This document shows positions 1 through 64,000 of a DNA stretch of 64,000 nucleotides, piece by piece. Within the stretch, counting starts at the first letter, position 1; every line of letters starts with the position of its first letter. A model generated the notes under the pieces. That model was not told where the DNA came from. It ran no database searches and saw nothing but the letters and a program-made list of their open reading frames with translations. A program made the translations under genes and the position numbers. Origin of the DNA: an uncultured Clostridia bacterium (GTDB lineage Bacteria; Bacillota; Clostridia; Christensenellales; UBA3700). Location of the stretch: NCBI GenBank assembly GCA_946615965.1, contig CAMOIC010000002.1, forward strand, positions 860-64,859. The letters run 5' to 3'.

Positions 1-515
1 GTAGATACAACAGGAATATATCCATTATCTAATAAATCTTGAACTGGTTTAATATTGATCTTTGTAATAGAACCAACATAGCCTAGTTTTTCATCCTTAA
101 TCTTAGCAGCAATTAATCTACCATCAAGACCAGAGATACCCATAGCTTTACCGCCTTTAACCTCTAGCAACTTAACAAGTGATTTATTAACTTTACCAGC
201 TAAAACCATTTGAACAATATCTACAGTTTCTTTATCTGTAACACGTAGACCATTTACAAATTCTGCCTTCTTGCCAAGTTTAGCCATAAGTTCAGAAATT
301 TCTGGGCCACCACCATGAACTAGAACAACTTTAATACCAATTAAAGATAGAAGAACAATATCTTCCATAACTTGTTCTTTTAACTCTTCATTAATCATAG
401 CGTTGCCGCCATATTTAACAACTACAGTCTTACCATAATACTTTTGAATATATGGTAAAGCTTGAGTTAATACTTGCGCACGTTCTGCATTTGTGAATAA
501 GCTTACGTTTTTCAT
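1..515 (-). CDS. argB: Acetylglutamate kinase, C-terminus runs off the left window edge
   Basis: Reverse translation from ATG at 513-515 gives MKNVSLFTNAERAQVLTQALPYIQKYYGKTVVVKYGGNAMINEELKEQV...LVHGGGPEI. This is the typical amino-acid kinase / ArgB N-terminus. A GGAGAGAG RBS lies upstream, and the gene is upstream of argJ-argC. Confidence 0.85.
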   Translation of the reverse strand, partial: MKNVSLFTNAERAQVLTQALPYIQKYYGKTVVVKYGGNAMINEELKEQVMEDIVLLSLIGIKVVLVHGGGPEISELMAKLGKKAEFVNGLRVTDKETVDIVQMVLAGKVNKSLVKLLEVKGGKAMGISGLDGRLIAAKIKDEKLGYVGSITKINIKPVQDLLDNGYIPVVS

Positions 516-529
516 ACTTCTCTCTCCTA

Positions 530-1744
530 TTAAGTACGATAATCTCCGTTAATCTTTACATAGTCATATGTTAAATCGCAGCCCCAAGCTACTGAAGAAA
601 CATCACCATCATTTAGATTAACTAAGATATTAATTTCATTTTCTAATAATATTTCTTTTGCCTTTTCTTCTGAGAATGGAATACCTGCACCATTTTTGCA
701 AACATCTAAAACACCCTTATTAGATTCAAAAGAAACATCAATCTTATTGACATCAACATCAGCACCAGAGTAACCAATAGCACATAGAACACGTCCCCAG
801 TTAGCATCAGCACCAAACATTGCTGCTTTTAATAAACTTGAACAAATAACGCTCTTTGCAACTGTCTTTGCAGCTTCTAATGACTTAGCATTAGAAACTT
901 TGCATTCTAGTAATTTTGTAGCACCTTCACCATCTCCAGCAATCTTTCTACATAAAGCAACTGTAACAGTATTTAAAGCGTTCATGAAAATCTTGAAGTT
1001 TGAATCATCTTCAACAATTTCTTTATTACCAGCAAGTCCATTTGCAAGAACGCAAACCATATCATTTGTTGATGTATCACCATCTACAGAAACCATATTA
1101 AATGTATCTTTAATATCTGAAGATAATGCCTTTTGTAACATTTGAGAAGAAATAGCAACATCTGATGTAATAAATACAAGCATTGTAGCCATATTAGGAT
1201 GGATCATACCAGAACCTTTAGCAATACCACCAACATGACAAATCTTGCCATCGATCATAAATTCAACAGCTACTTCCTTCTTCTTTGTATCTGTTGTCAT
1301 AATAGCTTCAGCAGCATCTGAACCTTTATCATAAGCAAGTCCATTTACTAAATCTGGCATAGCATTCTTAATTGGAGTCATATCTAAAGGTTGACCAATA
1401 ACACCAGTAGAAGCTACAACAACGTTAGATTTAGATATATTCATTGCATTAGCAACAAGTTCACAACCATAATTTGCTACATCAATACCATCTGCATTAC
1501 AAGTATTTGCATTACCAGAATTACAAATAATTGCTTGAGCCTTTCCATCTTTAATGTTTTCTTTTGTAACAATAAGTGGAGCGCCCTTAACTAGATTAGT
1601 TGTATAAACAGCTGCTGCATTAGCAACAACATCAGAACAAATTAATGCTAAATCCTTCTTTGTGTGATTCTTACGAATACCACAGTGAAGACCATTTGCT
1701 TTAAAACCTTTCGCAGCACATACGCCACCTTCAATAAGTTTCAT
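530..1744 (-). CDS. argJ: Bifunctional ornithine acetyltransferase / N-acetylglutamate synthase
   Basis: 404 aa. Has the ArgJ hallmarks GFKANGLHCGIRK, TTNLVKGAPL and the autoproteolytic site HPNMATML. Sits between argB and argC. Confidence 0.9.
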   Translation of the reverse strand: MKLIEGGVCAAKGFKANGLHCGIRKNHTKKDLALICSDVVANAAAVYTTNLVKGAPLIVTKENIKDGKAQAIICNSGNANTCNADGIDVANYGCELVANAMNISKSNVVVASTGVIGQPLDMTPIKNAMPDLVNGLAYDKGSDAAEAIMTTDTKKKEVAVEFMIDGKICHVGGIAKGSGMIHPNMATMLVFITSDVAISSQMLQKALSSDIKDTFNMVSVDGDTSTNDMVCVLANGLAGNKEIVEDDSNFKIFMNALNTVTVALCRKIAGDGEGATKLLECKVSNAKSLEAAKTVAKSVICSSLLKAAMFGADANWGRVLCAIGYSGADVDVNKIDVSFESNKGVLDVCKNGAGIPFSEEKAKEILLENEINILVNLNDGDVSSVAWGCDLTYDYVKINGDYRT

Positions 1745-1755
1745 ATATATCTCTC

Positions 1756-2679
1756 CTAAACGTTTAATCCTTTTTCTTCTTCTACACCAAGAACGATATT
1801 CATATTTTGAATAGCTGCACCTGATGCACCTTTTCCTAAATTGTCGAATCTAGAAACTAACAATATTCTATCTTCATTACCATATACAGTTATTGACATA
1901 TCATCCCTACCTGCATATATATTTGCACTAATAAATCCATTTTCAGATATATCATTATCAAAATGAACAATCTTTGAATTGTATTGTTGTCTATATATTT
2001 CTTTAATATCTTCAACAGAGCATTTTAAATCGCTCTTAAATAATGGCACTGTTACTTCCATACCTTGTGGGAATGGAGCAATGATTGGACAAAATACAGG
2101 AGCGTTTTCAATACCAGTAACAAACTTCATTTCTGGTAAATGCTTATGCATTTGTGTTAAACCATATTGTCTTGGAGCTAAGAAATCATTTGGTATGTTA
2201 TTCTCATATTGCTCTATTGTCTTTTTTCCACCACCTGTATAACCAGTTAAAGAAATACAAGTTAAATTAATATTCTTATCAATTACACCAGCTTTAACAA
2301 GAGGATTAACTAAAGATATAAAACCACTTGCATGACATCCTGGATTTGCAATTTTCTTAGATGAAGCAATCTTTGCCCTATAATCTTCGATTTCAGCAAA
2401 ACCGTATGTCCAATTAGGATTAACACGATGTGCTGTTGATGTATCAATAATTACAGTTGAATCATTCTCAACAAGTGAAGCAGATTCAATAGCTGCTGCA
2501 TCTGGTAAACATAAGAAAGTTACATCGGATGAATTGATTGCATCCTTTCTTGCGTTTATATCTTTTCTAAGTTCTTCAGGAAGTTTAATTAGTGAAATAT
2601 CATCTCTTAAAGATAATCTATCAACTATCTTCAATCCAGTAGTTCCGGCACTGCCATCAATAAATACTTTAATCATCAT
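1756..2679 (-). CDS. argC: N-acetyl-gamma-glutamyl-phosphate reductase (short, uncommon form)
   Basis: MMIKVFIDGSAGTTGL Rossmann N-terminus and active-site NPGCHASG. I prefer the tandem ATGs at 2679/2676 behind AAAGGAGA over the ORF-track start at 2727. Confidence 0.85.
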   Translation of the reverse strand: MMIKVFIDGSAGTTGLKIVDRLSLRDDISLIKLPEELRKDINARKDAINSSDVTFLCLPDAAAIESASLVENDSTVIIDTSTAHRVNPNWTYGFAEIEDYRAKIASSKKIANPGCHASGFISLVNPLVKAGVIDKNINLTCISLTGYTGGGKKTIEQYENNIPNDFLAPRQYGLTQMHKHLPEMKFVTGIENAPVFCPIIAPFPQGMEVTVPLFKSDLKCSVEDIKEIYRQQYNSKIVHFDNDISENGFISANIYAGRDDMSITVYGNEDRILLVSRFDNLGKGASGAAIQNMNIVLGVEEEKGLNV

Positions 2680-2805
2680 TTCTCCTTTTATGCACTGTAT
2701 GCATATTTTTATGCATAAATATAGCACATAATGTCCCTTAAGAACGACTTTATTATATTAACTACTAAAATAATATTCAATAAAATGTATATAAAATGTA
2801 TAAAT

Positions 2806-2823
2806 TTGAATAAATATACATTT
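2806..2823. promoter_or_regulatory. Candidate ARG box (ArgR/AhrC operator) upstream of argC
   Basis: TTTGAATAAATATACATT matches the E. coli-type ARG box TNTGAATWWWWATTCANW with one mismatch. It lies about 125 nt upstream of the argC start. The background is AT-rich, so a chance match is possible. Confidence 0.3.
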
Positions 2824-2838
2824 TTTGCATAAAAAAAC

Positions 2839-3156
2839 AAGATGGTCTATAAGCCGAGTTCTGTATTAGATGATCATCTGTCTAGACATACTGTTACCAA
2901 TATGTTCAAGCGATTGCGAGACTAGCAGGCTACCTTAACGTCTCTTTCTTGCACCAAGTGGGGTTTACAGGGCTCCCCATGTCACCACGGGGACGGTGAG
3001 CTCTTACCTCGCCTTTCCATCCTTACCATTTCTGGCGGTTTATTTCTGTTGCACTTTCCTTCAAGTCACCTTGACTGGCCGTTAACCAGCACTCTGCCTT
3101 GTGGTGCTCGGACTTTCCTCATTCCTATTAGGACTGCGATCATCTGGCCATCTTGC
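2839..3156 (-). ncRNA. rnpB: RNase P RNA
   Basis: The minus strand reads GCAAGATGGCCAGATGATCGCAGTCC...GAGGAAAGTCCGAGCACCACAAGGCAGAGTGCTGGTTAACGGCCAG...ACAGAACTCGGCTTATAGACCATCTTG. It contains the universal GAGGAAAGTCCG and ACAGAAC.CGGCTTAT motifs and a closing P1 helix (CAAGATGGCC/GGTCTATCTTG-type pairing). The region is visibly more GC-rich than its surroundings. Confidence 0.85.
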
Positions 3157-3194
3157 ATACTTATATTACTATTATATATAAATAAAAGTCAAAA

Positions 3195-3213
3195 AGAATG
3201 CACTATGCACTCT
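3195..3213 (-). terminator. Possible intrinsic terminator at the end of the nrdR-lipoprotein transcript
   Basis: Minus strand AGAGUGCA-UAG-UGCAUUCU forms 8 bp including one G.U, followed by UUUUUG. The hairpin overlaps the stop codon of the lipoprotein gene. Confidence 0.4.
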
Positions 3214-4231
3214 TTCTAACTCTTACAATTGGCAAAAATCCTTTGTATGTTTCTGTATCCCTAAAATCTTCAGATACCAGCGCTGTTGATGAGATATTTC
3301 CTTGTGTTGTTACAAAATAAACAGAGGCAGCATGTTCATTTCCATATGGGGATCTTAACCACCATTCACCATACCTTCTCTCTACTTTGTCTTTTGTTCT
3401 AATTGCAAATAATACACCTTTAGCAATTGCATAATCTGAAACTTCAGTTAATCTTTTATTTGTTGCTATATCTCCACTATCTACAAAGCCATATGTTGAT
3501 CTTGTAGCTTCGTTAACACTTAGTGAATAAATCTTATCTTCTGTATTTTTTTGAACAGATGTAAATGCATTATTATTGTTGTATTTTGTTTTATTATCTA
3601 CAGTTGTTACAACAATATCCTTTACTTGATTTGTATCAAAGGCTTTTTTATAGAAAGTATTAGCAAATTTTCTTAATGTTGAATATTCATAAGAATTAGC
3701 ATATACCCATTTATCTCCGCCGTTATATTTAACGCCTTCATCATCTTTATAGAAATATCTTTCTGTAGAATCTCCTGCAATATTTGCAATGTTTTGGAAA
3801 TTAGTAATATCTAAAATCTTATTTGACATACAAACAAATGCATTGTCTTCTTTTGAATAGATGATATTCCATATAATATCTTCAACAACAAATGCGTATT
3901 CTTGACCTGCAATAACAGAACTACCATTTGAGAATGTAGCATCCTCCACACTAGGTGTTGCTGTAATTATTGCATATGTTTTTCCATTATATTTGTAATA
4001 ACCTGTTGATTCATCATATTCTCCAGTTTTGATATCACTAAGTTCTACATTCTTAGCGATTGTTTGTGGATATGAACCAAAAGATATTTGTTTTGAAGTA
4101 ACAAAAGTATAAGATAAAGAATCTTTCTCTTCTTGTTTTGTATTATCATCTTTCTTACATGCAAACAAACATGTTGAACAAATAATAGATAAAATTATTA
4201 CAACTGAAAATATTTTTATAAACTTTTTCAT
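3203..4231 (-). CDS. Putative lipoprotein, DUF6273-like
   Basis: Signal peptide plus lipobox: MKKFIKIFSVVIILSIICSTCLFA-CKKDD. Shows FGSYPQT and C-terminal YGEWWLRSP motifs that I recall from a family of gut-Firmicute extracellular proteins. The start overlaps the nrdR stop. Confidence 0.55.
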   Translation of the reverse strand: MKKFIKIFSVVIILSIICSTCLFACKKDDNTKQEEKDSLSYTFVTSKQISFGSYPQTIAKNVELSDIKTGEYDESTGYYKYNGKTYAIITATPSVEDATFSNGSSVIAGQEYAFVVEDIIWNIIYSKEDNAFVCMSNKILDITNFQNIANIAGDSTERYFYKDDEGVKYNGGDKWVYANSYEYSTLRKFANTFYKKAFDTNQVKDIVVTTVDNKTKYNNNNAFTSVQKNTEDKIYSLSVNEATRSTYGFVDSGDIATNKRLTEVSDYAIAKGVLFAIRTKDKVERRYGEWWLRSPYGNEHAASVYFVTTQGNISSTALVSEDFRDTETYKGFLPIVRVRKSA

Positions 4232-4689
4232 TATTTCTTCTCTTTTACTAAATCTTTGATTTCAGATAGCCAGCTGTTAATATCTTTAAATTCTCTATAT
4301 ACAGCAGCAAATCTAATATAAGCTACATCATCTAATTTCTTTAAGCCTTCCATAGCATATTCACCAATTTGAGATGATGTTACTTCTTGTTCTAAAGAAT
4401 TAGCAATTTTCTTTTCTATATCATCAACAAGTTTATCTATCTTTTCCATTGGAACAGGACGCTTAGCGCAAGCAGATAAAATACCTTGCTTTAATTTGTT
4501 TCTTGAGAATGGTTGTCTATCTCCATTCTTTTTAATTACAAGGATTGGAGCAATTTCAATAGTTTCATAAGTTGTAAAACGTCTGCCGCATTGCATGCAT
4601 TCACGTCTTCTTCTTATTGATGTTCCATCTTCATTTAATCTACTGTCTATAACTTTACTTTCTAGACATCCACAAAAGCTACATTTCAT
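4231..4689 (-). CDS. nrdR: Transcriptional repressor NrdR
   Basis: MKCSFCGCLESKVIDSRLNEDGTSIRRRRECMQCGRRFTTYE zinc ribbon followed by an ATP-cone. 152 aa. Confidence 0.92.
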   Translation of the reverse strand: MKCSFCGCLESKVIDSRLNEDGTSIRRRRECMQCGRRFTTYETIEIAPILVIKKNGDRQPFSRNKLKQGILSACAKRPVPMEKIDKLVDDIEKKIANSLEQEVTSSQIGEYAMEGLKKLDDVAYIRFAAVYREFKDINSWLSEIKDLVKEKK

Positions 4690-4692
4690 ATA

Positions 4693-6882
4693 TTAACTCC
4701 ATAACCAGAATTTCTTCTTTTTCTTATCGACTTGTTTACTAGTTGTTGTTTGCTTTGGTTTATTAACAGGGTTTGGTGCTTCTACTTTAGCTGCCTTTGT
4801 AGGTGTTGCAGTAGTACTTACGCTTCCTCCCTCATATTGAACCAATCTATCATAATACTCATCAAATAAATTTAAGTTTGGAATAGATATTCTATATTTC
4901 TTTGGAATAGCTTTATATCTATTCTCTAGTTTTGTATATAGTTCCCTACTTGGAACTTTTTCCCTAGGCAATTTAGAGAAATAATTGTTCAAAACATTAG
5001 CATCATTCTTATACTTTTTGTCATAACCATTAGTAAGAGTTTCAGTAAAACCTTTAACATATTTCTTATATTGGTCATCCAAATTCGTATACATCTTTTC
5101 AGCACGAATTAATTGTTCTCTTGTAGGAACTTCTGCTTCTTCAATCTCAGTTAGAACATTCTGAACTCTTGTTATTTCAGTCATCTTCATTTTCTTAGCA
5201 GCATCACCTACAACCTTTCCAATATCGCCTGTTAATTCTTGTTCATCATCAGAAAGGTTCTTATAATCTTCTTGAATTTGAATAATATCATCATAATTTG
5301 GATATTCTTTATTATTCACATAATTCAATCTTGTATTAAAGTCAGAAATCTTATTTTCTCTAATCTTCTTTTTAGCATTTAATATAATTTCTTTTAAGTC
5401 TTCAACATATTTTCTAGAAGCAGGTCCTAGTTTCTCATATAATTGGTGAATTTCTTCAATATCCTCTTCTGTTGGTCTTGGATTAATTCTAAGGTTTTGT
5501 AATGCGGTATTAACTTTTTCTGCACTTAATCTTAAATAATCATCCCTTTCTTTAACTAATCCATCAACGAAGTCCATTTTGCCACTTTGTTTAGCAAATT
5601 TAGATAACACTTTAAAGTTAATCGATTCTTTGAAATTATCATGCATAATAAGCTCTTTTGCACTTTGAGCTTGGAAATCTACAAGCAATTTATAGTACCA
5701 AATTAAGTAGTTCTCAGCATCAATAAGTTCGGCTTTTTTAATTAACTTTCCAGCTTCTTCAAAGTCACCTAAATCTTCAATAGTAACTTTGATGAGTTTT
5801 AATACAGAAACAAGTGCTGGATCCATATGTTCAACTTGCATTCTTCTTGTATCATCTAATGCTTTAGATACTTCTATTCTTTGTTGACCATAAATAGCTT
5901 CCATTAATTTTCTAATGTTATTTCTATTCTCATCAATTTCTTCTTGTTGTTTAGCATCCATATTAATAGGATGAATGATATTATTTAAAGATTCTTCAAT
6001 ATCCTTCATTAATGAGATACCATATTTCAAACCTTGCATATGAGATAACTCAATTGGTAAATCATCTGGAGTAAATCCATCAGTAAAAATAGGAATAATA
6101 CAAGCCTTATTACTACCTGGCTTTGAATCATTTAATTGTAAGAATCTCTTCCATTCGTTTTGTAACCAATGGCTTTCTAGATATTCTTTATGAGAACAAA
6201 TTAATAGCATTACTTTAGCTGTATATAAACCATAATAAATATTTGGTTCATATTCTCTAACTCTAATACCTTTTAGAGACTTTTCACTAAAGAATACTCT
6301 ATATTTTGAAGCAAGCTCAGAGTAGATTTCACTAGCTAAGTCATAATCTGTTGAGAATATGTCTGAATTTAATTCTGTCTTCTTAAAGCAGATAAATACA
6401 TCATATGGTTTTGTCGATTCAATAATCTTAGCTGCTTTTTCACGAGCATCTTCAATAATATTTAATCTATCTTGATAATCTAACAATTTCTCTGGAGATG
6501 TTTTCTTCAGATAATTCATAAATGTTAGATATTGATCAGTCTGTGTTATAGGATTTTCTTTTACTTTAAAGAATGATGGGAATAAATTGCCATTATTATC
6601 TACTTCAAGCATTACTTGTTGATCGCAAAGTAATAATCCCCAATAAGCAGCTGTTAAATCTTCTTCAGGATATTTAGCAATAATTGATTCGTACATAGAT
6701 TTAGCCTTAGAAAAGTCTGCAAATTGTCTTTGAGAATTTGCAATTCTTAAATCAATAAACATCTGGCTATCTGCTTGTCTTTTAGTATATGTGTTACCGC
6801 AAGATTCACAGATGTATAAATCACCCTCTCTTCTACAGTGGGTGCTTAAACATACCGGACATTGAAAGGCTTCTAATTTCAT
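4693..6882 (-). CDS. Zn-ribbon / helical / TIR-domain protein with four 58-aa repeats and a polybasic-aromatic C-terminal tail
   Basis: N-terminal CPVC...CESC ribbon. TIR-like core at about aa 159-290 (YDVFICFKKTE...VMLLICSHKEYLESHWLQNEWKRF). Repeats at about aa 457-680. Ends KKKKKFWLWS. RBS AAGGAG upstream. Confidence 0.75.
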   Translation of the reverse strand: MKLEAFQCPVCLSTHCRREGDLYICESCGNTYTKRQADSQMFIDLRIANSQRQFADFSKAKSMYESIIAKYPEEDLTAAYWGLLLCDQQVMLEVDNNGNLFPSFFKVKENPITQTDQYLTFMNYLKKTSPEKLLDYQDRLNIIEDAREKAAKIIESTKPYDVFICFKKTELNSDIFSTDYDLASEIYSELASKYRVFFSEKSLKGIRVREYEPNIYYGLYTAKVMLLICSHKEYLESHWLQNEWKRFLQLNDSKPGSNKACIIPIFTDGFTPDDLPIELSHMQGLKYGISLMKDIEESLNNIIHPINMDAKQQEEIDENRNNIRKLMEAIYGQQRIEVSKALDDTRRMQVEHMDPALVSVLKLIKVTIEDLGDFEEAGKLIKKAELIDAENYLIWYYKLLVDFQAQSAKELIMHDNFKESINFKVLSKFAKQSGKMDFVDGLVKERDDYLRLSAEKVNTALQNLRINPRPTEEDIEEIHQLYEKLGPASRKYVEDLKEIILNAKKKIRENKISDFNTRLNYVNNKEYPNYDDIIQIQEDYKNLSDDEQELTGDIGKVVGDAAKKMKMTEITRVQNVLTEIEEAEVPTREQLIRAEKMYTNLDDQYKKYVKGFTETLTNGYDKKYKNDANVLNNYFSKLPREKVPSRELYTKLENRYKAIPKKYRISIPNLNLFDEYYDRLVQYEGGSVSTTATPTKAAKVEAPNPVNKPKQTTTSKQVDKKKKKFWLWS

Positions 6883-6891
6883 ATAGAATCT

Positions 6892-8328
6892 CTACTCCTT
6901 ACATTTAAACTCTTGCATTGGTTTTTTCTTGAATTCTATATCCATTAAACCAAGTTGAGTTTTAATTATTTTTCTCATTTCTACTGCAGGCTGTAAGCAA
7001 TATTTCTTAAATAATTCCTTATCTACCTTATCTACATTATCCCAGCATGGGAATAATAATTTAACGAATGCAGTTGTTATTCTCTTTACCGCTTTTGTAT
7101 CTCTTGTATCTGCATCATTTGGCACAACTACAAGTTCATCAACAATTGCTTTTTCTATTACATCTTCTCTAAGAGCATGCATTATTTCTGAGAAATATTC
7201 AGTATTCAATGCCCATCCATTTACTTTCATATTCTCATTCATTCTAGGTACATCCCATCCTTTAATAAATCCGTGGAATCTATCTATTAATGCAGAATCT
7301 TCAAATAACGATGGCAACTCTTCTAGCATGTTAACATTTGTGTCCATCTTTTCTTGTCTTATATTTCCAAGAACGATTACTCCGGCTTTTCCTGCACCTG
7401 ATTTTAGTCCGACATTAAACGTTCCTGATTCAAGATATCCCTTCATTGCACCACGCATTTCATCAATGTCTGGAAACTTAATTGTAGATATCTCATCAAG
7501 TGCTACGTAGTCATAATATGAAACAAGTCCTTCTTGATGCTTATTCATATCATAGAACATTTTTGCTCTTGTCATTACACCGCCAGATACAAGCCATCCT
7601 TTCTTACTAATTTGAGAAAAGATATAACTCTTTCCAGTTCCTTTAGGTGCTAGTTCCATAAGGTTCAATCTTTCTTCAACAAATGGAAGCAATCTTGTAA
7701 GCATTGTTAACTTTTCAAGTTCTGTTTTAAATCCAGCTGCATTGTAATCAATAGCACCTAAGATTACATCTATCCATTCATCAATAGTAAATTGCTCTCT
7801 TGCCTTCTTAAAGAATTCTAGATCTATCTTATATGGTCTAAAATCTTTAAACCCAACAAGAACAATCTTTCCTTCTTGTTTCTTACCTTTAGTTATATTT
7901 TGATATTCTAAATCTAGAATTCCCCAAAACTCGCCATCAGATACAAGGAGTTCTTTTTTATATTTTGTCCAAACACTTTGTGGTATATGTGTTTGTTGGT
8001 ATGTTATCCCAAAATCTGGAAGAGCGAATGTTACTTCAGATGTCTTAATATCTATATTTACTGAAAGCTTAGCTAAAAACCTTACTTTTTCGCCAGATAT
8101 TAATTTATCTAATATGGCATTCCACTCATCTTTACGAGGCATTACGTCTTTAATTTTTTCTAAAACAAAATTAACGTTAACATTTCCATCGGCATCTGCA
8201 TACTTTTTAATAAACCAGTCTCTTATAAAAGCTGGTAAATTAAGAGATGAAAATACACCCTGTAGTGATGACTTTTTAACTATCATCCCATCAAAGCTTT
8301 GTTTTAGCTTTAATTCCACATCGCTCAT
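6892..8328 (-). CDS. BrxL-like AAA+ protein (BREX Lon-like family N-terminal and ATPase regions, no Lon protease domain)
   Basis: 478 aa. Walker A LAPKGTGKSY, Walker B-like YVALDEIS. The blocks FTIDEWIDVILGAI, SALIDRFHGFIKGWDVP and the N-terminal FDGMIVKKSSL...LPAFIRDWF are collinear with BrxL as I remember it. The protein ends where the BrxL protease domain would begin. Confidence 0.65.
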   Translation of the reverse strand: MSDVELKLKQSFDGMIVKKSSLQGVFSSLNLPAFIRDWFIKKYADADGNVNVNFVLEKIKDVMPRKDEWNAILDKLISGEKVRFLAKLSVNIDIKTSEVTFALPDFGITYQQTHIPQSVWTKYKKELLVSDGEFWGILDLEYQNITKGKKQEGKIVLVGFKDFRPYKIDLEFFKKAREQFTIDEWIDVILGAIDYNAAGFKTELEKLTMLTRLLPFVEERLNLMELAPKGTGKSYIFSQISKKGWLVSGGVMTRAKMFYDMNKHQEGLVSYYDYVALDEISTIKFPDIDEMRGAMKGYLESGTFNVGLKSGAGKAGVIVLGNIRQEKMDTNVNMLEELPSLFEDSALIDRFHGFIKGWDVPRMNENMKVNGWALNTEYFSEIMHALREDVIEKAIVDELVVVPNDADTRDTKAVKRITTAFVKLLFPCWDNVDKVDKELFKKYCLQPAVEMRKIIKTQLGLMDIEFKKKPMQEFKCKE

Positions 8329-8340
8329 GTAGATTCTCCT

Positions 8341-9786
8341 TTATAGGCCTAAGTCGTCTTCTTCTAAGCCTTTATTAAATTTAATCTTTTTTCTAGCGAT
8401 TTCATTTTGTGATGAAATAATAACTTCGTACTCTCCTGGTTTTTCAATATTCAATGGTTCAGATACCCATGAATTGAATTTCTTAGAACATAGATAATTT
8501 GCCCCATTTACTTGCAAATATACTTTTTCTAGTTCCTTAGATACAGAAAACTCAACACTTGGCTTCTCCCCTGCCTTCATATTAATAACATCTTCAGCAA
8601 ATGTTACTTCTACAGTTTCATCTTCTTTTTCTTTCTTTACAGTTCCGCCAGTTCTTCCAGCATATTCTTCAAAAGCTTTTAAATCTTTTTGTTTTACTGT
8701 AGGTGGAACTTTAGATAATGCTTTAACAAAATCTTTCATAGTAATATCTGTTAAAACATCAGTCTTAATATAATTGTTTAGAGGATCTTCTTTTGCTCTA
8801 TCACAAACTTCTGCAATATCTGCACCAGAATAACCTTCTGTTACTTTAACAAGCTTCTTAATATCTACATCTTTTCCAAGAGGAACATTATTTAATTGTT
8901 TATTAAACATATATTCTCTTGCTGGAGCATCAGGCAAAGATACATAAATCTTTTCACTAAATCTTCCAGAACGAACAGCTGCACTATCTACATCCCAAGG
9001 TCTATTAGTAGCACCAAGTAATAATAGGTTATCTGTCTTTGATGCAAATCCATCGATTTGTTGTAAGAATTCATTTACACGCTTATCATTGTGCATATCT
9101 TGGCCACGTTGTCCAAATAAAGAATCCATTTCATCAATAAAAATGATAGCAAGCTTATCTTTTTTAGCAGCTTCAAATAATGAAGAAATATTCTTTTCAC
9201 TCTCACCTACATATTTAGATAAGATATCTGATCCTTTAATTGCATAGAATGTAGCACCAACTTCGCCAGCAATGGCTTTTGCTATTAAAGTCTTACCTGT
9301 TCCTGGAGGTCCATATAACAAGACACCACCACCCATTTTCTTACCATACTTGGCATATTTTTCTGGGTACTTAATAGGATTAATCATTCTAGTTAAGATT
9401 GTTTTCTTAACTTCTTCTAGTCCAGCAACATCAGAGAATTTGATATCTGGGATAGCAGAACCTTGCCAAATCTTGCCATTATCTTCATCTTGTTCTTGTT
9501 GTTGACCACCTTGAGAATTATCTCCAGTTCCTGGAACACGTCTAACAGCTGGACGTTTTCTATCTCCACATGCTTCTGCGTTTTCTTGATACATTTTAGC
9601 TTTTTTAATAAGCGATGCCTTTAATTGTTGTGAAGAATATTTACTTGTTTCTAATGCCTTTTGTGCAGCAAGCATATAATACTTCTTAGCAGCAGTATAG
9701 TTGCCAGCAGCCTGACATCTAATTGCATTATTGTAGTAAGTATCCATCATTTCTCTGTAGAAAGACACATCCTTAACTTCAGCCAT
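8341..9786 (-). CDS. Vps4-like AAA+ ATPase (MIT-like N-domain, linker, AAA core, extra C-terminal beta-rich domain)
   Basis: MIT-like three-helix N-terminus YYNNAIRCQAAGNYTAAKKYYMLAAQKALETSKY...KKAKMYQENAEAC. Walker A GPPGTGKT, pore loop KYVGESEK, Walker B IIFIDEMD, ATNRPWDVDSAAVRSGRF. About 100 aa of unrelated C-terminal sequence. Confidence 0.8.
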   Translation of the reverse strand: MAEVKDVSFYREMMDTYYNNAIRCQAAGNYTAAKKYYMLAAQKALETSKYSSQQLKASLIKKAKMYQENAEACGDRKRPAVRRVPGTGDNSQGGQQQEQDEDNGKIWQGSAIPDIKFSDVAGLEEVKKTILTRMINPIKYPEKYAKYGKKMGGGVLLYGPPGTGKTLIAKAIAGEVGATFYAIKGSDILSKYVGESEKNISSLFEAAKKDKLAIIFIDEMDSLFGQRGQDMHNDKRVNEFLQQIDGFASKTDNLLLLGATNRPWDVDSAAVRSGRFSEKIYVSLPDAPAREYMFNKQLNNVPLGKDVDIKKLVKVTEGYSGADIAEVCDRAKEDPLNNYIKTDVLTDITMKDFVKALSKVPPTVKQKDLKAFEEYAGRTGGTVKKEKEDETVEVTFAEDVINMKAGEKPSVEFSVSKELEKVYLQVNGANYLCSKKFNSWVSEPLNIEKPGEYEVIISSQNEIARKKIKFNKGLEEDDLGL

Positions 9787-9796
9787 TTATTACCCC

Positions 9797-10390
9797 TTAG
9801 TTGTTATTTGTTTCTTTAATCTTTTTGCTAATTTCATCTAATTGCTTATCAATATCATCATCACTAACTTCATCCATAGCTAGTTCTTGATCGATAAGAC
9901 TATTAATTTCGTCATCAGAAATGGCATTTGTATCACCTGTATGAGCATTGAACTCTCCTTCTGACATATCTAGATAAATATCCATTTGTTCAGTTTGAGT
10001 TTGAACACCTTCCATAGCGGCTTCAAATTGTTGTTGAACTTTAGCAAAGTCCTTAGAATTTGTTAACTTTGTCATTTCCTTAGATAAAAGACTTAAACCA
10101 CCTAAGAATTCATGAGTCATAACTGTCATATCTTTCATTTGAGAAGTGATTTCAAAGTTCAATAACATCTCTTGAGCTCTTTTTTGTTGAGCCATAGTCA
10201 TTTTTAAACCAGTAACAGCTAAATTATATTGGTTCATTAAACCAAGCTTTTTAGCACGCTTTGCTGCTGAGATATATACTTTCTTTTGATCTTCTAGTTT
10301 AGAAATTTGTTTATTCATTTGGTTAATAGTCTTTTTAACCAACATTTTCTTTTCTATTTCTTTCTCTTGTTTAGTTTTAAATAATCCCAT
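9797..10390 (-). CDS. ESCRT-III superfamily protein, Vps2/Vps24/CHMP3-like
   Basis: 197 aa. MGLFKTKQEKEIEKK N-terminus, then a basic helical hairpin (AAKRAKKLGLMNQYNLAVTGLKMTMAQQKRAQEM), then KDFAKVQQQFEAAMEGVQTQTEQMDIYLD, and an acidic C-terminus ending in an amphipathic DDDIDKQLDEISKKIKE helix. Confidence 0.65.
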   Translation of the reverse strand: MGLFKTKQEKEIEKKMLVKKTINQMNKQISKLEDQKKVYISAAKRAKKLGLMNQYNLAVTGLKMTMAQQKRAQEMLLNFEITSQMKDMTVMTHEFLGGLSLLSKEMTKLTNSKDFAKVQQQFEAAMEGVQTQTEQMDIYLDMSEGEFNAHTGDTNAISDDEINSLIDQELAMDEVSDDDIDKQLDEISKKIKETNNN

Positions 10391-11007
10391 TATTCGTCAG
10401 TCTCCTCAAATTCTTTTTCTATTAATCCTGCTTCACCGCTTTCTTCAACGGCAGCAATTGTTTCTTCTTGTTCTGCAGTATCTTGCTCTTCAAACATAGC
10501 AAGTAATTGATCATCATTCTTACCTGCACCGTAAATTGTTTCATTTAAATCATATTGCATTGCAACTTCATTAAATGTATCGTCAGATGTTGTTAATATA
10601 TCTTCTTCCTTAACTCTTAAATTCAATGCCTTATTTAAGTACTTAGCAAGTGCCTTTTGGTCACCTAATAACTTATTAATTGGAATTTTACCTGTATTTG
10701 CATAGAATTCCTTATCTTCCATAGCATCCTTTAACTTATTCATTAAGTTGATGTTATAGACAAGATACATACCTCTTTGTGCATCACGTTGTTTTTGAGC
10801 TTTTAGGTAATTAATCTTCTTTGCATATAAAAGTCTTATCTCTTGAGATTTCTCAGCTTTACCCTTCTTTAAAAGTTCTTCAATTTCAGCTGTCTTTTCT
10901 ACAATGCCATCTTCGATAGCTTCTTGTTCTTTCTCAAGTTTGATAATAGAATTTACAACTTCTTCTCTTTTTAATTTCTTAAATCTAAAATATGATAAGA
11001 ATCCCAC
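10390..11007 (-). CDS. ESCRT-III superfamily protein, Snf7/CHMP4-like
   Basis: 205 aa. MGFLSYFRFKK N-terminus, coiled-coil hairpin LLKKGKAEKSQEIRLLYAKKINYLKAQKQRDAQ, and a strongly acidic tail (EEQDTAEQEETIAAVEESGE...EFEETDE). The stop overlaps the start of the next gene. Confidence 0.55.
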   Translation of the reverse strand: MGFLSYFRFKKLKREEVVNSIIKLEKEQEAIEDGIVEKTAEIEELLKKGKAEKSQEIRLLYAKKINYLKAQKQRDAQRGMYLVYNINLMNKLKDAMEDKEFYANTGKIPINKLLGDQKALAKYLNKALNLRVKEEDILTTSDDTFNEVAMQYDLNETIYGAGKNDDQLLAMFEEQDTAEQEETIAAVEESGEAGLIEKEFEETDE

Positions 11008-11018
11008 AAATAGCCTCC

Positions 11019-11372
11019 TTATTCGTTCGCGCGTCTTTCAACAACTAATTGATTTAAATCTCTTAAATTGTGATTAAGCGCTAAATCACTTCTTAATTTT
11101 CCTCTAGACAAGATTAGCTTTAGAGAATCCAATTTATCTGATATCTCTTTATCTATTCTCTCTACTTCTTCTGAAACAACAGGATTTGAATATTTAATTT
11201 CGATATATAAATCCTTTAATTGTTGTTCAATAGAATGATTACTCTTTGCTAAAACAATTAGCATATTAATCTTTTCTGCATTTTTATCTAAAGTTTTCTT
11301 AACTTGCATAACTTTAGCAACATGTGCAGGAGAGATATCTATAATTTCTTTATCTTTAACAAATAATCCCAT
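11019..11372 (-). CDS. Small all-helical protein sharing the MGLF N-terminus (function unknown)
   Basis: 117 aa, MGLFVKDKEII..., heptad-like helical sequence. Start overlaps the stop of the SPFH gene (TAATG). No family recognised. Confidence 0.45.
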   Translation of the reverse strand: MGLFVKDKEIIDISPAHVAKVMQVKKTLDKNAEKINMLIVLAKSNHSIEQQLKDLYIEIKYSNPVVSEEVERIDKEISDKLDSLKLILSRGKLRSDLALNHNLRDLNQLVVERRANE

Positions 11373-12136
11373 TATTCTACCCTCGCTCCACAGTTATTAC
11401 AGAATTTACTTCCTGCGACAATTATATGGCCACATCTTGGACAAACATCTTGTTTTGTTCTTGCAGCTTTTGACTTATCCATATATCTATCTGAGATATT
11501 GACATTAGAAATTAAAAATGAAGAAATCTCTAATCCATATTCTCTATACAAAGCTTTATCTAAAGATTGTCTAATCTCATAAGACATAGCCATTTTATCT
11601 TCTGCGATTCTATCTAATGGCACTTCATTAACTGCCACATATTCAAGAATGCATGGTTCAATATATGATAAGATTTTACCCTTTAGTCTTTCTTTTAAAT
11701 CTTCTAAAGAAAATCTCTTATTAACACCAACAAGTTCTAAATAGAATTGTCTTGGATTCTTAACACGAAGTTCAATTTCTCCATTAGCACCCATTTTTGC
11801 AGGATTATCTGTGATTGGATCATGAATATCAAACAATGCAGGTGTTCCCCAAAGCACTTTAACTTTGGCTGTTTTTGATATATAGAAAAACTCAATTCTT
11901 GATGGGTCTTGCTTCTCTATTGAGAATGGAGAATTCTTATCTTGTAATTTATAAACGCCAGGTTTTATAGTTTCTAAAGCAATGCCATCTTTAAGAACAA
12001 TAGCAACATGAGTTTCGTCTATAATCACTTTTGAGTCCGAATTAATAGAAGAGATACTCTTTCTTATGAATAAATCATCATTAGAGATCTCACTTTTGTT
12101 TAAAAACACAACTTTTGAGTCTGTAGTTGTAGCCAA
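11372..12136 (-). CDS. SPFH/Band-7-like protein with C-terminal Zn-ribbon (YdjI / COG4260-like)
   Basis: 254 aa with a TTG start 7 nt after AGGAGG. Blocks THVAIVLKDGIA...PGVYKL, KVLWGTPALFDIHDP and GLEISSFLISNVNISD parallel B. subtilis YdjI as I recall it. C-terminal CPRCGH...CNNCG ribbon. Confidence 0.7.
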   Translation of the reverse strand: MATTTDSKVVFLNKSEISNDDLFIRKSISSINSDSKVIIDETHVAIVLKDGIALETIKPGVYKLQDKNSPFSIEKQDPSRIEFFYISKTAKVKVLWGTPALFDIHDPITDNPAKMGANGEIELRVKNPRQFYLELVGVNKRFSLEDLKERLKGKILSYIEPCILEYVAVNEVPLDRIAEDKMAMSYEIRQSLDKALYREYGLEISSFLISNVNISDRYMDKSKAARTKQDVCPRCGHIIVAGSKFCNNCGARVE

Positions 12137-12193
12137 TTTTCCTCCTACATCTTGTGGTTTAAAAACAAATCTACCACAATATGTAACAATAAT

Positions 12194-12222
12194 ATTTTAT
12201 ATTAAATATTTAAGTCAGTCAA
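12194..12222 (-). promoter_or_regulatory. Sigma-A-type promoter of the seven-gene operon
   Basis: Minus strand TTGACT (12222-12217), 17 nt, TAAAAT (12199-12194), about 50 nt upstream of the TTG start. The -35 lies inside the perfect palindrome GTCAATATTGAC (12218-12229). Confidence 0.5.
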
Positions 12223-12285
12223 TATTGACCTATTCTAAGGGATTTATATCAAATTTAACTAAACAATTTCTTAAAAAATTTCATT

Positions 12286-12321
12286 AAAAAAGGGCGAGAA
12301 ACTACTAAGAGTCGCTCACCC
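12286..12321 (-). terminator. Intrinsic terminator downstream of ftsZ
   Basis: Minus strand GGGUGAG-(16 nt)-CUCGCCC followed by UUUUUU, about 40 nt after the ftsZ stop. Confidence 0.6.
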
Positions 12322-12360
12322 TCTTTTGGGTATATATGTTGTTGTAAACTTTTTAGTCTA

Positions 12361-13686
12361 TTAGATGTTTCTGTTCATCATTCTTGAAAGCCAAGGAGCA
12401 GTCTTCTTACCTTGTGGGTTTGTTGTTGGCTGTGGTTGGCTTGGTTGAACAGTTTGTTGTACAGGTTGAACTGGTTGTTGTGGTTGTTGTTGGTTTTGTC
12501 CAAAAACTGAATCATAACTTACAGGTCTTGCTGTAAATCCAGGATATGCTTGATAACCACCTGGGATTGGTTGTCTATATTGAGGTTGTTGAGGTTGTTG
12601 CTCATAATCTTTATCTGCAGCTACCTCTGCACCTTCTGTACCAATAATGTGTTGAGATACATGGTAAGTACTTGCAAATGTAGAATTATCCATAATTGCA
12701 TGATCACCATATTGGTTCTTGTAGTTCTTGAATGGGCTTCTTTGTTGATTCTCTTCAAATCCAGTAGCAACAATAAGAACTTTAACCTTATCTCCGAAGC
12801 TTTCTTCAAATCCTGTACCAAAGATAATGTTTGCATCAGCAGATACACATCTTCTTACAAGTTGCGAAGCATCATTAGCTTCTTTTAATCCTAATGTGTT
12901 ACCACCAACGATATATAGTAATACGCCAGTAGCACCAGAAATATTTGTATCTAGTAAGTTGCTCATAATAGCAGTTTCAACAGCCTTTCTTGTTTTATCT
13001 TTACCTTCAGCTTCTCCAATTGCTAAGTGAGCCATTCCTTTTCCTTTCATAATTGTCTTTACATCAGCAAAGTCAAGATTCAACTTTGTAGATGTTGCAA
13101 TAAGGTCTGTTAAACCTCTAATTGCATCTCTAAGTACAGTATCAGCATGCTTAAATGCGCCCATAAAGCTTACATTGTCACCTAAAACCTTTAATAAGTT
13201 GTTATTAGGAATAACAATCATAGAATCTACGTTTTCTTTTAATTGAGCGATACCTGATTCTGCGTTCTTCATTCTTACAGCACCTTCAAATTCAAAAGGT
13301 TTTGTAACAACGGCAACTGTTAAAATGTTCTTTTCCTTAGCCATTTGAGCAATAACCGGAGCTGCACCAGTTCCAGTACCACCACCCATTCCGGCTGTGA
13401 TAAATAACATATCAACATCGTTTAAATAGTCTCTAATTTCATCTCTTGACTCTTCTGCTGCGCCTTTACCAACGTCTGGTCTAGCACCTGCACCAAGTCC
13501 CTTTGTTGTTGTTTTACCAATAGCAATCTTATGAGGTGCTTTAGAAACCTCTAATGCTTGGCCATCAGTATTAACTGCAACGAATTCTGCGCTGTCAACT
13601 CCAGCTTCGATCATTGAATCAACGGCGTTACAACCGCCACCGCCGACACCCATTACTAGGATTTTTGCTCTTTTGTTCTCTGACAT
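12361..13686 (-). CDS. ftsZ: Cell division protein FtsZ
   Basis: ILVMGVGGGGCNAV, GGGTGTGAAPV and a Q/P-rich linker, with C-terminal peptide APWLSRMMNRN. I prefer the ATG at 13686 behind AGGAGGG over the track start at 13737, which would overlap ftsA. Confidence 0.95.
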   Translation of the reverse strand: MSENKRAKILVMGVGGGGCNAVDSMIEAGVDSAEFVAVNTDGQALEVSKAPHKIAIGKTTTKGLGAGARPDVGKGAAEESRDEIRDYLNDVDMLFITAGMGGGTGTGAAPVIAQMAKEKNILTVAVVTKPFEFEGAVRMKNAESGIAQLKENVDSMIVIPNNNLLKVLGDNVSFMGAFKHADTVLRDAIRGLTDLIATSTKLNLDFADVKTIMKGKGMAHLAIGEAEGKDKTRKAVETAIMSNLLDTNISGATGVLLYIVGGNTLGLKEANDASQLVRRCVSADANIIFGTGFEESFGDKVKVLIVATGFEENQQRSPFKNYKNQYGDHAIMDNSTFASTYHVSQHIIGTEGAEVAADKDYEQQPQQPQYRQPIPGGYQAYPGFTARPVSYDSVFGQNQQQPQQPVQPVQQTVQPSQPQPTTNPQGKKTAPWLSRMMNRNI

Positions 13687-13702
13687 ATTATACCCTCCTA
13701 TG

Positions 13703-14839
13703 TTAGAACAACTTGTTCCATATGCTTTGATTTTCATTTATTTCATACGCTACATCAAGCAAAGCAATAAACGATGTATAGTATGGTTTATCAAATCCAT
13801 TAATTCCAGGAACTCTACCTTTAACTCTTCTCTTTAATTTCTTTTCAAGATACAATAAAGCTCCCTTTATACCAGAAATTCCACCGCCAGTTAAATATAT
13901 TGGTGTGGATTCAGAGACAACTCCGCTTTCTTGGTTAATTGATGTATTCACAAAGTCAACAATCTCATCTAATCTTTGCATAATTGAATTATTAATATCT
14001 GTTGCTTTGTATGTTTTTATTCTATTTTGCGAATTAACAGTGTATAAAGCTCCTTCTGCAAATACAAAATCAAGATTAATTGAGTTTTGTATAGCTAATG
14101 CTTCTTCAAATTCAACTCCAAGTTGCATAGATAAAGTATTAAAAATACTTCCAGTTCCAAGAGGAGCAGAATATTGAGCAATAATACCTTCGCCCTTTAC
14201 TAAAGCTAAAGATGTTGAACCAAATCCAATATCTAGGCTTAGTACACCATAATTTCTTGATTCTTCATCTATAAACTTTGTACTTACAACCCAAGAAGAA
14301 CATAAATACTTTGTATGCTCAATTCCTAGTTCACTAAGTATAAAGTCAAAATATTGCATAAATTGTTTTGAAACATACATGTAAGATATTGTGGCTCTAA
14401 TAGTTGTAGCTCTCTCACCGTATGGATCAATTGTTTCTTTTACTTCATCAAGAACATATCTAACAGCTGCAGAAGAAATTAATTCCCATTCTGGATCGTT
14501 ATTAACATCTCCTCTTTTATGAATTTCATCAATCATAGAAGAAGTTACAAGTTTTTCTCTTCCATAATTAACGAAATAACTCTTAGTCTCAATTTTTGAG
14601 AATTCTACAGGAACTGAAATATAAACGCACTTAGGCATCTTTTGAATGCCACTAGCTTTAATGCAATTATGTACGTCATCTTCAAGTCCATCTAAATTAC
14701 AAAATTCAGACTCATAATATCCTTGATAAGGTACACATGAGAAATTAGAAACTGAGATAACTCCAAGAGAATTTTTGGAGCCCGTAGCAAAAACTAGTTT
14801 GCCTGATCCGATATCTAAAACAGCAACTTCTTTACCCAT
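13703..14839 (-). CDS. ftsA: Cell division protein FtsA (divergent)
   Basis: Actin-fold motifs VLDIGSGK and LDIGFGSTS..., TGGG near the C-terminus, amphipathic end SIWNKLF. Located immediately upstream of ftsZ. Confidence 0.8.
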   Translation of the reverse strand: MGKEVAVLDIGSGKLVFATGSKNSLGVISVSNFSCVPYQGYYESEFCNLDGLEDDVHNCIKASGIQKMPKCVYISVPVEFSKIETKSYFVNYGREKLVTSSMIDEIHKRGDVNNDPEWELISSAAVRYVLDEVKETIDPYGERATTIRATISYMYVSKQFMQYFDFILSELGIEHTKYLCSSWVVSTKFIDEESRNYGVLSLDIGFGSTSLALVKGEGIIAQYSAPLGTGSIFNTLSMQLGVEFEEALAIQNSINLDFVFAEGALYTVNSQNRIKTYKATDINNSIMQRLDEIVDFVNTSINQESGVVSESTPIYLTGGGISGIKGALLYLEKKLKRRVKGRVPGINGFDKPYYTSFIALLDVAYEINENQSIWNKLF

Positions 14840-14912
14840 AGTTAAATTATAATTTAAACTATGGGTAAAATCAAGTCTTTTTTATAAAATTTTACTAAAT
14901 TATATGGAAAAA

Positions 14913-15680
14913 TTATAAATTTTCTGAATAAATTACATTAATTTCTTGTTCATCTGGAATATTTTGAACAATTATGTATCCAGAAGACTTTTCAAGATCA
15001 TTTAGTTTCATATATTTCGTATAAGCGTAATTGAAATAATCACCTAAAGCTAATGTGTTATTTTCTAGCACAAAAGTTACACCTGTATTTATTTGTAGGT
15101 ATATTTTGCCTAAATTTCCTTCACTTGCTTCTTCAAAAGTAATACTTGGAATCAAAGTAGCAAATCTTGCATTAACAAAAGAAAGACCTTCTGCCTCAGT
15201 AACAATATTTGAAAGCCAACCAATTTTACAGAAAGCGCCAAGTTGAACTGTATCAATCAATGTACCAGAAATGATTGTTACATAAGGATATTTAACTTCA
15301 GTAACAAGCTCTAAAACCTTTAGTTCTCTATCTAATAATGCATAAGAACCATCAGTTAAAGGCATAGCAAACTCTGGAGTTCTTTTTGAAACATTAATAC
15401 TTACTTTTGATGGAAATTTTCTCTCAATAGAAATTACTTTAACATAAGGATGTAATGATTCTATATTTGACATTGCCACATCTTCAGCCAAACTAAACAT
15501 ATTAGAATGCAAAACAATCTTACTATCTTCGATAATTTGAGCTTCTTCTGAAGCAGTTAAATGTAAATCAGATGTAGCCTCAACGGTAATAGAATTAACC
15601 ATAAATAACAAACTGGTAATAACAATCAATGCTATTACAGTAAAGATTACTATTAAAGAAACTAGAGCCTTTTTATTCAT
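14913..15680 (-). CDS. ftsQ: FtsQ/DivIB-like division protein
   Basis: N-terminal TM segment followed by POTRA-like VKVISIERKFPSKVSINVSKRTPEFAM. Located upstream of ftsA. Confidence 0.65.
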   Translation of the reverse strand: MNKKALVSLIVIFTVIALIVITSLLFMVNSITVEATSDLHLTASEEAQIIEDSKIVLHSNMFSLAEDVAMSNIESLHPYVKVISIERKFPSKVSINVSKRTPEFAMPLTDGSYALLDRELKVLELVTEVKYPYVTIISGTLIDTVQLGAFCKIGWLSNIVTEAEGLSFVNARFATLIPSITFEEASEGNLGKIYLQINTGVTFVLENNTLALGDYFNYAYTKYMKLNDLEKSSGYIIVQNIPDEQEINVIYSENL

Positions 15681-15801
15681 TTATACCCAATTTTCCTTAT
15701 TTATAAGAAATAAAGCTATTAGTTCTACCAACCAATAGCCTTACTCTAATCTACTTTTTAGTATCAAATCTCGGACATTTAATACTATTCTTCTTAATTA
15801 A

Positions 15802-16596
15802 TTAACCAAAGATTTCCCCTACTTTATCGCATAAACCATCAAACCAGTTTGTTGTTGTATCATATTCATAATCAACAACCTTAGCTGTTTTTTCTAATAC
15901 TTCAGAATTACCATTTTGATCTACAGTATAGTAAACTGTATCAGCTGAATATGCAGCAGTAGCAGCAGTAGCAGCGGATACTTCTGTAGCACCTGTAGCA
16001 GCAACAACATTTACGATAATTAAAGTTGCGCATACAGCAATAATAAAGAAGTAAACTGCGATAAGTAACTTTGTCATCTTATTCTTTGATCTACTCTTTT
16101 GTGGAGCAATCTTTTCATACTCTGGAGCATAAACAGCTTGATCCATTGAAGAATATTGATATGAAGCTACGTTATTTTGTGCTTGAGCGTAATAGTTTTG
16201 AGCTTGATATCCTGTTGTATATGTTGGTTGATAAGTATTTGCATAATTATATGTAGGTGCTTGATATCCAGCATTAAATGTTGGTTCTGCATATGTAGCA
16301 TTGTTAGCATATGTTTGATAATTTTGAGCTTGTTGATATGAAGGTGCTTGTTGATATGAATTAACTTGTTGATTCATATATTGAGCTTCATAGTTGTTAA
16401 CAGGAGCTACATTATCGCTAACTGGTGCTTGCATATAAATATCATTTGGCACTTGATATGTAGATCTAATATTAGGAGTATAGTTTGGAACTTCTGAGTA
16501 ATTAGATACTCTACCAGAATATGCTGAATATGAATTGTATTGAGGAACTGATGTTTCTCTTCTTTGAACTCTATCAATTGTTGTTGATTCGTACAT
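15802..16596 (-). CDS. Q/N/Y-rich single-pass membrane protein in the FtsL/PBP slot of the dcw cluster
   Basis: 264 aa. About 165 aa of low complexity (NYEAQYMNQQVNSYQQAPSYQQAQNYQTY...), one TM (LLIAVYFFIIAVCATLIIVNVV) and a roughly 65-aa C-terminal ectodomain. Confidence 0.5.
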   Translation of the reverse strand: MYESTTIDRVQRRETSVPQYNSYSAYSGRVSNYSEVPNYTPNIRSTYQVPNDIYMQAPVSDNVAPVNNYEAQYMNQQVNSYQQAPSYQQAQNYQTYANNATYAEPTFNAGYQAPTYNYANTYQPTYTTGYQAQNYYAQAQNNVASYQYSSMDQAVYAPEYEKIAPQKSRSKNKMTKLLIAVYFFIIAVCATLIIVNVVAATGATEVSAATAATAAYSADTVYYTVDQNGNSEVLEKTAKVVDYEYDTTTNWFDGLCDKVGEIFG

Positions 16597-16610
16597 ATTC
16601 TAACCCTCCT

Positions 16611-17543
16611 TTATACTCTTTCTACGATTCTTAGCTTTGCGCTTTGAGATCTACTGTTATTTTCTAATTCTTCTTCTGAAGGAAGAATTGGATGTCTTGT
16701 TATAATTTCTACTTCCTTTCTCTTGTTACATGTACAGATAGGTTGATTTGGTGGACAGATACAATCTTTTTCTAAATATTGGAAAGTTTGTTTAGCGATT
16801 CTATCTTCTAGCGAGTGGAATGTTATAACACATAACCTACCGCCAACATTTAATCTTAAAGCAAACTCTTCTAACGCTTCAGATAAACCTCTAAGTTCAC
16901 CATTTACTTCAATTCTTATTGCTTGGAAAGTTCTCTTACAAGGATTTCCACCTTTCCATCTCAATTTTGCAGGATATGAATTTAATACTATATCTGCAAG
17001 TTGAAGTGTTGTTTTAATTGGAGCTTTTTCTCTTTCTTTAACAATGTTAAAGGCGATTCTTCTAGATAATTTGTCTTCACCATATTTATAGATAACATCT
17101 GCTAGTTCTTTTTCTGAATAAGTATTTACTACATCGTAAGCAGATAATGTTTGAGATTGATCCATTCTCATATCAAGAGGCGCATCTGCATTATAAGAAA
17201 AACCTCTTTCACTGTTATCTAATTGATAAGAAGAAACTCCTAAATCTAAAAGCACTCCATCAATCTTATCTATATTGTATTTTTCAAGGTGCGATAGCGA
17301 ATTTTTAAAATCATCATGTATATAGATTATCTTATCGCTATATTCTTCAAGTCTTTTGCTAGCAGCAGCTAATGCTTGTTCATCTTTATCAACTGCTATC
17401 AATTTACCTGTTGTTAATCTTTTTACTATTTCACTTGAATGGCCACCGCCTCCAAGAGTTCCATCGAGATATATTCCATTAGGCTTAATATTTAATCCCT
17501 CGATACATTCATTAAGCATTACAGGGACATGTTTGAATTCCAT
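16611..17543 (-). CDS. rsmH: 16S rRNA (cytosine1402-N4)-methyltransferase
   Basis: [10 protein letters not shown]...[10 protein letters not shown]...FHSLEDR. 310 aa. Confidence 0.95.
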
Positions 17544-17544
17544 A

Positions 17545-18033
17545 TTATAAACCTATAACGATGTCATCAAGACCTGTTCTTTCAGCATCTGCCTCATCCT
17601 TTAACCATTGTTCTTCAAGTTCTAGGCAATCTGCTTCATAATCAGCTTTGTTCCAAACTTGGATTTGAGAACCAGCACCGATCATCAATATCTCTTTACC
17701 AATATGTAAATCTCCCATTTGTTTAGAAGAGATGATAAATCTACCTTGTGTATCTACCTTGCTAGCTTCAATTCTAGATAAATAATATCTTGCAATCTTA
17801 GACTCGCGAGTCTCTGTTAATACCATCTTGCTTTGTAATTGATCGATTAACTTATCTGCTACACTCTTTGGAAGAATTGTTAAGAATTTGGAATTTAGTG
17901 TCTTTAAAATATAAACTTCTGAAACTTCATCAGTTGTAGATGCATAACATTCTCTGTACTTCGCTGGAAATCTAAAACGATTCTTATCGTCAGCTGTTAA
18001 CTCTACAGAACCTGAGAATCTAAACTCGCTCAT
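17545..18033 (-). CDS. mraZ: Transcriptional regulator MraZ
   Basis: Two SpoVT/AbrB-like halves ([13 protein letters not shown] and [12 protein letters not shown]). First gene of the dcw cluster. Confidence 0.9.
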
Positions 18034-18063
18034 ATCAACCCCTCCTTATTTATCGTCACATTC

Positions 18064-18092
18064 ATTATAATAAAGATTTTCGCAACTGTCAA
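18064..18092 (-). promoter_or_regulatory. Consensus sigma-A promoter of mraZ
   Basis: Minus strand TTGACA (18092-18087), exactly 17 nt, TATAAT (18069-18064), about 30 nt upstream of the GGAGGGG RBS. Confidence 0.65.
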
Positions 18093-18195
18093 TATTATTT
18101 TCCATTTTTTTCCACCATTTTTTCAAAAATTTTAAAATTGCCATTTTTTCGCCTTATGTGTCGATAATATAGTGGTTTAACCCCTGTTTACTGAG

Positions 18196-18224
18196 TTATC
18201 CACATAGTTATCCACATTTCCACA
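18196..18224 (+). promoter_or_regulatory. DnaA-box cluster (two perfect boxes, one degenerate)
   Basis: TTATCCACA at 18196-18204 and 18208-18216, then ATTTCCACA at 18216-24. About 105 nt upstream of the mraZ -35. Confidence 0.5.
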
Positions 18225-18298
18225 TTAGAATTATTTTTTCTAGAATTACCAATTGGTGGAGCAAAGTGGAAAATATGCTTTTATTCTATAGAATAACG

Positions 18299-18328
18299 AA
18301 AAAAAAATCAACCCTTTTCAGAGTTGAT
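18299..18328 (-). terminator. Intrinsic terminator after the metallophosphoesterase gene
   Basis: Minus strand AUCAAC-(10 nt)-GUUGAU followed by a U8 run. Confidence 0.5.
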
Positions 18329-18350
18329 TGAAAAATAATTTTCCATAAGT

Positions 18351-19049
18351 TTATTCTTCGTAAATTGTAACCAAGTGGTGATCCACTTGATCGCAAGCTG
18401 TTAAATAGTAATCTATTCCATTGATGTTTTTGTATGGGAATGTTTTACAAACATCACCGTGCAAATGACCATAAACAACCTTATCGATTTTATGCTCTTC
18501 AAAAAGTTTTGTGAATTCGTTTTCTTGGTAAGATAAATCGAATGGTGGAAAATGAAGCATACAGATTACTCTATCTCCTTCCTTTCTTTCCTTCTCCATT
18601 GCTTCTAAAGACAAATTCAATCTTGGTATTTCATGCTTTTGCAAAATTCTCTTATCTTCTTCAGTGGCATTTGGGTAAACGTTCCAAAGTCTTGTTCCGC
18701 ACACAAGCACGTCATTAAAACGCAAGCAATTATTATAAAGTGGGATAATATTTTTTGGAAGCCAAGCTTTCATCTTAGCCATTGATGACCACCAATAATC
18801 ATGATTACCTTTGCCAATAACAATCGTTCCTGGCAATGCAGCCAATGCATCAATGTCTGCTTTAGATTCTTCAAAGTTATTTCCCCATGAAATATCCCCA
18901 GCAACAAGAACTATATCGTCCTTAGTTACTTTCTTTTTCCAATCCTCACAGATAATATCCCAATAATTATTCCAGTGTTCACCAAAAATTGTCATTGGTT
19001 TATTTACAGTGAAAGATAAATGCGGATCACTAATTGCAAAAACCTTCAT
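18351..19049 (-). CDS. Metallophosphoesterase (calcineurin-like)
   Basis: Motifs ISDPHL, GDISW, GNHDYWW, HFPP and GHLHG. Confidence 0.8.
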   Translation of the reverse strand: MKVFAISDPHLSFTVNKPMTIFGEHWNNYWDIICEDWKKKVTKDDIVLVAGDISWGNNFEESKADIDALAALPGTIVIGKGNHDYWWSSMAKMKAWLPKNIIPLYNNCLRFNDVLVCGTRLWNVYPNATEEDKRILQKHEIPRLNLSLEAMEKERKEGDRVICMLHFPPFDLSYQENEFTKLFEEHKIDKVVYGHLHGDVCKTFPYKNINGIDYYLTACDQVDHHLVTIYEE

Positions 19050-19347
19050 GCCTCTATTTTATGTTAAGCGCGATTACAAACGCAATTATAATTTTTATCT
19101 TGATCTAACTTTGCGCAATATATTTTAAATATTATCTGAACGAACAACGCGCTAAGTATTATCGAAACAAATTCACGCGGAAGATTTTAATAATATCTTG
19201 ATCAAGAATCAGGCGCGCAAATATTAAAATCAAGAATATGTAATGATAAATTACGCATATAGAAATTAATGACATGTATTTTAAATATCTATTAGTTAGT
19301 CTTTTATTGCGTACATATAGGCATACGCAAAATCAACATGTACATGC

Positions 19348-19377
19348 AAAAAAATACGCGCATCAAGAATGCGCGTA
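19348..19377 (-). terminator. Intrinsic terminator after engB
   Basis: Minus strand UACGCGCA-UUCUUGA-UGCGCGUA followed by U7. Confidence 0.7.
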
Positions 19378-19409
19378 ATTCAACACATCCGCAAATTATT
19401 ACACATGTA

Positions 19410-20015
19410 TTATATTTCGCGATTTTTATTAAAATTATTAATTAGAGTTTCGATTTTTTCAAGAACTAGTTCCTTCCCTGTTTTATTCAAAGATGAGGTT
19501 GGAACAATCTCTGATTTATCTTTATTGAAAGCTTTAGATATTATATCTAATTGCTTGTTCATTTGAGCTCTAGATAACTTATCTGATTTTGTAGCAATAA
19601 TAAAGTATGGCTTTCCGTAATGCTCTAAATAAGCTGCCATATGTAAATCCAAAGGAGATGGATCATGTCTAATATCTACTAAAAGAGCTACTCCAGCAAG
19701 TTCCAAAGATGTTGTTAAGTAAGAACCAATCAACTTATCCCATGAATCTTTATCCTCTCCGCCAACTTTAGCAAATCCATATCCTGGAAGATCAACAAGC
19801 ATAAATGATTTATTTAATTCAAAGTAATTAATTAATCTTGTTCTACCTGGTATTGAAGACGTTTTTGCAAGCGATTTATTATTCGCGATAAAATTAATAA
19901 ATGATGACTTTCCAACATTAGATTTTCCAGCAATTGCAATCTCTGGTTTTCCAAAGTCTTTCATCTGAGAAATTTGTCCTATACTTGTTACAAAAACTGC
20001 TTGTTTAATTTCCAT
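19410..20015 (-). CDS. engB: Ribosome biogenesis GTPase YihA/EngB
   Basis: MEIKQAVFVTS...EIAIAGKSNVGKSSFIN...DLPGYGFA...TKSDK. I prefer the start at 20015 over the track start at 20072. Confidence 0.9.
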   Translation of the reverse strand: MEIKQAVFVTSIGQISQMKDFGKPEIAIAGKSNVGKSSFINFIANNKSLAKTSSIPGRTRLINYFELNKSFMLVDLPGYGFAKVGGEDKDSWDKLIGSYLTTSLELAGVALLVDIRHDPSPLDLHMAAYLEHYGKPYFIIATKSDKLSRAQMNKQLDIISKAFNKDKSEIVPTSSLNKTGKELVLEKIETLINNFNKNREI

Positions 20016-20123
20016 TTTTACCTCAACAAAAGTAGTATAACATAAAGTATTAAAAATACCAAACTGTGACAAAACAAATTAGATTTATCTAATTTAATTA
20101 ATTATTAAGCAAAGTGTGACAAC

Positions 20124-20158
20124 AAAAAAAATAGTCCTGGAACTTGTAATTCCAGGAC
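20124..20158 (-). terminator. Intrinsic terminator after clpX
   Basis: Minus strand GUCCUGGAA-UUACAAG-UUCCAGGAC followed by U8. Confidence 0.75.
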
Positions 20159-20176
20159 CAAATTATCACAATTTTT

Positions 20177-21415
20177 CTAGGCTGATTTTTTAGTAATTTC
20201 AGGCTTATTTTTCTTTAAAATTACATCCTTTGTGATGTGTATTTTTTCAATAGAATCATCAGATGGAATATCATACATTAGGTTAAGCATAATGCCTTCC
20301 AAAATTGATCTTAATCCTCTTGCGCCAGTGTTTAATTTAATAGCTTGTTTTGCAACCTCTCTTAAGGCATCGTCATCAAATTCAACATCTACGCCATCCA
20401 TCTTAAATAACTTCTTATATTGCTTGATTGTAGCGTTCTTTGGTTGTGTTAAAATGCTTATTAAAGCTTCTTCAGACAACGCATCAACACCTACTACAAT
20501 TGGAAGTCTTCCAACGAACTCTGGAATTAAGCCGAAATTGATTAAATCCTCTGGAGTAATCTCTGAGATTAACTTAGAGTAATTAGCAGGCTCATTTGAG
20601 GCTAAAGTAGCTCCAAATCCCATTGAGTGACCATGAGCTCTATTATCTATAATCTTGTCAATGCCTACAAATGCACCAGCACAGATGAATAAGATATTAG
20701 TTGTATTGATTTGAATACATTCTTGTTGTGGATGCTTTCTTCCGCCTTGTGGTGGAACTGAAGCTGTAGTAGATTCAATAATCTTTAATAAAGCTTGTTG
20801 AACACCTTCGCCACCTACATCACGTGTAATAGATGTATTCTCACCTTTCTTAGCAATCTTGTCGATTTCATCGACATATACAATTCCAAGTTCAGCTCTC
20901 TTTACATCACCATCAGCAGCTTGTATTAATTTTAGAAGAATATTTTCTACATCATCACCTACATAACCTGCTTCTGTAATTGTAGTAGCATCAGCAATAG
21001 CAAATGGAACGTTTAATATCCTTGCTAATGTCTTAGCAAGTAATGTCTTACCACAGCCTGTAGGTCCTAAAACAAGGATATTAGATTTATCTAAATCTAC
21101 ACCATCGTCTGACTTACTATTGATTCTCTTATAGTGATTATATACAGCTACAGATAAAACTTTCTTAGCTTCGTCTTGACCAACGATATATTCGTCTAAT
21201 TTTTCTTTAATTTCCTTTGGCTTTAATAATTGTAAACCATCTTTCTTTTTATCTTCTTCCATGTCTAATTCGTCAGCCTTAATCATGTCAGCACAGAATT
21301 TAACACAAGAATCACAAATGCAAAGATCGTTTGCACTATTTTGGAACATTCTATTTACTTCACTTTCTGACTTACCACAGAATGAACATCTTTTTTCTTT
21401 TAATAAATCTGACAA
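20177..21415 (-). CDS. clpX: ATP-dependent Clp protease ATP-binding subunit ClpX
   Basis: N-terminal C4 zinc finger CSFCGK...[20 protein letters not shown]. Confidence 0.95.
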
Positions 21416-21417
21416 AT

Positions 21418-22014
21418 TTAACCTCTCTTTGTATAAACCTTATCAATTAAACCATAAGCTAAAGCTTCATCTGCAGATAAGAAATTATCTCTATCTGTAT
21501 CAGCTAATACCTTATCGTATGGTTGATTACAATTTTCTGATAAGATTCTTGTCATCTTTTCTTTTGTTTTTTGAATATGATTTGCTGTAATAACAATATC
21601 TGAAGCTTGACCTTGAGCACCACCTAATGGTTGATGAATCATAACTTCACTGTTTGGTAAAGCAAATCTCTTTCCCTTTGTACCGCTAGATAATAGGAAT
21701 GCAGCCATAGAAGCAGCAAGACCAATGCAAACTGTAGATACATCACATTTAATGAAATTCATTGTATCGTAGATTGCCATACCTGCAGATACAGATCCAC
21801 CAGGAGAATTGATATATAATACGATATCCTTGTCTGAATCTTTACTTTCTAGATATAAAAGTTGAGCTACGATCGTATTTGCCATAGCATCATCAATTTC
21901 TCCAGATAAGAAGATAATTCTATCTTCTAATAATCTTGAATACAAATCATATGATCTTTCACCAGCACTTGTTTTTTCAACAACATATGGTATTAATGTA
22001 CTATTCTTTTCCAT
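21418..22014 (-). CDS. clpP: ATP-dependent Clp protease proteolytic subunit
   Basis: [29 protein letters not shown]..., GLAASMAA (Ser), MIHQP (His). I prefer the start at 22014 behind GGAGGA. Confidence 0.95.
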
Positions 22015-22099
22015 TTCCTTATCCTCCAATAATATACATAAAGGCGCCATTAGAGATTTCTCTAAAATGACGCCAAAATATCTATTTAAAACTTAAAAT

Positions 22100-23386
22100 T
22101 TATTTAATTGTATTGTTGTTCTTTAAGTATTCAAATAACTTTGTTGTTGCGATATCATTACGGATGTAATTTCTGTATTCTTCATTTACATTCTTCTTGA
22201 AATCTTCAACTTCCATCTTAGCGTTTTTAGCCATATCTGCGATTGTGTTTTCTACATCTTCATCAGATACTGGAACTTCTACCTTCTTCATAATTGCTTC
22301 AACAACTAATCTATATAGAACGTTCTTCTTTGCTGTATCTTTGTATTGTTCAGCTAGCTTTTCCTTTGATGTGTTCATGAACTTGTAATAATCTTCAGCC
22401 TTCATACCTCTGTACATTAAGCTGTATTCAAATTCCTTAACCATTTCTTCAGCTTGTCTCTTAATCATAGCTTCTGGAATATCTACTGTACATCCTTCAG
22501 CAATCTTAGCGATCATATCGTTTTCAAGCTTTTCTTCAGCTGCCTTTTCCTTTTCTTTCTTTAGGTTTTCCTTGATATCTGCTTCGTATTCAGCAACTGT
22601 ATTGAATTCTGAAACGTCCTTAACGAATTCATCATCATACTTTGGTAAAACCTTATGAGAGATTTCATGTAGAACGATTGTAAATACAGCCTTCTTACCA
22701 GCAAGTTCCTTAGCACCATAATCTTCTGGGAAAGTAACCTCGATATCCTTTGTATCGTTGATGTTCATACCAACAACACCATCTTCGAATCCTGGGATGA
22801 ATTGGCCAGCACCTAATTCAAGAGGTTGCTTTTCAGCTGTACCACCTTGGAACTTAACGCCATCGATAGCACCTGAATAATCGATAATAACCTTATCTCC
22901 ATTAGCACAAGCTCTATCTGTAACGTTTTCCCAAGCACCAGCTTGTTCAATAGCCTTATCTACTTCAGCCTTAACTTCTTCAGCCTTAACTGTTGTCTTA
23001 TCTTTCTTAAATTCAAGTCCTGTGTAAGCACCTAATGTAACTGTTGGTTTGCATTGTACTGTGCATGTGAACTTTAATGTTGCATCTGAAATAGCATCAA
23101 TTGAAACTTCTGGAGAATCAACTGGGAATACTTCCTTTTCAGCATCCATAGCTTTTTCATATTCTTTTTGCATAATATCGTCTAAAGCTTCATCATATAT
23201 AACTCCAACACCATAAACCTTTTCAACCATCTTTCTTGGTGCATGTCCTGGACGGAATCCTTCAATCTTACATTTTCCTTTAATCTTGTTGTAAGCTCTA
23301 TCTTGAGCATCAGCCCAATCCTTAGAATCTACATCAAATACAAACTTTACTTTATCTTTTTCAAGTAATTCTTTTGTGTAACTCAT
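22100..23386 (-). CDS. tig: Trigger factor
   Basis: 428 aa. GFRPGHAPRKMVEKVYG ribosome-binding signature and a central FKBP-type PPIase (FIPGFEDGVVGM). Confidence 0.9.
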   Translation of the reverse strand: MSYTKELLEKDKVKFVFDVDSKDWADAQDRAYNKIKGKCKIEGFRPGHAPRKMVEKVYGVGVIYDEALDDIMQKEYEKAMDAEKEVFPVDSPEVSIDAISDATLKFTCTVQCKPTVTLGAYTGLEFKKDKTTVKAEEVKAEVDKAIEQAGAWENVTDRACANGDKVIIDYSGAIDGVKFQGGTAEKQPLELGAGQFIPGFEDGVVGMNINDTKDIEVTFPEDYGAKELAGKKAVFTIVLHEISHKVLPKYDDEFVKDVSEFNTVAEYEADIKENLKKEKEKAAEEKLENDMIAKIAEGCTVDIPEAMIKRQAEEMVKEFEYSLMYRGMKAEDYYKFMNTSKEKLAEQYKDTAKKNVLYRLVVEAIMKKVEVPVSDEDVENTIADMAKNAKMEVEDFKKNVNEEYRNYIRNDIATTKLFEYLKNNNTIK

Positions 23387-23525
23387 CGTTATTCTCCTTT
23401 ACACTTTATATAATATATAAATTATTTTGCAAGAAGTATTATAACAAAGTAAATACACTTAGGCAAGAAAAAAGTATTATTGCTACACGCAAATATAAAT
23501 AATATATTTTAACAACTATGGAAAC

Positions 23526-23822
23526 CTATTCGTCAGGCTGAGTAGACAAAAATTCAAACCATTCTTTTAACGTAAACTTCTCAACGCCTTCTATATGTAC
23601 AGCAATATTTAAATTTCTTTGTAACCATGCAACATCTTTTGGATTATCACTATCATAAACATCAACATCTACATCTTTCTTTAGCATTAATAATGCAAAG
23701 AACCACATACTCCTTTCTTTTTTAGAATATGCTTTTTCATACTCATCCTTATTCGTATAATCATACTTAGAAAGAACATTTGTTACATATTTTTTATCTA
23801 TATTAATTTTCATATTTACCAC
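23526..23822 (-). CDS. Hypothetical protein (98 aa)
   Basis: Supported only by the open frame. No motif recognised. Confidence 0.3.
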   Translation of the reverse strand: MVNMKINIDKKYVTNVLSKYDYTNKDEYEKAYSKKERSMWFFALLMLKKDVDVDVYDSDNPKDVAWLQRNLNIAVHIEGVEKFTLKEWFEFLSTQPDE

Positions 23823-24113
23823 TTAAAATTTTATAATTTTAAACTACAAACATAGTTCATACTTCTAATATAATACAACCTCTTATAAATGGGAAGTAGG
23901 CATCTAAGGGAAAATAGATGCCTACGAAAAGAGAGTGTAGTATAAGCAATTTTAGTGCGTTAATTATTTTGGAGCCTATACCAACCTATTTTTGGGTCGT
24001 TTTGTATCCGGAATTACATTAATTTTTACTTACATTTCAATTATAATTTCTCAAGCATAAAGTAAACATAATCCTAGCATAAAATAAACATAAATTTTTA
24101 AAGTATGTGTTTA

Positions 24114-24144
24114 TAAAAATAGGATAAGCACTATCGCTTACCCT
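24114..24144 (-). terminator. Intrinsic terminator after the alpha/beta-hydrolase gene
   Basis: Minus strand AGGGUAAGC-GAUAGU-GCUUAUCCU (one G.U) followed by AUUUUUAU. Confidence 0.6.
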
Positions 24145-24167
24145 ACAAAATTTTATATCAAAAATCA

Positions 24168-25370
24168 CTATTTATTATCGTCTTTATCTGGCTTTTTATC
24201 CCTGCTACTTTTTAGTTCAACAAACACCGTTTTATCTACTTTGTTTAGCACATTTGAAACAGTATCTTTTATAATGTTCCACCATTCTGAACCTTTATCT
24301 AAAATATAATTCATTGATGTGTATTTTAAGAATGTTGTTATAAAGTTTAATAATTTTGCTCTTTCATCTTTTGGTAATTTTCTAAACTCGTCATAGAAAG
24401 CTTTTGCGTCTTCTTTTCTTAGGTACAAGTCATCCATATACGCAACATTTGCATTATTAATTGTTTTGAATAGTAAATCAATAAGTTCTCTTCTTTCTGT
24501 TGCTGTATATGTAACTAATAAATCATCAGATGTTGTATTCATATTCTCAGAGAATTCTTGTAAATCACTAACAAAATCAAAAGTTCCATCTTGTTTAATT
24601 ACCCAAGAATGAGCCCAGTGTTGCATTAAGAATGATCTATCCGAATTAACAATTCTATATTTTGTATCTTTATCGTTATGTAGAAGTCTACCAACACATG
24701 ATTGTGGTGGAATAAATTTGAAAATTCTATCTTTTATTTCTTTATAGGTTGGATAAGTATAGAAATAATCAAAAAATCCTGGGCCATCATAGTTATAAAC
24801 GACCTCGATTTTATCTTGTATATCCTTTTCCATTTTTGCAGAAGCATATGCTGCTAAATTACCACCTTTAGAGTGTCCTACAACAATTACCTTTTTAACA
24901 GATCTTTGCTTTAAAAATGCTCTTAAAAACTTCTCAGCTCTATCTTGTGCTGGAACTGGGAACATGTATGTCATTTCTAAGTCTTCTTTCCAACCAATAG
25001 CAGTACCATCTGTTCCTCTAAATGCTACAACGTAGTATCCTTTAGATAGCTCAAAAGCAGTAACAGAAAATTGCATAACAATATCTATATCAAAATCAGA
25101 ATATTGCTCTACGATTTTTATATTTTGGAATCTCTTTGAATAAGCTATTGCCTTTAAAAGTAATGGGTCTTGCTCATATAGATTTCTCGTTCTTGTAGCT
25201 AGTTCAATTTCTTGATCGTTTAAATTTATTAATTTAAATGGCTTCTTTAATTCTGAGAAATTATAATAAGCCATTTGCGCAAAAACCATGCCATCTACTT
25301 CAGATAGTGGCATGTCCTTAAATGTCTTATTCCTATATTGAACTACATAATCAGTTACATTCATAATCAC
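24168..25370 (-). CDS. Alpha/beta hydrolase, DUF2974 (Mbeg1-like) type
   Basis: Nucleophile elbow VVGHSKGGNLAAYAS. The N-terminal FAQMAYYNF and AFRGTDGT blocks are typical of lipase-class-3-like DUF2974 proteins. The exact start is ambiguous (GTG 25370 or ATG 25364). Confidence 0.6.
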   Translation of the reverse strand: MIMNVTDYVVQYRNKTFKDMPLSEVDGMVFAQMAYYNFSELKKPFKLINLNDQEIELATRTRNLYEQDPLLLKAIAYSKRFQNIKIVEQYSDFDIDIVMQFSVTAFELSKGYYVVAFRGTDGTAIGWKEDLEMTYMFPVPAQDRAEKFLRAFLKQRSVKKVIVVGHSKGGNLAAYASAKMEKDIQDKIEVVYNYDGPGFFDYFYTYPTYKEIKDRIFKFIPPQSCVGRLLHNDKDTKYRIVNSDRSFLMQHWAHSWVIKQDGTFDFVSDLQEFSENMNTTSDDLLVTYTATERRELIDLLFKTINNANVAYMDDLYLRKEDAKAFYDEFRKLPKDERAKLLNFITTFLKYTSMNYILDKGSEWWNIIKDTVSNVLNKVDKTVFVELKSSRDKKPDKDDNK

Positions 25371-25406
25371 CTACAGCAATAATATTTTATCATATTTAAT
25401 TTATTT

Positions 25407-25415
25407 TGCTATAAT
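25407..25415 (+). promoter_or_regulatory. Extended -10 promoter (TGcTATAAT) directly abutting the rqcH start codon
   Basis: TGCTATAAT at 25407-25415. The ATG at 25422 is only 6 nt after the -10, with no Shine-Dalgarno sequence. Confidence 0.45.
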
Positions 25416-25421
25416 ATCAAT

Positions 25422-27149
25422 ATGCCTAGTGATTATATAACAATTAACGCATTAACAAAAGAGTTAAATTCAATTCTATCTTTAGGAAAGATAGATAAAG
25501 TTGTTATGCCTGAAAAAGATGAAGTTGTTCTAGCAATTAGAGCAAACAATCAAACATATGCACTAGCCATTTCATGTAATGCTTCTAATCCAAGAATGCA
25601 CATAACTCACCAAAAGAAATTAAATCCACTTGTTGCTCCAGCATTTTGTATGCATTTAAGAAAACACCTTGTAAATGGAAATATAACAAGTATTCATACT
25701 ATCAACGAAGATAGAATTATTTCCATAGATGTACTAACAAAGAATGAAATGCGCGATGAAGTAACATATAAGTTAATTATTGAAATGATGGGTAGATATT
25801 CAAACATTATTGTTGTTAACCAAAATGACACAATAACTGATGCACTAAAGCAAGTTCCATTTGATGTAATGACAAAAAGAACATTAGTTCCTGGTGCAAA
25901 ATATCTAGTTCCAGAACAAACAAAGATTACTTTATCTAATACTGAAGCAATTGAAACACTTTTTAGAAACTATATCGGAACAAGCATTTCACAAATGCTA
26001 TCTAATAATATTTCAGGTATTGCAAAATCTACAGCTATAGAAATTGTTGAGTTTGCAGGAATTGAAGATGCTAAACAAAATTTAAGTGATGAAGATATTA
26101 AGAGTTTAATTAAAGCATTAAATATTTTTGAGAATATTTATAACACAAAGTATTACGCACCATGTACTTCAATCACTAATGATATATCTCAAGATTATTA
26201 TGTTTGCAAATATAAAGATATAACTGAGTATAAATCATTCAAAACATTAAACGAAGCAATCGAGGATTGCCTTGCTAAAAAAGATGAAGTATTTAGACAA
26301 CAAGAAAGAACTAAATATCTAACTAAAGCATATAATTCATATTTATCTAAATGCAAAAAGAAACTTGAGAAAGTTACACAAAGATTCTCTGAAGCTCAAA
26401 CAAAAGAAACATATAGAATCTATGGTGAATTGATTATTTCAAATATCTATAAAATCAATAAGGGAGATACTAAAGCTACTGTTACAAATTACTATGATGA
26501 GAATCAAGCAGATGTAACTATTAAGCTTGATGAAACTCTATCCCCTCAACAAAATGCTCAAGCATATTTTAAAAAGTATAATAAACTAAAACATTCTGAA
26601 GAAGTTTCTATTGAGCAAATGGAAGAACTTGAGAATGATATTGAATATTTAAAATCTATTGAGCCATATATATTAATGGCAAAAACTCCACAAGAAATTT
26701 TAGATGTCCAAAAAGAATTAGAAAGTATTGGCGCTTTAAAATCTACTACTCAAAAGAAAGGCGCAAAGAAAGAAAAAGAAACACCACCACTTACATATTT
26801 ATGTGATGATTTTGTAATACTTGTTGGTAAAAATAACTTACAGAACGATAAAATCACATTCAAGATTGCTAATGGTGGGGATATGTGGTTGCACACAAAA
26901 ACATTCCATGGTTCACATACTGTAATTATTACAGAAGGAAGAGAAATACCTAATAACGTATTACAAACTGCATGTGAGATTTGTGCTGCATATTCTAATT
27001 GTGGAGATGAAACAAAAGTAGAAGTTGATTATACATTTAGAAAGAATGTTAAAAGGCACCCTAACAAGAAACCTGGTATGGTTTTATATGAAGTTTATCA
27101 AACTGCTGTTGTATCGCCAAATAAACACGAAAACTTATTACAAAAATAA
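25422..27149 (+). CDS. rqcH: Ribosome quality control factor RqcH (FbpA/NFACT family)
   Basis: 575 aa. NFACT-N N-terminus, central coiled coil, and NFACT-R motif GGDMWLHTKTFHGSHTVI. Confidence 0.85.
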   Translation: MPSDYITINALTKELNSILSLGKIDKVVMPEKDEVVLAIRANNQTYALAISCNASNPRMHITHQKKLNPLVAPAFCMHLRKHLVNGNITSIHTINEDRIISIDVLTKNEMRDEVTYKLIIEMMGRYSNIIVVNQNDTITDALKQVPFDVMTKRTLVPGAKYLVPEQTKITLSNTEAIETLFRNYIGTSISQMLSNNISGIAKSTAIEIVEFAGIEDAKQNLSDEDIKSLIKALNIFENIYNTKYYAPCTSITNDISQDYYVCKYKDITEYKSFKTLNEAIEDCLAKKDEVFRQQERTKYLTKAYNSYLSKCKKKLEKVTQRFSEAQTKETYRIYGELIISNIYKINKGDTKATVTNYYDENQADVTIKLDETLSPQQNAQAYFKKYNKLKHSEEVSIEQMEELENDIEYLKSIEPYILMAKTPQEILDVQKELESIGALKSTTQKKGAKKEKETPPLTYLCDDFVILVGKNNLQNDKITFKIANGGDMWLHTKTFHGSHTVIITEGREIPNNVLQTACEICAAYSNCGDETKVEVDYTFRKNVKRHPNKKPGMVLYEVYQTAVVSPNKHENLLQK

Positions 27150-27150
27150 T

Positions 27151-28068
27151 TTAATTATTTCCACCACGTAATTTATCTAAAACTTGTTGAAAATATTCTG
27201 GAATAGGAGCAGTAAATGACATATGCTCTTTTGTTCTTGGATGTGTGAATTCAAGCTTAAATGCATGAAGTAATTGCCCATTCAAATTAAACTTATTTGA
27301 ACCACCATATACAGGATCTCCAACAATAGGATGGCCAATGTGTTTAGAGTGTACTCTAATTTGGTGAGTTCTTCCCGTTTTTAATTCATATTCCATTAAT
27401 GTATAATGTGGAAACCTTTCAATAACTTTATAGTTAGTGATAGCAATTCTACCTTTAGATTGAGATACTGCCATCATTTTTCTATCTTTTGTAGATCTAT
27501 CTATTAATGTTGTTATATTTCCACTATCTTTTGTAACTACACCATCAACAAGAGCCGTATAGAATCTCTTAGCTGATTTTGATGCAATTTGTTCTTGTAA
27601 ATCAATATGAGCTTCGTTGTTTTTAGCAACTACTAATAAGCCAGATGTGTCTTTATCTAATCTATGAACTATACCTGGTCTTATAACCCCATTGATATCA
27701 CTTAGATTCTTTAAATGGAAAAGTAATGCATTTACTAAAGTATGAGAATATGAACCAGGAGCAGGATGAACAACCATACCTTGTGGTTTATTAATAACGG
27801 CTAAGTCGTCATCTTCATAGACTATGTCTATAGGAATGTCCTCTGGTTCTACATTTAAAACCTCAGCTTCAGGAATAGATGCCTCAATTACATCATTTTC
27901 TTTAACTATATATCCAGCTTTTTTAATTGAATTTGAATTAACTAAAATATGTTGATCTTCAATTAGATTCTTAACATAAGATCTTGAAATATCTAATTCT
28001 TCATTTAAATAAATATCTATTCTCTTTCCAGCATCTTCTGCAGGAACAACTATAGTTCTATTCTCCAT
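27151..28068 (-). CDS. rluD: 23S rRNA pseudouridine synthase, RluD subfamily
   Basis: S4 domain followed by HRLDKDTSGLLVVAK and the RTHQIRVH motifs. Confidence 0.85.
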   Translation of the reverse strand: MENRTIVVPAEDAGKRIDIYLNEELDISRSYVKNLIEDQHILVNSNSIKKAGYIVKENDVIEASIPEAEVLNVEPEDIPIDIVYEDDDLAVINKPQGMVVHPAPGSYSHTLVNALLFHLKNLSDINGVIRPGIVHRLDKDTSGLLVVAKNNEAHIDLQEQIASKSAKRFYTALVDGVVTKDSGNITTLIDRSTKDRKMMAVSQSKGRIAITNYKVIERFPHYTLMEYELKTGRTHQIRVHSKHIGHPIVGDPVYGGSNKFNLNGQLLHAFKLEFTHPRTKEHMSFTAPIPEYFQQVLDKLRGGNN

Positions 28069-28648
28069 CTGTAGAATCTACCTTTTCTACATTTTCTGAA
28101 GATACTTCGGCTTTTGCTTTTTCAGCTCTTAATTTCTCTATTTTAGCCTTAGAATAGAAATCTGCTTCACTAAATTCGAAGATAATATATAGGATTAGCA
28201 TTATTACGCCGCCAAGCAAGAATAAGTCTGCAATATTACCTATAGCAAAATCTATACCAAACCAAGTTTCTAAGAATACATAATCAATAAAGTCTCTAAC
28301 ATATCCTAAAACAATTCTATCTACTACATTGCCTAAAGCACCTGCAGCAATCATGATACAACCGATTCTTAAGTTCTTTGGAGTATTAGGTCTTAAAACT
28401 AATAATAAAGTAATTCCGATAATAGCAATTATTGGCATCATTGTTAGAAACAATGTTTTTCCAGATAACATACTAAATGAAGCGCCAATATTTCTTGCTA
28501 AACGAACAGTAAATATACCTTCCCATACTGTATATGAATTACCACTGCTTAATAAATCAAAAACTATAGATTTTGAAATCAAATCTATAGCAACCATAGC
28601 AGCAAAAAATGCAACTTCTATAATGTATTTAATATATTTCTTATTCAT
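28058..28648 (-). CDS. lspA: Lipoprotein signal peptidase II
   Basis: Four TM segments, NIGASFSM and GNVVDR...VRDFI catalytic Asp motifs. Has a roughly 40-aa charged C-terminal extension. Confidence 0.85.
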   Translation of the reverse strand: MNKKYIKYIIEVAFFAAMVAIDLISKSIVFDLLSSGNSYTVWEGIFTVRLARNIGASFSMLSGKTLFLTMMPIIAIIGITLLLVLRPNTPKNLRIGCIMIAAGALGNVVDRIVLGYVRDFIDYVFLETWFGIDFAIGNIADLFLLGGVIMLILYIIFEFSEADFYSKAKIEKLRAEKAKAEVSSENVEKVDSTDGE

Positions 28649-29337
28649 TAGTCGTTATTACCAACAATACCCATACCGCCTGGTGTTAAAGCAAACTTCT
28701 TTTCACCTATAGCTTGTTGAGTTCCACCAAGTGCAAATACAGCACCTGCTAAATAATCTATAACTCTTTGTGATTCTTTTTCATTAATTCTTGAGCAATC
28801 AACAATAACTGGGTCTCCACCTTGTAAGACATTGATAATACCCTTAACATCTTCAATTGATCTTGGTGTAGCCATACGTAAATATTGCTTACCAGCCATT
28901 GGATTTACAGGTACTTCTTGAGTCTTTCTCATAAATGAGAAGAAACCGCCCTTCTTTTTTTGTTGAGGTCTTTGTTGTTGTATTGGTTGTTGACGAGCAT
29001 AATCAAATTGATCCTCAAAATCTTGATTAGATAATTGTCCTCTTTGTTGCTCAAATTGAATTGGAGCACCAGGATTTGGTTGAATATTTTGAGGTTGAAT
29101 TGGTTGTGTTGTATAAACTGGTCTATATGGTTGTTGAGGATAGCTAGGAGCACCATTTTGTGGGAATATTGGTTGGACTGGAGCTTGTGGTTGCATAGGT
29201 TGTTGAGGTTGATAAGTTCTATCCATTCTGCCCATGTTTGGATCAGATGGCGCTTGATATCTACTTTGATATGGATTTCCACCCATATTATTTTGATTAT
29301 TATTGAACATGTCACCTCTTCTATTGAAGTCGTCCAT
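28648..29337 (-). CDS. sepF: Cell division protein SepF with a long Q/P-rich N-terminal extension
   Basis: C-terminal DUF552 core: RMATPRSIEDVKGIINVLQGGDPVIVDCSRINEKESQRVIDYLAGAVFALGGTQQAI. Strong RBS AGGAGGAAGGGG before the ATG at 29337. Downstream of ylmE, as in other Firmicutes. Confidence 0.8.
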   Translation of the reverse strand: MDDFNRRGDMFNNNQNNMGGNPYQSRYQAPSDPNMGRMDRTYQPQQPMQPQAPVQPIFPQNGAPSYPQQPYRPVYTTQPIQPQNIQPNPGAPIQFEQQRGQLSNQDFEDQFDYARQQPIQQQRPQQKKKGGFFSFMRKTQEVPVNPMAGKQYLRMATPRSIEDVKGIINVLQGGDPVIVDCSRINEKESQRVIDYLAGAVFALGGTQQAIGEKKFALTPGGMGIVGNND

Positions 29338-29348
29338 TCCCCTTCCTC

Positions 29349-30056
29349 CTACTTATTATAATTTCTCTCACCAAATAAAACTCTACCTAATCTTACCATA
29401 GTAGAGCCACCATATTCAATCGCTAACTCATAATCATTTGTCATTCCGCATGATAAAATGTCAATTTTATGATTAGATTTTGCAATTTCTTGTAAATGTC
29501 TATATAAATGATTGAAATCAATATACATATTCTTAAGAGCTTCTTTATCTTCCATATTAGGTAAAACACTCATAAGTCCTCTAATTCTAATATTAGGATA
29601 CTTATCTAGCATTTCCATAAAAGAATCTAATTCTTCTTTAGCAATACCACCCTTAGTAATTTCAGAACCCATATTAACTTCAATCAAGCAATCCATAACT
29701 TTGTTATGCTTTATTGCTTGCTTATTTATCTCTTGTGCTAATGATTCTCTATCTAGTGAATGAATTAAAACAACTTTATCTATAATGTACTTAACTTTGT
29801 TAGATTGAAGTTGACCAATCATATGCCAATTAAGATTTAGACCAGATTCATATTTTTCTTGGATCTCTTGAACATGATTCTCCCCAACATCTGTTAAAAG
29901 ATTGTTAGATTGAATCATTTCAATAAGTTCTTTTGGATTCAATTTAGTAGCACCAATTAGTGTTACTTTATCTGTTCTATTTGCACGCTTTAGTGCGGCG
30001 TCTATTTTCTTTTGGCATTCAGCTATACTCTTTTTTAAATCTTCAAGTTCTACCAT
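29349..30056 (-). CDS. ylmE: PLP homeostasis protein YggS/YlmE
   Basis: 235 aa. The LIGATKLNP(K), GENHVQE, WHMIGQLQSNK and RLGRVLFGER blocks are typical of the family. Confidence 0.85.
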   Translation of the reverse strand: MVELEDLKKSIAECQKKIDAALKRANRTDKVTLIGATKLNPKELIEMIQSNNLLTDVGENHVQEIQEKYESGLNLNWHMIGQLQSNKVKYIIDKVVLIHSLDRESLAQEINKQAIKHNKVMDCLIEVNMGSEITKGGIAKEELDSFMEMLDKYPNIRIRGLMSVLPNMEDKEALKNMYIDFNHLYRHLQEIAKSNHKIDILSCGMTNDYELAIEYGGSTMVRLGRVLFGERNYNK

Positions 30057-30095
30057 TGCGATAATTCCTCTTATTTCAAAGATATTATAGCATAA

Positions 30096-31970
30096 TTATC
30101 TTTTCAAGTGTTCTTGATATCGATCTAAATCTGAACACAGCAATTTAATGATATAATTTTTAGTTTTTGATTCTGTTTTAATACCCTCTAATTTCTTTTT
30201 TAAATCTATTAAATACATCTGCTCGGAACCAAAAAAATCATAAGAATTACCTATACCGTATATCCTTAACAATAAACTCCTAAACATATTTAATTCATCA
30301 TTGTCTGCATCTTTTATATAATTACAAACTTTATCTATCTCATATTTTGAAATAAACTCCTTTCTTTCAAAAGCAGTTGAAATAATCTTTTCAATTTCAG
30401 ATTCTTGCATATTTTTCAAAGAAATAAGCATTTTCCCTTCTGATAAATCATATAGTTTTTCATTATGTGCAGTGATATTATTTTTAATTCTATCAATACT
30501 TTCTAGGAAAGGTTTTTCATTTTGAACTACACTATAATCTGGCCATAATAATTCGATTTCTTTATTGCTTGCCTTTATGTTTTTTATAAGAATATCTTCA
30601 AATTCTCGAATTCCAATAATTTCTTCAAATTTATATGCTTTCACATAGGTATAATAGTAGTTAATTGCTAATAGAGAATACTCTAATTCCATCTTATTCT
30701 TAGAGACTGCATCAATCATGCATTTTATATTAGTAGATATTTCTTCATCACTTAATTCAACCCAGGAACCTCTTAAAACCAATAAATACATAGGAATCTC
30801 TTCTTGAGGCATAAAATAAAATGACTCATCAAGTTCCTCAATTTCTTTTTGTATTTTATCACTTATTTTTTGATAATTAACAAACTCCTTAATACTTGGT
30901 AATGTAGTCACATTAAAATCAATATTATTTACAACAGTTTTAGGATTTCGATATTTTATAGTATCTAATAAAACATTTATAATTAACGACTCCTTAATTT
31001 TAACGTCATTATTAATCTTTGAGAAATCTACATATTCATACAGTTTATTCAAGTTATCAAGAAAGGTTATAAGGGTTCTAAGATTATTACATGAGCAATT
31101 ATAAATACATTTTATAATATTCTCTTTATTATTTATTACATCCTCATATATATTTTCATATCTAGACATTTTTGCTAACTTGTCAAAAAAAACATTCACA
31201 TCAAATCTAAATACTACGGTGTTGTTAATAGTTTTTTCCTTAATAATGTCATAATCTCTAATGTCTCTTATTGACTCCATCATACTATTTAACGAATCTT
31301 TTGAATCAGGGTTTTTACTTTGAGTTGTTTTCAGCATAATAGACGACACCAGCATTATATCCTTATTATTATCATGGTCTATCGAATCTATTAATTCTTT
31401 TTCATCACCAATAACAACAACCCTATAACGAGGTTCTTCTGTAAACTCATTCAAATAACCAAACAATTCTTTGTAATCAATGCGACATCTCTCTATGTCA
31501 TCAAAAAACATAACAACTTTTTTAGTAGAATTAATAATTAAATCCGCAACCCAAGTAAACTCTATATTATCAATTCCGCTTATATCTTTCCCTTTAAATG
31601 CTGCAACAATTTTTCCAACAGATTTACCAAAATTAGCAATTTTAGAATCTGAAAACCAAGTAACAAACGAACAAACCTTTTTTGAAATACTATTCTTTAT
31701 ATCATCTATTTTTGAGATTCCATTTAAAGAAACATATATATATAATATATCCTTCTCGTTCTGAGCATTCTTATTCTTAATGTAGTTATTTATATAGTAT
31801 GATTTACCAGATCCCCAGGGACCATTTATAAACAGTGCTCCATATGGATTATCATTTTCTAAATAATAGTCTAGCGCTTTCGTTAAAGTATTATGATTCT
31901 TTAGTATCTCCGAATCCACCCTTCCAGAAAGCACATCATTATCAATATTGCTGTTTTTTTTATAAGCCAT
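30096..31970 (-). CDS. KAP-family P-loop NTPase (soluble form)
   Basis: Walker A INGPWGSGKSYY and Walker B/KAP signature VVMFFDDIERC. Long helical C-terminal region. I prefer the start at 31970 (GGAGG RBS) over 31988. Confidence 0.7.
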   Translation of the reverse strand: MAYKKNSNIDNDVLSGRVDSEILKNHNTLTKALDYYLENDNPYGALFINGPWGSGKSYYINNYIKNKNAQNEKDILYIYVSLNGISKIDDIKNSISKKVCSFVTWFSDSKIANFGKSVGKIVAAFKGKDISGIDNIEFTWVADLIINSTKKVVMFFDDIERCRIDYKELFGYLNEFTEEPRYRVVVIGDEKELIDSIDHDNNKDIMLVSSIMLKTTQSKNPDSKDSLNSMMESIRDIRDYDIIKEKTINNTVVFRFDVNVFFDKLAKMSRYENIYEDVINNKENIIKCIYNCSCNNLRTLITFLDNLNKLYEYVDFSKINNDVKIKESLIINVLLDTIKYRNPKTVVNNIDFNVTTLPSIKEFVNYQKISDKIQKEIEELDESFYFMPQEEIPMYLLVLRGSWVELSDEEISTNIKCMIDAVSKNKMELEYSLLAINYYYTYVKAYKFEEIIGIREFEDILIKNIKASNKEIELLWPDYSVVQNEKPFLESIDRIKNNITAHNEKLYDLSEGKMLISLKNMQESEIEKIISTAFERKEFISKYEIDKVCNYIKDADNDELNMFRSLLLRIYGIGNSYDFFGSEQMYLIDLKKKLEGIKTESKTKNYIIKLLCSDLDRYQEHLKR

Positions 31971-31987
31971 AATATATAACCTCCACA

Positions 31988-32024
31988 TAAAAAATGCTGT
32001 CTTATACTTAGATAAAACAGCATT
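31988..32024 (-). terminator. Intrinsic terminator after tRNA-Gln, directly upstream of the KAP gene
   Basis: Minus strand AAUGCUGU-(16 nt)-ACAGCAUU followed by UUUUUAU. It ends about 18 nt before the KAP start codon. Confidence 0.55.
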
Positions 32025-32123
32025 AAAATATCAGACAATATTACTTACTTCTAGCCGCATTATCTAGCCTTTATAATTTTAACATATTTAATCATAAATA
32101 TATGTAAAAACAAATTAAAAATA

Positions 32124-32199
32124 TGGCAGCGGTAGTTGGATTCGAACCAACGAAATGTGGGTGTCAGAGGCCCATGCCTTACCGCTTGGCGATACCGCT
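32124..32199 (-). tRNA. tRNA-Gln (anticodon CUG)
   Basis: Minus strand AGCGGTATCGCCAAGCGGTAAGGCATGGGCCTCTGACACCCACATTTCGTTGGTTCGAATCCAACTACCGCTGCCA. Acceptor AGCGGTA/TACCGCT, anticodon loop CU-CUG-AC, T-arm GGTTCGAATCC, encoded CCA. Confidence 0.85.
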
Positions 32200-32257
32200 A
32201 CAAATACCTACTCTATTAAACAATATTTCAGTGTTATTTTCAAGGTTAAAACTCAAA

Positions 32258-32286
32258 TTGACAAATAAAATGTCTATCTATATAAT
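32258..32286 (+). promoter_or_regulatory. Consensus sigma-A promoter of the SRP RNA
   Basis: TTGACA (32258-63), 17 nt, TATAAT (32281-86). Confidence 0.7.
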
Positions 32287-32289
32287 TAA

Positions 32290-32564
32290 GATATCGTGCT
32301 AGGCGGGCAGATAGTGGTGGCCTGTTACCTACAATCCACTTTAGTAGGGCCGAAATGCCAATAGCGGTTTTACCTATGTAAGGCTGCCTTAAGCAAGTGA
32401 TGTTGATATCAAGGTCTTGTGCAATTGAACGCTGTGAACCATGTCAGGACCTGACCGTAGCAGCATTAAGCAGATTGTTTGATGTGCCACGAGGTAGCTT
32501 TGAGGGAGTTAACTACTTTTGTACCGCTTGGGTAGATATTATCAATATTGGAGGCACGATCTTG
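32290..32564 (+). ncRNA. ffs: Signal recognition particle RNA, large (Bacillus-type, with Alu domain)
   Basis: TCGTGCTAGGCGGGCAG...GGCCGAAATGCC (Alu-domain motifs) and the helix-8 core GTGAACCATGTCAGGACCTGACCGTAGCAGCATTAAGC. The 5'/3' ends pair (ATCGTGC/GCACGAT). About 275 nt. Confidence 0.85.
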
Positions 32565-32576
32565 AAAAGAAAAAAA

Positions 32577-32600
32577 AAGAGCCGAAGCTCTTTATTTTTT
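32577..32600. terminator. Bidirectional intrinsic terminator (SRP RNA / membrane-protein gene)
   Basis: AAGAGC-CGAA-GCTCTT flanked by an A9 run upstream and T-runs downstream. Confidence 0.7.
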
Positions 32601-33371
32601 TTACTCTACTGAATCAACAGTTTCTTTATTGTTTTCCCCTTTTTCCCTACCTAATACCTTATACATCTTAGGAAAAACAGGTCTATAGTCAAATAATTTA
32701 TCTAGCAGTTTTCCCCATATAGCAATAATAGGAGCATTAATAATTGTTGTAACAATTGTACCTAATCCCATGCTATGGAAATTGCTATACCAAATAGTTG
32801 TCCAATCAAACTTATCTACATCTCTAAATATAACTAAAGCAAGAGTAATTGAAGTAACTAGATATATCATATCTACAACCCACTTTACTTTATTAATTTT
32901 CCATCTATATCTATCTGAGATTTCACTAACTACAAGTTCAGGAGCTTCAAGTGGCATATATGTTCTAAAGAAGCATGCGACACCAAAAGCTGTACAAGTA
33001 TCACCTATTATTAGCATAACCCATCTTAGAGCAACACCTTCAAATGGATCAGAACCTAGTATTAGTACCCATAAATCTAATAGATATCCATATAAAACCG
33101 CTACAGCAAAAGCAAGTAGATATCTCCAGTTAAATCTTTGAACTATAATGCATAAAAGAATTAATGTTATTCCTTGGAATAAATATTCTGTAACACCTAG
33201 TGAAAAGAATGAAGATAAATTCTCTATTGCTTCATGAATAACAAATGTAGGTGCTGCAATCATAGAAACACCTAAGTTTGCTTTTGAGCAAATAGCAACG
33301 CCTAGTGCTACAAACACTAGACCAAAAAGCCACATTAATTCACCGGCTTTTTCAAACTTGTTAGTCTTCAT
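32601..33371 (-). CDS. Integral membrane protein, YczE/DUF6198-like
   Basis: 256 aa with multiple TM segments. The N-terminal LFGLVFVALGVAICSKANLGVS block resembles the YczE/YitT-related family. Confidence 0.45.
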   Translation of the reverse strand: MKTNKFEKAGELMWLFGLVFVALGVAICSKANLGVSMIAAPTFVIHEAIENLSSFFSLGVTEYLFQGITLILLCIIVQRFNWRYLLAFAVAVLYGYLLDLWVLILGSDPFEGVALRWVMLIIGDTCTAFGVACFFRTYMPLEAPELVVSEISDRYRWKINKVKWVVDMIYLVTSITLALVIFRDVDKFDWTTIWYSNFHSMGLGTIVTTIINAPIIAIWGKLLDKLFDYRPVFPKMYKVLGREKGENNKETVDSVE

Positions 33372-33816
33372 TATTGAATTTCTCTATTGAAACTCCAGCC
33401 TCATCAAACAACTTTAATGAGAATTCATCTGGGTAACCTTGTTCATAAACAACTCTCTTAATACCAGAGTTGATAATTAATCTAGCGCAAATAGTACATG
33501 GTTGATGTGTACAATAAATTGTTGCACCCTCAACTGATATACCTAACTTAGCAGCTTGACAGATAGCATTTTGTTCTGCATGAACAGCATAACATACTTC
33601 TTGTCTTGTTCCTGATGGGATTCCTAATTTAATTCTTATGCACTCGCCACGTTCTGTGCATGATTTGATTCCTGAAGGGGCTCCATTGTAGCCTGTTGTG
33701 ATAATTCTCTTATCTCTAACAATGATTGCTCCAACATGTCTATCTTGCTTATAGCAACTTGACCAAGTTGAAACAAAATTAGCCATTTCCATAAATCTTT
33801 TATCCCATTTATTCAT
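33361..33816 (-). CDS. comEB: Deoxycytidylate (dCMP) deaminase, ComEB-like
   Basis: HAEQNAI and PCTICARLI zinc-binding motifs. 151 aa. Confidence 0.85.
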   Translation of the reverse strand: MNKWDKRFMEMANFVSTWSSCYKQDRHVGAIIVRDKRIITTGYNGAPSGIKSCTERGECIRIKLGIPSGTRQEVCYAVHAEQNAICQAAKLGISVEGATIYCTHQPCTICARLIINSGIKRVVYEQGYPDEFSLKLFDEAGVSIEKFNNED

Positions 33817-33939
33817 AGTAAAAACACCCCACTAAGTTTATAAGCATAGTGATTATAACATAACGTTATAACTAATACAAAATATATCTTTGAAAAGTAT
33901 TTACTTTAAATGGTTATTATTGTATAATACACTATGAAT

Positions 33940-33966
33940 TTAGCAATCGAAGGTTTAGAGTGCTAA
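33940..33966 (+). promoter_or_regulatory. CIRCE operator (HrcA site) of groESL
   Basis: TTAGCAATC-N9-GAGTGCTAA compared with the consensus TTAGCACTC-N9-GAGTGCTAA (one mismatch). It follows a TATAAT at 33923-28. Confidence 0.8.
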
Positions 33967-33999
33967 ACTAAATTTAAATAGTTTTAGGAGGTATTTTGT

Positions 34000-34287
34000 A
34001 TGACAATTAAACCATTGTTTGACAAAATTGTTGTAAAAGCACTAGAGGCAGAAGAAAAGACAGCTAGCGGTCTTTATTTACCTACATCTGCTCAAGAAAA
34101 GCCACAAGTTGCAGAAGTTGTAGCTGTTGGTCCTGGTGGACTTATTGATGGTAAAGAAGTAAAAATGGAAGTTAAAGTTGGAGATCACATTCTATATAGC
34201 AAGTATAGTGGCAGCGAATTTAAGTTAGAAGACTTAGATGTTACTATCATAAAGCAATCTGATGTTCTTGCTATTATTAGTGACTAA
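34000..34287 (+). CDS. groES: Co-chaperonin GroES
   Basis: MTIKPLFDKIVVK...TASGLYLP. 95 aa. Confidence 0.95.
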   Translation: MTIKPLFDKIVVKALEAEEKTASGLYLPTSAQEKPQVAEVVAVGPGGLIDGKEVKMEVKVGDHILYSKYSGSEFKLEDLDVTIIKQSDVLAIISD

Positions 34288-34290
34288 TAG

Positions 34291-35928
<1,638 letters not shown>

Positions 35929-35953
35929 TAAATAATCTATAATATGGATTGCA

Positions 35954-35985
35954 CTCCGGTAACCTTCGGGCCCGGAGTTTTTTTT
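35954..35985 (+). terminator. Intrinsic terminator after groEL
   Basis: CTCCGGG...CCCGGAG stem followed by T8. Confidence 0.75.
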
Positions 35986-35986
35986 G

Positions 35987-36025
35987 TAAAAAAATAGACT
36001 CAGTTTGTTGTAATACTGAGTCTAT
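35987..36025 (-). terminator. Intrinsic terminator after pncB
   Basis: Minus strand AUAGACUCAG-(12 nt)-CUGAGUCUAU followed by U7. Confidence 0.7.
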
Positions 36026-36046
36026 TCCAATAAACAATACTAATAA

Positions 36047-37477
36047 TTATTTCTTACTATTCTTTGCAAGTAATTCTTGCTTTATATCATATAACTTTTG
36101 AGATAAGTCAACCTTATAAATATGTGGGTTTAATAATCTCTTATATTCGTTCCAGAATTCACCATAAGATTCCTTATGATACTTAGAAATCTCTTGAACT
36201 GTTGGTAGCTTATAAACCAACTTACCATTATCAATAATCTTTGTTGTTAATTCCTTTACATAGAAGTTAGTAATTGTCTTTCTCTTGTATGTGAAGTTTG
36301 GATCAAAGATTTCAAGTTCTTGTAAACCGTCAAACTTTTCTTCTTGTAAACAAATTAAATCTGCAAGTGCTTTATTAGAATTTTCATCATAGATTCTTAC
36401 AATCTTCTTAAATCCTGGATTTGTAATCTTACCTGGAGTATCACTCATCTTTAATCTTGGTTGTAATACACCCTTATCATCTTCAATAGCACTCATCTTG
36501 TATACACCACCAAGTGATGGGCAATCCATAGATGTGATTAGCTTAGTACCAATACCATAAGTATCAATCTTAGCTCCTTGAGATGCTAAAGACATTAATA
36601 CTGTTTCATCAATATCACCAGATGCACAAATCTTTGCATTTGGGAATCCTGCTTCGTCTAACATCTTTCTAGCTTCTTGAGATAGATATGCTAAGTCACC
36701 TGAGTCTAATCTAATACCAATTGGTTCATGACCTGCTGCTCTTAATTCTTTGAACACCTTAATTGCGTTAGGAACACCTGAACGTAATGTATCATATGTA
36801 TCGCAAAGAAGTAGACATGTATCTGGATACATATCAGCATAAGCTTTAAATGCATCATATTCTGATGGGAAGCTCATAACCCAAGCATGAGCATGAGTTC
36901 CACTAATTGGAATATTGAACATCTTACCAGCAAGAACGTTTGATGTAGAAGCACATCCTGCAATAACTGCAGCACGAGCACCATAGATACCAGCATCTGG
37001 ACCTTGAGCTCTTCTTAAACCGAATTCAGCAACAGGAGCACCATTAGCAGCATAGATAACTTTTGCTGTCTTTGTAGCAATTAATGTTTGGTGATTTAAA
37101 ATACAAAGAATTGCTGTTTCAATTAATTGTGCTTCAAATAATCTTGCTTTAACAGTCAAGATTGGTTCTTGTGGGAATACAACTGTACCTTCTGGCACAG
37201 AATAAATATCGCCTGTAAATTTAAAATCTTCTAATAGCTTTAGAAAATCTTCGTCAAACAATTTCTTAGAGCGTAAATACTCTATATCGTCTTTTTCGAA
37301 CTTTAAATTTGTTACATAATCAACAACTTGTTCAAGACCACAAGCTATTGCATAGTTATTACCAATTCCTCTGTAGAACACGTCAAACACAGCAGTTTTG
37401 TTCATTTGACCGTTTTTGCTGTATCCGTACATCATAGTTAATTGATAAAGATCTGTAAGTAATGTTAGATTTCTCAT
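36047..37477 (-). CDS. pncB: Nicotinate phosphoribosyltransferase
   Basis: LLTDLYQLTMMYGY N-terminus, GTHAHAW, 476 aa. Confidence 0.9.
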   Translation of the reverse strand: MRNLTLLTDLYQLTMMYGYSKNGQMNKTAVFDVFYRGIGNNYAIACGLEQVVDYVTNLKFEKDDIEYLRSKKLFDEDFLKLLEDFKFTGDIYSVPEGTVVFPQEPILTVKARLFEAQLIETAILCILNHQTLIATKTAKVIYAANGAPVAEFGLRRAQGPDAGIYGARAAVIAGCASTSNVLAGKMFNIPISGTHAHAWVMSFPSEYDAFKAYADMYPDTCLLLCDTYDTLRSGVPNAIKVFKELRAAGHEPIGIRLDSGDLAYLSQEARKMLDEAGFPNAKICASGDIDETVLMSLASQGAKIDTYGIGTKLITSMDCPSLGGVYKMSAIEDDKGVLQPRLKMSDTPGKITNPGFKKIVRIYDENSNKALADLICLQEEKFDGLQELEIFDPNFTYKRKTITNFYVKELTTKIIDNGKLVYKLPTVQEISKYHKESYGEFWNEYKRLLNPHIYKVDLSQKLYDIKQELLAKNSKK

Positions 37478-38505
37478 TATTCCTTATTGCTAGTTTTACT
37501 AGCATCCTCGATTTTGTCATTCGCAACAGAATTTTCTGTCACTTCGCTATTTTGCGCGTTGGTTGTATCTACCGTAGTATCAGCAACTTTATCTACTATT
37601 TCTCTTCTTTTGTTTGCATCTATTTCCATCTTTGCTTTGATTTCATCCCATCTTTTATCTATAACAGTTTGGAATGACTTTGACTCAAAGTAGATTTTAT
37701 TCGTATATAAAAGAACCAATAATACTATACATATTGCAGCCATAACATAGCAAATAATTTGTATAGTTCCAATACCTGTATTACCTAATGTAACGTGGTC
37801 AATCTTTAAGAATTCTAGAGAACCTCTAACTAGACCATACCAAATTAGATAACCAAGAGTAATTGTTCCTGGCTTAATTTTATTCTTGTATTTATGGTAA
37901 ACATACATTAATACAGCAAGACCTATAAAGTTTAAAACTCCTTCATAGAAGAATAATGCACAATACCATCCTGGTTCATATCCAGAATAATGAGAAGCTG
38001 GATTCTCAATATATACAGCAAATGGGAAATGTTGGAATGATTCATTTGTTATTTGTAAACCAAACAACTCTTGGTTCATATAATTACCCCATCTACCAAT
38101 AATTTGTCCAACCATAACTGGCATAACGGCTGTGTCTGTTAATTTAACAAAGTGATACTTTCTAGAAACAAGTGTTATAAGCGTAATAGCAAGAACACCA
38201 CCGAAGATACCACCAACGATAGTCATTCCGCCTTCACGTATATTTATAGCTTCTTTAAATGTTGTATATGTTGTTCCTATTCTTGGTACAACATAGAAAA
38301 TTCTACAGAATGCTACAGCAAATATTACAGTAACTAAGAACATTGATAAAGAAAAATCTTCATCAATATTTTGTTGCTTACACATATATAGAAATGTGAA
38401 TAGTCCAAGTACAATACCTGATGTGACTATAATTCCATACCATGCTATATCTAATCCACCTATAGAGAAAGCAATCTTGTTTATAGATAAAGCTAAATCA
38501 AACAT
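37477..38505 (-). CDS. lgt: Prolipoprotein diacylglyceryl transferase with a roughly 70-aa hydrophilic C-terminal extension
   Basis: IAWYGIIVTSG, GRWGNYMNQELFG. 342 aa compared with about 270-280 typical. Confidence 0.85.
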   Translation of the reverse strand: MFDLALSINKIAFSIGGLDIAWYGIIVTSGIVLGLFTFLYMCKQQNIDEDFSLSMFLVTVIFAVAFCRIFYVVPRIGTTYTTFKEAINIREGGMTIVGGIFGGVLAITLITLVSRKYHFVKLTDTAVMPVMVGQIIGRWGNYMNQELFGLQITNESFQHFPFAVYIENPASHYSGYEPGWYCALFFYEGVLNFIGLAVLMYVYHKYKNKIKPGTITLGYLIWYGLVRGSLEFLKIDHVTLGNTGIGTIQIICYVMAAICIVLLVLLYTNKIYFESKSFQTVIDKRWDEIKAKMEIDANKRREIVDKVADTTVDTTNAQNSEVTENSVANDKIEDASKTSNKE

Positions 38506-39749
38506 TATAAATCTACCTTACATGTACCAACATTTCTAACTGAAATATTATATACATTCTCCTTGCCAAACACTTTATACATTTGCTCGTCGAAATCTTT
38601 TAAAGCATCCTTCTTAATAAATGAAAGTGTGCAGCCTGCAAAACCTCCACCCATTAAACGAGAAGCGAGAACACCATCAACTCTCTTAGCTAAAGTAACG
38701 CCAAGAACGATTGGTTGTGATGTAGATCCATTAGCATATGCATTTTGTAATAATAATTGAGAAGATTGTCCAGATTCATTAACCATTGCAAAATACTTCT
38801 TTGCATTGTTTTTCTTTAAAGCCTTAGCAGCAACATCTACTCTCTTATTTTCGTTGTAGTAATGAATTGCTCTTTCAATTGCTCTATCTGATACCTTTTC
38901 TCTTAATTCCTTAATAGAATCATAGAACTTTTCTTCTTTTACTTTTCTTAATTTCTTAGCACCTAAGCACTTAGCAACCGCTTCCATTTCTTCACGAATA
39001 GCAGCATATTGATCTGTTAGATTTGCATGGTCGCCACCAGTATTTGTAATTGCGATAGCAACATCATCAAGGCCCCATTTAATTTGCTCTACTTTTGGAT
39101 TTGTTGTTGATTTAAAATCAATATATGAAACTCCACCAATAGCAATAGCAGATTGGTCTAAAAGACCACAAGGCTTACCATAATATTCACTTTCTGCAAG
39201 GTGCGCAGCTTTTGCCTTTGTAATTGCATCTAATTTTCCATCATTGAATAATTGATTTAAAATTTCAGCTACAAGTACTTCAAAAGCAGCTGATGAAGAA
39301 ACACCTGCACCCTTAAATACATCAGATGTAGTTGTAGCAGCAAAACCACCAATCTTGTAACCGTTTTGTTTAAAGTAAGCTACTGTTCCTCTAACCATTC
39401 CTTCTGATTTACCAAAATCTTCTTTATGAATCTCTAAATCATTTAAATCAATTTCAACCGGTGGATATCCAATTGAATCAATAATAATCTTTCCATCATA
39501 TGGAGTAACACAAGCAAGTGTATCTACAGAAATAGATGCACATAATACTTTACCATTATTGTGGTCTGTGTGATTTCCTAATAATTCAATACGACCTGGA
39601 GAAGAAAAGAACTTTCCACCATTGCCATATTTCTTTGTATGTAAATCATAAAGATTCTCATAACGCTTAGCTTGATATTGAATATCTTGAGTGTTATATA
39701 GTAGTTTACAAGCTTCAATAAACTTTTGATTGTTTTGTAATGAAAGCAT
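38505..39749 (-). CDS. galK: Galactokinase
   Basis: SPGRIELLGNHTDHNNG and GHMP motif GAGVSSSAA. Confidence 0.9.
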   Translation of the reverse strand: MLSLQNNQKFIEACKLLYNTQDIQYQAKRYENLYDLHTKKYGNGGKFFSSPGRIELLGNHTDHNNGKVLCASISVDTLACVTPYDGKIIIDSIGYPPVEIDLNDLEIHKEDFGKSEGMVRGTVAYFKQNGYKIGGFAATTTSDVFKGAGVSSSAAFEVLVAEILNQLFNDGKLDAITKAKAAHLAESEYYGKPCGLLDQSAIAIGGVSYIDFKSTTNPKVEQIKWGLDDVAIAITNTGGDHANLTDQYAAIREEMEAVAKCLGAKKLRKVKEEKFYDSIKELREKVSDRAIERAIHYYNENKRVDVAAKALKKNNAKKYFAMVNESGQSSQLLLQNAYANGSTSQPIVLGVTLAKRVDGVLASRLMGGGFAGCTLSFIKKDALKDFDEQMYKVFGKENVYNISVRNVGTCKVDL

Positions 39750-39944
39750 ACTACACCTCTTTATTTAAATTTTGCTCATTTATTGTATCACACTACATTT
39801 ACTATGTAAATATTTATATATTTTACGCATACACGAAAAAGTCCTTAAATTCTAAGATATTAAACACCTATAGGCACAATTCTCAATTGCTAGTTTTGAA
39901 TAAAAATAATATAATTATGTTATTAAAATAGCGTTGAGGTTTAT

Positions 39945-41483
39945 ATGATATCTACAGAAGAATTAAAAGTTAAATTAAGTGAGCTTGTTTTATTTGCTCA
40001 AAAGAATCTATCTTTAAAAGATGCTGATTTTTATTTCGTAACAAATTCCTTACTAGATTTATTTAAACTAGATACACCTGCACCAAAAGCAACATCATAC
40101 CCAGAAAACTTCCAAGAAGAAGTTATGGATAAGATTATTCAATATGCACTAGAAAATAACATGATTGAAGAAAACGAAAAGATTCGTTTTGAAACGAGAG
40201 TATTTGGTTTATGTTCACTAACACCATCTGCAACTATTGAAGAGTTCACAAAGATCGCTCATAAAGATGGCGTTAAAGCAGCAACAGATTGGTTCTTTAA
40301 TATTTGTAAGAATTCAAACTATATTAGAGTTCCAGATATTAACAAGAATATTAAATGGACTCATAATGGTTCAATTGGTGAAATTGGTATAACAATTAAC
40401 CTTTCTAAACCAGAAAAAGATCCAAAGCAAATTGCTCTAGAAAAATCTAAGCCAAAGACAGGATATCCTGCATGTATGTTATGTATTGAAAACGTAGGTT
40501 TTGCAGGCAATGTTTCTTGGCCAGCAAGACAAACATTAAGAACGATTCCAATTACACTAAACAAAGAAGATTGGTCAATGCAATATAGCCCATATCAATA
40601 TTTTAATGAGCACCTAATTGCATTATGTAACGAACATAGACCTATGAATGTTACAAAAGAAACTTTTGTAAGACTTGTAGATTTCACAGATATCTTCCCT
40701 TACTATTTCTTAGGTTCAAATGCTTCACTACCTATCGTTGGTGGTTCTATTCTTGCACATGATCATTACCAAGGCGGAGATAAAGTTCTTCCAATGTTTA
40801 AAGCAAAGAATAGACAAGAATATAAGGCAGCAAATTACAGTGACGTGAGAGTATATATTTTGGATTGGTACAACTCTGTTGTACATATCGAGAGCGAGAA
40901 TAAAGAAAACCTATTAAAATTTGCTGGAGAAGCTTTTGATATTTGGCAAAACTATTCAGATGAATCTGTAGGCGTTTTAGCAAAAACTACAGATATTCAT
41001 AATGCTGTAACACCAATAGCAAGAAAAGAAGGAACTACTTATGTTCTTGATTTAATTCTAAGAAACAATAGAACAGATGATAAGTTCCCAGATGGTATTT
41101 TCCATGCTGCACCACACTTACACCACATTAAGAAAGAAGGTATTGGACTTATTGAAGCAATGGGCTTATTCATCTTACCTGCAAGATTAAAGAAAGAATT
41201 CGAAGGAATTAAAGAATATCTAGAAGGCAAGAAGGAGTTAGATATAAATGATTTATCTAATCCAGATAATATGCTTGCTAAACATAAAGACATGATTGTT
41301 GAATTAACAAATGAATATGGATTCAACAATACTGATGAGAAGGCAGAATTAGCCGTTAAATCATATGTTAATAAAGCTTGCGAAGAAATTCTTGAATGCA
41401 CTGCTGTATTTAAAAATACAAGCGTTGGCCAAGCCGCTTTTGATAAATTCATGCAACAAGGCTTAGGATTAAAAAAGATTTAG
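39945..41483 (+). CDS. galT: Galactose-1-phosphate uridylyltransferase, type 2 (long Gram-positive form)
   Basis: 512 aa. GGSILAHDHYQGG active-site block. Divergent from galK. Confidence 0.85.
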   Translation: MISTEELKVKLSELVLFAQKNLSLKDADFYFVTNSLLDLFKLDTPAPKATSYPENFQEEVMDKIIQYALENNMIEENEKIRFETRVFGLCSLTPSATIEEFTKIAHKDGVKAATDWFFNICKNSNYIRVPDINKNIKWTHNGSIGEIGITINLSKPEKDPKQIALEKSKPKTGYPACMLCIENVGFAGNVSWPARQTLRTIPITLNKEDWSMQYSPYQYFNEHLIALCNEHRPMNVTKETFVRLVDFTDIFPYYFLGSNASLPIVGGSILAHDHYQGGDKVLPMFKAKNRQEYKAANYSDVRVYILDWYNSVVHIESENKENLLKFAGEAFDIWQNYSDESVGVLAKTTDIHNAVTPIARKEGTTYVLDLILRNNRTDDKFPDGIFHAAPHLHHIKKEGIGLIEAMGLFILPARLKKEFEGIKEYLEGKKELDINDLSNPDNMLAKHKDMIVELTNEYGFNNTDEKAELAVKSYVNKACEEILECTAVFKNTSVGQAAFDKFMQQGLGLKKI

Positions 41484-41507
41484 AGATTATAACAAGAGAA
41501 ATATGAG

Positions 41508-41540
41508 AAAAGCGAATCAAATCGATTCGCTTTCCGTTTT
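41508..41540 (+). terminator. Intrinsic terminator after galT (convergent with the next gene)
   Basis: AAGCGAATC-AAATC-GATTCGCTT followed by TCCGTTTTAT. Confidence 0.65.
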
Positions 41541-41554
41541 ATAATAGACACATA

Positions 41555-42679
41555 TTAGATTAATTGAAGATAGCCAAAGAAATATATAACAATAGTACAA
41601 AAACCAAAACTTAAAATATTTGCTAATAAACCAACTCCATATATTCCTTTTCTTCCAAGTTTTCTACTATTACACGTGAATTGGTAAATTACAGGTTTTA
41701 AAACAAATATTGCAACTATTGTCACTAGCAACAAAATTTCCAACAATGAGCTTGAATAGTATATTTTGACTAATGCATATAGTATCGCAGTCAAAATCGC
41801 ACAGCCAACAGCATCAGCCAAAGCTACAATTTTTAAAGAGCGTTTATCAAAACCAAAAATATACGCTACTGCTAACTCAATAATAAATAAACTTAACACA
41901 AGAGTTATATTTAATACTATATAGGTTGTTCTATTAGCATCAAAAGAAAAATCATCTTCGTAATCTTCACACTCTTCTGAATTAGGTGAACAATTGCCAA
42001 ATTCAATAGGCTCCTCTTCTATGCCATTTGAAAAATTTCTTCTATCTACCGAATAATCCATTGTATATTTTGTATCTGAATTCTCATATTTATAGTCAAA
42101 TCCATTAAATGAATAAAAAGTATCATGAGTAATATCATACAAATATGGTTCGATATGATTATGATTTTTAGAACCATTATAATATTCTGAATAGGCATCC
42201 CATTGAATTTCTGTTGTATTATGATAATATCCCATATTATAAGGACAGAAACCTACACTATCATCATCACTAGAATCAGGTAAATATTCTATAGCAAATT
42301 CAGCATAATCAAATCCCGGTACTTGTATTCTAAACATTTCATAGATTTCCAAAGTATAAAGAAAACACTTAGATGCATCATCAAGTAAGTCTTCATCGTT
42401 CCCTAACGCAAAATATGATTCTTCATCCAATCCTGAAAAATAACGAAGATACATCTTATGGTCAGCAACACTGACATTATTAGGACTATCTAAATATGGG
42501 ATAAATAAATAATCTGCTTCAGGCAAGTTTATCAACTCAAGACGAAAATCTGGAGACTTTGCAACACGTCTTGCAGAAACTTCATTAGTAAATACCAAAG
42601 AAACAAAAAACAATAATACTAAAAGTACTATCACAATGCTGATTCCGATTCTAGATAGTTTGTTCATATAAGCCCCCAT
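41555..42679 (-). CDS. Hypothetical membrane protein
   Basis: N-terminal signal-anchor TM, roughly 215-aa Tyr/Asp/Glu-rich ectodomain, and about four C-terminal TM segments. No family recognised. The start may be M5 (42667). Confidence 0.4.
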   Translation of the reverse strand: MGAYMNKLSRIGISIVIVLLVLLFFVSLVFTNEVSARRVAKSPDFRLELINLPEADYLFIPYLDSPNNVSVADHKMYLRYFSGLDEESYFALGNDEDLLDDASKCFLYTLEIYEMFRIQVPGFDYAEFAIEYLPDSSDDDSVGFCPYNMGYYHNTTEIQWDAYSEYYNGSKNHNHIEPYLYDITHDTFYSFNGFDYKYENSDTKYTMDYSVDRRNFSNGIEEEPIEFGNCSPNSEECEDYEDDFSFDANRTTYIVLNITLVLSLFIIELAVAYIFGFDKRSLKIVALADAVGCAILTAILYALVKIYYSSSLLEILLLVTIVAIFVLKPVIYQFTCNSRKLGRKGIYGVGLLANILSFGFCTIVIYFFGYLQLI

Positions 42680-42730
42680 AAGCTAACCCTATATCAAATA
42701 TAACAATATCTTCTTAAACTTAACTAAAGT

Positions 42731-42766
42731 AAAAAAATCCCAGGAGTTGTTTGAAATCTCCTGGGA
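42731..42766 (-). terminator. Intrinsic terminator after carB
   Basis: Minus strand UCCCAGGAG-(11 nt)-CUCCUGGGA followed by U7. Confidence 0.75.
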
Positions 42767-42787
42767 AATAATCGTTTGATTTATAAA

Positions 42788-45700
42788 CTAATCGTCTATA
42801 GTTGCAATACCCATTGTTGTCTCTTCAAGAACATCAAGAAGTACTCTTACTGTATCTAAACATGTAAATACAGCTATGTTATTATCTATTGCTGCACGTC
42901 TAATAATCTTAGCATCCATATTCTCACCTTCAGATTGAGTATTAACTACATAAGTAACGTAACCTTTCTTAATATGTTCAATAATCTCCTCTGAACCATC
43001 TGAAAGTTTTTGAACTTCTCTTGTCTTAATTCCATGCTCTTTCAAGAACTTAGCTGTTCCTGTTGTAGCTTCAATATTAAATCCTAAGTTGTAGAATCTT
43101 CTAATTAATGGCAATGTATCTTCCTTGTCTTTATCTGCAATTGTAGCTAAGATTGTTCCATAACTTGATACTCTTGTTCCTGATGCCTTTAATGACTTAT
43201 ATAAAGCTCTATTTAATGATGCGTCATAACCGATTGCTTCACCAGTTGATTTCATTTCTGGAGATAGAACTACATCTAGTCCTGTAAGCTTTGTAAATGA
43301 GAACGCTGGAGTCTTAACATACCATCTCTTTCTCTTTGGTTGAACACCTACATATCCTAAATCTTTTAGTTTTTCACCTAGCATTACCTTTGTAGCAATA
43401 TTTGCAATAGGTACATTTGTAGACTTGGCTAAGAATGGAACTGTTCTTGAAGATCTTGGGTTAACTTCGATAATAGAAACCTTATTATCTTTATCTACGA
43501 TAAATTGGATATTGTATAAACCAATCATCTTCAACTTACGTCCAATTTTAACTGTGTAATCAATAATAGTTTTTTGTGCTTCCTCGTTTAATGAATATGG
43601 AGGATATACAGACATACTATCTCCTGAGTGTACACCAGTTCTTTCAATGTGTTCCATAATACCTGGAATAAATACATCTTCACCATCGCAGATAGCATCA
43701 ACTTCACTCTCTTGACCTAATACATATTTATCTACAAGAATTGGGTGCTCTGAATCGAATGCTACAGCTTCAGCTACCTTTGCTCTTAAAACATCTTCAT
43801 CGTAAACGATGTGCATCATTCTACCACCAAGAACAAATGATGGACGAACTAATACTGGATAGCCAATTTCGTTTGCTGCTTTAACAGCTTCATCAACACT
43901 AAATACACCGTAACCCTTTGGCATTGGTATATCTATTTCATTCATAGCTTCTTCAAACAAATCTCTATCTTCAGCAAGATCAATTGAGTGAGCTGAAGAA
44001 CCAAAGATCTTAACACCTGCAGCATCAAGTTTATTTGCAAGGTTGATTGGAGTTTGTCCACCAAGTGCAACTATAACGCCTTCTGGTTTTTCCATATCAA
44101 TAATGTTCATAACATCTTCATATGTTAGAGGTTCGAAATAAAGCTTATCTGAAATTGTATAGTCTGTAGATACTGTTTCTGGGTTACAGTTAATAATGAT
44201 AGCTTCATAACCCATTTGCTTAATACCCCAAATAGCATGAACAGTTGTATAGTCGAATTCTACACCTTGTCCAATTCTAATTGGGCCAGAACCTAATACA
44301 ACTATCTTCTTTCTATCTGATTTAATTGATTCATTTTCTGATTCATATGTTGAGTAGAAATAAGGTACATATGCTTTAAATTCTGAAGCACAAGTATCAA
44401 TCATCTTATATACTGGATAGATATTATATTTTTTTCTAATGTTATAAATATCTATAGCACTCTTTCCATAAATCTTTCCAATATAAGAATCTGAGAAGCC
44501 CCACTCTTTTGCATAACGTAATGTTTCTTCATCAAGTTCTACACTCTTTAGTTGATTCTCTATCTCTACAATATGGTTAATCTTATCTAAGAAGAATCTA
44601 TCTATCTTTGTAATCTTATAAATCTTTTCAATAGACATATTACGTCTAAAAGCTTCTGCTACAGCATAAATTCTTTCATCTGTATTTTCTGCAATAAATC
44701 CTAGAAGTTCGTCATCTGTCATATCTTTGCATTTCTTTAATTCGATATGATCAACTTTATTTTCCAAAGATCTAATAGCTTTTAATAATGATTCCTCAAT
44801 TGTTCTACCGATACTCATAACTTCACCAGTAGCCTTCATTTGTGTAGATAATGCTCTATTTGCATCTTGGAATTTATCAAATGGGAATCTTGGGAACTTA
44901 CATACTACATAATCTAGTGTTGGTTCAAATGAAGCAATTGTAGAAGAAATTGCAATTTCATCAAGTGTTAAACCAGCAGCAATTTTTGCAGATACTCTCG
45001 CAATTGGGAAACCTGATGCTTTAGAAGCTAAAGCTGATGATCTTGAAACTCTTGGGTTAACTTCGATTACATAATATTTAAATGAATATGGATCAAGCGC
45101 ATATTGAACGTTACATCCACCTTCAATACCAAGTGCACGAATAATTCTAAGTGCTGAATTTCTTAGCATTTGATAATCTTTATTTGTTAGAGTTTGTACT
45201 GGAGCAACAACGATACTATCACCTGTATGTACACCAACTGGGTCAATGTTTTCCATTGAACATACAATAATAGCTGTATCATTCTTATCTCTCATTACTT
45301 CAAGCTCAATTTCTTTAAAGCCTTTAATAGACTTTTCTACAAGAACTTGAGTTACTGGAGATAACTTAAGAGCGTTCTTAACAAGTGGTCTTAATTCTTC
45401 TTCATTATCTGCAAAACCGCCACCTGTACCGCCTAATGTGAATGCAGGTCTAATAATGATTGGGTAACCAATATCATTTGCAGCCTTTACCGCTTCTTCA
45501 ACTGTACAAGCGATTTCTGATTGACAAATTGGTTCACCAAGTTCAAGACATAAATCTCTAAATTTTTCTCTATCCTCTGCCTTTTCAATGGCGTCAGCAT
45601 TTGTTCCTAAAAGTTCAACACCGCACTCGTCAAGAATACCTTTTCTTGCAAGCTTCATTCCAAGGTTTAATCCTGTTTGTCCACCAATTGAACATAACAA

Positions 45701-45955
45701 GCCATCTGGTCTTTCATGTCTTATAATCTTAGCAACATGCTCCAAGTCTAGTGGTTCCATATAAACCTTATCTGCAATATCTGTATCTGTCATGATTGTT
45801 GCAGGATTTGAGTTTACTAGAACTACTTCATATCCTTCTTCTTTTAATGCTATACAAGCTTGTGTACCTGCATAGTCAAACTCAGCAGCTTGGCCGATAA
45901 CAATTGGGCCTGAACCGATAACCATGATTTTCTTTAAATCTTTACGCTTAGGCAT
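42788..45955 (-). CDS. carB: Carbamoyl-phosphate synthase large subunit
   Basis: [33 protein letters not shown] and duplicated ATP-grasp halves. I prefer the start at 45955 (8-nt overlap with carA). Confidence 0.95.
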
Positions 45956-47051
45956 TTTTGTTACCTCCATAGTTTTGCATTAAATCAATAAATTGTTTAA
46001 ACAAGTATTCTGAATCTTCAGGACCTGCAGCTGACTCTGGGTGATATTGTATAGCGATAACATGATTCTTTGTATCTCTAATACCTTCTAATTCTCCATC
46101 AATTACATTAACGTGTGTTAATTCAAGTCCTGTTCCTTCTAATGAATTTTTATCTATAGCGAATGAGTGGTTTTGAGATGTAATCTCAATATGACCATTT
46201 AATAAGTTCTTAACTGGGTGATTTGCACCTCTATGTCCGAACTTCATCTTGTATGTTTTAGCACCATAAGCAAGGCCAATAATTTGGTGTCCTAAACAAA
46301 TACCGAAGATTGGTAAAACACCTTTTGCTTTTCTTACAAGTTCAATAACTGGAGCTGCATCTTCTGGATCACCAGGACCATTTGATATAAATAATCCGTC
46401 TGGACTGAATGACATAACTTGTTCAAATGTTGTTGTATATGGAACTACAACTACATTACAGCCAAATTGGTTGAATTTTCTTACGATATTCATCTTCATT
46501 CCGCAATCTACAGCAACAACTGTATATTTTGGGTTAGCAGTTCTTGAGTACCAAACTTTCTTTGTTGAAACTCTTGATACTTGGTCATGTTCAAAACCGC
46601 GAGCATTGATTTCTTTTACTGCTTCTTCTGTTGGCTTATTGATATCGCATATCATACAAAGTTGTGAACCATTATCTCTAATAATTCTTGTTAATTTTCT
46701 TGTATCAATATTAGATATACCAGCAGCATCAGCTTCATCCATTACATCACCTAATGATGATGTAGCTCTGAAGTTTGATGGTCTATCGTTATATTCTCTA
46801 ACTACAAATCCACTCATCTTAATAGACTTTGATTCATAGTCATCATCTGTAATACCATAGTTACCAATTAGAGGATAAGTTAAACATACTATTTGACCAC
46901 AATATGATGGGTCTGAAAGTATTTCTTGATATCCGACCATTGAAGTATTAAAAACGATTTCAGCAATCTTATCTTTTTTGGATCCGAAACCTACTCCCTC
47001 GAATACCTCTCCATTTGCTAAAACAAGTTTACGATCTTTTACAACCTTCAT
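45948..47051 (-). CDS. carA: Carbamoyl-phosphate synthase small (glutaminase) subunit
   Basis: [19 protein letters not shown]..., GICLGHQ (Cys), HPE. I prefer the start at 47051 behind AGGAGA. Confidence 0.93.
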
Positions 47052-47094
47052 TTTATTTCTCCTTGTCGCTTTAAATAAAAATAGTTTTCCAGCC

Positions 47095-47170
47095 AAAAAG
47101 ACTAGAAAACTAGTATAAACAATTTATATGAATATATTAATTTCTTATTAGCCTCTCTGGACTATCTTAA
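47095..47170 (-). promoter_or_regulatory. PyrR-type attenuator leader of carAB
   Basis: The minus strand contains AGUCCAGAGAGGCU (47163-47150), an exact match to the PyrR binding-loop consensus ARUCCAGAGAGGYU. A weak hairpin ACUAG-UUUU-CUAGU plus U5 lies downstream (47114-47095). Confidence 0.6.
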
Positions 47171-47253
47171 AGATTTAACATATAAACTATATCACTTAGT
47201 TTTTTTCTTACGCAATAAAATTGAATAAGATTTTAAAATCTGTCGTAGATTTT

Positions 47254-47841
47254 TTATATTTCTTTTCTATCTTGAAGTGCACGTGTTAGTGTTACTTCAT
47301 CTGTGTACTCAATATCCGAGCCCATTGATACACCAGAAGCAAGTCTTGTAACCTTTACTCCAAGTGGTTTTATTAGTTTTGCAATATAAGCTGCTGTAAC
47401 TTCTCCATCAACATCTGGATTAGTTGCAACGATAACTTCTTTAACACCATCAAGTCTTTTAATTAACTCTTTAATATGAATATCATCTGGTCCAATTCCT
47501 GCAAGAGGATTTAAAGTACCATGTAAAACATGGTAAACACCTTTATACTCTCTTGTCTTTTCAAATGCAGAAATATCCTTTGGGTCTTTTACAACACAGA
47601 TAATAGATTTATCTCTTGTTGCGCAAATCTCGCATTCATCTTTATCTGTATAATTACCACAAGTTTTGCAATAATGAATCTTCTTTTTAGCATCAATCAA
47701 AGATTGAGCAAAAAGATTAACATCTTCCTCACTCATGTTAATAATTGAATATGCGTAGCGTTGTGCTGTTTTGGAACCAACAGATGGCAATTTTGTAAAT
47801 TGAGCTACTAAATTATCTAAAGACTCGATTTGTGTTTGCAT
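47254..47841 (-). CDS. recR: Recombination protein RecR
   Basis: LPSVGSKTAQRYAY helix-hairpin-helix, C4 zinc finger CKTCGN...CEIC, Toprim. Confidence 0.93.
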   Translation of the reverse strand: MQTQIESLDNLVAQFTKLPSVGSKTAQRYAYSIINMSEEDVNLFAQSLIDAKKKIHYCKTCGNYTDKDECEICATRDKSIICVVKDPKDISAFEKTREYKGVYHVLHGTLNPLAGIGPDDIHIKELIKRLDGVKEVIVATNPDVDGEVTAAYIAKLIKPLGVKVTRLASGVSMGSDIEYTDEVTLTRALQDRKEI

Positions 47842-47842
47842 A

Positions 47843-48184
47843 TTAGAATCCTAAACCACCTAGGTTACCGAATTTACCCATTCTTTCGTTCTTTTCTATT
47901 TCAACTTGATCTTGAGCGTCATTGAATGCAGCCACAAGTAAATCTTCAAGCATTTCTACATCATCTGGATCAACAGCTTCCTTCTTAATAGAAATACCTG
48001 TTAACTTACCATCGCAAGTCATCTTAACTTCTACCATTCCAGATGCACTTCCTGTAACTTCTAATTCAGCAAGTTCTGCTTGAGCTTCTTGCATTTCTTG
48101 TTGCATCTTTTGTGCTTGTTTCATTAATTGTTGCATGCCGCCCATGCCACCACCGGCACCGCCTCTATATGGTCCAAATCCCAT
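47843..48184 (-). CDS. ybaB: Nucleoid-associated protein YbaB/EbfC
   Basis: MQQLMKQAQKMQQEMQEAQAEL...VEVKMTCDGK. Lies between dnaX and recR. Confidence 0.9.
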   Translation of the reverse strand: MGFGPYRGGAGGGMGGMQQLMKQAQKMQQEMQEAQAELAELEVTGSASGMVEVKMTCDGKLTGISIKKEAVDPDDVEMLEDLLVAAFNDAQDQVEIEKNERMGKFGNLGGLGF

Positions 48185-48199
48185 TTTTGTATCTCCTTT

Positions 48200-49678
48200 T
48201 TAGAATAGATTTTTTACTTTATCTAAATTTTCTTTTTTAATATCTACAATATGATTAATCTCAACTGACTTAATTTCCATGAAGTCCTTCTTAACAAATC
48301 TATTGAAGAAATCTTTATATTTAACAATTTCATTATATAGAGCATCATTATTAATATTTAATGTGAATACTCTATCTTTTAGTTCAATCTCATCCTTTTT
48401 AACTTTACTTGCTATTGTATATTCAACAACAAATTTTGGATCTTGAGATAAAGATAACAATACAGCGCCCCATAATGTTTGAGCTGTAAGTTCTGTACCT
48501 TCTTCTAAGTTACTACCTTGAACTGAACGTTTAAATGCTTCAAGCTCTAATACTCTCTTAATTACAGAATTAGTATCTATAGAAGATGACATATCACAAG
48601 CTTTAGCAATAGCTGTTTCAAGTACAACTTTAGATAAAGTTGAATATCTTAAAGTATTTTGTACTTCAGCCATAATTTCTGTTGCTCTTGTAATTCTATA
48701 GTTTGTTGCAGGAGCAGCAGCATCTTTAATCTTTTGGAATAATTCAAGTGGTAGTCCAAGCAAGTTCTTTGCATCTTGGCAATTCTTTGCAAATAGAAAG
48801 TTGTTTAACATCTTAGCTACATCATCAGCAAGAACATTTACGCTCTTACCCATATTAACTTGTCTATTTGCTAGCATAATTGCATTTTGAACATCACCTG
48901 AAATAATATAATCACAAAGTTCTACAATAATATCTGGAGATGAAGCTCCTAATACTTCTAGAACATCGTTATACTCAATCTTTTTATCGCCACAGTATGA
49001 AACAACCATATCTGCTACAGACAATGCATCACGAACAGAACCATTACCAGCTTCTGCTATAGCGCTTGCAGCTTCTTGTTCATACTTAACTTTAATCTCA
49101 TCAAAGATTGCACAAATATGCTTTGTTAACTCTTCTTTTGAAATTAATCTAAAATCAAATCTTAAGCAACGAGATAAAATTGTTGCAGGAATCTTTTGCA
49201 CTTCAGTTGTTGCTAAAATGAACACTACGTGTTCAGGTGGCTCCTCAAGTGTCTTTAAGAACGCATTGAAAGCAGCCTTTGTAAGCATATGAACTTCATC
49301 GACAATATATACTTTATATTTGCCAACAGTTGGTGCAAATTTTGTTTTTTCTGTTAAATCTCTTATATCTTCTACAGAGTTATTTGAAGCAGCATCTAGT
49401 TCAATAATATCTAAATTATTACTCTCAGATAATGCTTTACAATTCTTACATTCACAACATGGTGAACCATCCGCTTTTGGGTGAAGACAGTTTATTGCTT
49501 TTGCAAAAATCTTTGCAGTTGATGTCTTACCAGTACCACGAGTACCTGTAAATAAGTAAGCATGAGCAATTTGCCCAGACACTATAGCATTCTTTAGTGT
49601 TTGGCGAATATGTTGTTGCCCTATCATGGCATCAAATGTTTGTGGACGGAATCTTCTGTATAAAGATGTATAAGCCAT
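48200..49678 (-). CDS. dnaX: DNA polymerase III subunit gamma/tau
   Basis: YRRFRPQTFDAMIGQQHI, GTRGTGKTS, zinc module CCECKNC, YIVDEVHM. Confidence 0.93.
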   Translation of the reverse strand: MAYTSLYRRFRPQTFDAMIGQQHIRQTLKNAIVSGQIAHAYLFTGTRGTGKTSTAKIFAKAINCLHPKADGSPCCECKNCKALSESNNLDIIELDAASNNSVEDIRDLTEKTKFAPTVGKYKVYIVDEVHMLTKAAFNAFLKTLEEPPEHVVFILATTEVQKIPATILSRCLRFDFRLISKEELTKHICAIFDEIKVKYEQEAASAIAEAGNGSVRDALSVADMVVSYCGDKKIEYNDVLEVLGASSPDIIVELCDYIISGDVQNAIMLANRQVNMGKSVNVLADDVAKMLNNFLFAKNCQDAKNLLGLPLELFQKIKDAAAPATNYRITRATEIMAEVQNTLRYSTLSKVVLETAIAKACDMSSSIDTNSVIKRVLELEAFKRSVQGSNLEEGTELTAQTLWGAVLLSLSQDPKFVVEYTIASKVKKDEIELKDRVFTLNINNDALYNEIVKYKDFFNRFVKKDFMEIKSVEINHIVDIKKENLDKVKNLF

Positions 49679-49691
49679 ATTTTACACTCAA

Positions 49692-49721
49692 TTTGCCGCT
49701 TAAGAAATCTTAAGCGGCAAA
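49692..49721. terminator. Strong hairpin between the GPH transporter gene and dnaX
   Basis: TTTGCCGCTTAAG-AAAT-CTTAAGCGGCAAA (13 bp). The T-run is on the plus-strand side only, so strand assignment is uncertain. Confidence 0.45.
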
Positions 49722-49751
49722 TATCCTTTTTTTGTTTTATTTTTTAAGGAA

Positions 49752-51308
49752 TTAATCTTCCTTCTTTTCTTCTACTGCAGTTTCTACTGGAGCAGCATCT
49801 ACTGGAGCATCTACAACAACATCATCTAAAACATTAGCAGCTTTTCTTGCAGCAACTCTAGCTACAGCTGCAGCTTGCTTCTTTTCATCGAAGTCATAGA
49901 ATGCAAGAGGAATAGCACAAGCAGCCATTGAGATACCACAAGCAAGAGTTGTTACCATCCAAATGTTATCTTTAACTGTTTGTAATGTTTCAGCAAGTTC
50001 TTTTGATTCAGCTGTTAAAGCTTCACCTGCTTGAGCTGCAGCATAACCTGAAGCACCAAGTACTAATAATGTAACGAATGCTGTTAAAGCCATACCAATC
50101 TTTGAGATTAATGTTTGCATTGAATAGCAAATACCTTCAGCTCTCTTACCTGTCTTATCTTCTAAGTAGTCGATACTATCACCAATCATTGAGTAAGTTA
50201 AGATGTTACTAAATCCTGATGGAATACCAGCTAAGATAATAATTACATAGAATAAGATTTGAGAAAGATTATCTGTACCTGCACTCTTTAAACCAACAAA
50301 GTATAAAAGAACAAGTAATGCACCACCAATTACGTGTGACCATAAGAATAAGTTTCTCTTACCCATCTTTCTAGATAGATATGGTGTTAATAAAGTAGCA
50401 GCAAGACCGCCTGGAACAACTAGCATAAAGATTAATGCTGCAAGTTGTGCATTGTTTAAGTTGACGTTTGCATAGTAGATAGCTGTTGTCATATAAATAG
50501 TTCTTAATGAACCAACAACACCTACAGCAATCATAAGTAAAATAGGTTTATTCTTGAATAATAACTTAACGTTTTCACCAAGAGATGACTTTTCTTTATT
50601 TGGATCATAGAATCTTTCATTTGTATTCTTATAACCAATCCAGAATGTTGGTACAGCTAAAGCTACGGAAACTATAGCAATAATAATGTATGCAATTTGC
50701 ATAGTATGCGTATAGTTTTCAGCACCTTTATCAAATGCACCTGTTACAACTGGAATTACTACTGAAACTAAACCAGAACCAACTGTGCAGAATAAACGAG
50801 CAACTGTAAGCATTGTATTTCTCTTATCTGTATCAGATGTCATTGAAGAAGCAAGTCCCCAATATGGAACGTCTACAGATGTATAAGCAATACCCCATAA
50901 TAGATATACTACAGTAGCGTAAGCTAATTTTGCAGCTTCAGAACCTGGAATAGTTGTGAATAGTAAAATTGTGAATAAAGCGATTGGTATAGGTGACCAT
51001 TTTAAGTATGGTCTCATCTTACCACTCTTTGACTTTGTTGAATCTACGATTGTTCCCATGATTGGATCATTAAACGCATCGAACAATCTTGCGAATAAGA
51101 ACATATATGCAAGATATGTAATACCACTATCTCCAATACCTGCAACGTCTGTCATGAATACCATGAAGAAAGTTGTAACAAGTTGGCAAATAATGTTTTG
51201 TCCAAGACCAGCAATGGAATAAGAAATAACTTCTTTAGATTGCATTTCGCCTGGTCTATTTGGATCAGTACCAAGCATCTTATTTAATGCTTCTCCGATT
51301 TTTGACAT
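49752..51308 (-). CDS. Glycoside-pentoside-hexuronide (GPH):cation symporter family transporter
   Basis: About 12 TM segments. N-terminal ISYSIAGLGQNIICQLVTTFFMVFMTDVAGI and DPIMGTIVDST are typical of MelB/YicJ-type symporters. Has a roughly 50-aa Ala/Val/Asp-rich C-terminal extension. Confidence 0.75.
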   Translation of the reverse strand: MSKIGEALNKMLGTDPNRPGEMQSKEVISYSIAGLGQNIICQLVTTFFMVFMTDVAGIGDSGITYLAYMFLFARLFDAFNDPIMGTIVDSTKSKSGKMRPYLKWSPIPIALFTILLFTTIPGSEAAKLAYATVVYLLWGIAYTSVDVPYWGLASSMTSDTDKRNTMLTVARLFCTVGSGLVSVVIPVVTGAFDKGAENYTHTMQIAYIIIAIVSVALAVPTFWIGYKNTNERFYDPNKEKSSLGENVKLLFKNKPILLMIAVGVVGSLRTIYMTTAIYYANVNLNNAQLAALIFMLVVPGGLAATLLTPYLSRKMGKRNLFLWSHVIGGALLVLLYFVGLKSAGTDNLSQILFYVIIILAGIPSGFSNILTYSMIGDSIDYLEDKTGKRAEGICYSMQTLISKIGMALTAFVTLLVLGASGYAAAQAGEALTAESKELAETLQTVKDNIWMVTTLACGISMAACAIPLAFYDFDEKKQAAAVARVAARKAANVLDDVVVDAPVDAAPVETAVEEKKED

Positions 51309-51387
51309 AATTAACCTTCCTTATTTATTATTATATAAATATAATATCATACGATTTTTTTATATTCAACATATTATTTTTTACTTA

Positions 51388-52845
51388 CTAGCCCAGTAAA
51401 TGCTTGATTTCTTTAGCAACATCAGATGCAAGAACCCCATATTCTGTGTATTCTTCTTCAGCGCGTTTTGCTCCCTTAGCACATAAATACGCACCCATAT
51501 AGCAAGATTTTATTAAATCCATGCCTTGAGAGGTAAAGCCAAGTATAACTCCAGACAATGTATCACCAGAGCCTCCCTTTGCTAAAGAAGGGCCTCCAAA
51601 TGGCATAAAATATTTTTTTTCTTTATCGCAAATTATTGTTGTTGCGCCCTTTAAAAGAACTACTGCGTTTAATTCCTTTGCCAATTCTTGAGCACATGAA
51701 ACAGGGTTTTCTAATACACTATTTACATCTATATTTGTAAGTCTTGAAAACTCTTTTGGATGAGGTGTTATGATAACCTTAGCCTTAGCATTTTTAATGA
51801 TATCAACATCTCCATTTAAAGAATTTAATCCATCTGCGTCTAATAAAACTGGACCATCAAAATTATTCAAAATATAAGATATTATCTTCTTATTTTCACT
51901 TGTATTTCCCATACCCATTCCAATAGCAAACGAAGATGCCATTTTTATAAGTTCATCTAATTCTTCTTTATTAAAAACAAGTTCTGCATCACTATCTTGC
52001 ATTGGATAAATAGTACTTTCAACAATAGATGCTCCTATAATATTTGCCATAGATTTTGGACAAGCAATTACATTTAATCCAGCCCCCATTCTTAATGCAC
52101 AAAGTCCCATATTTGCAATCTTTATAGCACCATAATAATTCTTGAAACCGCCGATTATTACAGCTCTACCAAATGAACCTTTATTAACATTATTTAATCT
52201 ATGAGGAAGTGTTATATCTTTATCTTCTAAAATGATTACATCATCTACTGTTTTATCTATTCCGATATCTTTTATAACAAGCTCACCACAATAGTCTTTA
52301 CCATCATTTAAGTAATGACCATATTTAGCAAATTGAATAGCAACTGTCTTATTTGCTTTTATAGAACATCTTGCTATTCCATTATCTCCATTTAATCCAC
52401 TTGGAATATCTACAGATACAATATATGCATTTGATTTATTTATATTCTCAATTACTTGCTTTACGTTATCTTTTACATCACCTTTAAAGCCAGTACCTAA
52501 TATACAATCTACAATAATATCTGCATTATAATCGCAATCTTTAATGTTAAAAACATTAAAATTATATTTTACTTGCTCATAAAAATAATTTGAGTCCTCA
52601 GATAATCTATTAGATATTAGATATAGTTTTGGAGCATATCCTAAATCTATCATTTCTTTAAATAAGGCAATTCCATCACCGCCATTATTTCCAGAACCAG
52701 ATATAATATAAACCTTTTTAGATAAATCTAATTCTTCAAGAACGCTATGTGCTGCTCTTTTCATAAGCTCAATAGAAGGCGTTTTGTTTTCTATTGTATT
52801 TCTATCTGCATTTCTCATATTTTCAACAGAATAAACATCAATCAT
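51388..52845 (-). CDS. nnr: Bifunctional NAD(P)H-hydrate repair enzyme (epimerase/dehydratase)
   Basis: YjeF-N (SGNNGGDG) fused to a carbohydrate-kinase-like YjeF-C (GGSGDTLSG). 485 aa. Confidence 0.88.
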   Translation of the reverse strand: MIDVYSVENMRNADRNTIENKTPSIELMKRAAHSVLEELDLSKKVYIISGSGNNGGDGIALFKEMIDLGYAPKLYLISNRLSEDSNYFYEQVKYNFNVFNIKDCDYNADIIVDCILGTGFKGDVKDNVKQVIENINKSNAYIVSVDIPSGLNGDNGIARCSIKANKTVAIQFAKYGHYLNDGKDYCGELVIKDIGIDKTVDDVIILEDKDITLPHRLNNVNKGSFGRAVIIGGFKNYYGAIKIANMGLCALRMGAGLNVIACPKSMANIIGASIVESTIYPMQDSDAELVFNKEELDELIKMASSFAIGMGMGNTSENKKIISYILNNFDGPVLLDADGLNSLNGDVDIIKNAKAKVIITPHPKEFSRLTNIDVNSVLENPVSCAQELAKELNAVVLLKGATTIICDKEKKYFMPFGGPSLAKGGSGDTLSGVILGFTSQGMDLIKSCYMGAYLCAKGAKRAEEEYTEYGVLASDVAKEIKHLLG

Positions 52846-53467
52846 TTTCTTTAGCCTCCATCTTAATTTTATCTAGAGCTGCTTTAATATCGTCATATTC
52901 ATATCCGCGATATTGCAAAAATCTTGCTATTGAAGCACAAACTTTAGGATCATCCAAATCTTTATTTAATGCTCTTTTTCTTGCAAGAATTAAGCAACCA
53001 TCTTCGTTATTCTCATCATAATCTGCAAGAGCTAAATCTATATACTCTTGTTTAATACCCTTTAGTTTTAATTCTTGAGCAAGTCTAATTTTTCCTTTTA
53101 CTTTTCTATTTTGGAACACATAAGCTTGCGCATATTTTTTATCATCAATATAACCATATTCTTCACACTTTTGAATACAATAATCTACCACAGCTTTTGT
53201 GTATTTTTTCTCATATAATTTCTTTATTAATTGCTTTTTTGTAGGCACATAAGAGCATACATATTCAACAGACCAAGAAAAAGCTGCATCTTTGTCTGAT
53301 TCAAAAGCAAGTTCTAATAATTCTTGCTCTGTAATCTCTTTTCCAACAAAAATATAGTTTTTTAGAACAACAAATTTAGATAACGAACAACAATATTCGC
53401 CATCTAAATATAGATTGCATCTATCTTGATTTTTTACTTGGGCTTGAATCTTTGTAATTTCTGACAT
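52838..53467 (-). CDS. recX: Regulatory protein RecX
   Basis: 209 aa. N-terminal ITKIQAQVKNQDRCNLYLDGEY and repeated three-helix modules. No recA in the window. Confidence 0.75.
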   Translation of the reverse strand: MSEITKIQAQVKNQDRCNLYLDGEYCCSLSKFVVLKNYIFVGKEITEQELLELAFESDKDAAFSWSVEYVCSYVPTKKQLIKKLYEKKYTKAVVDYCIQKCEEYGYIDDKKYAQAYVFQNRKVKGKIRLAQELKLKGIKQEYIDLALADYDENNEDGCLILARKRALNKDLDDPKVCASIARFLQYRGYEYDDIKAALDKIKMEAKEND

Positions 53468-53468
53468 T

Positions 53469-56400
53469 CTACTTGAAGTAATCTACACCTGCTTTAAAGA
53501 TGTCCATGTCGAATGAACCTCTAATGTTCTTATATAAATCCTTACCTACTCTTTCACTATGACCCATCTTACCTAAGATATGTCCATCTGGAGAAATTAA
53601 TCCTTCAATGGCAAAAGTTGATCCTGTTGGATTATATGGACTTACCATTGTTGCATCACCTAAATTATCTACATATTGTGTAGCAACTAAACCTTCATTT
53701 AGAATCTTTTCTAATTCTTCTTTTGAAGCAACGAATTTACCCATACCGCAAGATATAGGAACGTTACTAATTGTATCAATATTAATACCATCAAACCATG
53801 GCGTCTTATTTGTTGCTATTCTTGTTCTTACAATAGAAGAAACATGATGACCAATATCATTCTTGATAAAGTTGCAAGACTTCTCTGTTTGAGGTGTTAA
53901 TTTACCATATGGAATAAATCCAAGTTTAACAAATGCTTGGAATCCATTACCAATACCTAAAGCCAAACCTTCTCTATCATAAATCATATTCATGAATGCA
54001 TCATTAATCTCGCTCTTTTCAAACATAGATACGATATACTTTGATGTATCCATAATATCGCTATCACTAAATCCGCCTGGAAGTGCTAAGATTTGAGACT
54101 CAATTATTGCTTTTCTAAATGCAGTAATAGATTCTTCAATATCTGATCTTGTTCTATTTCTAATAACTAGGATATTTGTTTCAGCGCCTGCCTTTTCAAA
54201 AGCTCTTGCCATATCATATTCACAAGTAGTTCCTGGGAATACTGGAATTAATACTTTTGGTGGAACTGTCATTGAAACATTATCTCTAATTTCTCTTACG
54301 CAATAAATAAGTTTTGATACATTCTCTACTTCATCATTTTGATATACAGTTGGATATACATCATCTAATGTCTTTGTATATGCATCAAAAGCGTCGCCAA
54401 ATTTAAACTCTTCACCGCATAAATCTGCAGTTCTTGTTCCATTAATCTTTGCAATTAATTTAACATCTAATCCAGCAAGAGAAGATACGTCGCTTGCTTG
54501 AACAACAAAGTCACCAAATAAAGGTGCAAATAAATCTTCAGAAATTTCTTCCCATGTTGTTCCTATTCTATTACCCATACAAGATTTGAATACAGCAGAT
54601 ATTGCGCCACCTTCTTCAACTACGTTTGCTGATACGATATCCCCATTTTCAATTGCTGTTCCAATTGCGAGATATACCTTTTGGGCATCATCAAAATCTG
54701 GAACGCCATATTCGTCTCTTCTTATATGAATTCTATAAATATTCTTTGCATCAGACTTTTCATTAAAATCATTTGAAATTAACTTACTTGCTTTAGATAT
54801 ACCACAAGCAAATGAAATAATTGTTGGTGGTACATCAAGATTTCCAAATGTACCATTCATACTATCCTTACCACCAATAGAACAAATACCTAAATTCAAT
54901 TGAGCATATAATGCTCCAAGCAATGCAGATGTAGGTTCTCCCCATCTTTCTTTATCATTACCAAGGTTCTTGAAATATTGTTGTAAATTCAATTTGATAT
55001 TGCCAAGTTTAACACCTGCAGCAATTTGTTTTGAAATTGAAATAATAATCGAATAAATTGATCCAACAAATGGAGATTCACTCATAAGATAAGGTGAGCA
55101 TCCAAATGAAGCTACTGTTGCTGTATCTGTTTCTCCATTTACAGGAATCTTTGCCGCCATAACAATTGATTCTGTTTCTTGATATTTACCACCATAAGGC
55201 ATAAATATAGTATTTGAATTAATTGTCGAATCGCACATTTGCGCTCTTCCTTTTTGAGAGCAAACATTTAATCTTGATAAATCAGCAAGTAAAGCACCTC
55301 TAAAATCACCATCTTCAAAGAACTTGTTAGCAGCTTGGCTTGGCTTATTCATATATTTTGTAACCTTTTCATTGATTACAACATCTTGTTTAACTTTAAC
55401 GCCCTTTAAATCTACAAAATCCCTGTTTAAATTAACAACAGTATCTCCGTTATAGAACATTCTAACAAGACCGGAATCTGTAACTGTTGCTATCTTTGTA
55501 GCAGCTAAATTCTCTTGATTAGCAATCTTAATAAACTCATCTTGTTTTACATCATCTAAAACAACAACTATTCTATCTTGAGTTTCAGATATTGCAATTT
55601 CTGTTCCAGATAATGATTCATCTACTCTTGGAACTAAATTTAGGTTTACATCAAAGCTTCTAGCACTCTCTAGAAGAGCTACAGCAAGACCGCCGGTAGA
55701 CACGTCTGTACATCTTTTAACAATACTTGTTGCTTCTTTTCTTCTAACAAGTCTTTGTAATGCTCTAGATATTAGTGGGTCGCCTTTTTCAAATGAAGAT
55801 GATTTAATATCTGTATCTTTTCTTGAAGCAGCTGATGCTGCACCGCAACCAACTCTTGACGTCTTTTCGCCAACTATCATGATAATGTCGCCGCATTCTG
55901 CTTCGGCCGCCATCATGTTTTCTTTCTTACCAGCACCAATAACGAAGTTAGCTTCTAAGTGCTTAGCCTTGTAATTCTCATGATACATCTCATAAGAAAG
56001 ACCTGTTGGAACACCAATTTGTGTACCGATCTCAGCATGTCCCATTGCGGATTTTGTTGAAATTGTTTTTTGAGATAATTTCTTATTTTGTAAATCTATC
56101 TTTGAATCTCTTGGATCTGCAGAACCAGATACTCTCATTGCTTGATATGTAAATGATCTACCAGTTAATGGATCTAAAACAGCCGCTGATAGACCAGTTG
56201 CTGCGCCACCATATGGTTCTATCTCTGTTGGAGAGTTTGCTGTTTCTGTTTTAAACATTACAACCCATTTTTCATTCTTGCCATTAACATCTACATCGAC
56301 ATCAATAGCACTAACATTTCTCTCAAGAGTTGTAACTAAATTCTTTAATCTACCTTGCTTTTGTAATTTCTTAATAGCAATAGTAGCAATATCTCTTAAT

Positions 56401-57191
56401 GATACATATGAATTTGCATTCTCTTCACTAAACTCTTTAGCTATTCTCTTATATTGAGAATATGCTCTTTCAATATGTGGATTGTCTGAATTGATATTTA
56501 TTGAAGTAATTTCAGTATCAATAACTGAATGCTTTACGTGATCTGACCAAAGTGTATCTAATACTTTAATTTCAGTTTCTGTTGGATTTCTCTTAATGTC
56601 TTTGAAATAATCTTGAATTAGTTTTAAGTCTTCAAATGAAATTGCAAAATTTTGTGAATCATAAAATGGTTGTAATTCATTATTCTTTAGAGAGATGAAA
56701 CTATCATATAAAACATTTTGAGGTTTCTTATACTCAACTTTTAGAGTATCTGGTAAATCAAGCATAGCTTCTTTATTAACAAGTGGATTAATAATGTATG
56801 CTTTTATCTTTTCAAAATCAGTATCAGCCACACCTGAGAAAGCATAAACTGTTGCTGTCTTTACTTTTGGTTCATCGCCAGCGGAAATGATTCTTATACA
56901 AGTTTCAGCATTTTCAGCTTTTGTATCAGCAGTTTCAGTTAGTGGTTCTATAGCAAAACTTCTATAGCCTCTTGTTGGGTTCTTTGTATAGACATACTCA
57001 AGGGATGGTTCATAGAAAATGAAACTTTGGAATCTATCAAAAACGTAGTCAGATAATCCTTCAATGTCATATCTGTCAAATATTCTTAAATCCTCAATAT
57101 TAATTGAGAAAAGGTTCTCTAGTTCCTCTTTTAGATCTAACGCCTTTGAATTATATTCTGTTTTTTGTTCAACAAACAAACGTCTAATCAT
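53469..57191 (-). CDS. purL: Phosphoribosylformylglycinamidine synthase, single-chain large form
   Basis: 1240 aa with AIR-synthase-like repeats and a C-terminal glutamine amidotransferase domain. Confidence 0.9.
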   Translation of the reverse strand: MIRRLFVEQKTEYNSKALDLKEELENLFSINIEDLRIFDRYDIEGLSDYVFDRFQSFIFYEPSLEYVYTKNPTRGYRSFAIEPLTETADTKAENAETCIRIISAGDEPKVKTATVYAFSGVADTDFEKIKAYIINPLVNKEAMLDLPDTLKVEYKKPQNVLYDSFISLKNNELQPFYDSQNFAISFEDLKLIQDYFKDIKRNPTETEIKVLDTLWSDHVKHSVIDTEITSININSDNPHIERAYSQYKRIAKEFSEENANSYVSLRDIATIAIKKLQKQGRLKNLVTTLERNVSAIDVDVDVNGKNEKWVVMFKTETANSPTEIEPYGGAATGLSAAVLDPLTGRSFTYQAMRVSGSADPRDSKIDLQNKKLSQKTISTKSAMGHAEIGTQIGVPTGLSYEMYHENYKAKHLEANFVIGAGKKENMMAAEAECGDIIMIVGEKTSRVGCGAASAASRKDTDIKSSSFEKGDPLISRALQRLVRRKEATSIVKRCTDVSTGGLAVALLESARSFDVNLNLVPRVDESLSGTEIAISETQDRIVVVLDDVKQDEFIKIANQENLAATKIATVTDSGLVRMFYNGDTVVNLNRDFVDLKGVKVKQDVVINEKVTKYMNKPSQAANKFFEDGDFRGALLADLSRLNVCSQKGRAQMCDSTINSNTIFMPYGGKYQETESIVMAAKIPVNGETDTATVASFGCSPYLMSESPFVGSIYSIIISISKQIAAGVKLGNIKLNLQQYFKNLGNDKERWGEPTSALLGALYAQLNLGICSIGGKDSMNGTFGNLDVPPTIISFACGISKASKLISNDFNEKSDAKNIYRIHIRRDEYGVPDFDDAQKVYLAIGTAIENGDIVSANVVEEGGAISAVFKSCMGNRIGTTWEEISEDLFAPLFGDFVVQASDVSSLAGLDVKLIAKINGTRTADLCGEEFKFGDAFDAYTKTLDDVYPTVYQNDEVENVSKLIYCVREIRDNVSMTVPPKVLIPVFPGTTCEYDMARAFEKAGAETNILVIRNRTRSDIEESITAFRKAIIESQILALPGGFSDSDIMDTSKYIVSMFEKSEINDAFMNMIYDREGLALGIGNGFQAFVKLGFIPYGKLTPQTEKSCNFIKNDIGHHVSSIVRTRIATNKTPWFDGINIDTISNVPISCGMGKFVASKEELEKILNEGLVATQYVDNLGDATMVSPYNPTGSTFAIEGLISPDGHILGKMGHSERVGKDLYKNIRGSFDMDIFKAGVDYFK

Positions 57192-57358
57192 GTTACCTCA
57201 AAACCCTAATTAATTTTACCACTAATATTATACTCAACTCAAACAAACTTTTAGTGGCAAAAAACCTATTGTTAATTTTTAAACATCCCTATTTTTTTAA
57301 TATGTGACAAACACTCCGGAAACTTAAAAATCGCTTAAGAATAGCGTTTTTGCCTTAG

Positions 57359-57399
57359 TTATCCACAAAGTTATCCACATTGACCTATAGTTATCCACA
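57359..57399 (+). promoter_or_regulatory. DnaA-box cluster (three perfect boxes, same orientation)
   Basis: TTATCCACA at 57359-67, 57371-79 and 57391-99. It lies between the beta-mannosidase terminator and the purL promoter region. Confidence 0.5.
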
Positions 57400-57425
57400 A
57401 TAAAAAGTGAATATTGCGATATTCA
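57400..57425 (-). terminator. Possible intrinsic terminator after the GH2 gene
   Basis: Minus strand UGAAUAU-CGCA-AUAUUCA followed by CUUUUUAUU. The stem is AT-rich. Confidence 0.4.
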
Positions 57426-57494
57426 AAAAATAGTTTTTTATATTCACAATCCGGTTTTTGCGACACGGAAAAGTTATGTCTAATTATAAGAAAA

Positions 57495-59888
57495 TTATGT
57501 TCTAGAATAGTAGATAAAGTTTAATATATTCATTATCTTTAATCTGTATGTTAATCTAAACCATTTTCTCTTAAAGTTCTCTCCTTTGAACTCAATATTA
57601 TTAGCACATGTTAGTTTTATAGAATCTGCATCTTTTACCTTAATAAACTTCTTTTCACCCTTAGATAATGAGAAGTAGTTCTCTTCTAATATCTCATTAG
57701 AATCAACAAAGATATTAAATGCGAAGTTATCTACACTAATTTCTACACCGCCTTCTACTTTCTCAACATTGAAGTTAACCTTCTTTAAAGGTAATTTAAG
57801 AGGTTTATTGAAGATCTCATATAAAGTTTCATTATTGAATGAAATTTCCAAATATGAGTCTAATTTAACTTTTAAATCTGCTAATTTAGCAAAAGAATTA
57901 GCCTCCAAGTTGCAAACATAGTTATATGTGTTTAATACTTTACTATTAGCAATTGAGATTTCCTTAACAACAACTTTTAAGCCAACTTTCTTTAGTGTGT
58001 CGTTATGAGCATAGATATGAGCTATTCCATTTTCCTTTTTACATGAAACTGTAACAGGAGCAAAGAATTCTTTAGCTTTGTATTGTAATGCCTTTGGTAC
58101 TTTCTCAAAATCTACAGAAGACCAGCTTGGGCAATTCCATACATCATTGTATTGCCAATAGATTGCACCATTGCATCTTCCTTTATTTTGTCTAAAGTGA
58201 ACAGTAGCATTCTTAATACATTCAGCTTGTACAATACCTGTTAGATATGGTAAATCTTCAAAATGTTTTGGGAAATCAAACATTTCTGTTAAATAGAAAA
58301 GCATCTTTTCATTACCACCAATACACTTTTGATGCGCATTAAATGAAGCAGATGTAATGTCTAATTCATCTCCACTAGCAAATGTAGATATAGCTTTCAT
58401 TGATGGTAAAGACTCAAGACCAAATTCAGATAAGAATCTTGAATATCTTGTTTGATAATAATCTAACTTCTTTAAACCATGCCATACGTTCCACATATGC
58501 ATATCGCCATCGCCATCTGAATTAATGTTTGTAAAGCAAGCAGTACCAAGTGGTGATGATGGAATATAAGATACATCAGTAATATCTTTTATTGCATCAG
58601 GAACTACGTTATAGAAGAACATTTCATAAGCCTTCATTAACTTATTAGTTTTTGGCATCCATGAATACATAGTTTCAATTTCGTTATTGCCGCAGAATAA
58701 AGCCATTGATGGGTGCATACTTTGTCTTACAACATTGTACTTAATTTCTTCTACAACATTATCTAATAAATCCTTTTCATAGAAAGGATATAATTGACAT
58801 GCAAAACAGAAGTCTTGCCAGATTAAAATACCCTTCTTATCACATTCTGACATTAAGTATTCATCAGCATAAGAAGCGCCACCCCAAATTCTTAAAATAT
58901 TAAAGTTAGACTTTAAAGCTAAATCAATATAATAATCTACATCTTCCTTAGTAGCATCTTCATAAATAGCAGCAAATGGAATAACGTTAGCACCTTTTGC
59001 AAATATCTTTTCGCCATTTAATGTAATACAGAAGTTTGTACCATATTCATCTTTTTCTTGATTTAAATAACAAGATCTTAAACCAATATACTTAACAACT
59101 TCTTCTTCGTCATTCTTAATTACAACATTATATAAAGGTTGTCTATCCTTGCCACTTAATTCTTTTGTATACCAAAGTTCTGGGTTCTTAACTTCAAACA
59201 CACCATTAATACCCTTAATTTCCTCTCCCTTTGGAGATTCCATAGTGATTTCTTTAGCACCATCAGCCTTAATAGCAACAACTGCCATTTCCTTTTTAGT
59301 GTCTTGCTTTATATCTATATTTGTGATTTCAGTATTAATTGCCTTTAGATAAATATCATCTAAGATACCTGAATATGGAACACATGGACCCCAGTCCCAG
59401 CCAAAATGACAACCTGGCTTTCTAATATATGGAATACCATTAACCCCGTTAAAGTTATTTGGTAAAGCATTCTCTTGTTGTCTTTTAACGATGTAGTTGT
59501 ATGGTGATTTGAACTTGAATTCAACTAGGTTTTCACCTTCTACAAGTTCATTCTTTACATCCACATTAAGAGGAATGTATGAATTGTTAAGTGAAGCTAC
59601 TTGCTTATTATTTAAATAAACATCACAAAGAGTATCTACCTTTTCACATTTTAGATAAACATGCTCTTTTTCTAATACTTCTTTCTTAACATCGAATTTT
59701 CTTGAGAATGTATAATCTTTTTTAGCAATTTCAATTCCTTCTTCCTCTTTACCAGAAATCAAAGGATTCTTTACTAAATTTTGTTTAATTAAATTACCAA
59801 CATCACTACCAGGAATATCTGCGACTAAATTATAAACTCCGTCGTTAGATACTAAATTCCATTTTCCATTTAAATCTACTTTTATCAT
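57495..59888 (-). CDS. Glycoside hydrolase family 2, beta-mannosidase-like
   Basis: 797 aa. HFGWDWGP, acid/base region FCGNNEIE, nucleophile region LSEFGLESLP. Confidence 0.8.
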   Translation of the reverse strand: MIKVDLNGKWNLVSNDGVYNLVADIPGSDVGNLIKQNLVKNPLISGKEEEGIEIAKKDYTFSRKFDVKKEVLEKEHVYLKCEKVDTLCDVYLNNKQVASLNNSYIPLNVDVKNELVEGENLVEFKFKSPYNYIVKRQQENALPNNFNGVNGIPYIRKPGCHFGWDWGPCVPYSGILDDIYLKAINTEITNIDIKQDTKKEMAVVAIKADGAKEITMESPKGEEIKGINGVFEVKNPELWYTKELSGKDRQPLYNVVIKNDEEEVVKYIGLRSCYLNQEKDEYGTNFCITLNGEKIFAKGANVIPFAAIYEDATKEDVDYYIDLALKSNFNILRIWGGASYADEYLMSECDKKGILIWQDFCFACQLYPFYEKDLLDNVVEEIKYNVVRQSMHPSMALFCGNNEIETMYSWMPKTNKLMKAYEMFFYNVVPDAIKDITDVSYIPSSPLGTACFTNINSDGDGDMHMWNVWHGLKKLDYYQTRYSRFLSEFGLESLPSMKAISTFASGDELDITSASFNAHQKCIGGNEKMLFYLTEMFDFPKHFEDLPYLTGIVQAECIKNATVHFRQNKGRCNGAIYWQYNDVWNCPSWSSVDFEKVPKALQYKAKEFFAPVTVSCKKENGIAHIYAHNDTLKKVGLKVVVKEISIANSKVLNTYNYVCNLEANSFAKLADLKVKLDSYLEISFNNETLYEIFNKPLKLPLKKVNFNVEKVEGGVEISVDNFAFNIFVDSNEILEENYFSLSKGEKKFIKVKDADSIKLTCANNIEFKGENFKRKWFRLTYRLKIMNILNFIYYSRT

Positions 59889-59935
59889 ATTTACCCTTTA
59901 TATTTTTTTATTTAGCGTCAAGCCGCTATTAGTTT

Positions 59936-60496
59936 CTATTTAATTTCTCTTCCTATCTTAAATGCATCAGCAACAATATTGCCAAGCTTTATATATTTAT
60001 GATTAGAAGAATCATAAGTTATGATACCTACTTTTTCAACATCAATTTTTCCATCTTCTTTAACGTACATATCATCAACATTAATATTTACAATATCAGC
60101 AACTAAATGACATGTTTCTTCATCATATGCAACCAACTTGCATTCAATTGCTATAGGTAACTCATTTATAATTGGTGCATTTACTTTATCTGCTTTTGAA
60201 CTTGTTAACCCCGATTTTTCGAACTTGTCTTTAACTTTGTTGCCAGAAACAAGACCCAAATAATCACATGCTTTAACTGCAGATTCTGTACCAAAAGAGA
60301 CTGTAAATTCTTTAGTTCTTAAAATATTCTTTGTTGTCTTGTGATCATCAGATAAACACATACCTATTCTATTATCTGTTTCTATTCCGCCCCATGCTGC
60401 ATTCATTACATCAACTGAGCCATCTTCGTTGTATGTAGCAATCATTAAGACTGGCATTGGATACATCATTGTTTTTGCGCCTAAACTCTTTCTCAT
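59936..60496 (-). CDS. Flavin reductase-like (FMN-binding split-barrel) protein
   Basis: MYPMPVLMIATYNEDGSVDVMNAAWGG is typical of the family. 186 aa. Confidence 0.75.
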   Translation of the reverse strand: MRKSLGAKTMMYPMPVLMIATYNEDGSVDVMNAAWGGIETDNRIGMCLSDDHKTTKNILRTKEFTVSFGTESAVKACDYLGLVSGNKVKDKFEKSGLTSSKADKVNAPIINELPIAIECKLVAYDEETCHLVADIVNINVDDMYVKEDGKIDVEKVGIITYDSSNHKYIKLGNIVADAFKIGREIK

Positions 60497-60503
60497 AAAC
60501 CAC

Positions 60504-62966
60504 CTATATTAAATTGTGAGAAGCTATCATATATATAATTGCTTCGTATTTATCTTTAGATACCTTCTTCAAGATATTCTTTCCTTTTGCTGTTCTATTT
60601 TCAATATCTACATCTTCAGTATTTACAGCAACCATATCGCCATCTGCAAAATAGATAGCAAAATCATATGGGTTCTTTACAACAGATACATATGCTATAT
60701 CTTTTGGCTTCTTAACATCGCATAAAGCAACGCCCTTGCCATATCTATTCTTTGGATCAATTGTAGATAGAATTACACGCTTAGCAAAGCCTGATGCCAT
60801 TACAACAACAATTTCACCTTCTTGGTTATTTTGTGTTACATATCTTACGCTGTCTTTTTCATCAACAAGTTTAACGCCCTTAACACCAGATGCTCTTCTT
60901 CCTTGTTCTGGAACATCGGCAAATGCATTTAGAACATTACCCATTTCTGTTACGAATAAGATGTATTCACAAGATTCATCTACTATTTGAACTGAGATTA
61001 CTTCATCATCTTCATCCTTTAGAACGATTCCTGGATATGTTGTCTTTTTCTCCATTGGATATTCTGAAGATTGAGACTTCTTAATCATGCCATCTTTTGT
61101 TGCAATATAGATAGACTTACCAGCAAGTTGCTTTTCAGTCATAATCTCAACAATCGAATCATCAGAATCAACTTTACCTAGTTTGTTGATTTGAGTTCCC
61201 TTACTCTTCCATTTATCATCTAAAACTTGAGATGGAGTAAATACAACACATTGTCCTTTCTTTGTAAATGCAATAATATTTGTATCGCCATCAACAAACA
61301 AAGCTGTCTTTACAAGTTCATTTGCTGTACAGTTAACTATATTCTTTGATGCAGCTTTATAAATCTTGTCATTAACAAATCTCAAGGCTCCATTATTGCC
61401 AAGAAGTAGATATCCTGTAACCTTTACAGCTTCTACAACTTCTTCAGCCTTAATAATGTTTTCGTGAACTTCTGGATCTACAATCTTTGTTACGCGAGGT
61501 GTAGCATATTTCTTCTTAACTTCAAGAAGCTCTTTCTTAATGATTGTATATTGTCTTCTCTTAGAAGCAAGTATTCCTTCCAAATCTTCGATTTGTGCTT
61601 TTAAGGCTGCAAGTTCATCTTGCATCTTCTTAACATCAAGTCTATTTAATCTCTTTAAAGGAATATCTAAAACAGCAGTTGCTTGTTTATCTGTTAATTC
61701 AAATTCTGTTATTAATTTTTGTTTTGATTCATCATATGATGGAGATTCTAAAACAATATCTACAACACGTCTAATGTTATTAACAGCGATTAATAAGCCT
61801 TCTAAGATATGAGCTCTATTTGAAGCAGCTGTTAATTCATATTGGCTTCTTCTATAGATTACTTGTCTTTGGAATTCTACATACTCTTCAATGTATTTTA
61901 ATAAACTCAATTGTTCTGGCTTACCATTTGCAATAGCAACCATATTAACATTGAATGCACACTCTAGAGCTGTTGATTTATATAGACCGGCTAAGATTCT
62001 CTTAGCATTGCCACCCTTTCTAACTTTAATAACGCATCTGATACCATTTCTGTTAGATTCATCATTGATATCTTGGATATCTCCATATAAATCTTTCTTA
62101 CTTTCACGTAAATCATTGATACGTCTTAACAAGTCTGCCTTGTTAACTTGGAATGGGATTTCAGTAATAACGATATTTTCTTTATCTCCATCCTTTTCGA
62201 TATTAACAACGGCACGCATAATAACCTTGCCTTTACCTGTTTCATACGCTTCTTTAATTCCATCGCCCTTAATGATTAAACCACCTGTTGGGAAATCAGG
62301 AGCTGGAATATATTTCATCATTTCATCAAGAGTTATCTTTTGATTTTCAATATACGCGCATACACCATCAATTACTTCGCCTAAGTTATGTGTTGGAATA
62401 TTTGTAGACATACCAACCGCAATACCCATAGCACCATTAACAAGTAAATTTGGGAATTTACCAGGCAATAAATCTGGCTCTTCTAATGTATCGTCGAAGT
62501 TTAGTACCATAGGTACTGTTTCTTTATCTAAGTCTTTTAAAAGCTCTGTTGCAAGTGGAGCAAGCTTTGCTTCTGTATAACGCATAGCGGCAGCACTATC
62601 TCCATCTACAGAACCATAGTTACCTTGTCCTGAAATCAATGGCATTCTTACATTGAATGGTTGAGCAAGTCTAACCATTGCATCATAAACTGATGAATCA
62701 CCATGTGGATGATATTTGCCTAAGCAATCTCCAACAACTCTTGCACTCTTAACAAATGGCTTATCTGGAGTAATGCCAAGCATATACATTGTGTATAAGA
62801 TTCTACGTTGAACTGGCTTTAGACCATCCTCAATTCTTGGAATGGCTCTTTCCATGATTACGTGTTCTGAATAAGGAATCATGGAACTATGAAGTACTTG
62901 TTCAACAGTACATTCTAATAATTTAGAAGTATCTACTACTTGTTCTTCTACTTTTCTCTTTGCCAT
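60504..62966 (-). CDS. parC: Type IIA topoisomerase subunit A, most likely topoisomerase IV ParC
   Basis: [41 protein letters not shown] (catalytic Tyr). I found no GyrA-box (QxRGGxG) at the start of the C-terminal domain, which favours ParC over GyrA. Confidence 0.6.
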
Positions 62967-62968
62967 AA

Positions 62969-64000
62969 CTACCCTTTATTCCCCAAAATATTTTTGAAAT
63001 CATCTTGCTTATTGAAATTAGCATATTCGTAAATATACTCTTTTCTTGGACCAACATCATCACCCATTAGAGTTGTAATCAAGTGATCTGCTTCAGCCGC
63101 ATCTTCAATTGTTACTTTTGTTAAGCAACGCTTTGCAGGATTCATTGTTGTTTCCCAAAGTTGTTCAGGATTCATTTCACCTAAACCTTTGTATCTGTTT
63201 AATGTATATCCCTTTGCTGCTGTTGCTAACATTTCTTTTAGTTCAACATCATCATATGCATATCTAATGCCATTTCTGTCTGTAATTCTATATAGAGGTG
63301 GCATACCAATATAAACGTGACCATTAGTAATTAATTCCTTCATATGTCTAAAGAAGAATGTAAGAAGGATTGATCTAATATGACCACCATCTTGGTCGGC
63401 ATCGGCTAAGATGATAATCTTATGGAATTTTAAATTTGAGATATTGAAATCTTTATCAAATGAAGTTCCTAGTGCGTTTATCAAAGATAATAATTCGTCA
63501 TTCTTAACGATATCAGCAACTCTCTTCTTTTCTGTGTTTAGTGGCTTACCTTTTAAAGGTAAGATAGCTTGAGTCTTTGGATCTCTACCCATCTTTGCAG
63601 AACCACCGGCTGAATCACCTTCTACTATAAATAACTCATTAAGCTCTGGCTTCTTTCCTGAGCATCCAGATAATTTACCAATTAAAGATGAAGAATTATT
63701 CTTAATAGCTCTTGCTATATTCTTAGCTTCTGCTGATTTTGTTCTTGCCTTCATAGCAAGTGCAGCTTTAGCAAATATAGCATCAATAACTTCTTTCTTT
63801 GCTTTATTGTTTAGATAATCTTTTATAGCATCTGTTAATAATCCTTCAACTAATGTTCTTGCTTCTGGATTACCAAGCTTTGTTTTTGTTTGTCCTTCAA
63901 ATTGAACGTTTTGCATTTTAACAGATAAAACAGCTGTTAAACCTTCTCTAAAGTCTTCACCGATATAATTCTCTTGCTTGTCCTTAATGATATTCTTTTG
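62969..64000 (-). CDS. parE: Type IIA topoisomerase subunit B (ParE-like), N-terminus off the right window edge
   Basis: The frame stays open to the window end (...[19 protein letters not shown]). Toprim EGDSAGG and [19 protein letters not shown]. Confidence 0.6.

Follow-up and report, generated by a model that had tools for sequence, protein, structure and literature searches.

A Vps4-like ATPase with a MIT-like domain beside a Snf7-family gene in Clostridia: a probable bacterial ESCRT-III/Vps4-type cassette

According to current reviews, bacteria lack the pairing of a Vps4-style ATPase with a Snf7-type filament protein; one of them holds that a Vps4-like ATPase appears to be absent in bacteria, so that the regulation of bacterial ESCRT-III polymers is left open (PMC7619361). 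An open reading frame in the window, i.e. the whole stretch of 64,000 nucleotides from an uncultured Clostridia bacterium that was analysed here, raises the question whether bacteria possess such an enzyme. The first-pass annotation had read its product as a Vps4-like ATPase encoded downstream of two ESCRT-III-like genes. This Vps4-like interpretation is supported by the present analysis. The cassette around the gene is probably a bacterial ESCRT-III/Vps4-type membrane-remodelling module, in which the ATPase would act as the disassembly or remodelling enzyme. The features of the locus are listed in Table 1.

Table 1. Positions of the cassette, its neighbours and the parts of the ATPase within the window
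Feature	Position	Strand	Characteristics
Zn-ribbon, TPR and TIR_2 protein	4693..6882	minus	729 aa; Pfam TIR_2 1.5e-9
Short BrxL-type ATPase	6892..8328	minus	478 aa; without Lon domain
Vps4-like AAA+ ATPase	8341..9786	minus	481 aa; ATG start; ORF listing and Pfam
Acidic C-terminal tail FNKGLEEDDLGL	8344..8370	minus	family consensus KG-x-x-E-N/D-D-x-G-x
C-terminal beta-rich domain (Pfam DUF7862)	8371..8619	minus	residues 390-472; eight predicted strands
Classical AAA cassette	8659..9453	minus	residues 112-376; without beta-domain insert
Linker	9454..9561	minus	residues 76-111; disordered; Gly, Gln and acidic residues abundant
MIT-like three-helix bundle	9562..9768	minus	residues 7-75; AlphaFold2 and family profile
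E3b, predicted Snf7-family ESCRT-III homologue	9797..10390	minus	197 aa; proximal to ATPase gene
E3a, helical protein	10390..11007	minus	205 aa; conserved IYG-x3-DD-x-LLAMFE motif
S117, helical protein	11019..11372	minus	117 aa; in 80/85 loci
SPFH (Band_7_1) and C-terminal zinc ribbon protein	11372..12136	minus	first gene of the cassette
Promoter-like site	12194..12222	minus	TTGACT, 17 nt, TAAAAT; ftsZ-SPFH gap
ftsZ	12361-13737	minus	directly upstream of the cassette
ftsA	13703-14839	minus	upstream of the cassette, with ftsZ

The open reading frame of the ATPase is regarded as genuine and not as a chance one, since its product scores with Pfam AAA (6.8e-42) and AAA_lid_3 (6.1e-11) and belongs to a large conserved family. 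All peptides quoted in the first-pass annotation were found in the translation, namely QAAGNYTAAKKYY...NAEAC (residues 25-73), IKFSDVAGLEEVKK (residues 115-128), LLYGPPGTGKT, SKYVGESEK, IIFIDEMDSL, GATNRPWDVDSA and the beta-rich tail EDETVEVTF...KKIKF. The protein is composed of a MIT-like domain, a linker, an AAA core and a DUF7862 domain, in this order, and its AlphaFold2 model has a mean pLDDT of 86. The Gly-rich linker announced after the N-terminal domain is indeed present; its pLDDT drops to 40-44 across residues 79-101, and both its sequence and its length differ among family members in the alignment. The AAA cassette carries Walker A at residues 159-166, pore loop 1 at K191-Y-V-G194, Walker B at D218/E219, sensor-1 at N261 and the arginines R272/R275, together with a four-helix lid. 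Helices 350-359 and 366-375, the latter being the C-terminal helix, close the AAA part in the model. In an alignment of 76 sequences, G159-T166, D218, E219, N261 and R272/G274/R275 are all invariant. The Walker motifs and arginines are thus intact as had been claimed, although the latter follow an R-S-G-R pattern and not the R-R of Vps4. For the ATPase, PADLOC gave generic AAA matches (IetA, TRIP13). Judged from sequence and model, the best explanation would be an active single-ring AAA+ unfoldase built on the CdvC/Vps4 plan.

The N-terminal domain is modelled as helices 7-26, 30-48 and 53-75, all with pLDDT values >90. A profile of 33 N-domain sequences matched solved MIT domains, best that of an oomycete chitin synthase (8.2e-6), followed by those of calpain-7 (1.6e-3) and Sulfolobus Vps4 (5.5e-3). 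The MIT domains of VPS4A/B matched more weakly, and about 11 of the 23 matches of the profile are MIT domains. Pfam MIT was detected in 8/33 family members, with a best value of 9.2e-7; the window ATPase taken alone scores below the Pfam MIT threshold, and the MIT assignment is supported by its orthologues and the family profile. The three-helix bundle is predicted with confidence and appears to be MIT-like, as proposed earlier, and not an anonymous TPR.

The AAA core had been said to track Vps4 closely, which turned out to be overstated. On average it shares 38.6% identity with the meiotic clade and 38.5% with Cdc48 D2, so that by sequence the core is equally similar to Vps4 and Cdc48 D2. In small NJ distance trees (240-271 columns) that covered Vps4, spastin, katanin, Cdc48 D1 and D2 and FtsH, the family was placed as sister to Vps4, spastin and katanin with bootstraps of 73-87%, and grouped with neither Cdc48 D2 (0-3%), D1 nor FtsH. 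A position within the FtsH/Cdc48 clusters, named in advance as the outcome that speaks against a Vps4-like enzyme, was hence not observed in these trees. The bootstrap for the family with Vps4 alone was 0%, scored in one tree only (258 columns). Long branches lead to both the family and the meiotic clade, so the grouping could also reflect long-branch attraction. The reference sequences of yeast Vps4, spastin and katanin agree with PDB entries (437/437 residues for Vps4, 2.13-2.16 bits per residue for spastin and katanin). When the AAA core alone was compared with PDB sequences, yeast Vps4 was the best single-domain chain with 200.9 bits; Cdc48A D2 reached 195.8 bits and D1 163.6 bits.

An alternative is that the ATPase is a bacterial unfoldase derived from Cdc48 D2, which acquired a TPR-like N-domain and acts on other substrates, for example by feeding a protease or a BrxL ring, so that its helical neighbours would have no ESCRT meaning. 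With the full model, the best 50 Foldseek matches consist of p97/Cdc48 chains throughout, at overall identities of 27-37%; among them isolated D2 chains fit best, with a target-normalised TM of about 0.85 and 35-37% identity. The top NCBIfam match is likewise the CDC48 HMM, slightly above the CdvC HMM. In addition, the invariant R272-S-G-R275 has the spacing of Cdc48 and FtsH, and the two-residue deletion of the meiotic clade (RR--RF/L of Vps4, katanin and spastin) was not found in the motif alignment of the family. Other features are shared more widely. Pfam Vps4_C matches the ATPase with 33.7 bits (threshold 21.3) but also matches genuine Cdc48 proteins; it is therefore necessary and not discriminating for Vps4/CdvC and was dropped as a clade marker. 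The pore-loop motif SK[WY]xGESEK was likewise dropped as a Vps4 marker, since it also occurs in two D2 domains of genuine Cdc48 proteins; SKYVGESEK, quoted earlier as a likeness to Vps4, does not distinguish the two. In favour of a placement near Vps4, the motif alignment shows N-x-P-W and K-I-Y-V/I-x-L-P to be common to the family, Vps4 and katanin.

Against a generic unfoldase stand the N-domain profile, which favours MIT domains, the NJ support with Cdc48 D2 given above, and the position of the gene, which at about 80 loci is fixed beside a gene of the Snf7 family. Genuine Cdc48 controls, obtained by using the AAA core as query against 1.84 billion representative proteins, carry CDC48_N, CDC48_2 and two AAA cassettes in Pfam; the ATPase has a single cassette and no CDC48_N, with the MIT-like domain in its place (Pfam, AlphaFold2). 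That search, ranked by summed score, listed multi-AAA proteins, and a single-domain outgroup was absent among the matches listed. Compared to Cdc48/p97/VAT, the enzyme thus shares the R-x-G-R fingers, the Vps4_C helix and, with some members, the pore loop of D2, but it lacks a double-psi barrel and has other partners. The NCBIfam CdvC model is aligned over nearly its whole length with the window ATPase (residues 10-376 against model positions 7-365 of 370) and with a short family member (residues 5-373 against 4-364). It yields 208 bits for the former and 209-224 bits for the family. The equivalog cut-off of 650 bits was discarded as a membership test; it is tuned to Crenarchaeota and hardly informative here, since yeast Vps4 and spastin reach only 244 bits. 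Taken together, we consider a Cdc48-derived unfoldase very improbable.

The strongest evidence for an ESCRT-III/Vps4-type module is the gene context. Two orthologues of E3b exceed the gathering score of Pfam Snf7 (PF03357; 27.3), with 34.0 bits (L010) and 28.2 bits (L001), and the match extends over residues 18-145 and model positions 6-135 of 171. Snf7 matches were obtained for 5 of 13 diverse E3b members, and three further orthologues score below the threshold. E3b of the window itself has no Snf7 match; it occupies the same operon slot and is 45-62% identical to the matching orthologues, through which its membership in the Snf7 family is predicted. It starts with the motif MGLFK and ends in a conserved, MIM1-like helix (IDK-E/Q-L-E/D-E-L/I-x-KKI), which is a candidate MIM. 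For E3a, AlphaFold2 predicts a long hairpin (14-51, 55-105) and helices 117-151 and 165-190 at a mean pLDDT of 68. Its Foldseek E-values are all 0.3 or worse, with about 16 of the 50 best matches being Vipp1, PspA, CHMP or Asgard ESCRT-IIIB, and it has no match in Pfam or PDB sequences. Profiles of E3b and E3a gave nothing significant against PDB sequences; hhalign detected no relationship between E3a and E3b (probability 2-5%) or between S117 and E3b. Of the two ESCRT-III-like genes claimed upstream, the proximal one is hence tied to Snf7, but the distal one is ESCRT-III-like only suggestively. The CdvB-CdvC-like arrangement still holds, given that orthologues of the adjacent gene pass the Snf7 gathering score.

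The ATPase and the two helical genes, to which attention had been drawn earlier, are only part of the system; the genes for the SPFH, S117, BrxL and TIR proteins belong to it as well. The SPFH protein (Pfam Band_7_1 1.6e-19, Zn_Ribbon_1 3e-7) is encoded in 80/85 loci, and the TIR domain protein is nearly always present (78 loci). Many S117 orthologues show an N-terminal membrane helix in the alignment, and the window copy has no family match in Pfam. The order SPFH, S117, E3a, E3b, AAA is kept in about 80 of the 85 loci examined, mostly from Christensenellales-like Clostridia. The ATPase has relatives in 346 bacterial species genomes. The 80 best-matching of these are Clostridia without exception, and the best-matching relatives come from an abundant gut clade. 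Within the cassette, genes overlap by one base or are separated by 9-12 bases. The promoter-like site is the best minus-strand consensus match (10/12, a consensus match only), and the sole minus-strand terminator-like site lies at 3226-3182, with none inside the cassette.

The location of the operon directly downstream of ftsA-ftsZ, on the same strand, suggests a role of the module in cytokinesis or abscission like that of Cdv in Sulfolobales. This adjacency recurs in contigs with an identical ATPase protein but is not conserved across other loci, where the flanks are ftsK/LRR genes, dapB/lysA or mnmE/glyS. The organism furthermore has a complete FtsA/FtsZ pair, and FtsZ directs division in prokaryotes with both systems (review, PMC7619361). 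A function in cell division is therefore very improbable.

In full-text searches of the literature, neither this system nor DUF7862 was found described; several known systems resemble the cassette in part. The archaeal CdvB-CdvC pair of Sulfolobales (MsVps4, PMC4686814) shares the MIT domain, linker, single AAA cassette, lid and C-terminal helix and has no beta-domain; the ATPase gene likewise lies directly downstream of one or more Snf7-family genes, and the CdvC HMM is matched from end to end. The Clostridia enzyme differs in being bacterial, in its R-S-G-R region, where MsVps4 has the adjacent arginine fingers Arg259/Arg260 (PMC4686814), and in its additional DUF7862. Its cassette is without CdvA or a winged-helix partner but has SPFH, TIR and BrxL proteins, and the motif that is a candidate MIM is helical and acidic/basic.

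By description, the archaeal Meth_adaptin ESCRT systems (Makarova et al. 2024, PMC10936438) also combine Vps4, ESCRT-III and SPFH with a zinc ribbon, and one archaeal ESCRT type bears SPFH, a coiled coil and a Zn ribbon (PMC10936438). Meth_adaptin systems include Ig-like beta domains (adaptin appendage), which form separate proteins there, whereas the beta domain of the Clostridia is fused to the ATPase; ProX and GOLD partners are absent from the Clostridia cassette. In Bacillus subtilis, the SPFH protein YdjI localises PspA to the membrane (cited in PMC10936438). PspA-YdjGHI, as outlined in that source, similarly joins a Band_7_1-type SPFH protein and small membrane/zinc-ribbon proteins to a protein of the ESCRT-III superfamily; the filament is PspA and not of the Snf7 type, and it includes neither a MIT-AAA ATPase nor TIR or BrxL. 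Bacterial MIT/Vps4-like AAA+ genes were reported in a survey of PSP systems and read as membrane-proximal (PMC11237479). In those loci a TPR+6TM protein takes the place of snf7, whereas the Clostridia keep a Snf7-type gene. A conserved bacterial operon with a MIT-AAA ATPase beside a Snf7-family gene would be a concrete counter-example to the absence of Vps4-like ATPases in bacteria.

For the proposed ESCRT-III/Vps4-type module, we infer the following course of binding, polymerisation and disassembly. The SPFH/Zn-ribbon protein and S117 would mark or scaffold a membrane patch, at which E3b, probably with E3a, would polymerise via its helical hairpin and the MGLF motif at its N-terminus. The MIT domain of the ATPase could then capture E3b by its C-terminal helix, which is exposed and acidic/basic, and perhaps also E3a by its DD-x-LLAMFE motif. 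Subunits would be threaded by the ATPase hexamer through its K-W/Y-V-G pore loop, which would lead to polymer turnover and to membrane remodelling or repair. The TIR/TPR protein may be a further constant partner. The cassette makes ATP-driven turnover of ESCRT-III in bacteria testable, along with the split between Vps4 and Cdc48, the role of SPFH proteins in ESCRT-type systems and a coupling of TIR and BrxL to membrane remodelling.

The TIR and BrxL partners suggest immunity more than housekeeping membrane work. The cassette might accordingly be an anti-phage or abortive-infection system, in which the TIR/TPR and BrxL-type proteins sense infection or serve as effectors and the Snf7-like proteins seal or permeabilise the membrane, with the AAA ATPase arming, resetting or restraining them. 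This would alter the biological role; the molecular mechanism of the ATPase would stay the same. BrxL is otherwise known from BREX, and the window protein matches both TIGR02688 (434 bits, cut-off 329) and PADLOC BrxL (668 bits), short BrxL models covering it at full length. PglX, PglZ, BrxA, BrxB and BrxC genes were not found near it, however, and PADLOC matched none of the SPFH, S117, E3a, E3b and TIR genes with its defence models. The window copy of the TIR protein keeps the catalytic-position Glu in its motif SHWLQNEW, but across all TIR copies this Glu is retained in only about one half. The genomic neighbourhood of the cassette varies among genomes, and accessory genes are exchanged modularly between subtypes, both of which would fit defence. 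On the other hand, the flanks comprise housekeeping genes (ftsZ and, beyond the TIR gene, nrdR in the window; dapB and glyS elsewhere). As the order is kept across hundreds of species genomes of one clade and the GC profile gives no sign of recent transfer, inheritance of the cassette appears more vertical than that of typical defence islands. We regard a defence system as possible but not likely; envelope repair or vesiculation, in the way of PspA-YdjGHI, seems rather more likely than phage defence.

A more far-reaching form of the preferred ESCRT-III/Vps4 reading is tentative and on balance rather unlikely. It states that Christensenellales-like gut Clostridia hold a native ESCRT-III/Vps4 machine of Snf7-type filaments and a MIT-AAA disassemblase, whose ATPase lineage stands beside, not within, the Vps4/katanin/spastin clade of archaea and eukaryotes and has retained ancestral Cdc48-type arginine fingers. 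If true, this leaves two cases, and in the second of them bacterial immunity would have an arm for membrane remodelling.

The extra beta-rich domain at the C-terminus of the ATPase, with its putative Ig-like fold, was recognised correctly, although it is already a Pfam entry. DUF7862 was detected in 20/35 family members with a best value of 1.6e-7 (1e-3 for the window copy), is modelled with a pLDDT of about 95 and has no match among PDB sequences. The acidic tail behind it is kept in nearly all DUF7862-bearing members, is disordered in the AlphaFold2 model and is a candidate docking peptide; domain and tail may couple the ATPase to the adjacent short BrxL-type ATPase. Both DUF7862 and BrxL occur in 21 loci, neither in 59 and BrxL alone in 0. 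BrxL is present only where the ATPase bears DUF7862, so that short BrxL is linked here to these ATPases and not to the BREX proteins, and the Pfam entry gains its first context.

The Vps4-like ATPase gene was found to be an ATG-initiated open reading frame by ORF listing and translation (see table), and its product contains all peptides cited in the first-pass annotation. Pfam places AAA at residues 155-283 (6.8e-42), AAA_lid_3 at residues 306-353 (6.1e-11) and Vps4_C at residues 347-376 (33.7 bits, threshold 21.3); the scan of this copy yielded no MIT match. Thousands of relatives were retrieved from 5.8 billion proteins by a word-indexed homologue search, and the top 120 form a single family with three architectures: proteins of about 480-530 aa with a C-terminal domain (the window type), proteins of about 370-390 aa without this domain, and proteins of about 700-760 aa that contain a second AAA cassette. 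In the third subtype (P0003-P0007, P0012), a MIT domain is followed by the two AAA cassettes; its gene (loci L004, L025) sits after a TIR/TPR gene, and BrxL is absent. As annotated, the Walker A, Walker B and arginine residues are intact: Walker A (G159-T166), Walker B (D218/E219), sensor-1 (N261) and R272/G274/R275 are invariant across a 76-sequence alignment, so the window protein should be an active enzyme.

Positions of the cassette genes and associated features (window, unless locus L042 is stated)
Feature	Position (strand)	Length	Description
Terminator-like hairpin	3226-3182 (-)		sole minus-strand hairpin of this kind
DUF6273 protein	3203-4231 (-)		lipoprotein-like
TIR protein	4693-6882 (-)	729 aa	zinc ribbon, TPR, TIR_2
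BrxL	6892-8328 (-)	478 aa	short BrxL-type ATPase, no Lon domain
Vps4-like ATPase	8341-9786 (-)	481 aa	putative MIT, AAA core, DUF7862
C-terminal tail of ATPase	8344-8370 (-)		KGLEEDDLGL
E3b	9797-10390 (-)	197 aa	orthologues match Snf7
E3a	10390-11007 (-)	205 aa	possibly ESCRT-III-like
S117	11019-11372 (-)	117 aa	small helical protein
SPFH	11372-12136 (-)		Band_7_1 fused to zinc ribbon; first gene of operon
FtsZ	12361-13737 (-)		
Small TPR gene, L042	8390-8749	119 aa	S117-E3a interval
Large TPR gene, L042	11130-14957	about 1250 aa	after ATPase gene

The N-terminus had been read as a MIT three-helix bundle, and we accept the domain as MIT-like at the level of profile and predicted secondary structure. 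When a profile of 33 diverse family N-termini was searched against all PDB sequences, about 11 of the 23 matches at E ≤ 1 were MIT domains. These include an oomycete chitin synthase MIT (8.2e-6, aligned over its full length) and the MITs of calpain-7 (1.6e-3), Sulfolobus Vps4 (2w2u and 2v6y, 5.5e-3 to 0.05) and SKD1, VPS4B and VPS4A (0.04-0.7). Pfam MIT was found in 8 of the 33 family members (best 9.2e-7), and precomputed PF04212 matches exist for several homologues with 60-78% identity to the window ATPase. An AlphaFold2 model from the 76-sequence alignment (mean pLDDT 86) features N-domain helices at 7-26, 30-48 and 53-75 with pLDDT above 90, followed by a disordered linker (residues 79-101). 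Near-invariant positions in the three helices are mostly alanines (A21, A33, A40, A41, A48, A63, A70), in keeping with the alanine-rich packing reported for MIT domains.

In searches of PDB sequences, the window ATPase matched Arabidopsis CDC48A with 195.8 bits for the second cassette (D2) and 163.6 bits for the first (D1), and for the core alone (residues 112-376) the top single-cassette chain was yeast Vps4 (2rko, 200.9 bits). The top 50 Foldseek matches of the full model were p97/Cdc48 chains only; against isolated D2, a TM of about 0.85 (target-normalised), an RMSD of about 3 Å and 35-36% identity were obtained. Comparison with the CdvC and CDC48 HMMs yielded 208 and 233.9 bits for the window ATPase, 219.8 and 222.3 for the short family member P0070, 223.5 and 227.8 for the short member P0116, 244.1 and 237.9 for yeast Vps4, and 243.9 and 199.2 for spastin. 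The window ATPase also scored 218.4 with FtsH and 201.5 with PAN, and the CdvC model aligns to it end to end (residues 10-376 against 7-365 of 370). Judged from these scores and this alignment, the core is intermediate between Cdc48 D2 and Vps4 in sequence.

The annotated claim that the core tracks Vps4 closely is too strong. N-x-P-W, K-I-Y-V/I-x-L-P and a one-residue insertion preceding sensor-1 are common to the family, Vps4 and katanin in the alignment. However, the R-S-G-R spacing is that of Cdc48 and FtsH, and the family lacks the two-residue deletion that makes the arginine fingers adjacent in the meiotic clade (Vps4, katanin, spastin), as in archaeal MsVps4 (Arg259/260, PMC4686814). By mean identity, the core is equally close to the meiotic clade (38.6%) and to Cdc48 D2 (38.5%). 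As in crenarchaeal Vps4 (PMC4686814), the lid has no beta-domain in the AlphaFold2 model. Two candidate markers of Vps4 were rejected. SK[WY]xGESEK is also present in Cdc48 D2 domains. Vps4_C (PF09336) was found in 32 of 39 family members, and also above the gathering threshold in the genuine, CDC48_N-bearing Cdc48 controls P0286 and P0317 (34.9 and 28.2 bits); a match by itself should not be taken to mean Vps4 kinship.

A neighbour-joining tree (Kimura distances, 240-271 columns, 100-200 bootstraps) was built from the family, yeast Vps4, human spastin and katanin, six genuine Cdc48 proteins with D1 and D2 separated, and E. coli FtsH. The yeast sequence matched 5uie at 437 of 437 residues, and spastin and katanin were verified by bit density. 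The family was monophyletic in 100% of bootstraps and Vps4, spastin and katanin in 93-97%. The family joined the meiotic clade in 73-87% in this distance tree of the listed sequences, with long branches for both groups. Grouping with Vps4 alone was scored in one of the trees only (0%). Clustering with FtsH/Cdc48-type ATPases, named beforehand as the result that would speak against a Vps4 relationship, was not observed (0-3% for Cdc48 D2). This speaks for a position next to the meiotic clade and not for one inside Vps4 proper.

The additional beta-rich C-terminal domain noted earlier corresponds to Pfam DUF7862, found in 20 of 35 members of the family (best 1.6e-7; window copy 1e-3). A disordered linker connects the ATPase to residues 390-472, for which eight strands are predicted (pLDDT about 95); a PDB sequence search with this domain matched no solved structure. 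The tail behind it, KG-x-x-E-N/D-D-x-G-x, is almost invariant and predicted to be disordered. BrxL, encoded directly after the ATPase (TIGR02688, 434 bits; PADLOC BrxL, 668 bits) with no other BREX genes nearby, is a candidate partner of this tail. Both DUF7862 and BrxL occur in 21 loci and neither in 59; DUF7862 occurs without BrxL in 3, all 1.3-3.4 kb from a contig end, and BrxL without DUF7862 in none. This co-occurrence argues that DUF7862 and its tail connect the ATPase to BrxL.

Two ESCRT-III-like genes had been proposed upstream of the ATPase gene, and the evidence differs between them. For E3b, two orthologues exceed the Pfam Snf7 gathering score (34.0 and 28.2 against 27.3 bits; residues 18-145 against model 6-135 of 171 in the alignment of an orthologue), and three more match below threshold. 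The E3b sequence opens with MGLFK; at its other end is a conserved helix, IDKE-L/M-EEL-R/K-KKI, which is preceded by an acidic stretch and resembles a MIM1 motif with hydrophobic spacing off by one residue. E3a, in contrast, had no match in Pfam or PDB sequences, and profile-profile comparison did not link it to E3b. Its model (moderate pLDDT of 68) features a hairpin (14-51/55-105) and more helices; about 16 of the top 50 Foldseek matches, every one with E ≥ 0.3, are Vipp1, PspA, CHMP2A/3, CHMP1B or Asgard ESCRT-IIIB, and E3a is possibly ESCRT-III-like. S117, E3a and E3b start with MG(L/F)F or MWPF, which may be a common membrane-binding motif. S117 is membrane-anchored in many loci, where orthologues carry a true N-terminal transmembrane helix in place of this start.

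Taken together, an ESCRT-III/Vps4-type module is the best-supported reading of the molecular mechanism, and we regard it as probable. The domain architecture, the intact catalytic residues, the Snf7 homology of E3b orthologues and the conserved gene order were demonstrated by the analyses. We infer that SPFH and S117 would organise a membrane site, at which Snf7-like E3b, together with E3a, would polymerise; the MIT domain would bind exposed C-terminal helices, and subunits would be pulled out through the pore of the hexameric ATPase. The first-pass observation is confirmed, and its interpretation is supported with caveats. The SPFH protein shares its Pfam family with YdjI, which recruits PspA in B. 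subtilis, and parallels a protein of the archaeal Meth_adaptin ESCRT type in which SPFH is combined with a coiled coil and a zinc ribbon (PMC10936438).

For the cellular role, envelope repair or vesiculation would be in line with the analogy to SPFH/PspA and with a distribution that spans the clade and is apparently vertical. With each GTDB species represented by one genome, a scan found relatives of the ATPase in 346 genomes; the best 80 come exclusively from Clostridia (Christensenellales, Christensenellaceae, Catabacter, Candidatus Coproplasma, Caccovivens and unnamed gut MAGs). An immune role would fit as well, given the link to BrxL and the constant TIR partner: a TIR_2-domain protein with zinc ribbon and TPRs is present in 78 loci, and the window copy (SHWLQNEW) retains the Glu at the catalytic position, as do about half of all copies. 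The C-terminal half of the window TIR protein features repeated "Y..L....YV" motifs of about 45 aa and a terminal KKKKKFWLWS.

A 2025 review states that a Vps4-like ATPase appears absent from bacteria (PMC7619361). A PSP survey describes bacterial Vps4-like ATPases with a TPR-6TM gene in place of snf7, and unrelated double-AAA partners of PspA (PMC11237479). Full-text literature searches returned no description of the Clostridia cassette or of DUF7862. The cassette would bring known ESCRT-III/Vps4 logic to a domain of life believed to lack it; its fused and linked parts are new.

Open reading frames of 85 loci (the window and 84 others, including a few duplicates) were searched with iterated HMMs from the window genes. 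Each of SPFH, S117, E3a, E3b and the AAA gene occurs in 80-85 loci, always in this order. In the window, neighbouring genes overlap by 1 base or lie 9-12 bases apart, GC content is uniform (30-34%), and the best promoter-like site is in the ftsZ-SPFH gap. The DUF6273 gene, on the same strand as nrdR and downstream of it, is followed by the terminator-like hairpin and may therefore be transcribed together with the cassette. Type B loci (L034-L084, short ATPase of 370-390 aa) carry two additional TPR genes, for example in L042; ABC transporter genes farther downstream were false "AAA" matches of the locus scan. The flanks vary by genome (ftsA-ftsZ/nrdR in the window; ftsK/LRR, dapB-lysA or mnmE/glyS elsewhere), and therefore adjacency to ftsZ is not a conserved feature. 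The window FtsZ has a Gln/Pro-rich extension of about 120 aa beyond its conserved core; with the first ATG as start, its reading frame shares 35 bases with the end of ftsA.

Follow-up and report, generated by a model that had tools for sequence, protein, structure and literature searches.

The window, a stretch of 64,000 nucleotides from an uncultured Clostridia bacterium (contig CAMOIC010000002.1), carries on its minus strand a compact block of genes that includes a tandem pair encoding proteins of 197 and 205 aa (Table 1). The two ORFs of about 200 aa that the initial annotation had placed here were found on that strand at the coordinates it gave, and independent gene calls in public assemblies returned the same two genes. 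A ribosome-binding site, AGGAGG, lies ahead of the GTG with which the 205-aa gene begins, and the stop codon of this gene overlaps the start of the 197-aa gene in the sequence TAATG, an arrangement from which the two genes are predicted to be translationally coupled. Database searches recovered 549 and 142 relatives of the two families at E <= 1e-3, and, among related loci found with the A1 profile, the pair was retained in every one of the 58 species-level loci of Christensenellales type whose flanks were complete; because of this breadth and constancy, the two genes are not chance ORFs.

Table 1. Features of the locus in window coordinates, listed in the direction of transcription.
Feature	Position	Strand	Details
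Promoter-like site, candidate module promoter	12194..12222	-	TTGACT, 17-nt spacer, TAAAAT; 10/12 consensus matches; in the ftsZ-SPFH gap
SPFH (Band_7_1) protein with C-terminal zinc ribbon, 254 aa	11372..12136	-	Pfam Band_7_1 E 1.6e-19, Zn_Ribbon_1 E 3e-7; first gene of the module
Small conserved protein, 117 aa	11019..11372	-	MGLF start; without a family match
205-aa protein gene	10390..11007	-	GTG start; putative divergent ESCRT-III-like subunit, acidic tail
DDQLLAMFEE motif, aa 165-174 of the 205-aa protein	10486..10515	-	Conserved (DDxLLAMFE); candidate partner-binding helix
197-aa protein gene	9797..10390	-	ATG start; probable Snf7-type ESCRT-III subunit, nearest the Vps2/Vps24/CHMP1 (A-type) group
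MIM1-like amphipathic C-terminal helix, aa 177-192 of the 197-aa protein	9815..9862	-	DDDIDKQLDEISKKIK; pattern match
Vps4-like ATPase, 481 aa	8341..9786	-	MIT-like domain, linker, one AAA, Vps4_C helix, extra C-terminal domain of ~100 aa
MIT-like three-helix domain, aa 1-76 of the ATPase	9559..9786	-	Profile of 21 orthologous N-termini
Short BrxL-like ATPase, 478 aa, accessory	6892..8328	-	TIGR02688 E 5.5e-130; PADLOC BrxL E 2e-201
TIR-domain protein, 729 aa, accessory	4693..6882	-	N-terminal zinc ribbon, TPR-like region; Pfam TIR_2 E 1.5e-9

Analysis of the 197-aa family supported its assignment to Snf7-type ESCRT-III. Pfam Snf7 (PF03357) was matched by 28 of 96 diverse relatives of the protein (best E 1.4e-9). 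A diverse profile of the family searched against PDB sequences matched CHMP2A first (E 1.8e-6), then CHMP3, CHMP1B, Vps24 and CdvB, with about ten CHMP, Vps24 and CdvB sequences recovered at E <= 10, and hhalign against six CHMP/Snf7 ESCRT-III proteins gave 96.3% (P 1.7e-9). The matches to ESCRT-III in both the PDB search and hhalign were full-length and collinear. Sequence identity to eukaryotic ESCRT-III is approximately 13-20%. Within the superfamily the family lies closer to CHMP3, CHMP2A and CHMP1B (96.5% by hhalign) than to Snf7, CHMP4B and CHMP6 (57.8%), in agreement with the CHMP3-like call made from the sequence earlier. The strings quoted for that call (MGLFKTKQEKEIEKK, AAKRAKKLG and LLKKGKAEKSQEIRLLYAKKINYLKAQKQR) are present in the translations, and the N-terminus quoted for CHMP3 proved correct, reading MGLFGKTQEKPPKELVNEW in PDB chain 3frv_A, which aligned from profile position 1. 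The protein begins with MGLFK, a putative N-terminal membrane-insertion motif, followed by a basic N-terminal half and an acidic tail; the charge asymmetry pointed out in the initial annotation amounts to +10 within the first 100 residues and -16 in the remainder, with corresponding values of +4 and -17 for the 205-aa protein. Structure prediction with AF2 placed helices at residues 7-49, 52-109, 113-149, 159-174 and 177-195, a layout that would fit open-state ESCRT-III, in a model of low confidence (pLDDT 63.7). ESCRT-III structures made up ten of the top 11 Foldseek matches to this model, with a best E of 0.019 and no match reaching E <= 0.001.

Since MGLF-type N-termini also occur in PspA and Vipp1, we considered whether both proteins are instead PspA/Vipp1-type stress proteins with an SPFH partner, as in the pspA-ydjGHI operon of Bacillus subtilis, a reading to which the SPFH Band_7_1 and zinc-ribbon neighbour lends some weight by its parallel with the PspA partner described in the literature (PMC11237479, PMC8581546). 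The comparison of the Snf7 and PspA_IM30 profiles, however, came out on the Snf7 side for the 197-aa family. Three sets of family members (29, 27 and 96 sequences) did not have PspA_IM30 (PF04012) among their listed families, PDB profile searches with the 197-aa and 205-aa families returned no PspA or Vipp1 chain at E <= 10, and hhalign values against PspA were 0.4-1.1% across the two families, with 0.7% for the 197-aa family and 0.4-0.7% in further comparisons against the Escherichia coli protein. Vipp1 also ranked under ESCRT-III in the Foldseek search with the 197-aa model. We therefore regard a PspA/Vipp1 identity of the pair as highly improbable.

The ESCRT-III signal emerged only with a diverse profile, built from relatives at 25-60% identity that were collected in an exhaustive search of representatives. 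As a single sequence the window's 197-aa protein reached Pfam Snf7 at E 6.2, under the cut-off, and single-sequence scans of the 197-, 205- and 117-aa proteins against Pfam, NCBIfam, PADLOC and PHROGs gave nothing usable. The narrow profiles A1 and A2, made from close homologues only, found no ESCRT-III match among PDB sequences and gave 0.4% when aligned with each other by hhalign. These results, together with the low AF2 confidence, are what might be expected if the pair were generic charged coiled-coils whose resemblance to ESCRT-III is compositional. The data for the 197-aa family already contradict that explanation: reversed-sequence controls, keeping both composition and helical periodicity, gave 0.1-1.2% by hhalign as against 96% for the real sequences, and the matches run collinearly over the full length. 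Other small helical proteins of the operon scored 0.2-1.4%, and the gene context includes an MIT-AAA ATPase. For the pair as a whole we find a purely compositional origin scarcely credible.

The C-terminal tail of the 197-aa family resembles MIM1 in its pattern of hydrophobic, x3, hydrophobic, x2, hydrophobic, K/R. Within the last 35 aa, 79 of 83 orthologues contained this pattern, compared to 4.6 expected; the somewhat degenerate copy in the window has S instead of K/R. The 205-aa family, with the pattern in none of 79 members, has its own conserved C-terminal element, the DDQLLAMFEE motif, in which D165, D166, L168, L169, F172 and E173 are invariant or almost so in the A2 alignment.

The evidence for the 205-aa family is indirect and indicates a divergent relative of ESCRT-III, linked to the superfamily by way of the 197-aa family and a Thermococcus protein. 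Profile, Pfam and Foldseek searches gave no direct match of this family to Pfam Snf7 or to PDB structures, and hhalign against eukaryotic ESCRT-III references reached at most 9%, so that the CHMP4/Snf7 assignment suggested for this protein in the initial annotation was not borne out. AF2 predicted a helical hairpin (residues 14-51 and 55-97; pLDDT 74-89) in a model of low overall confidence (pLDDT 67), to which Foldseek matched unspecific helical bundles only, none at E <= 0.001. Alignment of the 205-aa with the 197-aa family by hhalign was full-length at 74.5% (E 2.7e-5) and rose to 88-89% in local mode, compared to 0.6-0.7% for the reversed control; the match was strengthened once relatives from Planctomycetota and Thermococcus were included. 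In an earlier comparison of the two families, the real score of 28.1 exceeded those of block shuffles (15-24, maximum 23.7) and of the reversed sequence (14), and part of it could be traced, by block-shuffle and rotation controls, to short N-terminal and acidic motifs. Two proteins of an archaeal ESCRT locus from Thermococcus, T201 (E 2.1e-14) and T198 (E 2.3e-6), matched the 205-aa family, and T201 aligned collinearly, though weakly, with Pfam Snf7 (E 0.64).

Immediately downstream of the pair lies a gene for an ATPase whose predicted architecture is that of Vps4, with an MIT-like domain, a single AAA domain and Vps4_C. Pfam AAA was matched at E 6.8e-42 and Vps4_C at 33.7 bits (cut-off 21.3; profile positions 28-57 of 61), and both domains also appear in the public annotation. 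The best PDB match of the profile of N-termini was the MIT domain of a Saprolegnia chitin synthase (2mpk; E 4.7e-4, residues 17-73 to 11-68), followed more weakly by 2w2u (E 0.16) and the VPS4A MIT domain (E 0.3); 2w2u was deposited as a hypothetical p60 katanin and is the MIT domain of a Sulfolobus Vps4-like protein. As a single sequence the N-terminus gave a weak Pfam MIT match (E 0.49). The core and lid of the ATPase appear more similar to the D2 domain of Cdc48/p97 than to Vps4. The lid region scored 59-69 bits to p97/Cdc48 D2 as against 38 to Vps4, and the NCBIfam CdvC model, which aligns over its full length (residues 10-376 to 7-365 of 370), scored 208 against a cut-off of 650, with competing scores of 234 for CDC48 and 218 for FtsH. 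The Vps4-like ATPase, the SPFH gene and the operon as a whole had not figured in the initial annotation.

The core of this operon is strongly conserved. In the 58 full-flank loci the ATPase gene was present without exception, as was the 205-aa gene, and the upstream SPFH gene was found in 56; identity of the 197-aa protein ranged from 53 to 74% across approximately 80 species, and related cassettes occur in Planctomycetota. The family of the 117-aa protein was present in 69 loci. We considered this family and a 119-aa family as extra ESCRT-III-like subunits and ruled both out by hhalign (0.2-0.3% for the 117-aa family).

The accessory genes are more variable. Searches with the TIR protein of the window detected TIR genes in 21 of the 58 loci, where they separate the 197-aa gene from the ATPase gene in eight and lie downstream in nine and upstream in four, and BrxL was found in eight loci. 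Differences in length among the TIR proteins (541, 612 and 729 aa) were at first sight suggestive of hypervariability, a candidate that we rejected since the shorter products end at contig ends; TRF detected one short array only in the TIR gene (period 23, 2.3 copies). In a PADLOC scan of nine module and adjacent proteins, BrxL was the sole BREX component, which argues against membership of the module in a BREX system.

The module in the window follows directly after ftsQ-like, ftsA and ftsZ genes on the same strand, and the same arrangement was seen in the loci of the three closest species (L004, L024 and L033), raising the possibility that it is a cell-division accessory and works together with FtsZ and FtsA, in the way that ESCRT-III serves abscission in archaea and eukaryotes. 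We reject this link because adjacency to ftsZ was found in only three of the 58 full-flank loci. The other loci inspected had unrelated neighbours, either metabolic or ribosomal. In the window, ftsZ and the SPFH gene are 224 bp apart, with a promoter-like site in the gap, and in the window's clade the block simply lies between ftsZ and nrdR. A primary role in division is thus very unlikely.

We propose, as the rather likely explanation of these data, that the pair supplies the filament subunits of a bacterial module of ESCRT-III/Vps4 type for membrane remodelling, and that this module is sometimes wired to immune-type genes. In roughly one species in three the operon includes TIR genes, and sometimes BrxL-like or protease genes, which points to a possible coupling of the polymer, or of the state of the membrane, to an immune-type output. 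It should be noted that the TIR and BrxL neighbours could mean that the primary role is defence and not housekeeping remodelling.

An anti-phage or conflict system would overlap with the explanation we propose and differ from it in the primary role: the polymer and ATPase would detect membrane damage or mend it, or would serve as a switch, thereby controlling TIR (NAD-consuming), BrxL-like and protease effectors. The insertion of TIR genes between those for the 197-aa protein and the ATPase is consistent with such a role, as are the BrxL-like genes and a gene for a trypsin-like protease after the ATPase gene in one locus (L001), the unrelated genome contexts of the module in different species, and the occurrence of relatives of the 197-aa family fused to RuvB-like AAA+ with a NERD nuclease or to FtsK-type ATPases. 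The ATPase also matched PADLOC models of IetA at E 3.3e-40, but it was the only one of the core proteins to match PADLOC, and it did so through generic AAA similarity (IetA, TRIP13 and others). Moreover, no TIR gene was detected with the window's query in 37 of the 58 loci and no BrxL in 50, and conservation of the core over so many species fits a lineage-wide housekeeping function and not patchy defence islands. None of 50,697 phage records matched the module, and of 72,556 plasmids a single one did, from an archaeon. On balance, defence as the primary role seems unlikely.

The homology of the module's parts, by indirect links in the case of the 205-aa protein, its domain architecture and the conservation of its motifs and of its operon are results of computation; membrane binding, co-polymerisation, contact between MIT and MIM, ATP-driven disassembly and the physiological role are what we infer for the membrane-remodelling module. 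In this model the SPFH/zinc-ribbon protein would mark or organise a patch of the cytoplasmic membrane, to which the 205-aa and 197-aa proteins would bind through their hydrophobic-basic N-termini and basic helical hairpins and on which they might co-polymerise in the manner of composite ESCRT-III polymers. The MIT domain of the ATPase may then dock on the acidic C-terminal tails, especially on the MIM1-like helix of the 197-aa subunit, and ATP-powered extraction of subunits would drive turnover of the polymer, leading to membrane repair, scission or vesicle formation.

The literature places Snf7-type ESCRT-III with a Vps4 ATPase in archaea and eukaryotes and credits bacteria with PspA/Vipp1 only, a distribution that would be altered by a conserved bacterial operon with Snf7-type subunits, an MIT-AAA ATPase and a MIM-like tail. 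We found no description of this module in the literature on bacterial Vps4, bacterial Snf7, or ESCRT-III and anti-phage defence, coverage of which was incomplete. More tentatively, and with slightly less than even confidence, we suggest that a complete ESCRT-III/Vps4-type machine, comprising two distinct ESCRT-III subunits, an MIT-AAA ATPase and an SPFH platform, is stably kept across a whole lineage of gut Clostridia (Christensenellales-type), with related cassettes in Planctomycetota, that it was acquired from or is shared with euryarchaea, and that immune effectors of TIR and BrxL type are coupled to it in some of the species. If so, horizontal exchange of ESCRT genes between archaea and bacteria would become testable, new SPFH-ESCRT and TIR-ESCRT connections would be added, and bacteria would offer a model for ESCRT-driven membrane repair tied to immunity. 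For the regulation of bacterial polymers of the ESCRT-III superfamily, the operon would provide a defined five-gene system in which to study ATP-driven turnover.

Comparison of the module with known systems revealed likenesses to several of them. As in eukaryotic ESCRT-III/Vps4, the 197-aa family aligns over its full length with CHMP3, CHMP2A and CHMP1B, combines an MGLF-type N-terminus with a basic hairpin and an acidic tail, and has a MIM1-like C-terminal helix that would suit the MIT domain of the adjoining ATPase. In contrast to the eukaryotic system, the module comes without ESCRT-0, -I and -II and without a link to ubiquitin, and its second subunit cannot be put in the Snf7/CHMP4 group. 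The module shares with the crenarchaeal Cdv system the combination of ESCRT-III-like subunits with an MIT-AAA ATPase that the CdvC model spans entirely, and CdvB and CdvB2 were among the weak PDB and Foldseek matches of the 197-aa family. It differs from Cdv in that the CdvC score falls well below the model's cut-off, no CdvA-like gene was recognised, no winged-helix domain is predicted in either subunit (both AF2 models are all-helical) and the organism has FtsZ and FtsA.

With PspA/Vipp1 systems such as pspA-ydjGHI, the module has in common the superfamily, an SPFH (Band_7_1) and zinc-ribbon partner and, plausibly, a role in membrane stress, whereas its subunits appear to be of the Snf7 and not the PspA_IM30 type and it has a dedicated MIT-AAA ATPase. 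SPFH proteins with a zinc ribbon are known both as the PspA partner in B. subtilis and as an ESCRT partner in Methanobacteriales (PMC11237479, PMC10936438).

All three core proteins have counterparts in a plasmid locus of Thermococcus peptonophilus (L090), an example of the euryarchaeal 'Main'-clade systems of Vps4 plus ESCRT-III, in which several ESCRT-III-like genes lie beside the ATPase gene, as they do here. The Thermococcus protein T188 matched the 197-aa family at E 4.6e-26, and the AAA+Vps4_C ATPase of this locus is 31.6% identical to that of the window over its whole length. The host here is, in contrast, bacterial, and the ATPase core appears nearer to Cdc48 D2. The Thermococcus locus also contains genes for a Ser/Thr kinase and a PP2C phosphatase, which are often a trait of archaeal 'Main'-clade ESCRT systems (Makarova et al. 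2024, PMC10936438). The proteins of the module, and such flanking ORFs as were scanned, contained neither a kinase nor a phosphatase domain, and no gene similar to arCOG09748 or arCOG08177 of the 'Main' clade (PMC10936438) was recognised in the module, as judged without arCOG models. Unlike the 'Main' clade, the module has an SPFH Band_7_1/zinc-ribbon gene and the 117-aa protein, together with TIR and BrxL-like genes whose presence varies. By these features the module would fall outside the archaeal 'Main'-clade ESCRT systems (PMC10936438).

Among bacteria, a 2025 review states that a Vps4-like ATPase appears to be absent (PMC7619361), and Ravi et al. (2024, PMC11237479) reported bacterial Vps4-like AAA+ genes, which they attributed to transfer from archaea and in which, by their account, an unrelated TPR plus 6TM protein takes the place of Snf7. 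In contrast to the loci of Ravi et al., the operon described here has kept two ESCRT-III-like genes beside its ATPase gene.

Profile comparisons identified the 197-aa protein as a Snf7-type ESCRT-III protein rather than a PspA homologue, upholding the superfamily reading of the initial annotation through a diverse-family profile, hhalign, and Pfam Snf7 matches among relatives. As a single sequence the protein matched no curated model in Pfam or NCBIfam, and a profile of its close homologues matched no ESCRT-III chain among the PDB sequences. An exhaustive profile search of the family yielded 488 cluster representatives (E ≤ 1e-3), and the diverse alignment held 96 full-length members with 25-60% identity to the window protein. 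Pfam Snf7 was matched by 28 of these 96 members (best E 1.4e-9); each other Pfam family was matched by at most three, and PspA_IM30 was absent from the families listed. Among PDB sequences, the diverse profile matched CHMP2A (E 1.8e-6; profile 7-143 to chain residues 4-143) and, more weakly, CHMP3, CHMP1B, Vps24 and CdvB, with no PspA or Vipp1 chain at E ≤ 10.

The same alignment was compared by hhalign with six eukaryotic ESCRT-III proteins and E. coli PspA, using reference sequences in which Pfam confirmed Snf7 or PspA_IM30 domains. Probability was 96.3% for all six ESCRT-III proteins (P 1.7e-9, 147 columns), 96.5% for CHMP3, CHMP2A and CHMP1B (P 7.5e-10, 158 columns), 57.8% for Snf7, CHMP4B and CHMP6 (P 1e-4, 100 columns) and 0.7% for PspA (P 0.083, 20 columns), with reversed-sequence controls at or below 0.9%. 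The low-confidence AF2 model (pLDDT 63.7) placed helices at residues 7-49, 52-109, 113-149, 159-174 and 177-195, a predicted layout that fits the open ESCRT-III form. ESCRT-III chains made up 10 of its 11 top Foldseek matches, none at E ≤ 0.001, including both chains of the CHMP2A-CHMP3 polymer, CHMP1B, Asgard ESCRT-IIIB, Loki CHMP4-7 and CdvB; Vipp1 ranked below these chains.

Other features first noticed in the gene pair were borne out. Both ORFs are present and are called in public assemblies, the charge asymmetry is +10, then −16 in the 197-aa protein and +4, then −17 in the 205-aa protein, and the CHMP3 N-terminus given for comparison is correct. The 205-aa stop and the 197-aa ATG share TAATG, so the genes are translationally coupled, and the GTG start has an AGGAGG site in front. 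The 197-aa orthologues end in an amphipathic helix (consensus IDKEmEELRKKI), slightly degenerate in the window's copy. The tail pattern hydrophobic-x3-hydrophobic-x2-hydrophobic-K/R was present in 79 of 83 orthologues, where shuffled tails predict 4.6, and in no member of the 205-aa family, which has a conserved DDxLLAMFE motif instead. The MIM1 consensus is (D/E)xxLxxRLxxL(K/R), by which we take the tail helix to be MIM1-like.

The 197-aa protein probably has a very divergent paralogue in the 205-aa protein. The proposed place of the latter in the Snf7/CHMP4 (B-type) group stays putative, with hhalign at ≤9% against the eukaryotic ESCRT-III references, but a distant relationship to the 197-aa family did emerge. 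The 205-aa family matched nothing in Pfam or the PDB, and Foldseek matches of its model were unspecific. With close homologues only, hhalign gave 0.4% between the two families and 3.2% against the diverse 197-aa alignment. An enlarged 205-aa alignment reached 15% over 165 collinear columns (reversed controls 0.2%), although block shuffles showed that part of this score comes from short terminal motifs. Addition of relatives from Planctomycetota cassettes (91.4% probability) raised the match with the diverse 197-aa alignment to 74.5% (E 2.7e-5, 151 collinear columns), and our own alignments gave 88-89% (P ~2e-6; reversed control 0.6-0.7%). These relatives, together with counterparts in a Thermococcus ESCRT locus, increase confidence in the kinship. 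One such cassette, on a metagenome contig whose relatives are named Planctomycetota (L084), encodes two 205-aa relatives (261-881 and 900-1484), an AAA ATPase, a 197-aa family member (2765-3367) and a second AAA ATPase; thus ESCRT-III-like and AAA cassettes extend beyond Clostridia.

The Thermococcus locus lies on the T. peptonophilus plasmid NZ_CP014751.1 (11010-25471), the sole plasmid match of the 197-aa protein among 72,556 records. It encodes one 197-aa family member (T188, E 4.6e-26; Pfam Snf7 E 4.2e-4) and two from the 205-aa family (T201, E 2.1e-14; T198, E 2.3e-6), each ~190-200 aa, and an AAA+Vps4_C ATPase with 31.6% full-length identity to the window ATPase. Therefore, both subunit types adjoin in a recognised archaeal ESCRT system.

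In the window ATPase, a single AAA domain is accompanied by an AAA lid and a Vps4_C helix that exceeds the Pfam threshold; the NCBIfam CdvC model aligned along the whole protein with a score far under cut-off. Its N-terminal 76 residues were weakly MIT-like as a single sequence, and a profile of 21 orthologous N-termini found the MIT domain 2mpk as best PDB match (E 4.7e-4, full domain) and, more weakly, the 2w2u chain and VPS4A MIT domains. Because its AAA core and lid resemble Cdc48/p97 D2 more closely than Vps4, the ATPase is Vps4-like in architecture but may or may not belong to the Vps4 clade. Orthologues are mostly 360-400 aa, the size of CdvC, with 480-520 aa in ~13 of 78; like a minority of them, the window ATPase carries an additional C-terminal domain of ~100 aa, in which aa 392-470 weakly matched DUF7862 (E 0.0013). 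The ATPase also matched PADLOC IetA (E 3.3e-40).

Features of the module and its surroundings in the window
Feature	Position	Strand
264-aa protein	15802-16596	-
FtsQ-type POTRA protein	14913-15680	-
FtsA	13703-14839	-
FtsZ	12361-13737	-
SPFH (Band_7_1) + zinc ribbon, 254 aa	11372-12136	-
117-aa protein	11019-11372	-
205-aa protein	10390-11007	-
197-aa protein	9797-10390	-
AAA ATPase, 481 aa	8341-9786	-
Additional C-terminal domain of the AAA ATPase	8377-8613	-
Short BrxL-like ATPase, 478 aa	6892-8328	-
TIR-domain protein, 729 aa	4693-6882	-
NrdR	4231-4689	-
DUF6273 protein, 342 aa	3203-4231	-
RNase P RNA	2834-3155	-

The window is low-GC (~32%) bacterial chromosome with a class A bacterial RNase P RNA, a large SRP RNA and tRNA-Gln, and homologues of the studied genes came from gut MAGs of Christensenellales, Eubacteriales and other Clostridia. 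A genome scan yielded 80 species-level loci, 58 with full flanks; all 58 contained the 205-aa gene and the ATPase, 56 the SPFH gene, 21 the TIR gene and eight the BrxL-like gene. A cell-division role for the module is unlikely: ftsZ and nrdR flank the whole block in the window's clade, but elsewhere its neighbours are unrelated, with ftsZ adjacency in three of the 58 loci.

FtsA is divergent (28.3 bits to Pfam FtsA, cut-off 31.8), and the C-terminal linker of FtsZ is long and Q/P-rich. An ftsZ start placed too far upstream may alone explain the 35-nt ftsA/ftsZ overlap in the mechanical ORF list: public gene calls make FtsZ 441 aa long, compared to 458 aa for the ORF. Upstream of the ftsQ-like gene, the 264-aa protein weakly matched only DUF6320; its N-terminal half is long, of low complexity and Q/N/Y-rich, and a membrane segment is predicted. 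The DUF6273 gene, next after nrdR and directly upstream of the RNase P RNA, encodes a protein with 34-35% identity in the closest relatives, compared to 88-90% for NrdR.

The module may have a defence-linked role, given the TIR, BrxL and protease genes added to it and the fusions of the 197-aa family to RuvB-like/NERD and FtsK-type ATPases. The phage collection (50,697 records) gave no match. The TIR gene varies in position; in eight loci it separates the 197-aa gene from the ATPase. The BrxL-like ATPase, flanked in the window by the genes for the Vps4-like ATPase and the TIR protein, is a short form (BrxL_N + BrxL_ATPase) with no protease domain, and no other BREX component was matched among nine nearby proteins scanned. 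A gene for a trypsin-like serine protease (L001:12123-12899) directly follows the Vps4-like ATPase in one locus of Eubacteriales type, ahead of BrxL and TIR, an arrangement reminiscent of the ATPase and protease pairing of IetAS. The 197-aa relatives form N-terminal domains on six RuvB-like AAA+ modules (RuvB_N + RuvB_C; P0283, P0284, P0303, P0316, P0341, P0377), two with a C-terminal NERD nuclease domain, and on three FtsK/SpoIIIE ATPases (P0288, P0289, P0292); in several, the N-terminal part reached or nearly reached the Pfam Snf7 threshold (27.3, 24.5 bits). Such covalent fusions of ESCRT-III-like domains to DNA-type motor ATPases were unexpected.

One or two small genes separate the SPFH and 205-aa genes, and their products showed no relation to ESCRT-III by hhalign. 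Most loci encode a 119-aa protein there (L014:8997-9356; equivalents in 39 loci) with the motif ADAYWGLMLEKFQ; its gene is absent from the window. The similarity of this motif to TAAYWGLLLCDQQ in the window TIR protein (~aa 75-95) suggests that the 119-aa protein and the TIR N-terminal region share a TPR-like module.

The best-supported reading, based on homology, architecture and conservation, is that the module would constitute a bacterial ESCRT-III/Vps4-like membrane-remodelling system; the mechanistic steps beyond these we infer. The SPFH protein would serve as a platform, the 197-aa and 205-aa proteins as two co-expressed ESCRT-III-type subunits forming a polymer, and the MIT-AAA ATPase would dock on the acidic tails, the polymer being turned over. 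Our search of the searchable, incomplete literature found no published description of the module. A Vps4-like ATPase is stated to be apparently missing from bacteria (PMC7619361). Vps4-like transfers to bacteria in which Snf7 is replaced are reported (PMC11237479). For the SPFH link there are parallels in B. subtilis, where the partner is PspA, and in Methanobacteriales, where it is ESCRT (PMC11237479, PMC10936438). The Thermococcus ESCRT locus encodes a Ser/Thr kinase and a PP2C phosphatase, a feature shared with the 'Main' clade (PMC10936438).

Follow-up and report, generated by a model that had tools for sequence, protein, structure and literature searches.

Whether a bacterial protein can recruit a Vps4-like ATPase through a short helix at its C-terminus is the question raised by a pair of adjacent genes in the DNA examined here, a 64,000 nt stretch of the genome of an uncultured Clostridia bacterium from the gut (the window). 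In eukaryotes, the MIM1 motif carried by Vps2/CHMP2, Did2/CHMP1 and IST1 binds the MIT domain of Vps4 in the mode known as Type 1 (PDB 2jq9, 2v6x and 4u7y). Current reviews hold that this pairing of an ESCRT-III tail with an MIT-ATPase is lacking in bacteria, and our search of the literature for the bacterial module or its tail found no description. An earlier note had proposed that the product of the first gene, a 197 aa protein here called p197, ends in such a motif. Our reading is that its last helix (alpha6, approximately residues 177–191) is, on balance, probably a helical MIT-interacting motif of the MIM1 type. What was computed is the conservation of the motif, the fold of the MIT domain, the linkage of the genes and a tail–MIT fusion model of good AF2 confidence, and from these we infer the groove, the orientation, the binding itself and the action of the ATPase that would follow.

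The p197 protein and its predicted fold

The p197 gene and the segments of its product referred to below are as follows.
9797–10390, minus strand: p197 gene, encoding a 197 aa ESCRT-III-like protein (ORF).
9884–9922, minus strand: alpha5-like helix ISDDEINSLIDQE, residues 157–169, just upstream of the acidic linker (AF2 helix 159–173 and conservation).
9818–9862, minus strand: MIM1-like core, residues 177–191, DDDIDKQLDEISKKI (conservation and the L028 fusion model).
9800–9817, minus strand: variable last six residues, KETNNN (192–197), outside the conserved motif (alignment).

The C-terminus read from the ORF is ...SDDDIDKQLDEISKKIKETNNN (the same ending had been quoted as EVSDDDIDKQLDEISKKIKETNNN), and window positions 9800–9862 correspond to residues 177–197, DDDIDKQLDEISKKIKETNNN. 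The protein has five to six helices and is basic in its N-terminal half and acidic in its C-terminal third. When p197 was modelled alone using AF2, the mean pLDDT was 63.6 and helices were predicted at residues 7–48, 52–109, 113–149, 159–173 and 177–196, the last following a low-confidence acidic linker. Both the ending and its place after an acidic linker are as the earlier note had described them.

The ESCRT-III fold was defined as a long alpha1–alpha2/3 hairpin followed by alpha4, alpha5 and a C-terminal tail. The best matches of the p197 model in a Foldseek search of the PDB were CdvB, CdvB2, CHMP2A-CHMP3, IST1-CHMP1B and Asgard ESCRT-IIIB, and the order and lengths of the helices fit the ESCRT-III fold, though at a pLDDT of only 63.6 and Foldseek E values of 0.035–0.35. 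Comparison of p197 with Pfam, NCBIfam and PADLOC found nothing at threshold. Snf7 (Pfam PF03357) was the commonest weak match, seen for 15 of 39 members of the p197 family (best E value 0.005), and the p197 of the window scored E=6.2, below the Pfam threshold. A p197 profile searched against the PDB retrieved no ESCRT-III chain and only spurious matches to S100 and FlgM, and the probabilities from hhalign were 8 % against CHMP3 and 3 % against CHMP2A. Identification of p197 as Snf7/CHMP at the sequence level was rejected, and the label 'Vps2/24-like' used for it previously is unsupported by sequence. p197 is ESCRT-III-like by predicted fold only.

Register and conservation of the tail

The tail was compared with the MIM1 consensus (D/E)xxLxxRLxxL(K/R). 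The register conserved in the family is D1-x-x-I4-x-x-(E/Q)7-L8-x-x-(L/I/V)11-(R/K)12-K-K-(I/L/M)15, which in the window places D177 at position 1, I180 at 4, Q183 at 7, L184 at 8, I187 at 11, S188 at 12, lysines at 13 and 14, and I191 at 15. The motif had earlier been placed four residues further downstream (D181=1, L184=4, I187/S188 for R7/L8, I191=11 and K192=12), but that register fails in the relatives. Of 187 sequences, 150 have E, D or N in its 'K12' column and just 12 have K, the columns for 'R7 L8' are [LVI][RK], and its pattern was found in the last 25 residues of 2 of 80 orthologues. The register with L184 as L4 was rejected because the K12 and R7/L8 columns are unconserved. Conservation of the tail in orthologues, on which the earlier proposal was said to depend, is nevertheless found across the 187 sequences in the register shifted by four.

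In this alignment (n=187), position 180 is I in 172 sequences, 181 is D in 168, 183 is E in 172 (Q in the window), 188 is basic in 151 (95 with R, 56 with K; S in the window, followed by K189 and K190), 189 is K in 174 and 190 is K in 171. I4, D5, E7, K13 and K14 of the tail hardly vary, L, I, V or M is invariably found at positions 8, 11 and 15, and position 4 is I, L or V. Residues 181–190 average 3.15 bits versus 2.1–2.6 bits in the preceding linker blocks, and the tail is the best-conserved stretch within the C-terminal third of the family. Elsewhere in the same alignment, D159, E161 and I166 in alpha5 are nearly invariant, and the KETNNN end is variable in length with an information content of 1.3–2.2 bits.

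The family consensus agrees with MIM1 at five of six positions, the exception being position 7, where E takes the place of R. The MIM1 arginine is replaced by Gln in the window and, among the 187 close relatives, by Glu in 172. The strict MIM1 consensus is matched by none of the close orthologues, and only some of the diverged relatives have a basic residue at position 7. The hydrophobic residues at 4, 8 and 11, which lie on one helical face, are present in the window as I180, L184 and I187. The segment is also located as a MIM1 is, being helical, near the extreme C-terminus (177–191 of 197) and after an acidic linker.

The last p197 codons and the stop codon overlap the ribosome-binding site of the ATPase gene (TAAGGGG). 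Constraint from this site or from translational coupling was rejected as the source of the conservation, since conservation of the motif is just as strong at 13 loci with 1.5–4 kb between the p197 and ATPase genes.

Occurrence by chance and enrichment in the family

The relaxed hydrophobic pattern is found in the last 25–28 residues of 4–7 % of the ORFs of at least 100 aa in the genome (0.9 % for the pattern in the earlier register). The match of the window's tail, taken alone, is within chance, and the signal comes from conservation and enrichment across the family. Enrichment was assessed using 102 stand-alone representatives of 50 %-identity clusters, with the ORF tails of the same genome as the comparison. 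The pattern [DE]xxPhixxxPhixxPhi was present in the last 28 residues of 46 % of the representatives versus 6.8 % of the genome ORFs. Near-canonical MIM1, with basic residues at both 7 and 12, was found in approximately 12 % of these diverged representatives versus 1 of 1239 ORFs (0.08 %), an enrichment of about 150-fold; such tails include DEDIERRLQEIR (L085), EQLSERIGKLK (L093), DAYLSKKLAEMK (L087) and ALDEKLARLR (P0232).

The adjacent ATPase and its N-terminal domain

The proposed receptor of the tail is part of the product of the next gene.
8341–9786, minus strand: gene for a Vps4-like AAA+ ATPase, 481 aa (Pfam).
9553–9765, minus strand: MIT domain, a predicted three-helix bundle at about residues 8–78 of the ATPase (AF2/Foldseek and profile).

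The ATPase consists of the MIT domain, a flexible linker, a single AAA domain, a lid, a Vps4_C helix and, at the C-terminus, an additional domain of approximately 100 aa that is foreign to Vps4. Pfam matches to AAA (6.8e-42), AAA_lid_3 and Vps4_C (3.7e-8) are all above cut-off. The CdvC model aligns over residues 10–376 (2e-61, below the equivalog cut-off) and yeast Vps4 (5uie) over residues 32–352. The combination that defines the Vps4/CdvC type, namely an MIT domain, one classical AAA domain and Vps4_C, is present, and a pore-loop sequence, SKYVGESEK, is read directly from the translation.

In the AF2 model of the fusion described below, the MIT helices lie at construct residues 55–74, 78–98 and 101–119 with pLDDT of 93–97. 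The best Foldseek matches of the MIT model are themselves MIT domains, 2w2u, 2v6y, 1yxr (TMt 0.74, rmsd 1.5 Å), 2jq9 and 4a5x (TMt 0.79), and the MIT-domain matches overall have TMt of 0.66–0.79 and rmsd of 1.5–3.1 Å. The MIT profile matched the MIT domains of 2mpk (8e-4), CdvC (0.014) and VPS4A/B (0.035–0.044) in the PDB, and in the whole 1.34 Mb genome it has exactly one match, the N-terminus of this ATPase. Hence, the ATPase begins with a genuine MIT fold, a three-helix bundle like those of Vps4, spastin and MITD1.

In the profile alignment, the family sequence RLVE(I/L)AE aligns with EYLDRAE of VPS4B. The residue equivalent to L64 of VPS4A, where the mutation L64D abolishes MIM1 binding (PMC11218997), is V, I or L in 67 of 72 pairs; at the equivalents of D65 and E68 the family has E or D. 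The MIT domain of the window has Q at the L64-equivalent and keeps both acidic residues. With Q7 and S12 in its tail and this Q in its MIT domain, the window's copy is a weakened, degenerate example, and hence it may bind more weakly or may rely more on alpha5.

Modelling of the tail with the MIT domain

As the p197 and ATPase ORFs of the window are out of frame (10 nt spacer), a relative in which they are in frame, L028, was modelled instead. The AF2 construct was made up of the L028 tail, the stop codon read as Gly, a 7 aa spacer and the MIT domain, and the alignment included 21 paired and 108 unpaired rows. The mean pLDDT was 85.4 and the pTM 0.76, with all five models at 82.8 or above. In this fusion, the tail helix has pLDDT of 88–92 versus 58–64 in the model of the window's p197 alone, and the alpha5-equivalent is also confident (80–85), making alpha5 a possible participant in docking. 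The gain in the tail was seen in a covalent fusion of a relative, where tethering may lead an amphipathic helix to dock spuriously.

If the tail runs parallel to MIT helix 3, its acidic first half lies opposite the basic first half of that helix. Covariation was seen between tail position 8 and MIT helix-2 columns 30, 34 and 38, which lie on one helical face, between tail position 15 and the L64-equivalent, and between tail position 14 and the E68-equivalent, all of it weak and confounded by phylogeny. These pairs are compatible with the parallel Type 1 geometry (PMC9477494) and, for the same reasons, too weak to serve as a test of it.

The tail could instead bind the MIT domain in a mode other than Type 1, either with alpha5 and alpha6 wrapped around it (Type 5), or in the groove between helices 1 and 3 (Type 3), or antiparallel (Type 7). 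At least seven modes of MIM binding are known for MIT domains, and a single helix can switch between modes (PMC9477494). The confidence of both alpha5 and alpha6 in the L028 fusion suggests that both contact the MIT domain or each other, as a two-helix wrap could do, and tail position 7 is charge-reversed relative to MIM1. The Type 5 wrap is exemplified by CHMP5 on LIP5. However, MIM1 has the same hydrophobic spacing at 4, 8 and 11 and the same basic residue at 12, some relatives match the canonical form in full, the groove positions equivalent to L64, D65 and E68 are conserved in most relatives, and the charge pattern suits the parallel helix-3 arrangement. We consider a binding mode other than Type 1 unlikely.

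Gene linkage and the surrounding module

Two further genes upstream of p197 are referred to here.
10390–11007, minus strand: p205, a helical partner.
11372–12136, minus strand: zinc-ribbon SPFH/Band-7 protein, encoded at the start of the conserved module (Pfam Band_7_1, 1.6e-19).

The genes of the module in the window are tightly packed on one strand, and its variable neighbours are TIR, BrxL, protease and kinase genes. The host has FtsZ, FtsA and FtsQ, whose genes are next door in the window, so that no part in cell division need be read into the module. p205 has no MIM1-like terminal helix and has its own conserved motif, DDxLLAMFE. With hhalign, p197 and p205 gave a probability of 0.3 %, the sole aligned stretch being p197 alpha5 with DDQLLAMFEE; homology was rejected and the two are not called paralogues.

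p197 and the ATPase occur together in 79 of 80 species-level loci. In nine of nine distant loci, a gene one or two places downstream begins with a match to this MIT profile (37–82 bits), and in one of these the MIT domain is attached to an AAA+ ATPase of the SpoVK/CbbX class, not the Vps4/Cdc48 class. Where p197 paralogues are in tandem (L091 and L093), the helix is carried by the copy that adjoins the ATPase.

These linkages bear on a second alternative, that the tail is an internal element of p197, either an autoinhibitory lid or a contact between subunits of a polymer, with the ATPase recognised in some other way and the likeness to MIM1 a by-product of amphipathicity. The C-terminal region of eukaryotic ESCRT-III proteins also serves in autoinhibition, and the relaxed pattern is, as noted above, common among the ORF tails of the genome (4–7 %). 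p197-like domains that are fused directly to RuvB-like or FtsK-like ATPases, with no MIT domain, still keep IDxELDxL, which suggests a further role of the helix that is unrelated to MIT, and at one distant locus (L094) an MIT-ATPase is found beside a p197-like protein without the terminal amphipathic helix. Against this, the fused homologues have lost exactly the basic R/K-K-K-Phi half that the MIT-linked members retain, and p197-like genes are still followed by the MIT domain where the ATPase is of another class. Moreover, the tail is not confidently packed in the model of p197 alone (pLDDT 58–64), and near-canonical MIM1 is enriched about 150-fold. We regard a purely internal role as quite unlikely. 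That the tail recruits the SPFH protein, a BrxL-like ring or the TIR protein instead of the ATPase is very improbable, since, though short helical tails are generic docking elements and these genes are co-transcribed in the window, BrxL is found in 10 and TIR in 35 of 80 loci while the tail is conserved in all, and the SPFH gene (73 of 80) is missing from some loci that retain both tail and ATPase. The TPR-like N-terminus of the TIR protein had been considered as a second MIT-like receptor and was rejected, as it shows no similarity to the MIT profile.

Comparison with known systems

The preferred reading, a MIM1-type helix that docks on the MIT domain, can be set against the systems in which such pairs are known. 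Like proteins with a eukaryotic MIM1, p197 has an amphipathic helix at the extreme C-terminus after an acidic linker on a predicted ESCRT-III-like fold, and the family has hydrophobic residues at 4, 8 and 11, acidic residues within 1–3 and a basic residue at 12. The partner resembles Vps4 in being a single-ring AAA+ ATPase that begins with a three-helix MIT domain and carries a Vps4_C helix, and in most relatives helix 3 of the MIT domain keeps the hydrophobic L64-equivalent and the acidic D65/E68-equivalents of Vps4. The tails DEDIERRLQEIR, EQLSERIGKLK and LDEKLARLR of relatives fit the MIM1 consensus fully, and DDDIDKQLDEIS of the window resembles the tail of human CHMP2B, DEEIERQLKALG, which likewise has I4 and Q7. 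The differences are that the host is a bacterium (Clostridia, Christensenellales-like), that the clade of the window has Glu or Gln at position 7 and an extra conserved K13-K14-Phi15, with Ser at 12 in the window itself, that no sequence-level homology to CHMP proteins is demonstrable for p197, and that, in place of ESCRT-I/II, the module includes an SPFH gene and, variably, TIR, BrxL, protease and kinase genes.

The archaeal CdvB-CdvC system of Sulfolobus (PDB 2w2u and 2v6y) is likewise a prokaryotic operon that pairs ESCRT-III-fold proteins with an MIT-AAA ATPase. The MIT domain of CdvC is the top Foldseek match of our MIT model and also a profile match, and CdvB and CdvB2 are the top Foldseek matches of p197. 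The MIM2 by which CdvB binds CdvC is extended and rich in proline and occupies the groove between helices 1 and 3, whereas the p197 tail is helical and proline-free, and the module contains no CdvA. Among bacterial proteins, PspA, a member of the ESCRT-III superfamily, is genomically associated with YdjI, a Band-7/SPFH zinc-ribbon protein (PMC10936438, PMC11237479). The module resembles PspA/Vipp1 with YdjI in combining an ESCRT-III-like membrane protein with an SPFH zinc-ribbon partner; unlike it, PspA systems have neither an MIT-AAA partner nor a MIM.

A proposed bacterial tail–MIT pair

In the mechanism that we propose, p197 would assemble on a membrane, probably together with p205 and the SPFH protein, and the acidic linker of p197 would present the short amphipathic helix. 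The hydrophobic face of the tail (I4, L8, I/L11 and I15) would dock on the MIT domain with which the next gene's ATPase begins, most likely in the groove between helices 2 and 3 with the tail parallel to helix 3. The acidic half of the tail would then face the basic half of MIT helix 3, with R/K12-K13-K14 opposite the acidic pair aligned with D65/E68. Many weak contacts of this kind along the polymer could recruit the hexameric ATPase, which would draw subunits through its pore (pore loop KYVG) and so remodel or disassemble the polymer.

The proposal of a C-terminal helix as a MIM1-type link to the adjacent ATPase via its MIT domain is thus supported by conservation, by near-canonical relatives, by the predicted MIT fold, by gene adjacency and by the fusion model, with its register corrected, and the coupling appears to be a new bacterial variant of a known pairing. 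A conserved MIM1-type tail beside an MIT-AAA ATPase would supply the defining contact of a functional ESCRT-III/Vps4 pair, and would turn a curiosity of gene neighbourhood into a bacterial system that is directly testable. The replacement of Arg by Glu at position 7, set against the basic stretch of MIT helix 3, would be a natural charge-swap variant for the study of MIT specificity.

At least two classes of AAA+ ATPase, Vps4/Cdc48-like and SpoVK/CbbX-like, bear the MIT domain beside p197-like genes. The variable effector modules (TIR, BrxL, protease and kinase/phosphatase) look like conflict or stress systems. We suggest, tentatively and as a possibility open to considerable doubt, that the helical MIM–MIT code is a portable adaptor also in bacteria, and that ESCRT-III-like filaments in Clostridia recruit whichever AAA+ ATPase bears the cognate MIT domain, coupling the remodelling of membrane polymers to variable effector modules. 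If true, the helical MIM–MIT code would not be solely an archaeal and eukaryotic invention, and the bacterial pair would bear on when that code arose, or on its transfer.

The p197 operon

The ESCRT-III-like protein p197 is encoded in a minus-strand operon of tightly packed genes downstream of ftsZ, with the following members:

4693-6882, minus strand, TIR protein
6892-8328, minus strand, BrxL-like protein
8341-9786, minus strand, AAA+ ATPase of 481 aa (Pfam AAA, AAA_lid_3 and Vps4_C above cut-off)
9797-10390, minus strand, p197, a 197-aa ORF ending ...EVSDDDIDKQLDEISKKIKETNNN
10390-11007, minus strand, p205, a helical protein of 205 aa
11019-11372, minus strand, helical protein of 117 aa
11372-12136, minus strand, SPFH/Band-7 zinc-ribbon protein

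The CdvC model matches the ATPase end to end with a score below the CdvC equivalog cut-off. At 9787-9799, the p197 stop and following bases (TAAGGGG, then TAATAAATG) serve as RBS and start for the ATPase gene, with 10 nt between the two genes, an arrangement suggestive of translational coupling between the proposed partners. The ATPase is of the long form (480-527 aa), which was present in all 10 BrxL-carrying loci among the 80 scanned; most relatives are about 370-390 aa and lack the extra C-terminal domain (window 8341-8640, residues ~383-481), for which only a faint match to DUF7862 was found.

None of the profile libraries searched recognised p197 at threshold. Snf7 was the commonest weak Pfam match in its relatives (15 of 39 members; best E 0.005), and gave an E of 6.2 with the window's own p197. 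The AlphaFold2 model of p197 (39 relatives) is all-helical and of medium confidence (pLDDT 63.6), with helices at 7-48, 52-109, 113-149, 159-173 and 177-196, the ESCRT-III order, and its top Foldseek matches in the PDB are CdvB, CdvB2, CHMP2A-CHMP3, IST1-CHMP1B and Asgard ESCRT-IIIB (E 0.035-0.35). The hhalign probabilities were 8 % for CHMP3 and 3 % for CHMP2A. As there is no threshold profile match and the Foldseek and hhalign scores are weak, we call p197 ESCRT-III-like by predicted fold, and the label 'Vps2/24-like' used in the earlier note has been dropped.

The C-terminal tail

Window positions 9800-9862 correspond exactly to p197 residues 177-197, and the ORF ends as the earlier note had quoted. 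The sample examined comprised 549 homologues, 80 species-level loci from Christensenellales-like Clostridia and 492 representatives (50 % identity clustering). The tail consensus over 187 distinct close sequences is I180 (172/187)-D-K-E183 (172)-[LIM]-E-E-[LVI]-[RK]188 (151)-K189 (174)-K190 (171)-[ILM]191; residues 181-190 carry a mean of 3.15 bits of information and the preceding linker blocks 2.1-2.6 bits, and the final six residues are variable. Though the helix motif is conserved in these sequences, the MIM1 register originally proposed, with L184 at position 4, is not, fits only 2 of 80 orthologues and is wrong by four residues. In that register, 150 of the 187 sequences have E, D or N in the K12 column and only 12 have K, and the R7 and L8 columns are [LVI][RK]. 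Placed four residues upstream (D177 as position 1), the motif becomes D1-x-x-I4-x-x-E7-L8-x-x-L11-(R/K)12, which agrees with the consensus (D/E)xxLxxRLxxL(K/R) at five of six positions, Arg7 being replaced by Glu (Gln in the window), and a conserved K13-K14-Phi15 lengthens the helix beyond the MIM1 core. In the window itself the motif is weakened: its tail, DDDIDKQLDEIS, has Q7 and S12, and resembles that of human CHMP2B, DEEIERQLKALG.

The MIM1 match of the window tail is not significant by itself; of the 1239 ORFs in the genome that are 100 aa or longer, 4-7 % have a relaxed hydrophobic pattern within their last 25-28 residues. The same pattern is found in 46 % of 102 stand-alone diverged representatives, and near-canonical MIM1 tails (basic at 7 and 12) in 12 % of them compared to 1 of the 1239 ORFs. 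Near-canonical tails include DEDIERRLQEIR, EQLSERIGKLK and DAYLSKKLAEMK (loci L085, L093 and L087, respectively) and ALDEKLARLR (cluster representative P0232). A constraint imposed by the downstream RBS is excluded as the cause of conservation, because conservation of the motif is just as strong in 13 loci in which p197 and the ATPase lie 1.5-4 kb apart, with a TIR gene or other DNA in between.

The C-terminal 45 residues of p205 (10390-11007) include a conserved motif of their own, DDxLLAMFE, ~30 residues from the end, that aligns with the p197 helix preceding the acidic linker (alpha5), and in the majority clade p205 also has KKKKMKMEE at the C-terminus. Neither motif resembles MIM1, and p205 has no terminal amphipathic helix.

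The MIT domain of the ATPase

The N-terminus of the ATPase is conserved in all loci, first as F-x-x-Y-x-x-x-A-K-x-A-x-x-x-G-N-x-x-L-A-K-R-N-Y-L-L-A-A-E-T-L-L-K-L-A-K and then as L-K-x-A-R-x-E-R-A-K-R-L-V-E-I-A-E-N-L. Compared with solved MIT domains, its profile gave 8e-4 for 2mpk, 0.014 for the Sulfolobus CdvC MIT (2w2u) and 0.035-0.044 for those of VPS4B and VPS4A. It is modelled as a three-helix bundle (pLDDT 93-97, AlphaFold2 fusion model), for which the best Foldseek matches are all MIT domains, namely 2w2u, 2v6y, 1yxr (TMt 0.74, rmsd 1.5 A), 2jq9 and MITD1 4a5x (TMt 0.79). The profile alignment places the family's RLVE(I/L)AE onto EYLDRAE of VPS4B. In VPS4A, L64D abolishes MIM1 binding (PMC11218997); the L64-equivalent is V, I or L in 67 of 72 pairs, and the D65- and E68-equivalents remain acidic. 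The window's own MIT domain has Q at the L64-equivalent and keeps both acidic residues. The MIT profile has exactly one match in the whole 1.34-Mb genome, adjoining p197.

Linkage of the two genes

p197 and the ATPase occur together in 79 of the 80 loci, with p205 in 77, SPFH in 73, TIR in 35 and BrxL in only 10. All nine distant relatives sampled (L081-L094) have a gene starting with an MIT domain directly downstream or one further, as detected with a profile built without them (37-82 bits). The domain in L082 is on an AAA+ protein of the SpoVK/EccA/CbbX class (TIGR02881, 1e-73), not the Cdc48/Vps4 class, hence it is the MIT domain and not a particular motor that tracks the p197-like gene. 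Where there are tandem paralogues (L091, L093), the copy adjoining the ATPase carries the amphipathic tail. The exception is L094, where an MIT-ATPase accompanies a p197-like protein without the terminal helix.

The L082 MIT-AAA+ gene (1090-2043) lies directly downstream of the p197-like gene, whose tail, IDEKINSIRSQI, is basic at position 7. L081 includes a second AAA ATPase, without a match to the MIT profile. A core module of SPFH, small helical protein, p205-like, p197-like and MIT-AAA recurs in L081, L083, L085, L087, L091, L093 and L094, beside neighbours that are swapped (trypsin-like protease, TIR-FHA, PP2C phosphatase, FHA-Ser/Thr kinase, BrxL plus TIR, HTH regulator), a pattern typical of conflict or stress-signalling systems.

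Predicted docking of the tail

Type-1 MIMs run parallel to helix 3 within the groove between helices 2 and 3 (PMC9477494). From this orientation and the charge pattern, we infer that the tail's acidic N-terminal half (D1 D2 x I D K E7 L E E) would lie opposite the N-terminal half of MIT helix 3, which is basic (K-x-A-R-x-E-R-A-R/K-R), and the basic R/K12-K13-K14 opposite the acidic V-E-I-A-E (L64, D65 and E68 equivalents). Glu7 against the basic patch would be a charge-swapped form of the eukaryotic Arg7 contact. Mutual information across 72 distinct pairs placed three coupling groups within the top 15 of 1035, namely tail position 8 with helix-2 columns 30/34/38 (on one helical face), position 15 with the L64-equivalent and position 14 with the E68-equivalent, which is weak evidence for this geometry, given the shared ancestry of the sequences. 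Glu7 is replaced by Gln in both the window and L012, its nearest relative, and these two also lack the Arg that is otherwise nearly invariant at position five of MIT helix 3 (Leu in the window, Gln in L012), possibly through co-drift of a salt-bridge pair. The two losses go together only in part, since Arg is lost and Glu7 kept in L001, L023 and L032.

The p197 and ATPase ORFs are out of frame in the window and in frame over a short spacer in 21 relatives. One of these, L028, was modelled using AlphaFold2 as a fusion of the last 42 p197 residues, the stop read as Gly, 7 spacer residues and MIT residues 1-78, with 20 other natural fusions and 108 unpaired tail or MIT fragments in the alignment. 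Mean pLDDT was 85.4 and pTM 0.76, with all five models at least 82.8. The tail helix (construct residues 22-39, MIM positions 1-15) reached 88-92, alpha5 80-85, the spacer 48 and the MIT domain 93-97; in the p197-alone model the tail reached 58-64, from an alignment of different depth. In this model of a relative's protein with tethered chains, the tail is confidently predicted to dock at some site.

Standing of the MIM1 reading

Arg7 is absent from the window's clade, the window's own tail-MIT pair is degenerate, L094 lacks the helix and the ESCRT-III assignment of p197 is at fold level only, all of which argue against MIM1. Homologues fused directly to RuvB-like (+NERD) or FtsK-like ATPases likewise argue against it: they keep IDxELDxL and lose the basic end, so the first half of the helix may also serve the polymer or autoinhibition.

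In these fusions (P0162, P0166, P0183, P0222, P0251; P0169, P0171, P0172, P0188), distant relatives of p197 form N-terminal domains on RuvB-like AAA+ or FtsK/HerA-like translocase domains, two of the RuvB-like ones also having a C-terminal NERD-like domain. Covalent joining of an ESCRT-III-like module to DNA-type ATPases is unusual.

No description of the p197/MIT-ATPase module was found in the literature search. A 2025 review states that bacteria appear to lack a Vps4-like ATPase (PMC7619361). A PSP survey describes VPS4-like ATPases transferred into bacteria with snf7 displaced by a TPR/6TM gene (PMC11237479), an arrangement different from the p197 module.

The earlier proposal that a MIM1-type tail links p197 to the adjoining MIT-ATPase is supported computationally. 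Docking of the tail on the MIT domain, in whatever mode, is probable, and we lean slightly towards the MIM1/Type-1 manner. The pair would then add a new, bacterial variant to a known recognition system, and one that is directly testable with one peptide and an 80-residue domain.
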